Below, one piece after another: positions 1 through 64,000 of a stretch of 64,000 bases of DNA (within the stretch, counting starts at the first letter, position 1; each line of letters starts with the position of its first letter). The DNA lies in NCBI GenBank assembly GCA_002269645.1, contig NIVC01000552.1:1-64000 (forward strand). The letters are read 5' to 3'. The position numbers were made by a program, and so were the translations under genes. The notes below the pieces were generated by a model. It was not told the DNA's origin, made no database searches, and saw only the letters and a list, made by a program, of their open reading frames with translations. The DNA comes from Macrostomum lignano (taxonomy: Eukaryota).

Positions 1-200
1 TTGGTGCTTGTTAGACGAATTGATGCTTGTTGGACCGAATTGATGCTTGTTGGACCAAATTGGTGCTTGTTGGACCAAATTGATGCTTGTTGGACCAAAT
101 TGGTGCTTGTTGGACCAAATTGATGCTTGTTGGACCAAATTGGTGCTTGTTGGACCAAATTGATGCTTGTTGGACCAAATTGGTGCTTGTTGGACCAAAC
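1..200. repeat. 20-bp tandem repeat (ttg[g/a]tgcttgttggaccaaa)
   Basis: About 10 units, alternating ttggtg/ttgatg variants; runs off the window start. Confidence 0.95.
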
Positions 201-751
201 TAAATGCCGCGGCCAGCCCAGCTTACCATGGACAAAAGCTCCATACTACAAAATTCATACTACATCCATACTATCCATACTACAAACGTATCTAGGATTA
301 AATTCTATGCTCGTAGGCCCAAATAGGCTTCAAAAAGCTATATTTAGCCCGCAAAACTGTTATTGTAGCTTCGCCGACAATCCCATTGGAGTGATAAACC
401 CTAATTAAAGATTAATTAATTAGTAATTAGTCTTCTGATGCTTTGCTAAGCATCACTGTTTTTTCTCTCATTTTCCCATATCGAAGCTGTCCCACTTAAA
501 GTTGAACACATCTCATTGAATTCTAAGGATTAGGTAGTCCACACACACACTACCATACCGCTTGCTAATTTACCTTTACAATTAGCTATGTTTTTAACGA
601 ATTTTCAGGCGCTCGAGCCATACCGCAAAGGTCTGTAAAGTCAACAGATTTGTACAAAAAATGCGCAACTTTTTCAATCAACTTATTTATTATCAGCAAC
701 TATGGCTATGGATTGTCAACTTAAATTCAACATAGTTAAATCAATTGGCAG

Positions 752-1329
752 CTTTCACGAAGTCGCGAAGATTGCAGTGAATCTATGCAGAACCTTGTAC
801 ATTGTTTGGCCAATCAGTACCACGACTTTCTATGCAATTGTCAGTCTTGCGACGATGTCCTCCAATCTTGCACTAGCACGCATAGTTCCAAAGACGAATT
901 CTGTATTCTAATTAAGAGGTATTCTTATTGTAATGAATCGGTTTTGCCATCAAGACTTGGTCTTCCAGAGAAATTTGAAAATGGTAATTCTGCTCGGCCT
1001 ATTATTCCAAGCAATGACCTCCCGTTGCATAACCGCTCTTTAGCGTTTGGAATTCAACCGGTTGCTATCGCTTTCGGCTTGTTGTTTGTCTCGTTTTGCT
1101 TTGCCTTGCTAGTATTCGACTCAATCGATCTAGTCAACTTCTGTCCTTTAAAATTCGGTATTGGGCTACTCAATGCTACAGTGGCGAAGACGTTTCTGCA
1201 GTTGAGTCTGGAGATACTCAAGCTATTGATGCACAGTCTCTGTCTCAGTCGGATGCGGCGTCACCGTCAACTAAACTCACCTCCGAAGGTTGGCATGAAC
1301 GGCTGCTGAAACTGCAACGGAAGCTCTAA
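752..1329 (+). CDS. 8-Cys type I membrane protein, paralogue 1 (5' end unresolved; 1-bp frameshift at T4 1094-1097)
   Basis: Ectodomain EDC-x9-C-x9-CxCxxC-x6-C-x10-C-x8-C. Adding one T gives TM VAIAFGLLFVSFLLCLASI followed by RLNR and an S/D/E-rich tail ending at 1329. Candidate phase-0 acceptor ggcag| at 751. Confidence 0.6.
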
Positions 1330-2009
1330 CTTCCGATCAGGAACCGCAGGTTGCGGCGCCAGTTATACCTTTGCCTCTCTGTGCGCAGAATGGTGATGAA
1401 CAGTTTGACGCGATTAGGCGGCCTGAGCAACAGTTCATGCAAAGCAAATTAAACCCTGTCAAATTTTAATCATCGTTGGTTGAACATTCCTCAATAGGAA
1501 TGCACAATAGTGAAGAGTGCACAATATTTTCGCCACGCCAAAGGCTAAGTGCTTCGAAGCCTATTTTAACGCTTATTATCAGCAAGTTTCTTGTCGCTAG
1601 TTTTCTAGATCGCTTTGATATCCAGCAGATGATATCAAGCAATTTAATGAGTCACTCCGAGAAAAATAGATGAAAAAAACAATAAATTGAGTCGTCGTTC
1701 CGGTTGGCAACCTGAACCCAAGACTCTCGGATTAGCAATGAAACAATTCATATATGTAAACGTTTACTAAGGAATCTTATATTCGTCACACAGTTGAGCT
1801 TGTCATTGTCATTGGTACTATAACGGCATCGTTTGTACCCATCAGTAAAAGCACATATTAAGCTTGCCAGTTATATTTTAAGGGCCTAACCTCTTTCTAT
1901 CAGTACTACGAAGATCATCTAGCGATCAATAGCGGCTTCAAAAGTTTATTGGATCGAAAAAGCAATACTAGAGCGAGTCCCTGCTGGAAGACAGAATATT
2001 TCACAACGT

Positions 2010-2170
2010 CCTCCCCGCAGAGACTGTCTTCCTGTCTCCCAGAAACTTTCCTCGGAGACTGGCGTCCCCCCCCTCCGAGACTGTCGCCCCTTCCAAGACT
2101 AGCGCCCCCCCCTCCCAAAGAGACTTGGCCCCATAGACTGGCGCCCCCTTAAATGTGGCCCTCAGAGACT
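2010..2170. repeat. Degenerate GC-rich repeat (gagactggcgcccc core)
   Basis: Same core motif as the 2575-3305 array. Confidence 0.7.
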
Positions 2171-2574
2171 AGCAGGCAAGCAAATTTTGAGCAGTTTTTG
2201 CTATAAAAATCAGTACGCTCTGTTGCTAACAGTGGTTCTCATATCCATACTCCTTCGTATAATACGCTCGTATATAGTTTTAGATTGCTCTATTGTCAAA
2301 TCACCTCCAAACGCTTGTTTAAATCAGTTGATATCCCTTTTTGTGCCCCTCCTTCCATTTTTCCCTTTTTACAATGTGCCTATTTACATGTACGCCTTTA
2401 TTTAACTGTTAAAATTACAATGTCGTTCGCATAATTGTGTTTTATTTGAACGATAGGCAGCTCAGACAAAGACGCAGAATGATTAGTCAAGCCGGCCCCG
2501 GGACACACTAGCTAGCCCCCTTCGGGTAAAGTGCTACCGCAATCTCAAAGTCTTAAAATTATTTACAGTCGCAA

Positions 2575-3305
2575 CTGGCACCCCCGCCCCGCAGAGACTG
2601 GCGCCCCTTCTCATACAGAGATTGGCGCCCCTTCTCATACAGAGACTGGCGCCCCTTCTCATACAGAGATTGGCGCCCCTTCTCATACAGAGACTGGCGC
2701 CCCTTCTCATACAGAGACTGGCGCCCCTCCCATACAGAGACTAGCGCCCTCTCCCATACAGACTTGCGCCCCCTCCTATACAGAGATTGGCGCCCCCTCC
2801 CCCGCAAAGACTGGCGCCCCCTCCCATACAGAGATTGGCGCCCCCTCCCCGCAAAGACTGGCGCCCCTCCCATACAGAGACTGGCGCCCTCTCCCATACA
2901 GACTGGCGCCCCCTCCTATACAGAGATTGGCGCCCCCTCCCCCGCAAAGACTGGCGCCCCCTCCCATACAGAGATTGGCGCCCCCTCCCCCGCAAAGACT
3001 GGCGCCCCCTCCCATACAGAGATTGGCGCCCCTCCCCGCAAAGACTGGCGCCCCCTCCCATACAGAGATTGGCGCCCCCTCCCCCGCAAAGACTGGCGCC
3101 CCCTCCCATACAGAGATTGGCGCCCCCTCCCCCGCAAAGACTGGCGCCCCCTCCCATACAGAGATTGGCGCCCCCTCCCCCGCAAAGACTGGCGCCCCCT
3201 CCCATACAGAGATTGGCGCCCCCTCCCCCGCAAAGACTGGCGCCCCCTCCCCGCAAAGACTGGCGCCCCCTCCCATACAGAGACTGGCGCCCCCTCCTCA
3301 CAGAG
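2575..3305. repeat. GC-rich ~23/24-bp minisatellite with ~47-bp dimer (gactggcgccccctcccatacagagattggcgccccctccccgcaaa)
   Basis: Direct inspection; it explains all the overlapping low-complexity ORFs here. Confidence 0.95.
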
Positions 3306-4187
3306 ACCGTTTCGTGTTGTTTTAACTATATTGTATTGCTTTAAGGTTTTGCTATCGAAGAATCATCGCCAACCGCATATTCAAATCAATAGTTATCTTT
3401 TTATCTTTTGTCTTCTAGCTCACAATGCGCTCTTTTACATTGTAGAAATTTACAAAATTTGTTATAATATTTAATAATAGCGCCCCTATTTTACTGTTAA
3501 TCGCGCATTATAACTTCTCTCGCTGCAATAATAAACGTTTTTGTTTCTCTAAAAATTTATCATATTTATTAGCATCTGCGCCAGATAAATTCCGCTACTT
3601 TACTTTCAATTGCGTAGTTACCAGCTAGCAGTGAATCAACTCGCACTTGGGCTTTGGGGAAGGGGGGGTTCTGTTAAAATAAGCATCGTTCCACTTTAGA
3701 GTTCAGTTATTACGCTATATAAGTAGAAGAAGTTTGTATTATATTATAGCATCACCCGCTTCGTTTTTAAGCTTACAGCTAGACCAAGTGTTCTATTTTT
3801 AGTAGCGGGGACCATGTCTAATAGTTAATTTTAGAATAGAGAGCTGTTTCTTTTAGAGATGCTGTTGACAAAGTGTCTTCGAGGGAACTTCGTAAGCAGT
3901 TTTTTCTGTTATTACTACTGCGTCTTCACCGCTCTTCTCTGCCGCTGCAACTCCTATATAGTCTCTACCTCTCTGGCTCGCTCTTACCAACGCAATAGCT
4001 ACAGATTATATGCTAGGCTCATCATTTTTGTTAGAAACCTTTTCACTTCACCCAGCCTCTCGTTCTGTCTACTCTTCAGCCGTCGTCAACATTAACAACA
4101 AGAAGAGCTTTTGTTGAGGCTTTTTCTTTCGTCAACGCAAATGTCCAATACGTGACGGCTTAGCGGCAATTGATTGATTTAAACAGC

Positions 4188-4745
4188 ATGGATCAACGAA
4201 TGCTACTAAGCATATTGTTGCTGTTCCTGTTGTCAAGCAACCGAGCCAGCGGTTTTGTAGACACGCCTAAGAACCAGTTAGATTGCTACCTCCCGCCAGA
4301 ATGCGATTTGGATCGGCAGTATTACAATGGCGACTGTATGTGTGTCGATTGCGAGCCATTGGTAAATGAATATTCGTGCTATTCAGCATTGATTCCTCGA
4401 CAACAACTTTTACAAGAATGTCGAGACGCACTGACGCTGGGCTATTGTCAGGCAACTATGCGAAATGTAAGCTTATCGCCAGTGGCAGGCGCTACCACTG
4501 AGCGTATTCAGCATACTTCAACTGAAATGTCAACCACGACTGCGACGTTGTCTTCATCAATAACAGTTCAGCATCCTTCGAACTCCAATATGGCTTTGAT
4601 ATTCAGTTTATTAGCCTGCTTTTTTGCATTGGCCATACTATTTACGGTCATAATAATCCGGTTCTGCGCTCGCGGCCGGAGCGGAGTCGGGCGTCAGGGT
4701 GGATTAAACGAGTCAGTTGAGTCTACTGATGAACTCGATGAGTAA
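4188..4745 (+). CDS. 8-Cys type I membrane protein, paralogue 2 (185 aa, single exon)
   Basis: ATG at 4188; signal peptide MDQRMLLSILLLFLLSSNRASG; Cys domain DCYLPPECDLDRQYYNGDCMCVDC...C...C-x8-C; Ser/Thr stalk; TM MALIFSLLACFFALAILFTVIII; basic stop-transfer residues; acidic tail. Confidence 0.85.
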   Translation: MDQRMLLSILLLFLLSSNRASGFVDTPKNQLDCYLPPECDLDRQYYNGDCMCVDCEPLVNEYSCYSALIPRQQLLQECRDALTLGYCQATMRNVSLSPVAGATTERIQHTSTEMSTTTATLSSSITVQHPSNSNMALIFSLLACFFALAILFTVIIIRFCARGRSGVGRQGGLNESVESTDELDE

Positions 4746-4764
4746 GTAATATCTCTTATCTGAC

Positions 4765-6450
4765 AATTAACCTATCTAAGTCAGATAACAACCATATCTG
4801 ATATTTAACCTACCTGAGTCAGATAGCAACCGTATCTGATAGTTAACCTACCCGAGTCAGATAACAACCATATCTGATATTTAACCTACCTGAGTCAGAT
4901 AACAACCGTATCTGATAATTAACCTACCCGAGTCAGATAACAACCATATCTGATATTTAACCTACCTGAGTCAGATAACAACCGTATCTGATAATTAACC
5001 TACCCGAGTCAGATAACAATCATATCTGATAATTAACCTACCTGAGTCAGATAACAACCATATCTGATATTTAACCTACCTGAGTCAGATAACAATCATA
5101 TCTGATAATTAACCTACCTGAGTCAGATAACAATCATATCTGATAATTAACCTACCCGAGTCAGATAACAACCATATCTGATATTTAACCTACCTGAGTC
5201 AGATAACAACCGTATCTGATAATTAACCTACCCGAGTCAGATAACAATCATATCTGATAATTAACCTACCTGAGTCAGATAACAACCATATCTGATATTT
5301 AACCTACCTGAGTCAGATAACAATCATATCTGATAATTAACCTACCTGAGTCAGATAACAATCATATCTGATAATTAACCTACCCGAGTCAGATAACAAT
5401 CATATCTGATAATTAACCTACCTGAGTCAGATAACAACCATATCTGATATTTAACCTACCTGAGTCAGATAACAACCGTATCTGATAATTAACCTACCTG
5501 AGTCAGATAACAATCATATCTGATAATTAACCTACCTGAGTCAGATAAAAATCATCTCTGATATTTAACCTACCTGAGTCAGATAACAATCATATCTGAT
5601 AATTAACCTACCTGAGTCAGATAAAAATCATCTCTGATATTTAACCTACCTGAGTCAGATAACAATCATCTCTGATAATTAACCTACCTGAGTCAGATAA
5701 CAAACATCTCTGATAGTTAACCTACCTGAGTCAGATAACAATCATCTCTGATATTTAACCTACCTGAGTCAGATAACAATCATCTCTGATAATTAACCTA
5801 CCTGAGTCAGATAAAAATCATCTCTGATATTTAACCTACCTGAGTCAGATAACAATCATCTCTGATAATTAACCTACCTGAGTCAGATAACAAACATCTC
5901 TGATAGTTAACCTACCCGAGTCAGATAACAATCATCTCTGATAGTTAACCTACCCGAGTCAGATAACAATCATCTCTGATATTTAACCTACCTGAGTCAG
6001 ATAACAACCGTATCTGATAATTAACCTACCTGAGTCAGATAACAATCATATCTGATAATTAACCTACCTGAGTCAGATAACAATCATATCTGATAATTAA
6101 CCTACCCGAGTCAGATAACAATCATCTCTGATAATTAACCTACCTGAGTCAGATAACAATCATATCTGATAATTAACCTACCTGAGTCAGATAACAATCA
6201 TATCTGATAATTAACCTACCTGAGTCAGATATAACAATCATATCTGATAATTAAACTACCTGAGTCAGATAACAATCATCTCTGATAGTTAACCTACCTG
6301 AGTCAGATATAACAATCATCTCTGATAGTTAACCTACCCGAGTCAGATATAACAATCATCTCTGATAATTAACCTACCTGAGTCAGATAACAATCATATC
6401 TGATAATTAACCTACCTGAGTCAGATAACAATCATCTCTGATAATTAACC
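4765..6450. repeat. 38-bp minisatellite, about 44 copies, with internal palindrome
   Basis: Unit ttaacctacctgagtcagataacaatcatatctgataa; inverted repeat tcagata-N7-tatctga in each unit. Confidence 0.97.
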
Positions 6451-7024
6451 CACCTGCAGAGAGCAGTCCCCCATCGTGGAGCACTCCGGGGGCACCGACA
6501 GCGGCTGCAACGGCCCCTGTAGAACCTGTCAGCCAATAAAGTGCCCAGACCAGTCCAGCAGATATTTATCCAAAGGCGCTCAACGTTGCTCGAAGTGGTT
6601 AAGCGAGAACTGCTCAGTACAAGACGGTGCCTCATCGGAGGCTCTCGCGCCAAACATACCAGCGTCTAGCATGTCCGTGTGCTCAATCGTTAGGCAGTTG
6701 AATCCCCTGCTGCATCTGTCTGCGCCTATGCTGGCGCCTGCGGCTACTAATGCTTATGGGTTAAAGTGCCGCGACCAAATCCTATCAAAAGTGTGATCCT
6801 ACATCATGTGACATGTCTGTTTATGTGCATAATCAGCTCCGCTTATTATATTGTTCTCAGACTGACTTTGTAGTTTTTCTGTCTGCTCACTATCTTTTCA
6901 ATAATTAAATCATTCAGGTTTTTTGCTGTATTTGAAATGGTTACTTTTTGTACTTTAAACTGAGCTGAAATCTCCTACATATGATATTCTGAATCTTACA
7001 TGAAATCTCTAATCCCACATGAAG

Positions 7025-7400
7025 TCCCAATTATCTTTCATGAGATTTCTAATCTTTCATATGAGATCTCGAATCTCTCGCATGAGATCTCTAATCTCAC
7101 ATAAAGTCTCTAATTGCTCATGAGATTTCTAATCTTTCATATGAGATCTCAAATATCTCATGAGATTTCTAATCTTTCATATGAGATCTCAAATATCTCA
7201 TGAGATTTCTAATCTTTCATATGAGATCTCAAATATCTCATGAGATTTCTAATCTTTCATATGAGATCTCGAATCTTCCGCATGAGATTTCTAATCTCAC
7301 ATGAGATCTCTTATCTCACTTGAGATCTCTAATCTCATATGAAGTCTTAATTATCTTTCATGAGATTTTTAACATTTCATTTGAGATCTCTAATATTTCA
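7025..7400. repeat. Degenerate 20/40-bp tandem repeat (catgagatttctaatctttcatatgagatctcaaatatct)
   Basis: Several near-exact 40-bp copies at 7120-7260. Confidence 0.85.
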
Positions 7401-7829
7401 CATAAAATCTCAAAGCTATTCTATCATATATCCCGGATCTCGCATAAGATGACAATATTCATAGAAATAAAGTTATATAAAGTAGGAATTAATATTTCTA
7501 ACCACAATAATGTACTCTAGTACAAGACCTATAGTAATATTTCAATCAGTTGCCCTGCCAATGGATTTTTTAAAGCAGATCTCTGTGTCTCTGCTTTTCT
7601 ACACCGATGCCAACAGTACTCAGCTGTCATCAATGTTTTTGTCATGCTCATAGTAATTGCGTGATTCAACTGACGCATTTTGTTATACCGACACTGACAT
7701 TAGTAATGTACAGACATCTGTCTTTGTATCTTTGTACAGTATTGCCTTGCATTCCTTTCTTCATTAGCGAAATTATTGATTGTTTTCTTTCAGTTGATAC
7801 TGAATGCAATCTTATTTGTTTGGCTTTGT

Positions 7830-8003
7830 GACTGACTGACTGACTGACTTGAGTGAGTGGGTGATGACTGACTGACTGACTGACTGACTGACTGACTGAC
7901 TGACTGACTGACTGACTGACTGACTGACTGACTGACACTGACTGACTGCCTGACTGACTGACTGACTGACTGACTGACTGACTGACTGACTGACTGACTG
8001 ACT

Positions 8004-8054
<51 letters not shown>

Positions 8055-8085
8055 TGACTGACTGACTGATTGACTGACTGACTGA
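7830..8085. repeat. (ACTG)n microsatellite
   Basis: Direct inspection. Confidence 0.98.
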
Positions 8086-8751
8086 AGGCTCCTTGTCGTA
8101 ATAATTTATTTAGTGTACTCAAACTTTAACGAATATATTATAGTCTTTTAATCAACGAAAAATTACAGATAATGCCGATTGTTTAAACAATTCTACAATA
8201 TATTTAAATTTTGCTTCTTTCTTTTTACATTTCTACTTATTAGTAGTGTAAATTCCGTTTGACTTCTGCTTTATCTCAAGAGCCTTGACAAACGTCTATT
8301 GCGAGTTTAAATATAAATTTTACAATAGTTTTAATTCTCTGCTTAGCCACGCACTTTACTACTAACGTGCCGCGAGTTCATGTTTTACTGCGCTGGTTAA
8401 TCTCTCAGGCAAAAAAGACGAGTTTGCCAACTTGAAATTTTCTCACATTTGTATCTTTTTAGCAGTTGCCATTTCAAACAAAATATACATCCATGCACCT
8501 GCCAGATTGTAAATTTTAGTCTATTTTTGTAGTCATTTACCGGTTTTTTGACTTTACACTTTTTATTTGGCTACTTGTGAGTAGGATAATCGCAGTTTTT
8601 TTCAGTTAATATGCAGTTTTATCAGTTATCAGTTTCTAATTCATCTGCCACCTTTGTCGCTCTTTCATGATACGATTTCGCTATGAATTACTACTTTTAA
8701 GAGTAGTAGCGGCATCTTACTATTTTAAATCTTCCCTAATCAGCTGATCAG

Positions 8752-10923
8752 ATGCATCTTCAAATTCAGCTGCTAATTGCCGCTGCTGTTATTATCTGTC
8801 GGTGTTTCGGCAATGATCAGCAGGATGTAAAGGTGAATAAATTTCAAAACTGGACCTATTTATAATATAGCTGTTCCTGTTGTCAAGCAACCGAGCCAGA
8901 TGTTTTGTAGACACGCCTAAAAACCAGTTAGATTGCTACCTCCCGCCAGAATGCGATTTGGATCGGCAGTATTACAATGGCGACTGTATTTGCGTCGATT
9001 GCGAGCCATTGGTGATGGAATATTCGTGCCATTTAGCATTGAATCCTCGGCAACAACTTTTTCAAGAATGTCGGGACGCACTGACGCCACTGGGGGGGTG
9101 GGACAAGTGCCCCCCCCCAGTAGAAGCAATGGGGGGACATCCCGATGCTTGTCCATTTGTCCCCCTCCCACCTTGTTGATCCGTTATGGAAATCAATAGT
9201 CAATTTGCTTCAGGGCGCCAAAATGAGTGCCTGCAGCGCCAAAATGAGTGCCTGTGGCGCCAAAATGAGTGCCTGCGGCGCCAAAATGAGTGCCTGCGGC
9301 GCCAAAATGAGTGCCTGCGGCGCCAAAATGAGAGCATGCGGCGCTAAAATGAGTGCCTGCGGTTTCAAAAAAATCAATGACAACACCGATTCGGAAATAA
9401 TGTACATTTAGAATTCTCGGCTTTTGTCCCCCCCACCATAAAATCTATGGCGACGCCCCTGGACTCGGGCTTCTCTTTTGACTTTTTAACGACTCAAACG
9501 ACTGTAATGCGACGGAGAGGCGACTGTTAAGTCGAGTCACGAGCGCATATCACATGAGTTGCCGTATCTTTAAAGAGTCGCAAAAGTCGTCTAATAGTCG
9601 TTTTTGTGTTTGACATTTTACTAACTCAAGTAGACTAAATATAGAGTTTTATGAACGCGAAGTGCGATTCTAATTCATAAAGTGAGTCAGATGCAAGGCT
9701 CTGGCCCGCCTCAGATACGACTCTAAGGCCCTGGAGTCACTATTAAAGAGTCCACTATTTGACGAATTGTACCGTGACATGTAGTCGTTTTAGATTCACT
9801 TCTTTTCCGATTTTACCTGTGTTTACCTGCAACGACTCTGAAGCGACACATGACTTTTTTTCGGGTGACTTTTCTCTCCTCGATGCCTCCTTATGACTGA
9901 AAAGATGTCATTATTTAGAGAATTTACGCGATGCGAAAGACCGAATTATAGGGGAGCCGTAGCCCAGCGGTAGCGCAGCTGCTCTGGTGTGCCAGCGACC
10001 CAGGCTCGATTCCAAGTGCAGTCACATTAATTTGGGGCTGAATTGGAATCTCAGCTTGGCTCTGCTCGTGCAATTAACGGCCTTGAGAGCCAACCCCCAA
10101 GACACTGTGAAGTGTACATGCCTAAATATAAATAAAGTCGTGGGCCGCTGTACACTTCTGTGTGAGTGTGTGCCTGCGTACGTATCCGCGCGCTTGTATG
10201 CCTGCTCAGGGGAGTCGGCGGAATGGGCAGTAATGCCTCTCGCCGGTTGTGTGCCTATGTCGCTTAAAGTGCGCCAGGGTGCACACAACCCCCCTGCCTC
10301 TAATAAAAAAAGACCGAATTAAAATTCAGCTCTAAAAATAGGCTCGTTAAATAATTTTTCGATTGCAGGTGCCGAAAAACTTCCAAAATGACTGCAAGAA
10401 TATCAGAAAAGTTTATTGTGCAATTGAATCTGGATATTTCTATTACGATTCTTACTGCGCCTGCTGGCCTTGTCCAACTCACTATATGGCAATTTATAAT
10501 GCTAAAAAGTGCACAGCTTTTAAAGAATCTCGCGCCTGTTTCAACACCACAGCTATGCGGCAGTGTCGGAATCCTGTAGATAATAGTACTGAAGGCGAAA
10601 AACTTGCTAAATCGGTTATTCAAAAACAGGATATTTCGATTTCGAACATCATCGGATACGTGGTGCTCTGTCTTGTAGTCGCTGCTATTATTTGTATCGC
10701 ATTCTGGTTTGTCTGTCGTAGATGGACGCGTCTCAGGAGTCAGAGCAGCTTCAACGAGTCAAGCGACCAAGAAAAAAGGCGTTTAAATAGCAAGGACGGG
10801 CCTCAGCCTACATTTCAGCCCAATAATCCGTCAATTGATACTGTTGATGAGACGTCCACTACGCCTAACATACCGGATAATATCGAGAAGTCAAGTTCCG
10901 ATGCGAATAGTTACGACATTTGA
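8752..10923 (+). CDS. 8-Cys type I membrane protein, paralogue 3 (exons 8752-8832 and 10369-10923; 211 aa)
   Basis: Exon 1 encodes signal-peptide-like MHLQIQLLIAAAVIICRCFG-NDQQDVK with donor aag|gtgaat (phase 0). Acceptor gattgcag| at 10368 (phase 0). Exon 2 has the 8-Cys domain, TM IIGYVVLCLVVAAIICIAFWFV, RRW and a polar tail. Confidence 0.75.
8871..9087 (+). pseudogene. 217-bp intronic copy of the paralogue 2 ectodomain (4221-4437)
   Basis: Colinear with no indels, 14 mismatches (~93.5% identity), domain cysteines within the copied segment retained; truncated at 9087 by a repeat element. Confidence 0.85.
9088..9461. mobile_element. Partial non-autonomous DNA transposon (possibly hAT-like) carrying a 21-bp array
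   Basis: Right end ...ggcgacgcccctg (reverse complement CAGGGGCGT...); G/C-run subterminal blocks gggacaag / cttttgtcccc at both ends; ~7 x ggcgccaaaatgagtgcctgc at 9212-9362; left terminus not intact. Confidence 0.45.
9475..9800 (+). repeat. Dispersed GACTC/GAGTC-rich repeat, copy A
   Basis: Shares gactttttaacgactcaa, cctca[a/g]atacgactcta and ccgtgac..gtcgttttaga blocks, in the same order, with 18700-19040. Confidence 0.7.
9949..10308 (+). mobile_element. tRNA-derived SINE, family A, full length with 13-bp TSD
   Basis: A box tagcccagcgg (9960), B-box-like ggctcgattcc (~10003), A-rich tail; TSD aaagaccgaatta at 9936-9948 and 10309-10321. Confidence 0.9.
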
Positions 10924-10986
10924 GAGCATGCACTGTATGACTCTTGCGCCACGAGCCCGTTCTGTGTAGTTCAAAGTTCTATGGTA

Positions 10987-11267
10987 GGGGTAGTAGCCTA
11001 GTGATTAAAAGCGTCAGACTCACGAGTGAAAGGTCGGAGGTTCGATTCTCGACCCACTCGAAACAAGCAAGACCTTGAGCAAGACACTTAACTCTGCATT
11101 GCTTCAGTTCACCCAGCTGTAAAATGGGTGCCAGCATTAGTTGGGGTAATTGAGGGTATGTGTGTGTGTGGCAACCACCCCCCCCCCTTAGTCCTTGGAC
11201 TGAACAGCCGTACGAAGCCTTCATTTAGAGCGGATGTAATTTTTCCTATTATCATTATTATTATTCA
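10987..11267 (+). mobile_element. tRNA-derived CORE-type SINE, family B
   Basis: tRNA-like head (tagcctagtg ... ggttcgattc); central accttgagcaagacacttaac...cttcagtt...ctgtaaaatggg resembling the MIR CORE; (ATT)n tail. Confidence 0.8.
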
Positions 11268-11289
11268 TTATGGTTGTGGTTTTTTTCTA

Positions 11290-11442
11290 ATCTGTCTGAA
11301 ACTGTCTATGGTTAAAGCTGTCGCTTCTGATCTCATTAAAACAGTGCATTATAGAGAAAATATCATCTGTCTACAACTGTCTATGGTTAAAGCTGTCGCT
11401 TCTGATCTCATTAAAACAGTTCATTATAGAGAAAATATCATT
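11290..11442. repeat. 75-bp tandem duplication
   Basis: Two copies of ...aactgtctatggttaaagctgtcgcttctgatctcattaaaacag.... Confidence 0.9.
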
Positions 11443-12229
11443 TCAAGTACATATGGAAAATTAATATATATTTCCATATTCTCCAGTTTAATCTGATTCA
11501 TTGTTTTAAATGCACCCCCCACTACGACTCGAATCATGCTAATTTTTGCAATATTCGTTCTCATTTATTTATATAATGTAGATATTTTTCTACTCATTTA
11601 TCGTACACAGAACTGTTCTTTTACTTATTCCTAACGATAAAAGATGTGCAATAAATTATTATTAAACATTGTTTATCCTTTTAATTGATTCTTTTTTCCT
11701 TTACTTTGTCTGTAAAGTCGGTTAGTTTAATTACTTGGTAGCTATAGTTATTTCCTTTCTTACTATCATCCCATTATGCCATCACCATTTTTATATACTT
11801 ATTACTTTTATACTGCTTTACTATTTTGGCACTTTAAGTGTACTTAAAAATAAAGGTATGATATTTACTCAAAGTTTAGCGAATTTCGCTGATTAAGTTA
11901 TTTACGAGCTATATTTGCTTTCTTTGCAAGTGTCAAATACATTCATTAACAGTCATTGATATCTTTGTGTAAATATTTGTTTACGATTCATTTAATACAA
12001 GATAAAACTACTATTATGTAGTAACTAACAGAAAATTATGTAAGAAAAAAATGACTTCCTGTTTTTGAAAAGCTTTCATATTTGTTGTACAATAGCTATT
12101 TTAGTTAATGATTTATAGTGACAATAGCAACCCCTTGTAGCATCGTGTGTTGGTCCAATCCAAGGGGCGGCAAAATTTCTTTATCTCAAGAACCAGATAA
12201 AGAATTCAAGCTCATGGCTGCGAGCCAGG

Positions 12230-12415
12230 TGAGAGAGGGAAATGAGAGGAAATAAATGAGAGATAAGAGGAAAGATTAAATATGGAAATACTCGTAGGAG
12301 AGGAGAGGGGAGATAAGAGAGGAAAGGAGAGGAGGAAGAGAAGAGGAGAGGCGAGGAGAGAGAAGATAAGATAAGGAAAAAGAGGATAGAAGAGAACTGA
12401 GAAGAGCCAGAGAGC
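12230..12415. repeat. GA-rich low-complexity tract
   Basis: Direct inspection. Confidence 0.8.
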
Positions 12416-12434
12416 TAAGAAGGTTTGCTCTTCT

Positions 12435-12495
12435 CTACCAATCAACCAATCGATCTGTCTGTCTACCACTCTACCCGTCCATCTATCTATCTATG

Positions 12496-12564
<69 letters not shown>

Positions 12565-12567
12565 GTG

Positions 12568-12606
<39 letters not shown>

Positions 12607-12704
12607 TTATCTATCTTTCTATCTATCTATCTATCTATCTATTTATCTATCTATCTATTTATCTATCTATCTATCTGTCTGTCTATCTATCTATTTGTCT
12701 GTCC

Positions 12705-12736
<32 letters not shown>

Positions 12737-12739
12737 GTG

Positions 12740-12771
<32 letters not shown>

Positions 12772-12774
12772 CTT

Positions 12775-12834
<60 letters not shown>

Positions 12835-12869
12835 TTATCTATCTATCTATTTATCTATCTATCTATCTG

Positions 12870-12910
<41 letters not shown>

Positions 12911-12983
12911 TTATCTATCTATCTATCTGTCTGTCTATCTATCTATTTGTCTGTCTATCTATCTATCTATCTATCTATCTGTG

Positions 12984-13061
<78 letters not shown>

Positions 13062-13332
13062 CCAATCAACCAATCGATCTGTCTGTCTACCACTCTACCC
13101 GTCCATCTATCTATCTATGTATCTATCTATCTATCTATGTATCTATCTTTCTATCTATCCATCTATCTATCTTTCTATCTATCTATCTATCCATCTATCT
13201 ATCTTTTTATCTATCTTTCTATCTATATATCTATCCATCTGTTTATCTATCTATCTATCTATCTATCTATTTATCTATCTATCTATTTATCTATCTATCT
13301 ATCTGTCTGTCTATCTATCTATTTGTCTGTCC

Positions 13333-13364
<32 letters not shown>

Positions 13365-13367
13365 GTG

Positions 13368-13399
<32 letters not shown>

Positions 13400-13467
13400 C
13401 ATCTATCTATCTTTCTATCTATCTATCTATCTATTTATCTATCTATCTATCTGTCTATCTATCTATC

Positions 13468-13524
<57 letters not shown>

Positions 13525-13527
13525 GTG

Positions 13528-13569
<42 letters not shown>

Positions 13570-14014
13570 CCAATCAACCAATCGATCTGTCTGTCTACCA
13601 CTCTACCCGTCCATCTATCTATCTATGTATCTATCTATCTATCTATCTATCTCGCTTCGCTCGCTCTTTCTCGCTATCTACTATCTATAGCCAGGACCTG
13701 CACCGGAGCGGTTACGAAAATTAGATTTCTCGGTAGTTGCACGTACTCTTTTGCACTACTTGAGTAGTCTGATTTTCGTTCGGCATGGCTGGTTCCAGCA
13801 GGTAGTTCCTCTGGATAAAAGCGCTTACCGCGCCCATTGGCTTTCCAGCTGCCTTAATCGTTTCCGGTGATCTTGTGTGCGTGCTTTCAGCGTGATTGGC
13901 TGCGGCAAGAGAGCTCGAAAGAGCTCGCTTCGCTCGCTCTTTCTCGCTATCTACTATCTATCTATCTATCTGTGTATCTATCTATCTGTCTATCTATCTA
14001 TCTATCTATCTGTG

Positions 14015-14063
<49 letters not shown>

Positions 14064-14090
14064 ATCTATCTATCTATCTATCTATCTGTG

Positions 14091-14143
<53 letters not shown>

Positions 14144-14146
14144 ATC

Positions 14147-14177
<31 letters not shown>

Positions 14178-14200
14178 CTATTTATCTATCTATCTATCTT
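12435..14200. repeat. Compound (TATC)n region with higher-order duplications
   Basis: A ~50-bp spacer accaatcaaccaatcgatctgtctgtctaccactctacccgtcc recurs at ~12438, 13061 and 13569; unique island at 13689-13923. Confidence 0.95.
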
Positions 14201-14320
14201 ACACAAACATTAAGCGGGCTGGATTGCTATTGTGAAGTTTCAATGGACCCGGACGCCGGATAGAGAGGCTTCGAGGGCCGGAGTCAAACCACAGACCACA
14301 CTAGATGCCATAGAAATCGT

Positions 14321-18428
<4,108 letters not shown>

Positions 18429-18699
18429 GTCCTGGCATTTCATTGTTGTGAAACTTTCTCTCTCCAGCTTCTCGTGGGTTTTAAATTCAACAATTACGAT
18501 AGTAAATAAACAGTCTTCGCTGTTGAACCACGTCTTAAGGAAACTTCTGCGTTCGAAAATATTTTTGATGGATTTTTCTGAGTTTCAGTTATTTCATTTT
18601 TAACCTCTTAAAACCCCAATTTAAAGATGGCTCGTTGAAAACGATACCGTGACAATAATCGCTAGTCGCAAAAACTCTCTAGTAAATCTAGCGACTCAA

Positions 18700-19040
18700 T
18701 TGTGACTTTTTAACGACTCAAGCACTCCAATGTGACGGAGAGTCGTCTGTTGCGTCGCGTGACTTGTAGAATCATAAAATAGTCGTGAAAGAGTCTTCCA
18801 AGAATCGTTGTGACGGCGCTCAATTTCGCCAGAGATGTGACTCTAATTCGTCGATCAAGCGACGCAAATGCGCTTCAAACACAACTCAGTGACTAGATAC
18901 AGTCGACTCTAGCATGCCTCAAATACGACTCTATATGGCCCCATAGTCGCAGACCATAAAACACTTCAAATTGACTCTGACGTCTTTTGAGCGACTTGTA
19001 ACCGTGACGACATCTCGGACGTCGTTTTAGAGTTGAAAAC
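18700..19040 (+). repeat. Dispersed GACTC/GAGTC-rich repeat, copy B
   Basis: Diverged homologue of 9475-9800. Confidence 0.7.
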
Positions 19041-19969
19041 TTGTTCAGGCTACTTGCTAGTAGCATCAACGAGATCTGATTTTGTAAAGATCTTACATGT
19101 ATATGTACTTTGAGCATGCAGGCACGGTGTGGGTCTGAATATTTGATGATAAACTGTGGATTATGGCCTCTGGGATCGAACGATCCCCGCTTAACAAGTT
19201 TTATTGACTTCATTTCCTGAGTGTTGCTGTTGGCAAGCCCTCGGATTTGGCATGATTGGCACACTGCATGCGTTTTTCAAGTGTTGGCAGACTTTATAGT
19301 AGCTAGTGGGGATTAATTAACATATGCTATGATCCTATCTGAGCCTTCAGTATGACCTGCTCATGCATATGAGAGCTCTACAAGATTGTCGAGTTCCTCC
19401 ATACTGTTAGGTATAGCTGCATGGCCTATACGCGCATTCCTATAAAATACAAGCACGCAATGCCGTACGAAATAGCCACACCCTACATAAAAATCAATAT
19501 AACACATTTACATACCTAGGGGTATGCTATCAGTGCAATGATGTATATAAATATACATGAAGTCGTATATAGATGCAAGCCACACCTGTTATGTAAATTT
19601 CGCTTTACAAAATGTACATGTAGTCCCTTTAGGAGCTGGGTCAAATGACCAATATTTCTAGCAATTACTGGGAATTGCTTTGCTATTTTGCTAATGGCTG
19701 TGTCTTGACTAAATGTGCACTTACTGCCAATGAGATACGCGAAGTCCATTATTTAGTATTTAATTAATGAGACGGCTTGATGCATGGCTAAAGCATTCAC
19801 AATGGAAATGCAGTTCAAACTCTACAGTAGTATAAGGTTTGGCAAACTGCGAAGCCTCTCTCTATCCGCGGTCCATGAGTTTTTTTGAAGCTTCGTTCGT
19901 GCAATATAGCAATCCAGCTCTTCTTACAAGTTGCTTTCTTCTCTCATATTTCTTCTATTTTTCATCACA

Positions 19970-20960
19970 TCATCGATCATCTTTCATCTTTTATCTCTTC
20001 TCGTTTTCTCATCCCATCTCTCATCTTTCTCGTCTTTCCTCCCCTTCACTTTTTCTCATCCCATCTCTCATGTCTCTCATTTTTCCTCCCCTTCCCTTTT
20101 CTCATCCCATCTCTCATCTTTCTCGTCTTTCCTCCCCTTCACTTTTTCTCATCCCATCTCTCATGTCTCTCATTTTTCCTCCCCTTCCCTTTTCTCATCC
20201 CATCTCTCATCTTTCTCGTCTTTCCTCCCCTTCACTTTTTTTATCCCATCTCTCATGTCTCTCATTTTTCCTCCCCTTCCCTTTTCTCATCCCATCTCTC
20301 ATCTTTCTCGTCTTTCCTCCCCTTCACTTTTTCTCATCCCATCTCTCATGTCTCTCATTTTTCCTCCCCTTCCCTTTTCTCATCCCATCTCTCATCTTTC
20401 TCGTCTTTCCTCCCCTTCACTTTTTCTCATCCCATCTCTCATGTCTCTCATTTTTCCTCCCCTTCCCTTTTCTCATCCCATCTCTCATCTTTCTCGTCTT
20501 TCCTTTCCTTCCCTTTTCTCATCCCATCTCTCATGTCCCTCATTTTTCCTCCCCTTCCCTTTTCTCATCCCATCTCTCATCTTTCTCGTCTTTCCTCCCC
20601 TTCCCTTTTCTCATCCCATCTCTCATCTTTCCTCTCTTCTCGTTTTCTCATCCCATCTCCCATCTTTCATCTCTTCTCGTTTTCTCATCCCATCTCCCAT
20701 CTTTCATCTCTTCTCGTTTTCTCATCCCATCTCTCATCTTTCTTCTCTTCTTTTTTTCCATCCCATCTCTCATCTCTTATCTTTCCTCTCGTTCCCTTAT
20801 CTCATGCCATCGCTCATCTGTCTCATCCTTCCTCTCTTCTCTTTCTCAAATCTTATCTTTCATCTCTCTCATCTTTTCTCTTTTTGCGTTTCTCTTTTTC
20901 TTCCACTCTCTCTCTCCTTTCATCTTATCTCTCATCTCATCGATCCTTTCTCGCCCCTCT
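19970..20960. repeat. Polypyrimidine minisatellite, 93-bp dimer of 46/47-bp units, decaying 3'
   Basis: tcatcccatctctcat... with period 93 (20068 to 20161). Confidence 0.92.
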
Positions 20961-21709
20961 CTTCTCGCGATCTTTATAGTCTCAACTATAAATATATACG
21001 GATTATACGGATTATATATGCGGATTATATATACGATCCGCTACATGTTTTATAAAACTACATGTATATAATTTGGCAATGTGCCAAAATCTCGTACCAG
21101 CCTACAGTCAAAATCGAAATTATTAATAAATAAATGCAAATTTTGCTCTGTTTTTGTACTAACTCTCTCTGCAGGAATTTTAGCTGGGAAAAGTATTGCT
21201 ACTACTTATAATTTACGTCAAGGGTCAAATACTGTAAACTCGTGTAGTTCTTAAGTGCCTGTGTGAACTGAACTCTGTCACAAGTCGCAGGAAACTCTCG
21301 AGCAGCAACTCCCCCAGAAGACCTTCCTTAAATACTCCTATATAGTCTGAGAAATATTGTCCAAAACACAGTTTATTATTAACTGCATGCTGATTGTGAC
21401 TGTGTATATAAGAACCGCGTGAGTGACTGATTAAAGGTGACAGTGAAAGGCAAGAAAAGTGTCTGAGCGGAGTGTTGAAAGCCCCCCCCCAACAACAGCT
21501 GTGTTGAATAAAAAATTACACAAAATGAAAGTATTTTACTTTCTTTGGCTTTTCTATAGTTTCCGCTAGCAGCACCAATCATTGTTTTCATTTGATTCTT
21601 TCAAATTTATTGCATGTACTATTTTCATTGTAGATTGAATCAGTTCAACTAGTTCAACTAGTCTAGTTCAACTTTCACGTTTGAGATTCTATGCGTGTGA
21701 AATATATTG

Positions 21710-22780
21710 GGTGTGGAACTATGGGGTTGTGGGATCTATGGGATGTGGGATCTATGGGGTTGTGTGATCGATGGGGTGTGGGATCTATGGAGTGTGGGAT
21801 CTATGGAGTGTGTGATCTATGGGGTTGTGGGATCTATGGGGTTGTGGGATCTATGGGGTTGTGGGATCTATGGGGTGTGTGATCTATGGGTGTGGGATCT
21901 ATGGAGTTGTGGGAACTATGGGGTGTGTGATCTATGGGGTTGTGGATCTATGGGATGTGTGATCTATGGGGTGTGGGATCTATGGGGTTGTGGGATCTAT
22001 GGGGTGCGGGATCTATAGGGTGTGGGATCTATGGGGTTGTCGGATCTATGAGGTGTGGGATCCATGGGGTGTGGGATCTATGGGGTGTGGGATCTATGGG
22101 GTGTGGGATCTTTGGGGTGTGGAATCTATGGGGTGTGGGATCTATGGGGTGCGTGATCTATAGGGTGTATGATCTACATGTATTGGGTTGTGGGATCTAT
22201 GGGGTTGTCGGATCTATGAGGTGTGGGATCTATGAGGTGTGGGATCTATGGGGTGTAGGATCTATGGGGTGTAGGATCTATGAGGTGTGGGATCTATGGG
22301 GTTGTCGGATCTATGAGGTGTGGGATCTATGAGGTGTGGGATCTTTGGGGTGTGGAATCTATGGGGTGTGGGATCTATGGTGTGTGGGATCTATGGGGTG
22401 TGGGATCTATGGGGTGTGTGATCCATTGGTTGTGTGATCTATGAGGTATGGGATCTATGGGGTGTGGGATCTATGGGGTGCGGGATCTATAGGGTGTGGG
22501 ATCTATGGGGTTGTCGGATCTATGAGGTGTGGGATCCATGGGGTGTGGGATCTATGGGGTGTGGGATCTATGGGGTGTGGGATCTTTGGGGTGTGGAATC
22601 TATGGGGTGTGGGATCTATGGGGTGTGGGATCTATGGGGTGTGGGATCTATGGGGTGCGGGATCTATAGGGTGGGTGATCCATTGGTTGTGTGATCTATG
22701 AGGTATGGCATCTATGGGGTGTGGGATCTGTGGGGTTTGGGATCTATGGTGTGTGGCATTTAAGGGGTACGCTGTCTATG
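21710..22780. repeat. 16-bp G-rich minisatellite (gggatctatggggtgt)
   Basis: Direct inspection. Confidence 0.95.
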
Positions 22781-23672
22781 TGGTATATCTATGGTGTATA
22801 AGTCAATCAATGTGATATTTAGTCCTAGTGGGTTCAAGATTGAAGGTAAATTTTGATAAAGTTGTGACATGCTCCTCTGCGCAAGTACACTACAGTACTA
22901 ATGCTGATTTTTCAGTAGCCACTGCAAAAAGATGCATGTTGGATTGAGAAAAATATAACTAACTGAGGAGGAGCTGAGCTAAAAACGCCCCAGTCCAGTC
23001 GTCGCCAGATCCATCCGGTTTTAACACTGTACAGCAGAATCCTGTCTGTCTGCTGTAGGGGCACGGATAGAGAAGGCGAACTGAGTACACTATAAATCCA
23101 TACCTTCAGACACTTCCCAATCTTGTCTTCCCTCTTAGTACGCGAGCTATGCTAGTACATGTGAGAAGGCCTTGAAAGTCTCCATGGCTTGGGAGATGCA
23201 CTCACAGATAGAGTCTGCATGGGTCTAATTGAGACTTGGCCTGCAGGAGAGAGAGGGTGGAAAGGGAAGGGGAAAATTGACGGCTTAAGGGATTTGAACG
23301 GGGACTCAGTTCCTCGGCTTTTTTGCGCGCTGGATTGTGACCGCACGGAGAGAAAGGGAGAGTCGGGGAGAGTCGGGAGGGCCCTCTCAAAGCCCTCCGT
23401 TCACCCCAGAAGCCTCGAGAGGGTCCAACCACCGTTGAGCAGAGCTGAGAGCTCAAACGTGAATGTACTTCTGCCTCAGACCAAATGCTGTTTATCTCTG
23501 TATATAAATATAGCCATAGGCTAGCGTGCCGGTAAAGGTTGAAGGCTGTTTTGGAGAGACAGACAGCCCAGTTTATGGTAGTCGTCTGACTTCTTTACCA
23601 GACTCCGCCTGCTCTTCATCACCATATTTTTACAGTCTATTCCTGAATCTCTGCCGACACGATAGAGACCGC

Positions 23673-35915
<12,243 letters not shown>

Positions 35916-36763
35916 TTTTTTGCAGTAATAACTACTATTCGACGAATTCAAGTTTAGGCACATTAGTTAAAACCGGATTGAAAATAGAAAAAATGTGGGT
36001 CCATTTTAACATTTGAACCATTTTAATTTTTGAAGCCCGGACGGACAGAATCTTAAATTCTGAACCTTTCGTAAAGGTTAATTATAAATTAAGTTGACTT
36101 AATTCTTCTATTATTAATTGTTTGTTAAAACAGCTGATGGTTACGAATTGCTGACAGTTCGGGGTCTATTTGATGTTTTAATCGTCCAGTTGTGGGTATT
36201 TTTATTTACGAATTATTAATTATTTAATATTTTGAACGTTTGATGAATTTGAACAAACTTTATTTCTGCCGCTTCTCTGTCATTTGTGTCAGCTTTCTGG
36301 ACGTCAACAGTTGCACCTCAGTAATTTAATTAATTGCGAACTACAATTTTAGCTGCCACAATCATATCTATCTATCTTACTACTTCCTTATCATTGTCAG
36401 TAGTACGTAAGATACGTGGCTAATTCTTTAAATTTCTGAGAGCTCTTTCCGCAAGCTCACAGAAGCTTTTTCCGTTTGTTTTTCTCATAATTTTTTTTTC
36501 ATTTTTTCTTGCCATTTCATATATTATGTTACCCATAATTCGCTTCCATTCTTGCACAATCATATTTGTTGTCTAGCTGTTTTGAAACATTTTTAACCCC
36601 TGTTAGCCTTTCTGCAGTTTTTTAGTTTTTTAAGCTTTTGGCTGTGTTGTAGTTTATTGTATTTAATATAAAAATTCAAATATTGTTTTTGCCTCTAAAA
36701 TCATATATCTGTTTAGATCTACACTATAATAAGAAAAATTCTGACAGTTCATAATTTGGGAAG

Positions 36764-36874
36764 GGCTATCCTGTAGTTTCGCACGTTAAATTATTACCCC
36801 CACCCCCACCACCCTTGAATAGAGGGCGAAATAATTCCGTAAAATAATTTAACGTGCGAAACTACAGGATAGCC
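36764..36874. mobile_element. 111-bp Mutator-type MITE
   Basis: Perfect 32-bp TIRs (36764-36795 and 36843-36874, ggctatcctgtagtttcgcacgttaaattatt); perfect 9-bp TSD tttgggaag (36755-36763 and 36875-36883). Confidence 0.9.
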
Positions 36875-37774
36875 TTTGGGAAGTATATTGTACTTCATAT
36901 TTTTTCTTGTATTTTCTAATTATTACTACATTTATTAATAAATAAATATAACAAGCTTTTTATTTGTTTAGCTAATCGGATCCTAAAAATAATTTTGTTA
37001 AGTTAATGTAAACACCGATGTTGATTTGTATTGTTCCTGTAATGAAACTGTAATGAACTGAATAGCCAAAGACCATAATTTGAATTTTCAATCGAGAGAT
37101 GCTGAATCAGAGCGGCGAACTGTTACCAAAAAATCGATGATTCATATTTATATTAGTTAATTATTAGTCATTAAAAACAAGCTTCAATCTTCATTATAAA
37201 CTGTCAAGCAAAATAAACAAGTACATACAGTAAAATATACATAGAATACAAATACAAATAATGCACAATGCGAAATAAATACAAAATATGATTGCTTTTA
37301 AAATAGATATAAAGATACATTACATTACTGAAGTGATCGAGATCTCAACTTACTATAAAAAATCTGTGGTTTACAAATAAAATCCAAGGACTACTAGACT
37401 ATAAGTATATAACGAAGTGTTCCTAGTGGTCCTTGATAAAATCTATCAAAAAAGTAAAAATCCTAATTATAGGATGGGGTAGCTAACAATTTTTTTACCA
37501 GAATATTTATAATTAATACAGAAATTTATGTAAACGTACATGCAAAGAATAATCTGTATGAATTTTAATTACAATTTTCCTTGGAGTTATTTAGGTCTGA
37601 GTAAAATTTCAAAAGCATCAATGTCTGTATCAACGGCTACTCAAGTAGGACGGGAAACTATACGTTTCTTGTAAAATTTTAGTAGAAAGGTTTTACCGAA
37701 AAATTATACATATTGGAGATAAATAGGAGGTTTTCAGAGATTTGTCTGATAAAGTCTCCTCCGCCGTTATTAAT

Positions 37775-38533
37775 ATTATTTATTATTTAGTATTATTATT
37801 ATTATTATTACTATTATTAACATTATTAATATTATTATTAATATTATTATTATTATTATTATTAACATTATTATTATTATTATTATTATCAACAGACGCT
37901 GGCGCAGGGGTCAGCGAAGCACCCGCTGGTGAAAAACTGCTGACTCTAGCCTAGTTGCAGACTGAGGGCTAAGGCCCAGAGCCTAGGCAAGTCAGTGAGA
38001 AGCGACGTGTCAGTCAGAGTGGCAGTCATGGGAACAGCTTCCAGCCCATAGGTCAGCACCGTCTCAACTGCCGAGCGGAAGAGGGCGACCTTCAAGCTGT
38101 CGGAGGCGAGCCGGCAGTTGAAGATGGAGCGGAGAAGGTGGGAGGCTCGCCAAGCCAGCTGCTTGCGGTTGTTAACAATGGCATCCGGGTCAGGACGCCC
38201 AGATACTTGAACTGGTTGCACTGGGCGATGGTGTTGCCGTCCGGTAGAAGCAGCGGTGAAGAGTTGGCAATGCCAACATGCAGCACCTATGTCTTGCCGT
38301 AGTTGATGTGGAGCCAGCCAGCTCGTCAGCCAGCCGACTCACCGCCCTCTGCGCAGCTTCGTGGCTGCAGCAGGTCAGCGCCAAGTCGTCGGCGTAGGCG
38401 AGGCAGGTCAGCTTTTGACACAGGGAAAGCGGGAGCTGCGGCGAGGCACCACTTCATAGCCGTCTTCGTCGCGCAGAGCCAGCCGCATGACGTAATCGGT
38501 CGGAATAACAAATAGAAACGGTGATAGGGTGTC
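37775..38533 (-). mobile_element. 5'-truncated degenerate RTE-like LINE with (TAA)n tail
   Basis: Minus strand encodes DTLSPFLFV, LAYADDLAL, QFKYLG and ETVLTYGLE with frameshifts; (ATT)n at 37775-37890 on the 3' side of the element. Confidence 0.85.
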
Positions 38534-38664
38534 AGCCAATCCATGCACAGATTTGGTGGGCGATTTTCCATTGGCTTCTTCCAGCAAATATATTGCTTAA
38601 ATTTCTTACCTGAATCAGAAGAAGCGTCTCAGAAACTGCGGTTTGGTCACTCTCTGGACTCCCA

Positions 38665-39517
38665 ATGCTGAAACTCTGCGCTCTGCTGCTCTGCTGGGCA
38701 AACGCTGCTGCGGTGCCGCCTCAACCGTTGGAGTTTCGCCACCTCGGCTGCTACGTGGATGGCGCTAGTGGCAACCGAGATCTTGTAGGACTGGAGGGGG
38801 TGAAAAAGTTCGGACAGTTTGAGACTCACCCCAATGTCCCAGGATTTGTTTTCGATGTCGCCAGGATGACACTGCAACTGTGCAGCCAGATGTGCTCTTA
38901 CGGCCGATTTCGCTACTTTGGAGTTCAGGCCGGGGGCTACTGCTGCTGCGGCTCGGCCTACGGATCGCACGGCATCGCACCGGCTGGCAACTGCAGCAGA
39001 GCTTGCAGCGGAAACTCGTCTCAGATTTGCGGTGGAAGATTTAGAAATTCTATCTACGAACTGACTTACTCACCAAGTAAGCATTCTGGATTAACGCAGC
39101 TCGTACAAGCTTAAACACAAGCTAATTTAGCTAAGGACGACTTTATAAAAACGCTGTGTTCTAAAGTAGTCCTTAAATGAGCGGTTTTACCAGCAATATT
39201 CGAATAACTCTGAGCGATAAAAATATCAAATAAAATATTGCCATTCCATATTTTTAACCAAACCTTCTGCAGTCGATCCGGTGATGCCGAAACTGCCCGT
39301 GACGTCTCTGCCAAACATCACAGCCTCCGCGAGCTCCGTCACTCACCGCAGCATCGCAGCCAGCAGCGCAGTTGAATGCGCCACCATCTGCTACGGCAGC
39401 CCGGACTGTCAGGGCTGCGCCTTCGCAGCTTCGAGCCGCATGTGCCGCCTGCTGAGATTCGCCGCTGTGCCCGCTGAGGTGGCCAGCGAGGCTGAGTGGA
39501 TCTGGATGAAGCTGTGA
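38665..39517 (+). CDS. Secreted WSC-domain + PAN/Apple-like protein (exons 38665-39076 and 39273-39517; 218 aa)
   Basis: Signal peptide MLKLCALLLCWANAAA; WSC pattern LGCY..MTLQLCSQMC..YFGVQAGGYCCCG..C..ACSGN..CGG...IY; phase-1 intron; second domain SAVECATIC..CQGC..MCRL. Confidence 0.85.
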
Positions 39518-41278
39518 GGCTGAGTGAGTCAGGATGAAGCTGTGAGGCTGAGTGAGTCGGGATGAAGCTGTGAAGGCTTAGTAGATGAAAGAGCTATGAG
39601 ACTGTATACGGAAGAGAACTGCAACAAACATTATTGAAAACGACACATTAAACCCCTGAAGAACATTTTGCTGCTAACCCTGAAATCGAGTTTTTCTTTT
39701 CCCAGTCTTAAATTAAGTTTGATGCTAACGTACCCCGTAATATTCTTTTGAGTAGTAAAACAAAATCTGATTTCTGTGTAGCTTTAGAGAAACAGAAAAT
39801 ACAAACCTTCTTTTAAATTTCTGCCCTGGCTATCGATATTGATTTCGGCGAATTCGTCATTAATTTTTTTAACTAATATTTTTTTAACTTTTTAAATTCA
39901 CTTTTTAGCTATATCTTTAACAGCAAATTTGATGCGTACGTGTAGAATATTACCTATTCTAGATATAGAAGTATCTTGTGATGAATAAGCTGTCAATTCC
40001 CGCAACAAGAACCAATAGAAAAGTTGAAGGAATAATTTTCCTCAGGTGCCTGTCTCCCTGGCCTTCCCAAGTTTAGTTGGGCAATTACTGATTCTGTCAT
40101 GGAAGGCAGATCCGTTGCATTGTCTCGGAGCGTTTCCTGTGGGTAGCTGATGCAGCGTTCAACCCCAAAGGCATCTCTCTGTCTATAAGACTGGTGCAGA
40201 GAAGGCAAGTTGCGGAAATTCGAGACACAAAGAAGTAGGTAGTAACGCATCCGCAGAAGCGAACCATTGTTTTCTGTACAAATCGATTAACGTATTATTT
40301 TCTTAGAACCAACAATACAAAGTCATGGTAAAAGAAAAGAAATGTAAAAAAGATTTCAGTTTTTCAAGCTAAAAATAGACGAATACATTGTAGTTGTTTT
40401 GGCAACTGGGCAGTGCGCTGAAGTGGAAGGACGCTACTTGCGTTCGATTTTCTTAGAAATGAGTTCGAGGCCGATAGGCCCGTACAATAATCTGACGCCG
40501 ACGACAGTTATGTGAAAGCACATATGTAATCAATTTCGGATTTCTGTGCGGGAAGGAACGTACTCTAATTGAATATTTGTCGTTTTGTGGTTAAAGTTAT
40601 TGATGTCGCAACAAAACTCTTATAAGGAAATTGTTCAGTGGGTGTTTTCCAGAAACCAAGGTCGCATCGACATAGTACGACCGAGGGGTACGATCGCTCG
40701 TACATTGACGAAACCGGAATTGGATACGCAAGAGACAAAATGATGATCATACATTGTTAGCAAAGAAAATACGTAGAAAGTAAGTACATGGAACGCGCTC
40801 AATCGTCTATGGTATCTTTATGCTGAATAATAATGCTAAGTACGAGCCTGCAACCTCGTAGATAGTGATAGAGACGCTAGTGACGTTGAAGTCGCCCCGG
40901 AACACCGACGCACGTTTAAGGATCGAGTTAACTTTAACTTTGATTTAGACTAAGATGATATTTCATCTCTTTTTTTAATACAATCTTCTTCTCCAAAGAT
41001 AGACAGTGGCATTCTTGCTCGCGTAGGAAAAGGGTTTGGCAGCTAGAGGAATGGGCCGCGGCTGCTGAAAACGAGAACGTCTTTTAATATAGTCTTGTTT
41101 TTAATAGATTTTAACCATAGATACTTGTAGATTGACAAATTTTAGCCTGTAGCTATTCGCTCAAACTTACAAATTAAGTCTTGAAACGCATACTCTTGTA
41201 ACTTGTCATTTGTAGTTTGTAGTCTACAAGCTTGTAGTAGCTTTTAATTTATAACCTCTATGAAACGCCCCCCCCCCA

Positions 41279-41592
41279 GGGGGTGTTCATATACGACTTG
41301 TAAGCTATAGTGCTTACAAGTACGACTAGTGACAAGTGACAAATAAATTTCGTTTCATAAAATTAAAATTACAAGCGATCCGTTTTATGCAGTGTCTTGA
41401 AATGTCTACAATTCTCGACGCGTGTAATAATTGACAAGCTGAGAAAAAGTCTTTGTCTTTTACTCAAGCTTATATATAGTTACCATAATTTCCCTTATGG
41501 AATTGCAAACCACAGTAGAGCAAAACACTACGTGGCGATAATCGCTAATCAACTTGTAACTTGTAGCGTTTAACTTGTAAGATATATGAAAC
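41279..41592. mobile_element. Possible PIF/Harbinger-like MITE remnant(s)
   Basis: Termini agggggtgttcatata ... tatatgaaacac; an adjacent tatgaaacgcccc end lies at ~41259-41272; internal cttgta/tacaag motifs. No TSD confirmed. Confidence 0.35.
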
Positions 41593-41849
41593 ACATAACA
41601 AACACATCTACATGATGTAGATTATTTAAGGCTTAAGTATTTTGAGTACTAAATCACAGTATTTAATAAGCTAAGCTTGGCTTGTTTTAATGATAGCAAT
41701 AAATCAAATTTAAGAAAGACTGGACACGTTTCTTATTGCCTCCATTGATGGTCTCTAAAGACCGATTGACTATGCCGACTATACTAGACATATATTACTA
41801 TCCCTTAATTCTTCACCAAAAGAGTAACTTAATCGCGAAGGTTTTTTCT

Positions 41850-42110
41850 CCAAGGACCCTACTAAAGTAATAGGAAAGAAAACTACGTTTCTTTGAAATT
41901 TTAGGAGGCAGATTTTATAAAAACTATATGTATACATTACGAAGATAGGAGGTTTTCATTTTTCAGCACAGTAATCGCTATTGCTTTTGATAGAAGGGAG
42001 ACCCAATGTTCATCTTTGAAATGTCTTGCATGCCTTTCTTATTGCTCTATTGATATTCATAAAGCTTTTCGGTTAGAAAATTATAGGATTCTATGTTATC
42101 CTACAATAAC
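41850..42110 (+). repeat. AT-rich dispersed repeat, left arm of an inverted pair
   Basis: Reverse-complement homologue at 43170-43400; partial direct copy at ~37640-37740. Confidence 0.7.
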
Positions 42111-42117
42111 AAAATAC

Positions 42118-43083
42118 GTTGTCAGCCAGTCAAGAGTGGGACAACGTCACAGGGCGCGTTTCAGGGCCTGGGCGCGAACGTAGGCCGCACCGCCGCAGTG
42201 TCTGGGGCGCCGGCATCAGCCAACAGGTAGTCGACGAAACGCCGAGTGCGCGCCTGTCCCTGCAAGTAGGGTGCCTGCATTGTCAGCAGCAGCAGTTCCT
42301 GCACCGGTTGTGGGCAGTACGACTCGGCTCGAATATTATGGCCTGCCAGCTGGAGTCGCCGATGGCGAAACGATTTGATGGGACGGAACAGGCGAGTGCG
42401 ACGATTGAGTGCCGATCTTGAAGGCGGCGCGCAGCAGACCAGCGTGCGCCTCATCGACTTGCTGTTCCAGCGAATCCGTCAGAGTCCAGGTCTCGGCGTT
42501 GTACAACATGACGATATCGATCACCACCTAGAACAACGCCGTCCTCTGGCGGTCAGGCAGGGCCTCGTACTGAAAGCCCTCAGAGAGCGGAAGGCAGCCC
42601 AGGCAAGTCCACGGCGACGTCGCAGGTCCTCGCGAACGTCAGGCACCGGGCCTCCGATGTCGTCCGGCATGCAGAGCAAGACGGTCTTCTGGGTGTTCAC
42701 CACCAGGCCGACGCTCGTCGCAACGCCGGTTGTTGGGAGCACCATTGGGAGCATGGCCCTCACGACCGAGTCGAAAACCTTCCTGAAGTCAATAAAGAGA
42801 GCAATCAGGCTTAACTGGCGGGTCCGCGCATCCTCGATGACTCGGCGAAGAGCCAGGATCTGTGCCACTGCGCCGCGATGGGGCCGGAAGCCGTTCTGCT
42901 CATGCCGCAAGTACGGATTCAGCACGTATGGGCTGCTACCGCGATAGCAGCATCCGGTTGAACAGCTTCGCAGCGCAGGGCTTCAGGCGGATACCTTGGT
43001 GCTCCTCAGGTCGTGTGGTGTCCGGCTACTTCGGAATAGCGACGATGTGCGCCGTCGTCCATTCGTTGGGTGCCACCCTGCTG
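42118..43083 (-). mobile_element. Internally deleted RTE-like LINE fragment
   Basis: EQNGFRPHRG, FIDFRKVFDSV, GLVVNTQKT, MLYNAETWTL and RRLQLAGH motifs; the segment from the QG motif through YADD is missing. Confidence 0.85.
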
Positions 43084-43169
43084 AAAAGCTATCCTATCCT
43101 ATCCTATGAGCTCGACTCATATGGTTTTATGATACATTTTATTATTCTCTGTTACATATTTTTATTTTA

Positions 43170-43400
43170 TTTTAGGCACTTGACATGTAGGATTGTACGT
43201 TTGATATAAAATTAACATAGAATCTTAATTTTTTTAATGAAAACCTGTGATGAATAGCAATAAACCTATAAGAAAGGAGACATTAAAAGATGAATATTGA
43301 GTCTGTCTTTTATCAAAAGCAATAACAATTATAGTACTGAAGAAATGAAAACCTCCTATAATATCTCCACAATGTATTTTTCTATAAAAACTTGAAGTAC
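43170..43400 (-). repeat. AT-rich dispersed repeat, right inverted arm
   Basis: Reverse complement reads ggaggttttcatttcttcag...tattgcttttgata..atattcatcttt...gattctatgtta, as in 41948-42095. Confidence 0.7.
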
Positions 43401-44214
43401 TTGAGTACTCTTTGACCTGCGCCTCAGTGCAGCCTTGCCAAACCTCCAAATTTCATTATCACGTCGACCAGGAGACTATGTGAACACGCGAAATGCGTAT
43501 TGGGAAATTGTTTCATTTGTACTCAATTGTGTGTAGCTGAATCCGTGAGCACGTGAGCACAGGAAATGGGCTTCAGTTGCAGAAGCGCACGGAAGCACTG
43601 AACCAACATGAGCCGGTGCTATCATGGAATAAGGCAGCCCCCGTATTGTCTACCTCTGTATTGACAAAGCAAACTGCTACAAGACTCGTATATATCTTGC
43701 ACGCTTGAGACTCTGACTGCCGTCCTCTATTGGTGTAAAAAATACGCACCCAGCTTTGCATAAACGCATGCGATATGCGCTTGATATTCCTTATCTCTAA
43801 CTGCAGTGTACTCGCGCACTTGTGCTCAAAGGCAGATCCAACGCTGCGTTTAGATTAATAGGATCTCAGTGTGCCCACAACTGAGAACCGCAACTCTATA
43901 AGAAGTGCAGTGCTCCGCCATTGGGACTATACAGCAGCTCAAAGAATCGATTTTCCAGCTCTAATAAGCTTTCTAAAGCCAAGACTCAAATATCAAAGTA
44001 GTGAAAGTCTGTTTTGCTTCAGAATTTTGTTTTTTTGTTTTGTAAAGAAAATTTATTTGACAGTTTGTTAAAACATCGGGACAACACAGCAAGTACAGGA
44101 GCCTCGAGAGGTGCTGTGAAAATGTCCATCTCGTCGCAATCCAACAATGGTGGCTTTCTTCTGGAAGCAACGGCGAACGAGAAAGCCAGACCGCAGCTAA
44201 GGTGAGACGACTGT

Positions 44215-44761
<547 letters not shown>

Positions 44762-45338
44762 TGTAGTAGGGCATTATTTTAGAAACGGAAATTTTGCAGG
44801 TTTAAATATGCTTTTACCCTACTATCAGTAGTTTCAACCCGGGGAAATAATTAGAGCGGGGTTAAGTGGATAAAATCGGGGTTCCTTTAGAAATACAGAG
44901 CAGTTGGGCTCTCGGGAAAGAAAACCTGTTTGTTGGAGTGTCTTCTCCTGTCCTCAAACTTGAATTTCACAAGGAAAAGTGGTAAGAAGGGGAAATAAAG
45001 AAATATAACTTAGGCTTGCACAGAGGAGTCTTGCCTCTAAATCTATAACTGGGAGTCTTGCCCAAAGCACTATAGCGGGAATAGGGAATAGGGAGTTAAT
45101 GTAAAGCAAAACTAACTTTTGTACCGTAATTTACTTTTATTAAATATTTTTTTTGTGTTAACTAAATCCAAATTGGTGTCCTGACTTAGTTCTTTAAACC
45201 TAAAGCTAGAATTAAGGAACAGCAGGAACCTGGTGGCAGCGAACTACCAAACATTTAAACAGTACCGCAGATAATAATCCACTCATAATCCTTAGCAATA
45301 GAAACCAGTAGCTTAGCCGCGGTTACACGCCCATTCCA
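44762..45338 (+). repeat. 5' LTR
   Basis: Starts tgtagt, ends ttcca; one substitution seen versus the 3' LTR (gagcgggg vs gagcaggg). Confidence 0.97.
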
Positions 45339-45340
45339 AT

Positions 45341-45350
45341 TGGTGGCAGC
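45341..45350 (+). promoter_or_regulatory. Primer binding site, probably tRNA-Leu
   Basis: TGGTGGCAGC 2 nt after the LTR; complementary to a ...GCUGCCA-CCA tRNA 3' end. Confidence 0.8.
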
Positions 45351-45795
45351 TTAGAGGATTAGAATACCCGAGAAGCGCATACATTAGACTGGAGCTTAGG
45401 ATTAGTAAGGGATTAACGGATTAACTCCTATGTGCTGAAATTAGAACTAAAACTAACACAAATTTACTAATTAGGTTCTAAATTAGAGAATTAATGTACA
45501 TAGTCAGTTGATCTAAGATTGTCTGATCTCAGATTAACGGATTAACGGATTAGGAACGGATTAACGCTCCTGAAAGGAATTCTAACTTAGTTTCTTCGCT
45601 AGAAGATTAGTAAGGTCTCAATTAAGACCAGAAGTAAGGCGGAAGTAATAAAACTAGAGTCACTGCTGTTTTATTAACTAAAAAGTCTTACCATTAGGCA
45701 ATTAGCAGCTAAATTCGGAGTCTTGCCAATTTAACTGACCAAAATTATTAAACCAGAAGCGTTAATTCTAAAATCCAACCTAAAATTAAACTAAT

Positions 45796-46854
45796 ATGGA
45801 AGCTAATGACGTAGTAGAAGCACTGGCTGAAGGCATTAGAGACAGGCTAGACATTAGGAAACATATTAGGATCCAAAAGTACACGCCTAATCAGGATATA
45901 GACGTGTGGATTCAGGCTTTTGAGCAGAGGTGTATCGCAGATGAGATACCCCCAGCTGAGTGGAAGAATGAGCTACTGTCTAACCTAGATGTTCAGTCAG
46001 CGTTCGCTATCGTGACAAGGCTAAATTTAGATCCTAATCTAGCATACGCAGACTTTAAAGATAGGCTAATCGAGCGGTTCACGCATGTAGGTAGTGCTCA
46101 AGAAGCTAGGGAAGAGTTCCGTAGTAGGTTCCAGTGCAAAACTGAAAGCACTGATGACTACGCTGAGAAGCTAACAGAGCTAGCATGCAGGGCGTTTCCC
46201 CATCTAACTAACGATCAGAGACAGGAAGAGGTGGTGGAACAGTTCATTAGAGGTGTTAGGGTTGCCCCAGAGACTAGAGAGAAGCTACTGCTAGCTCAGG
46301 TAAACTCGCTTCAAGAGACACGTCGAGTCTTGCGACGTATAGAAATGGCGTACGCTATGTCTCGCCGAGGTAGAGACCCGCAGCAGTGTAAGGCAACTGG
46401 AGGAGAAGAAGCTGAGAATAGCTTGAAGGAATTGGTCCGCAAACAGGGTGAGGCGCTAGAAAACCAGCAGAAGGTGCTTCAGGAGTTACTCCGACACCAC
46501 CAGAGTGTTGAGCAAAAGGTCAAGCAGCAGCAGCCGTCAGGTCAGCAGCAGCAAGGCCAGAATCAGCAAGGGCGTCCCCCAGTAAAGTGCAACAGGTGTG
46601 GCAAGCTAGGTCACGTAGCTAAGAATTGTAGACAGCCACATCCGCAGAACCAACTTAGGTACCCGGCTCAGCAGCAGATGCAGTATCAGCAGCCGCAGTA
46701 TCAGCAGCCGCAGTATCAGCAGCCGCAGTATCAGCAGCCGATGTACCCACAGCAGCAGATGCAGCCGCAGTACCCGCAGCCGCATTACCCTCAGCAGCAG
46801 AATTCGGGAAACGGAGTAGACGGAAGCGTCGGAGGCAACGCTTTCCAGCAGTAG
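45796..46854 (+). CDS. gag: Gag (352 aa) with CCHC zinc knuckle and QQPQY tail
   Basis: CNRCGKLGHVAKNC at ~46588-46629; retrotransposon gag-like core. Confidence 0.95.
   Translation: MEANDVVEALAEGIRDRLDIRKHIRIQKYTPNQDIDVWIQAFEQRCIADEIPPAEWKNELLSNLDVQSAFAIVTRLNLDPNLAYADFKDRLIERFTHVGSAQEAREEFRSRFQCKTESTDDYAEKLTELACRAFPHLTNDQRQEEVVEQFIRGVRVAPETREKLLLAQVNSLQETRRVLRRIEMAYAMSRRGRDPQQCKATGGEEAENSLKELVRKQGEALENQQKVLQELLRHHQSVEQKVKQQQPSGQQQQGQNQQGRPPVKCNRCGKLGHVAKNCRQPHPQNQLRYPAQQQMQYQQPQYQQPQYQQPQYQQPMYPQQQMQPQYPQPHYPQQQNSGNGVDGSVGGNAFQQ
46806..46846 (+). promoter_or_regulatory. -1 programmed ribosomal frameshift signal (G GGA AAC plus downstream hairpin)
   Basis: Heptamer in the gag frame at 46806-46812; the -1 frame is open into pol; stem ggaagcgt/acgctt(t)cc begins 9 nt downstream. 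Confidence 0.8.
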
Positions 46855-49800
46855 ATCCCTCACAGTCTGTAGCCTCACAACCTGTAAATATCAGCGATAA
46901 TTTTTCTGTAAATAGTGAATTGAATTCTTCAGTGTATAACAGCAGGCATGCGCAAACATTTAATCAATCATTTAATCAGCCGAACATTTACTCTCAGCAC
47001 TTTTCAAACGCACCACAACAGCAACCTTATTCTAGCAAGCAGCAGCTAAAACAACCAAAAATAATTGAACAAACTAAAAAACAAAGTTACGATCCGTACA
47101 TCACTGGCAGCATTTTAAATAAGGAAATAGTTTATCTATTAGACACTGGCAGTAATAGAAATATCTTAGGACGCGAAACCTGGAAGCATCTTTTCACTGG
47201 CAAGAATAGGCATCTAATTAAGCATTGGGACAATAGAATCGTTTCCTTTATGGAAGAGCCTATTCCAATTAAGGGTTTCGTAGTTGTTAAGGCAACATTT
47301 GGCGATTTCAGAGAAGAAGTTGAGTTTCTCTTATGTGACGCAGATGTAGACAATGTAATAGGTGTGACGTTTGTCCAAAAATATTGTAATACCATTGACT
47401 TCGATGCAGGAATGCTAACCATGAAACAAGGAACTAGAATTCCGCTTCGATCAACCAGAGCTAAGCCTCAGGTTAGGAGAATCTATGTCGCAGAAAAGAC
47501 GACAGTTCCAGCCAATAGTTCAGGATTAGTCAAGGTCAGATTAGCAGCAGGTAGTGAAACTAATTTCGGAGTGCCATCAGTTGTTGAGCCACTCAGATCA
47601 GGATTAAAGACTAGAACAGAGAAGGTAACTGTAGTGCCAAGTTTAGTAACTCTAAGACAAGGGGAAGCTTATTTAGAAGTGATTAACACCAGTTCACAGG
47701 AAGCTAGAGTACCAGCATCAGCATTAGTTGGGATGGCCAAGCCACTCTTAGCTAGCGAGCTTAACTATCTGAAGGAACAGCCAGAAGAAGAGCAGAATAA
47801 GAACACGCAGTCTTGCGGAAGCAGAGAAAAGATCAGCCAGGTACAGGACAAGTCAGAAGACTGGATTAGTGAGATTAACATAGGAACTGAACTGACTCAG
47901 GAACAGAGACAAAAGGTGATCGAGGTCGTCAAGGAACATTCAGCAGCTTTCTCGCAGCACGAGTTAGACTTAGGCAGAACGCATTTAGTCACACATGAAA
48001 TTATCTTGAAGGATAACAACCCAGTTCAGATACCAGCTAGGAAGATTCCACCTCATTGGATCAAGGAGGTAGATGAGCAGTTAGATCTCATGTTGGCTAG
48101 AGGCATAATTAGGCCTAGTTACTCGCAGTACTCGACTCCATTAGTCATAGTACCTAAGAAAGACGGTTCGCTGAGATTAGTTAACGACTATCGAGCACTA
48201 AACAATAAATCGGAGTACTTTCCGTATCCAATAACTAATATCAATGAAACATTTTCATGTCTCCATGGAGCCAGTCAATTCTCTACGTTAGATCTATTTT
48301 CGGGATATATCAGATAGCTCTTAGGGAAGAAGATAAGTGCAAGACTAGCTTTCCAACTTTACATCGAGGCTCGTTTGAGTACGAAGTATTGCCAATGGGA
48401 TTGCAAGGAGCTCCAGGAACTTTTCAAAGGTGCATGAACTTAGTTCTTAAGGACATTGCACAGAAGTTCGCCATAGCTTACTTAGACGATGTAATAGTTT
48501 ATAGTGCAGACTTTGAATCGCATTTAGAACACCTGAAAGAAGTGCTCAAGAGACTAATACAAGCTAACATGAAACTAAAGGCTAAGAAATGTCACCTTTT
48601 CAAATCAGAATTACAATATCTAGGACACGTCATAGGCAAAACAGGAATTAAGAGAGATGCGTCGAAATTAGAATCAATTAGGAACTGGCCGAAACCTAAA
48701 TCTGTGACAGAGCTTCGAAGTTTTCTCGGACTCTGTAATTACTATAGAAAATTCGTTAGAGATTTTGCCGAGGTAGCAGCACCACTCTGTGAGTTAACTA
48801 AGAAGAACATCAAATGTATCCAGGACAAATGGACCAGGATTCATGATGAATGCTTCGAATTGTTGAAGGAACGGATGTGTTCCGAAGAAGTGCTTGCTTA
48901 CCCAGAGTTTAATACAGACCCCCAAGTTTATTTTGTGTTAGACACTGATGCATCAGATGTCAGAATTGGGGCGGTCTTGAATCAAGTTCAGAGCGACGGC
49001 ATAGAAAGACCGATCGCGTATTATAGTCGGAAGATGAGGCAGTCAGAAACTAGATATCCGATTACGAGGAAGGAGCTTCTAGCGATTGTTGACTCGCTGA
49101 AGTACTTTAGATTTTACCTCGTAGGAAAACATTTTAAGGTGCGCACTGATCACAATGCCCTAACCTGGTTGCTTCGCCAAACCGAACAGACAGGCATTTT
49201 AGGTCGTTGGATCGAAAGACTTTCCGAATTTGATTTTGAGATAGAACATAGGAGTGGCCCTAAACATGTGAATGCTGACGCTCTATCCAGGATCCCTGAT
49301 CCTCAACCGGAAGAGATGTCCCCACATGCCAGGTCGCTAAGCTGTAGGGCAACTGTGAATACAGACCCAGCATCAGCTTGTACTGTCAGCTCAGGCAATT
49401 CCGCGTTAGCTGAAACCTGTAGCTCGAGCAGTGGAGTTCCGTCATGCTGTTCGTCACAAGACACTGTCACGAACCGACACAATACTCCGATCTTTAGTAG
49501 CAGTAGGCTAGACAATAGACAGGGACAGGAGCCTAAAACCGGAAATCCGCCTGCATGCAATGCCCTGCTCAGTGACTATCTCCGTAGCCCAGTTCGCCGT
49601 GACCAATTGATCGCAGCACAGCTAGCCGATCCGGCGGTAGGCTTTGTTAGAAATTTAATTGAGAATGACTCGCCTAAACCGACATTTCAAGAACGACTAG
49701 AGTTAACCCACGACTGTAGGAACCTCTTAGGTTACTATGAGTTGCTCAGAATTGAGGACGGCGTACTCAAAGTAGACTTATCTATGGGGCAGACTGATCC

Positions 49801-51369
49801 AAAGGTAGTGTTGCCCAAGTCTCTGGATAGTGAAGTCTTTCACCAATTCCATGATTCACCGTTAGCGGGACACCTAGGTCGAGATAAAACTTATCAGAGA
49901 ATTAAAATTCGATTTTGGAGGCCAGGATTAGCAACAGCAGTTGAACGCTACGTAGCCAAATGTAAATCATGCCTAGAAAGCAAAACTAGAAGAAGAATTA
50001 AGGCACCAATTCAGAACTATCCTGTAGTCGAACCGTTCGGTAGATTGCACATAGATCTAATAGGACCTATTGGCCAAACTAGCAAATCAGGAAACAAATA
50101 TGTACTTTCAGTCATAGACAGCACTAGCAAATTTCCATTCGCATTCGCAATTAGGAATCAGAAGGCTAAAACAGTTATCAAAATTCTACAAGAACGAGTT
50201 TTCGCTGATTTTGGGATTCCACAATGGATTCACACAGACCAGGGAACACAGTTCACTGGTAGGGCCTTTAAGAAATTTTTAGACCTCTATGGCATTAGAC
50301 ACACTCGAACAACTAGTTATCATCCGCAGAGCAATGGCTTAGTAGAAAACCTTAATAAGCAGATTAAATCAATTCTCACCTGTTTACTGGAGAAGGAGCA
50401 TTCCAACTGGGACGTTCTGTTGCCAGGTTGCATAACAGCTCTGAGAACCAGCACGCACACTGCCACAGGATTTAGTCCGCACTATTTAGTCTTTGGACGA
50501 GAGGCCAGAATGCCCTGTGACAATGAGCTGAACGAGCCAAAGCAGTTTCAGGACCTGCCATCTTATGTCCAGGAACATCAGCAGAATCTGCAGGAAGGCC
50601 AAGAACTAGCGAGAAAGAGATTAAAATTAGTGCAACAAAACCGTGAGCAGGAGTACTCTAATAAGCCTAAGCCGAAAACATTGCCTGTAGGAAGCTTAGT
50701 ATTTATTAATAATCCAGTAATTGCTAACACAGAGGCTAACAAATTTCACAGAAAACAAAGGGCAGTTTACGAAATTGTAGAACAATTATCAGAAGTAGTC
50801 TTTAAGATTAGACCAGTTACCAAAAATAAGAAGGCTAGAAAGGAAGAACTTATTATGCATAGGGATAATTTAATGAAGTACCGCAAGCAGATTATCAGGA
50901 AGAAGAAGCTAGTACTAAGCCAAAAGAGCAGAGGAAACAATACGATAGGGAACAGTTAGCCAATAGCCAGCCGAATGTGTACAATGACTCAGAAAGTGAA
51001 GACGAGTACGAAGACGCAGTGCAGTTTATGCCAGTGCAACGTCAAAATAATGAGCAGTTTATGCCAGTGCAAAATCAAAATAATGAGCAGTTTATGCCAG
51101 TGCACAATCAAAATAATGTGCAGTTAGTGCCAGATCAACAAGTGCAGCATCCAAATAATAATCAAAATAATTTAGTAGGTGTACAAGGAGTTATGCCGGT
51201 ACAATTAAATAATAACAATAATAATTTAGGGATTAATTTAGAAGCTAGGCCAGCGAGAGAGCGTCATGCTCCAGATAGATTAACAGTCAGGCCAAATCAG
51301 AAAAGTTATGTGCAGAGGATAGCGGAGTTGTTTAACCCATTTAACCTCTTGCAGCCAAAATCTCAATAA
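46806..51369 (+). CDS. pol: Pol (PR-RT-RNaseH-IN), broken by two 1-bp deletions (~48307 and ~50881)
   Basis: LLDTGS (47142), YLDD (48479), TDAS, HHCC zinc finger, IDLIGP/TDQG/E integrase core; terminal RPARERHAPDRL motif in ORF 50977-51369. Confidence 0.92.
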
Positions 51370-51371
51370 CT

Positions 51372-52186
51372 ATGGCCGACGCCCCAATCCGCGTTTATCC
51401 GGAAAACGAATTTATGGCCAGCGAAGAAGACAGACAGAGAATGAGCCCCCAAGGATTAGGGCCATACAATTGGCAGAACAAGGCGAATGCAAGAGGCGGA
51501 AATTAGAGCAGCCGGACGAGAGCGAAGGAAAGTTAATCGTGAATGTAGAATTGGAAGAACTGGAAAGGGCGACTAGACGGAAGGAGGAAGAATTTAGGGA
51601 CGAGATGGCGCAATTCATGGAAGAAATCCGACAACAGGAAGAAGGGGTGGAACCCATTGATGAGCAGGAAGAGGCGGCCGCGGAAGAACCAAATCACCAG
51701 CCGGAGCAGTGTCCAACCGAGCAATGCCAGGCAGGGCAAGGCCAGCCTGAGTCTACGCTCATCGATTACGCTACATTGCTCAGGGCAGATCTGGGTGATA
51801 CGCCGGCTCCTAAAGAGACCAACGCCGAACGGCCGGATAGTCCCGGAACGCAGGCGCGGAAATTCCGCAATTGTCGTCGCGCCTTGAAGCGGGCTATCCT
51901 GGCTACAGGGAAAACAGGACGATTCGAGGCGCAGCTACCGGACGCGTGCGTCCAGTTCTTGGCCACGGCGACCCCAGAGGAAGCAGTCCGATGCTTCGAG
52001 ATTGCCTGCTCATACTGTTTACAGTACGCCGAAGGGAGAGCGCGGGGTCCGACCAATATGAGAGCGACCACTGAGCAGCTGGAATTTTTCGCCAGACAAT
52101 TCGACCCTACTCACCAGATGATCCCGATAAACGGATTACTGTATCTATCTACTCAAAACACCCAAAATCTCCGGCCAATCCATTAG
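51372..52186 (+). CDS. Additional ORF3 of the LTR element (~271 aa if C5 at 51446-51450 is C6), function unknown
   Basis: 238 open codons from 51470; ATG at 51372 joins with one extra C; acceptor tttaacctcttgcag| at 51354; no signal peptide or TM segment. Confidence 0.75.
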
Positions 52187-52740
52187 GTAAGATAGAGAAC
52201 TTAGCCAACCAATGACTTTTAGCTCGGTTACACATAATCGATGACATTTTATTTTACCATCTTTTGGAGTAGAATTGGAGTAAACTTGCCAAATTATTTT
52301 ACCGCTTTTTTTTGCACTGCATTTTCTTTCTTTTCTTGTTGTATACACCTGCCAATTATTCTTGTTCAATTGCTCAAACAACTCAGCAGCCATTTAATAG
52401 TGCAACTGTTCATGCTATAACTCAATTTATCATATTTAGCCATTTAATAGTGCAATTATGTTAACGGTGCATATCATAATTATCATGTTCAACATTTAAT
52501 CCATTCGTAATAATACAGTTCTGCATGCAATCAATCAAACGCGTATTTCAACCTAATCCCATTACTTTTACGACTCGGCATACCAGTAACTTCCCCACTT
52601 GATATACGTGTAATCTTGTTACAGTAGCTTATATTCAGTACATCGCTGATAAGCGCACTAATACTTATTACGTAACTAAAATTTTGATAATAAATATAAT
52701 CATCAATGTACAAAAGGGGTTTTGCACATTTTGTTTAGCG

Positions 52741-52749
52741 AGGGGGAGG
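52741..52749 (+). promoter_or_regulatory. Polypurine tract
   Basis: agggggagg directly before the 3' LTR. Confidence 0.92.
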
Positions 52750-53326
52750 TGTAGTAGGGCATTATTTTAGAAACGGAAATTTTGCAGGTTTAAATATGCT
52801 TTTACCCTACTATCAGTAGTTTCAACCCGGGGAAATAATTAGAGCAGGGTTAAGTGGATAAAATCGGGGTTCCTTTAGAAATACAGAGCAGTTGGGCTCT
52901 CGGGAAAGAAAACCTGTTTGTTGGAGTGTCTTCTCCTGTCCTCAAACTTGAATTTCACAAGGAAAAGTGGTAAGAAGGGGAAATAAAGAAATATAACTTA
53001 GGCTTGCACAGAGGAGTCTTGCCTCTAAATCTATAACTGGGAGTCTTGCCCAAAGCACTATAGCGGGAATAGGGAATAGGGAGTTAATGTAAAGCAAAAC
53101 TAACTTTTGTACCGTAATTTACTTTTATTAAATATTTTTTTTGTGTTAACTAAATCCAAATTGGTGTCCTGACTTAGTTCTTTAAACCTAAAGCTAGAAT
53201 TAAGGAACAGCAGGAACCTGGTGGCAGCGAACTACCAAACATTTAAACAGTACCGCAGATAATAATCCACTCATAATCCTTAGCAATAGAAACCAGTAGC
53301 TTAGCCGCGGTTACACGCCCATTCCA
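52750..53326 (+). repeat. 3' LTR
   Basis: Offset 7988 from the 5' LTR; same length. Confidence 0.97.
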
Positions 53327-53346
53327 GTTAGTTAGTTAGTTAGTTG

Positions 53347-53397
<51 letters not shown>

Positions 53398-53497
53398 GGT
53401 TAGTTAGTCAGTCACTTAGTTAGTTGGTTAGTTAGTTACTCAGTTAGTTAGTTAGTTAGTTAGTTGGTTAGTTAGTTAGTTAGTTAGTTAGTCAGTC

Positions 53498-53593
<96 letters not shown>

Positions 53594-53693
53594 GGTTAGT
53601 TAGTCAGTCACTTAGTTAGTTGGTTAGTTAGTTACTCAGTTAGTTAGTTAGTTAGTTAGTTGGTTAGTTAGTTAGTTAGTTAGTTAGTCAGTC

Positions 53694-53765
<72 letters not shown>
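53327..53765. repeat. (TTAG)n microsatellite, right of the LTR element
   Basis: Direct inspection; contains an internal higher-order duplication. Confidence 0.98.
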
Positions 53766-53766
<1 letters not shown>

Positions 53767-54309
53767 AATAGTTCGTCATTTTGCTCCGTATTCCAAGTAT
53801 TACACGAGTACAAAGTGTCTACTTTGAGCAGTCTAACACAAACCTGGCCAAAACGTGACGCCTTCGACAGACATGCATATGTTAGATTTCCATACTTTCA
53901 ACCCCGAATATCCATAGCGACACGAGAATTCCACTTGGCAAGTGCCTCCCTCTGGTTTGTCATGTCTCGATATTTAAAATTTTTATCCTCAATTCTTGAA
54001 TTCCCCACGGCACTTCAGCCCGCTCAAGAGATTCGCATTAATTGCAGAGTCGCGATCCCGAACTCGCGGAGCATCACGAGATGAGGCTGCAATTATTGAA
54101 ATTATTCTTCTCCCTAGAAATTTAATTTGAAGAGCCATTGAGCAGCCTTGTAGAATTACTGGGCTCACTAATTGCAAGGGGGTTGGGAGATGGGCTGGAG
54201 AACATCAGACCTCCTGGCTCTTGATCGCTGTCTTTTCAGCGATACCAGCCTCAAGGGTTCAATCGGTGCTGCGTGCATCATGTGTGCTCGTCTCATTGTG
54301 CTAATATTT

Positions 54310-54850
54310 TCTGCTCTTCATCTCTCTCTACATTCTCTTGAATCACCTGTCTCGTCTCATCTCTCGTCTGCTCTCTCATCCCGTCTCATCTCTCGTTTCT
54401 CCTCTCCCCTCTCTCCTCTCCCCTCTCCCCCTTCCCTTCCCTCCCCTCTCCCTTCTCTCCTCTCCCTCTCACCTCTCCCCCCTTCCCTCCCCTCTCCCTT
54501 CTCTCCTCTTTCCCCTAGTGTCCCGCCTCTCTTCTCTCTTCTCTCACCTCTCCTCTCTCCTCTCTCCTCTCCCCTCTCCCCTCTCCCCTCTCCCCTCTCC
54601 TCTCTCCCCTCTCCCCTCTCCCCTCTCACCTCTCCCCCTTCCCTCCCCCTCTTCCTTCTCTCCTCTTTCCCCTAGTGCCCCGCCTCTCTTCTCTCTTCTC
54701 TCACCTCTCCTCTCTCCTCTCTCCTCTCTCCTCTCTCCTCTCTCTTCTCACCGCTTTCCTCTCTTCTCTAACCTTTCATATCTCCCCTATCATCTTTCGT
54801 TTCTCTTCTCTCTCCTCTCTCCTCTCACCTCTCTCTCCTCTCTCTTTTCG
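54310..54850. repeat. CT-rich low-complexity tract
   Basis: Direct inspection. Confidence 0.9.
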
Positions 54851-55439
54851 TCTTACTCCAGTCCAGAATTATAAATCTCACAATTCACCAACAAACTAAT
54901 GGCTCAGAATATTTATAAACATCATCACAGCAGATTGTCTAAGTCTGTAGAAAAAAACAATAATTCATTAAAATTCCAATAAAAAGCATATCAGAACCCC
55001 GAGATTATTCATTTTAAATTACTTTGGATTTTGCTGCTACTCGTAGCAGAGCAAAAATTCTCTTAATTAAAAAATCTACCAGTTGAAGGCTCAATGTTAC
55101 AATAAAGCTTTACTATCAGTTAACCTTCTTATCGATCTGTCGCTACGGCTTATGCGGGGTGCAAAGTTCAAAAACAGATTTTTTATCGGCTTATTAGATT
55201 TCTGTGCAAAAGCTGCTTTATTTCTTGCAGTGTTGAGGCACATATATTATACTATTTTAAAATGTAATCTAAATAGAAAACTTGGAAGTTACGATCACGC
55301 GGTCGCGCTAAAATACTGCAGGAAGGGTCGTTAAATGGACACTAAGAGGCGAAAAAGCAGAAGCTAAAAGGATGAATACTTTATTAATTATGGGAGCAAG
55401 CGGATTTTTTACAAAGTGACACTGAATACAGAATATAGC

Positions 55440-55730
55440 GAAGAAGGGAGAGGTGACAAAAGAGGATGGAGAAAAAGAGAGGGGAGAGGAAGAGAGAGAA
55501 GGGGAGAGAGGAGAAGAGAGAGAAGAGGAGAGAGGAGAAGAGAGACGAGAAAGGAGAAGAGAGAGGAGAAGAAAGAGGAGAGAGGAGAGAGGAGAAGAGA
55601 GACGAGAAAGGAGAAGAGAGAGGAGAAGAAAGAGGAGAGAGGAGAGAGGAGAAGAGAGAGAAGAGAGAGAAGAAAGAGGAGAGAGGAGAAGAGGGAGGAG
55701 AGGAGAGAGGAGAGAGGGGAGAGGAGGCAA
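55440..55730. repeat. GA-rich low-complexity tract
   Basis: Direct inspection. Confidence 0.9.
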
Positions 55731-56609
55731 GGCACTGGAGATGTGCTTCAAATTGAATAATGCAGTTGAAAATAACCAAGCCTAGCAAAGCGAAATCATC
55801 AGTGTATGCATTGCATTGATGCAAGCACCGTGTCTCAGTCTCTTTAATCTCGGCACCTGACTAAGCCGATGACAGTCCCAACTAAAGTAGTGCAATCGAT
55901 CGTTTTGTATTGGAATTCATTGCAGCCCTATAATTACAAAGCCCCAAGCTTCTCAAGCTTCTCAACTTCTCTTGGCATTTTTTGCTAGCTCTATTTTTGA
56001 AACTCATTGAGACGCTCCGAGGAAGCGTTCACCGCGGAGTTTAGAATTACGGCCAGTCAGAGTCACCAGTCTCATTATTGCTATTGTCATGGCAACCCCA
56101 AAGGCACAGAAGTTTAGTTTGTAAAGCGAAGTTTCCAAACCAGGATTATTAACTATGAAAGTCCCTGGCGCACAGTCCATGCGCGCATGCAAAGCTGTGG
56201 AGGGGAAACTGGGACGAAAAAACGTCTTCCCCCACTGGAACAGAACGGCTCAGATTTACTGGCTACTGTGGGCAGTCATTGCTCACTTTTTATGATGCCA
56301 ACGCATCTATGCTCAGCTCAATGTGGCTTGGAGAGGCCCGACATCCGCTCAAGGAAGAGTGACAGAGGTTGAGCAGAGTGAAAGCTGAGCTACAGAAGGG
56401 AAAAGTTGTGTGTCCCAATTGTGAAGTGCGGTAGACTTGGCTGATTTGGGGTTTTATTGAATGCGTTTTAGCACACAGAGGGGTTTTGGCTGCGTGAATC
56501 TTGAGCAGCAATCTTTGAAGCATTGGTTTTATTTTCTAGTCATGGGTCACCTGTACTCCATAACAGTTATAAACTTGAGTAGAAAAAATATATGAACTTG
56601 AACAGTCTG

Positions 56610-57255
<646 letters not shown>

Positions 57256-57469
57256 AATTTTTTTTAACTTTCTAACAACTTCTAATGTCATTAAAAGTTA
57301 ATACACGTTGTAAGCTGCGCTTTTTAAGCCATGCTTGAACTGCCTGTAATTTGCTCTCCAAACTTTCGCCTCACCCTCAGCTCTGCCAATGTTTGTTCAG
57401 CTGAGCAGTGAGAGTGCCTTCGACTTCAGTTAAGCAAGTATTAATATAAAATAGGCATTTGGCTGGCTA

Positions 57470-57780
57470 ACTGACTGACTGACTGACTGACTGACTGACT
57501 GACTGACTGACTGACTGACTGACTGACTGACTGACTGACTGACTGACTGACTGACTGACTGACTGACTGACTGACTGACTGACTGACTGACTGACTGACT
57601 GACTGACTGACTGACTGACTGACTGACTGACTGACTGACTGACTGACTGACTGACTGACTGACTGACTGACTGACTGACTGACTGACTGACTGACTGACT
57701 GACTGACTGACTGACTGACTGACTGACTGACTGACTGACTGACTGACTGACTGACTGACTGACTGACTGACTGACTGACT

Positions 57781-57831
<51 letters not shown>

Positions 57832-57844
57832 TGACTGACTGACT

Positions 57845-57895
<51 letters not shown>

Positions 57896-57940
57896 TGACT
57901 GACTGACTGACTGACTGACTGACTGACTGACTGACTGACA
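57470..57940. repeat. (ACTG)n microsatellite
   Basis: Direct inspection. Confidence 0.98.
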
Positions 57941-57980
57941 CAGTCACAATCGCAGTGCACTTTCTTTACTGAAACTCTAG

Positions 57981-62966
<4,986 letters not shown>

Positions 62967-63094
62967 ACTTTGAAGACAGGGCAGACCATCTTGGCGCGTG
63001 AAGGAAATTCTTTTCTCTTTGCGTTTGGTTTCTTGCTTGCCTGTGCTTTCATTTTAACAGCAGCTTAACTGAGTCTGTCCTTAAATCTGTCAGT

Positions 63095-63985
63095 ATTTAT
63101 TAGTATCTTTGAGTCCGTCTTAGTGTCTGTCTCATTGTCTGTCTTAGTGTCTGTCTTAGTGTCTGTCTCAGTGTCTGTCTCAGTGTCTGTCTTAGTGTCT
63201 GTCTTAGTGTCTGTCTCAGTGTCTGTCTTAGTGTCTGTCTTAGTGTCTGTCTCAGTGTCTGTCTCAGTGTCTGTCTCAGTGTCTGTCTTAGTGTCTGTCT
63301 CAGTGTCTGTCTCATTGTCTGTCTTAGTGTCTGTCTTAGTGTCTGTCTCAGTGTCTGTCTCAGTGTCTGTCTCAGTGTCTGTCTTAGTGTCTGTCCCAGT
63401 GTCTGTCCCAGTGTCTGTCTCAGTGTCTGTCTCAGTGTCTGTCTCAGTGTCTGTCTTAGTGTCTGTCTCAGTGTCTGTCTCATTGTCTGTCTTAGTGTCT
63501 GTCTTAGTGTCTGTCTCAGTGTCTGTCTCAGTGTCTGTCTCAGTGTCTGTCTTAGTGTCTGTCTCAGTGTCTGTCTCATTGTCTGTCTTAGTGTCTGTCT
63601 TAGTGTCTGTCTCAGTGTCTGTCTCAGTGTCTGTCTCAGTGTCTGTCTTAGTGTCTGTCTCAGTGTCTGTCTCATTGTCTGTCTTAGTGTCTGTCTTAGT
63701 GTCTGTCTCAGTGTCTGTCTCAGTGTCTGTCTCAGTGTCTGTCTTAGTGTCTGTCCCAGTGTCTGTCCCAGTGTCTGTCTCAGTGTCTGTCTCAGTGTCT
63801 GTCTCAGTGTCTGTCTTGCAGTTTCTGTCTTAGTGCCTGTCTTGCAGTGTCTGTCTTAGTGTCTGTCTCAGTGTCTGTCTTGCAGTGTCTGTCTCAGTGT
63901 CTGTCTTGCAGTGCCTGTCTCAGTGCCTGTCGTGCAGTGTCTGTCTCAGTGTCTGTCTTAGTGTCTATCTCAGTATCCTCCAGTT
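63095..63985. repeat. 12-bp minisatellite ([t/c]agtgtctgtct)
   Basis: Direct inspection. Confidence 0.97.
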
Positions 63986-64000
63986 TTCTGTTCTCTGACC

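What the first reader, a model, noticed from the sequence alone, without database searches (positions are those of the whole stretch)
752..10923. Cluster of a highly diverged 8-Cys single-pass receptor family (TNFR-like topology)
Seen: three loci encode small type I membrane proteins with almost no residue identity but one cysteine scaffold, D-C-x5-9-C-x9-12-C-x-C-x2-C-x6-12-C-x8-13-C-x8-C. The invariant DC start, CxCxxC core, final C-x8-C spacing and an aromatic patch (QYH/QYY/FYY) before CxCxxC are shared. Each has a stalk, a TM helix, basic stop-transfer residues and a short polar tail without a death domain. Paralogues 2 and 3 share (L/F)NES in the tail, and paralogue 3 has an S-D-Q-E string fitting the (P/S/A/T)x(Q/E)E TRAF-binding pattern. 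Established: small single-CRD receptors with this topology exist (Fn14, BCMA, Drosophila Grindelwald), but their Cys spacing is not identical to this. Inference: a lineage-specific, fast-evolving tandem family of immune or signalling receptors, possibly undescribed.
Basis: partly seen in the sequence, partly recalled or inferred. Interest (0 to 1): 0.8.

Follow-up and report, generated by a model that had tools for sequence, protein, structure and literature searches.

The report
Flatworm cluster of small 8-cysteine receptors
A stretch of the flatworm Macrostomum lignano genome carries a tandem cluster of small single-pass membrane proteins with one shared 8-cysteine outer domain; they look like stripped-down TNF receptors, but that kinship could not be proven with the tools available.

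Summary
The window is Macrostomum lignano contig NIVC01000552.1:1-64000. It encodes three same-strand type I membrane proteins (P1 661-1469, P2 4188-4745, P3 8752-8832 + 10369-10923). Each has the scaffold C-x5-9-C-x9-12-C-x-C-xx-C-x6-12-C-x8-13-C-x8-C: 3 hits against 0.008 expected.

- A truncated P2 copy (8871-9086) lies in P3's intron.
- A further member, P0, lies upstream on a sister contig.
- P3's signal peptide is a separate exon.
- P1 carries four 1-bp homopolymer deletions in this contig but is intact in both sister copies, so these are probably assembly errors.
- P0, P2 and P3 have RNA-derived gene models. P1 has none.

Homology is solid only for P0-P1. P2 and P3 join through scaffold, architecture and tandem position.

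An exhaustive HMMER search of 1.84 billion proteins found nothing real outside M. lignano. The TNFR reading remains a hypothesis. For it: the architecture, a C-x4-5-Y hairpin, UniRef names ("TNFR-Cys domain-containing") and marginal hhalign matches (P 0.017-0.04). Against it: no Pfam or PDB sequence match, no Foldseek match, and low-confidence AlphaFold models. The cysteine spacing differs from Grindelwald, BCMA and Fn14.

Verdict: a real, lineage-restricted receptor-like family of moderate interest.

The parts
661..1469 (+). P1 gene (270-aa ORF in the sister copies). In this contig it is interrupted by four 1-bp homopolymer deletions after positions 720, 755, 1114 and 1299.
   Evidence: tblastn of the intact L001 ORF splits into 4 pieces. 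The three-copy alignment shows the window is identical to L001 except for TTT>TT, CC>C, TTT>TT and CC>C. No gene model exists in any copy.
770..931 (+). P1 8-Cys ectodomain: DC-x9-C-x9-C-x-C-xx-C-x6-C-x10-C-x8-C
1061..1117 (+). P1 transmembrane helix (VAIAFGLLFVSFCFALLVF). The basic RLNRSS tail follows only after the frame shift at 1114.
4188..4745 (+). P2 gene, single-exon form, 185 aa: signal peptide 4188-4253, 8-Cys domain 4281-4448, Ser/Thr-rich stalk 4449-4592, TM 4593-4658, 28-aa tail with LNES and an acidic end 4659-4742
   Evidence: It is 97% identical to GenBank PAA65776.1 and 100% identical to the copy in L002.
4741..6459 (+). Optional intron of P2. The donor GA|GTAAGT overlaps the stop codon. 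The body is the 38-bp x 44.6 tandem array. The acceptor is ctgcag at 6459.
6460..6796 (+). Alternative last exon of P2. It adds 111 cytoplasmic residues and has no Pfam domain. It is used in the RNA-derived model on the sister contig.
8752..8832 (+). P3 exon 1: signal peptide MHLQIQLLIAAAVIICRCFGNDQQDVK, followed by a GT donor
8871..9086 (+). P2b: truncated copy of P2 (end of the signal peptide to the 7th Cys, about 94% nt identity) inside P3's intron. It lacks an ATG, the 8th Cys and a TM. It is absent from the L001 copy.
10369..10923 (+). P3 exon 2: 8-Cys domain 10390-10566, TM 10648-10713, 69-aa tail 10714-10920 with FNES and SDQE (10762-10773)

Best explanation
The region is part of a four-gene tandem array (P0 lies just off the contig; P1, P2 and P3 are in the window) that arose by local duplication in the Macrostomum lineage. 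Each gene encodes a small type I membrane glycoprotein: a signal peptide, one roughly 55-residue ectodomain held by four disulfides, an N-/O-glycosylated stalk, one TM helix, and a short non-enzymatic tail without a death domain. The most likely mechanism is that of the minimal single-CRD TNF-receptor-superfamily members (BCMA, TACI, Fn14, Drosophila Grindelwald). In that model the beta-hairpin between Cys2 and Cys5, which carries the invariant Tyr, docks into a groove of a trimeric TNF-family ligand. M. lignano has at least 6-10 such ligands. Ligand-driven clustering of the short tails would then recruit adaptors such as TRAFs. Shown here: gene structures, topology, the shared scaffold, tandem origin, lineage restriction, and RNA-derived models for P0, P2 and P3. 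Inferred: homology or analogy to TNFR cysteine-rich domains, the ligand, and the signalling route.
For: Scaffold and topology. Tandem same-strand order and three genomic copies. P0-P1 homology has z=17; P0-P2 and P0-P3 have z about 4. UniRef names P0 (A0A267EXW8) and the P2+P3 fusion model (A0A1I8IZQ0) 'TNFR-Cys domain-containing protein'. hhalign places Cys2-x4-Y...C-x-C-xx-C on BCMA's Cys8-NEYFD...C-xx-C hairpin (P=0.017) and on the A1 module of canonical TNFR1/CD40/NGFR domains (P=0.04). Both AlphaFold models put a beta-hairpin exactly there, with the highest local pLDDT (about 70). The P2 model adds two helices, which is the element order of the Grindelwald ectodomain: beta-hairpin plus two helices, 8 Cys, 4 disulfides (PMC8024323). 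M. lignano has 4 genomic plus 6 further TNF ligand sequences but only one canonical NGFR-like receptor was reported (PMC7519573). A preprint counts 6 Eiger, 16 Wgn-like and 1 Grnd-like proteins there. The gene models derive from RNA-seq (PMC5730564).
Against: No Pfam TNFR_c6, BCMA, TACI or BaffR hit at E<=10 for full proteins or isolated domains. No PDB sequence hit for the profile or for single domains. A TNFR-domain HMM scores the domains at 0-3 bits. hhalign against Grindelwald gives nothing. hhalign probabilities are 1-3%. AlphaFold confidence is low (pLDDT 62.8 and 57.0), the two models disagree on the C-terminal half, and Foldseek against PDB finds nothing. The cysteine spacing matches no known TNFR module pair. 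The TRAF-type SDQE motif is at chance level. UniRef leaves P2 alone and the L001 allele of P3 'Uncharacterized', so whatever match underlies the name is borderline.
Confidence: 0.4

Rival explanations
1. An orphan, Macrostomum-restricted cysteine-rich membrane glycoprotein family that is not homologous to TNFRs. On this reading the TNFR-like spacing is convergence of a small disulfide-rich domain. The proteins would act in cell-surface recognition or adhesion (epidermal, gland or gamete) or bind an unrelated ligand.
For: All profile and fold searches for known families failed. The 8-Cys spacing is unlike any TNFR module pair. Mucin-like Ser/Thr stalks and short acidic tails are generic. There are no detectable relatives outside the species. 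P3's domain differs at 6 non-synonymous and 0 synonymous sites between copies, as seen in recognition proteins.
Against: UniRef's 'TNFR-Cys domain-containing' name for two entries. Two marginal profile alignments both land on the same hairpin. The overall architecture equals Grindelwald, BCMA and Fn14. The organism has an expanded TNF ligand set that needs receptors.
Confidence: 0.4
2. TNFR-like binders that do not signal themselves: membrane decoys or co-receptors that titrate or present ligand. This applies mainly to P2, whose unspliced form has only a 28-residue tail.
For: P2's tail is 28 aa and has no TRAF-type motif. A stop codon overlapping a consensus splice donor gives short and long isoforms.
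Against: P0, P1 and P3 have tails of 69-117 aa. The tail of P3 is perfectly conserved between copies (0 differences in 61 codons) while the domain varies, which suggests the tail is functionally constrained.
Confidence: 0.1
3. Some members are dead copies. P1 would be a pseudogene and P2b a gene fragment, so the 'family of three' in the window is effectively two working genes.
For: P1 has four frame-breaking deletions in this contig, a weak signal peptide, and no gene or protein model in a 15-billion-protein collection. P2b lacks a start codon, the 8th Cys and a TM.
Against: P1 is an intact 270-aa ORF in both sister copies with dN/dS 0.19, though that rests on only 5 differences. All four window defects are 1-bp homopolymer deletions within 1.5 kb of the end of a PacBio/Canu contig, and at the 5 sites in this stretch where L001 and L002 differ from each other the window matches L001. 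This is the signature of consensus error.
Confidence: 0.3

Closest known systems
Drosophila Grindelwald (TNFR; PDB 6ZSY/6ZT0)
   Same: A small type I protein with a single N-terminal domain of 8 cysteines (4 disulfides), no death domain and a short adaptor-binding tail. Its ectodomain is a beta-hairpin plus two helices, the same element order as the (low-confidence) P2 model. An acidic residue precedes Cys1 (SRDC in Grnd; SREDC in P1).
   Different: Grnd's spacing is C-x4-C-x6-C-x6-C-x2-C-x3-C-x11-C-x3-C (sequence verified). Here it is C-x5-9-C-x9-12-C-x-C-x2-C-x6-12-C-x8-13-C-x8-C. hhalign finds no similarity and Foldseek does not retrieve it.
Vertebrate single-CRD TNFRs BCMA, TACI-CRD2 and Fn14
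   Same: The same overall architecture. The hairpin C-x4-(E/Q)-Y-(Y/F/H)-D...C...C-xx-C resembles BCMA's C-SQNEYFDSLLHA-C-IP-C (P0: C-SENEYYDVH-C-T-C-VH-C). hhalign aligns these 19 columns with P=0.017. P1 even has D-F-L at the hairpin tip.
   Different: Those receptors have 6 Cys, not 8. The DxL motif is absent from P0, P2 and P3. There are no Pfam BCMA, TACI or BaffR hits. The hhalign probability is only 2.6%.
Canonical platyhelminth TNFR (NGFR-like, four A1-B2 domains plus a death domain; Bertevello 2020, PMC7519573)
   Same: A TNFR-type A1-like start (Cys, then an aromatic residue 5-6 positions on), type I topology, and the same organism.
   Different: That receptor has four Pfam-detectable domains and a death domain. 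The proteins here have one non-canonical domain, no death domain and no Pfam hit.

Membership tests
TNF receptor superfamily (TNFR/NGFR cysteine-rich domain) | Domain recognised by the curated family profile (Pfam PF00020 TNFR_c6) | tested here: not met
   No hit at E<=10 for full-length P0-P3 or for the isolated domains. My own HMM built from 10 verified TNFR1/CD40/NGFR domains scores them at 0-3 bits.
TNF receptor superfamily (TNFR/NGFR cysteine-rich domain) | PROSITE TNFR-Cys profile match (PS50050) | not testable with these tools
   The profile is not available here. UniRef names P0 (A0A267EXW8) and the P2+P3 fusion model (A0A1I8IZQ0) 'TNFR-Cys domain-containing protein', but leaves P2 alone and the L001 allele of P3 'Uncharacterized'. 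From my own knowledge of UniProt's automatic naming, such names derive from a PROSITE match; if so, the match is borderline.
TNF receptor superfamily (TNFR/NGFR cysteine-rich domain) | A1-type module (Cys, aromatic residue 5-7 positions on, second Cys) followed by C-x2-C and two further Cys (the A1-B2 pattern, as recalled from PROSITE PS00652) | tested here: inconclusive
   Cys2 to Cys7 of every member come within 1-4 residues of the recalled spacing limits, but none fits exactly (direct reading of A3). hhalign aligns Cys2-x4-Y to the A1 start with P=0.04.
TNF receptor superfamily (TNFR/NGFR cysteine-rich domain) | TNFR-type fold with its disulfide connectivity | tested here: inconclusive
   AlphaFold pLDDT is 62.8 and 57.0. 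The hairpin is reproducible, the C-terminal half is not, and Foldseek against PDB finds nothing at E<=0.001.
TNF receptor superfamily (TNFR/NGFR cysteine-rich domain) | Binds a trimeric TNF-family ligand | not testable with these tools
   This needs binding assays or multimer prediction with the M. lignano ligands reported in PMC7519573.
Grindelwald-type TNFR | Single 8-Cys domain built from an X2 hairpin and a C2 helix-loop-helix with Cys-x3-Cys ... Cys-x3-Cys | tested here: not met
   The 8 Cys are present, but the last four are spaced x6-12, x8-13 and x8, not x3, x11 and x3. hhalign: no alignment beyond 4 columns.
BCMA / TACI / BAFF-R group | Hairpin-tip DxL ligand-binding motif in a 4-6-Cys domain | tested here: not met
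   Only P1 has D-F-L. P0 has D-V-H, P3 has D-S-Y and P2 has N-G-D. All have 8 Cys, not 4-6. The hairpin similarity is marginal (P=0.017).
Death receptors | Cytoplasmic death domain | tested here: not met
   No Death-domain or other Pfam hit in any tail or in the alternative P2 exon. Tails are 28-117 aa.

The most novel reading that the evidence does not exclude
This could be a previously unclassified 8-cysteine ectodomain family with its own fold (a beta-hairpin plus a disulfide-stapled helical pair). It would be confined to Macrostomum and transcribed from an operon-like tandem array. It would supply the missing receptors for the flatworm's expanded TNF ligand set, reached either by extreme divergence from, or by convergence on, the Grindelwald/BCMA design.
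Probability: 0.25. Interest if true: 0.6.

Novelty: new variant of a known kind. Interest (0 to 1): 0.4.

Why it matters
M. lignano is a transgenic, RNAi-tractable regeneration model. It has many TNF-family ligands, but the literature describes only one canonical TNF receptor. If these small single-domain proteins bind those ligands, they would show that minimal Grindelwald/BCMA-grade receptors exist in flatworms. They would also give a tractable system for TNF/JNK signalling in wounding and regeneration. In addition they would illustrate how quickly such domains drift beyond the reach of sequence profiles. If they are not TNFR-related, they are an orphan receptor-like family of local interest only.

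Tried and rejected
- Pfam scans of the full proteins and isolated domains: only weak TM or low-complexity hits. The Cmc1 twin-Cx9C hit for P1 (E=0.014) was rejected because the protein is secretory/TM.
- Word-indexed searches of 5.8 billion proteins with P2 and with a 4-member profile: only M. lignano's own entries.
- Exhaustive HMMER search of 1.84 billion representatives: two non-self hits (P0006, P0007), rejected as repeat/low-complexity artefacts after a Pfam scan.
- PDB sequence searches with the profile and with single domains: nothing relevant.
- Two AlphaFold runs and two Foldseek-PDB searches: low confidence and no matches.
- hhalign against BCMA/TACI/Fn14, against Grindelwald and against canonical domains: marginal or nil.
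- Leave-one-out HMMs: P2 and P3 are not recovered significantly.
- dN/dS between genomic copies: too few differences.
- TRAF-motif statistics: at chance level.
- Full-text search for the Mlig gene identifiers: no paper.
- The first unfiltered shuffle control was misleading because Cys-rich microsatellite translations inflated it, so I redid it with a complexity filter.
- I did not use the third large protein search. The profile search had already covered every member's words.
Full report
**Source and context**

The best protein hit for the central ORF is a hypothetical protein of the free-living flatworm Macrostomum lignano (97% identity). A look-up of the P3 protein returned a locus whose first 20,923 bases are identical to the window. 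The window is therefore NIVC01000552.1:1-64000 of assembly GCA_002269645.1 (Mlig_3_7).

The same assembly holds two further copies of the locus:
- L001, from NIVC01001619.1, is 92-97% identical.
- L002, from NIVC01000221.1, is about 98.5% identical.

This fits the known redundancy of this hidden-polyploid genome (PMC5730564). The window is very repeat-rich.

**Checking the observation**

It hits their counterparts in the sister loci and nothing else.

With low-complexity fragments removed, 1000 within-ORF shuffles give 0.008 expected hits against 3 observed. An unfiltered shuffle gave 0.65, but only because microsatellite translations such as (SVCL)n are a quarter cysteine.

When trimmed to the domain, MAFFT aligns all eight Cys and one Tyr as invariant (A3). 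The C-x-C-xx-C core and the final C-x8-C are exact in every member.

A held-out test is available. A gene 4.5 kb upstream of P1 on the sister contig fits the same pattern with E-C instead of D-C. This is P0 (L001 1673-2545, GenBank PAA65777.1).

**Gene structures**

P2 (4188-4745) is a single exon with these parts:
- a good signal peptide (MDQRMLLSILLLFLLSSNRASG);
- the 8-Cys domain;
- an NVS sequon and a Ser/Thr-rich stalk;
- a 22-residue TM helix;
- a basic stop-transfer and a 28-aa tail.

Its TAA stop overlaps a consensus donor (GA|GTAAGT). The RNA-derived model on the sister contig (PAA65776.1) splices there, across the 38-bp x 44.6 tandem array, to an exon at 6460-6796. That exon adds 111 residues with no known domain.

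P3 has a separate signal-peptide exon (8752-8832, GT donor) and a second exon from the cag acceptor at 10369 to 10923. The resulting 211-aa protein is identical to GenBank PAA81060.1/PAA87695.1.

P1 spans 661-1469. Both sister copies carry an intact 270-aa ORF. The window copy is identical to L001 except for four 1-bp deletions in homopolymer runs, after positions 720, 755, 1114 and 1299. These lie within 1.5 kb of the end of a PacBio/Canu contig. I read them as consensus errors rather than decay, but this is an inference.

P1 has a weak signal peptide, homologous to P0's. It has no gene or protein model anywhere.

A fourth element, P2b (8871-9086), is a 216-bp copy of P2 running from the end of the signal peptide to Cys7, at about 94% nt identity. 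It sits in P3's intron and replaces about 385 bp of unrelated sequence found in L001.

**Is it one family?**

- P0 and P1 are clearly homologous (z=17 against shuffles, and z=7.8 even with the Cys positions fixed).
- P0-P2 and P0-P3 are moderately supported (z about 4; 4-5 of 1000 shuffles reach the observed score).
- P1-P2, P1-P3 and P2-P3 are not significant pairwise.
- Leave-one-out HMMs do not recover P2 or P3 (E=0.16 and 0.44).

Membership of P2 and P3 therefore rests on other evidence:
- the exact partial spacing;
- a conserved Pro six or seven residues before Cys1;
- the sequon after Cys8;
- identical architecture and the same strand;
- immediate adjacency.

Tandem duplication followed by strong divergence is by far the simplest account.

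Between genomic copies, dN/dS is 0.19 for P1, 0.40 for P2 and 0.84 for P3. The P3 domain shows 6 non-synonymous and 0 synonymous differences, while its 61-codon tail shows none. This is suggestive, but the counts are too small to test.

**Relatives elsewhere**

Two word-indexed searches of 5.8 billion proteins returned only M. lignano entries. An exhaustive HMMER profile search of 1.84 billion cluster representatives returned the family itself plus two repetitive proteins. Pfam showed those two to be low-complexity artefacts. The family is lineage-restricted as far as public proteins go. Other Macrostomum genomes could not be searched with these tools.

**What kind of domain is it?**

Negative results:
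- No Pfam family, including TNFR_c6, BCMA, TACI and BaffR.
- No PDB sequence match.
- Two AlphaFold models of low confidence (pLDDT 62.8 and 57.0), with no Foldseek match.
- No hhalign similarity to Grindelwald. I verified its sequence against 6ZSY.

Positive but weak results:
- UniRef names P0 and a WormBase fusion model of P2+P3 'TNFR-Cys domain-containing protein'. It leaves P2 alone and the L001 allele of P3 unnamed.
- hhalign aligns Cys2-x4-Y...C-x-C-xx-C to the ligand-binding hairpin of BCMA (CSENEYYDVHCTCVHC against CSQNEYFDSLLHACIPC; P=0.017, probability 2.6%).
- hhalign also aligns the same element to the A1 module of canonical TNFR1/CD40/NGFR domains (P=0.04). I had verified those sequences against PDB chains.
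- Both AlphaFold models place a beta-hairpin on exactly this segment, with the best local confidence.
- The P2 model continues with two helices. That is the element order reported for Grindelwald's ectodomain: beta-hairpin, two helices, 8 Cys, four disulfides (PMC8024323).

The cysteine spacing nevertheless differs from Grindelwald, BCMA, TACI and Fn14. The family works like, but cannot be filed as, a member of any of these.

**Tails**

No tail has a death domain.

| Member | Tail motif found |
|---|---|
| P3 | SDQE |
| P1 | SDQE |
| P0 | PxQxxD |
| P2 | none |

Shuffled tails carry a (P/S/A/T)x(Q/E)E match 14% (P3) to 45% (P1) of the time. A shared 4-mer between the P1 and P3 tails arises 12% of the time. 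The TRAF reading is a lead, not evidence.

**Biological context**

One study reported a single NGFR-like TNFR with a death domain in M. lignano, together with ten TNF ligand sequences (PMC7519573). A later preprint that used custom HMMs counts 6 Eiger-like, 16 Wengen-like and 1 Grindelwald-like proteins in this species. Its held supplement gives no accession numbers, so I cannot tell whether these genes are among them.

The Mlig_3_7 gene models are built only from RNA evidence. Genes that share a prefix come from clustered transcriptional units, which are often polycistronic precursors. P0 (Mlig030720.g6) and P2 (Mlig030720.g8) share a prefix. This hints at co-transcription of the array, but I could not verify it.

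**Verdict**

The best explanation is a Macrostomum-restricted tandem family of minimal, single-domain receptor-like glycoproteins. They most plausibly operate like BCMA/Grindelwald-grade TNF receptors (confidence about 0.4). An equally weighted rival is that they are an unrelated orphan cysteine-rich family.

The proteins already sit in GenBank and UniProt as hypothetical or auto-named entries, but I found no specific description of them. Interest is moderate.

Noticed in passing
window 4741-6796: P2's stop codon TAA overlaps a consensus splice donor (GA|GTAAGT). The optional intron is almost exactly a 38-bp x 44.6 tandem array. The downstream exon adds 111 residues of unknown function, so short-tail and long-tail isoforms are possible.
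   Followed up: partly
window 8871-9086: A truncated copy of the P2 domain lies inside P3's intron and is absent from the L001 copy. It follows an 'atatag' and is in frame with P3 exon 1, so it could act as a cryptic exon giving a two-domain protein. No evidence for its use was found.
   Followed up: partly
window 720, 755, 1114, 1299: Four single-base homopolymer deletions, relative to both sister contigs, are concentrated near the contig start. They are probably long-read consensus errors that survived polishing.
   Followed up: yes
L001 1673-2545 (sister contig, upstream of the window's start): A further family member, P0 (290 aa, PAA65777.1), closest to P1. UniRef names it 'TNFR-Cys domain-containing protein'. 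It shares the transcriptional-unit prefix Mlig030720 with P2, which hints at polycistronic transcription.
   Followed up: partly
window 14380-18428: A DEAD-box RNA helicase gene (annotated product 510 aa) lies directly downstream of the cluster and is conserved in all three copies.
   Followed up: partly
window 27639-32491: Exons of a TRPM-type cation channel (SLOG/LSDAT_euk domain, E=1.5e-23), followed by tandem-repeat-derived ORFs.
   Followed up: no
window 38665-39111: An ORF with a signal peptide and a WSC carbohydrate-binding domain (E=5e-13).
   Followed up: no
window 45796-50956: A Ty3/gypsy-type LTR retrotransposon with long open gag (zinc knuckle) and pol (RT, RNase H, integrase) reading frames. 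It appears recently active. I noted the domains only and did no reconstruction.
   Followed up: no
window 1-199, 2574-3297, 7829-8085, 9214-9362, 12481-13652 and many further sites: Extreme density of micro- and minisatellites (20-, 48-, 38- and 21-bp units, (TGAC)n, (ATCT)n). They produce long spurious ORFs in several frames and inflate naive shuffle controls.
   Followed up: partly
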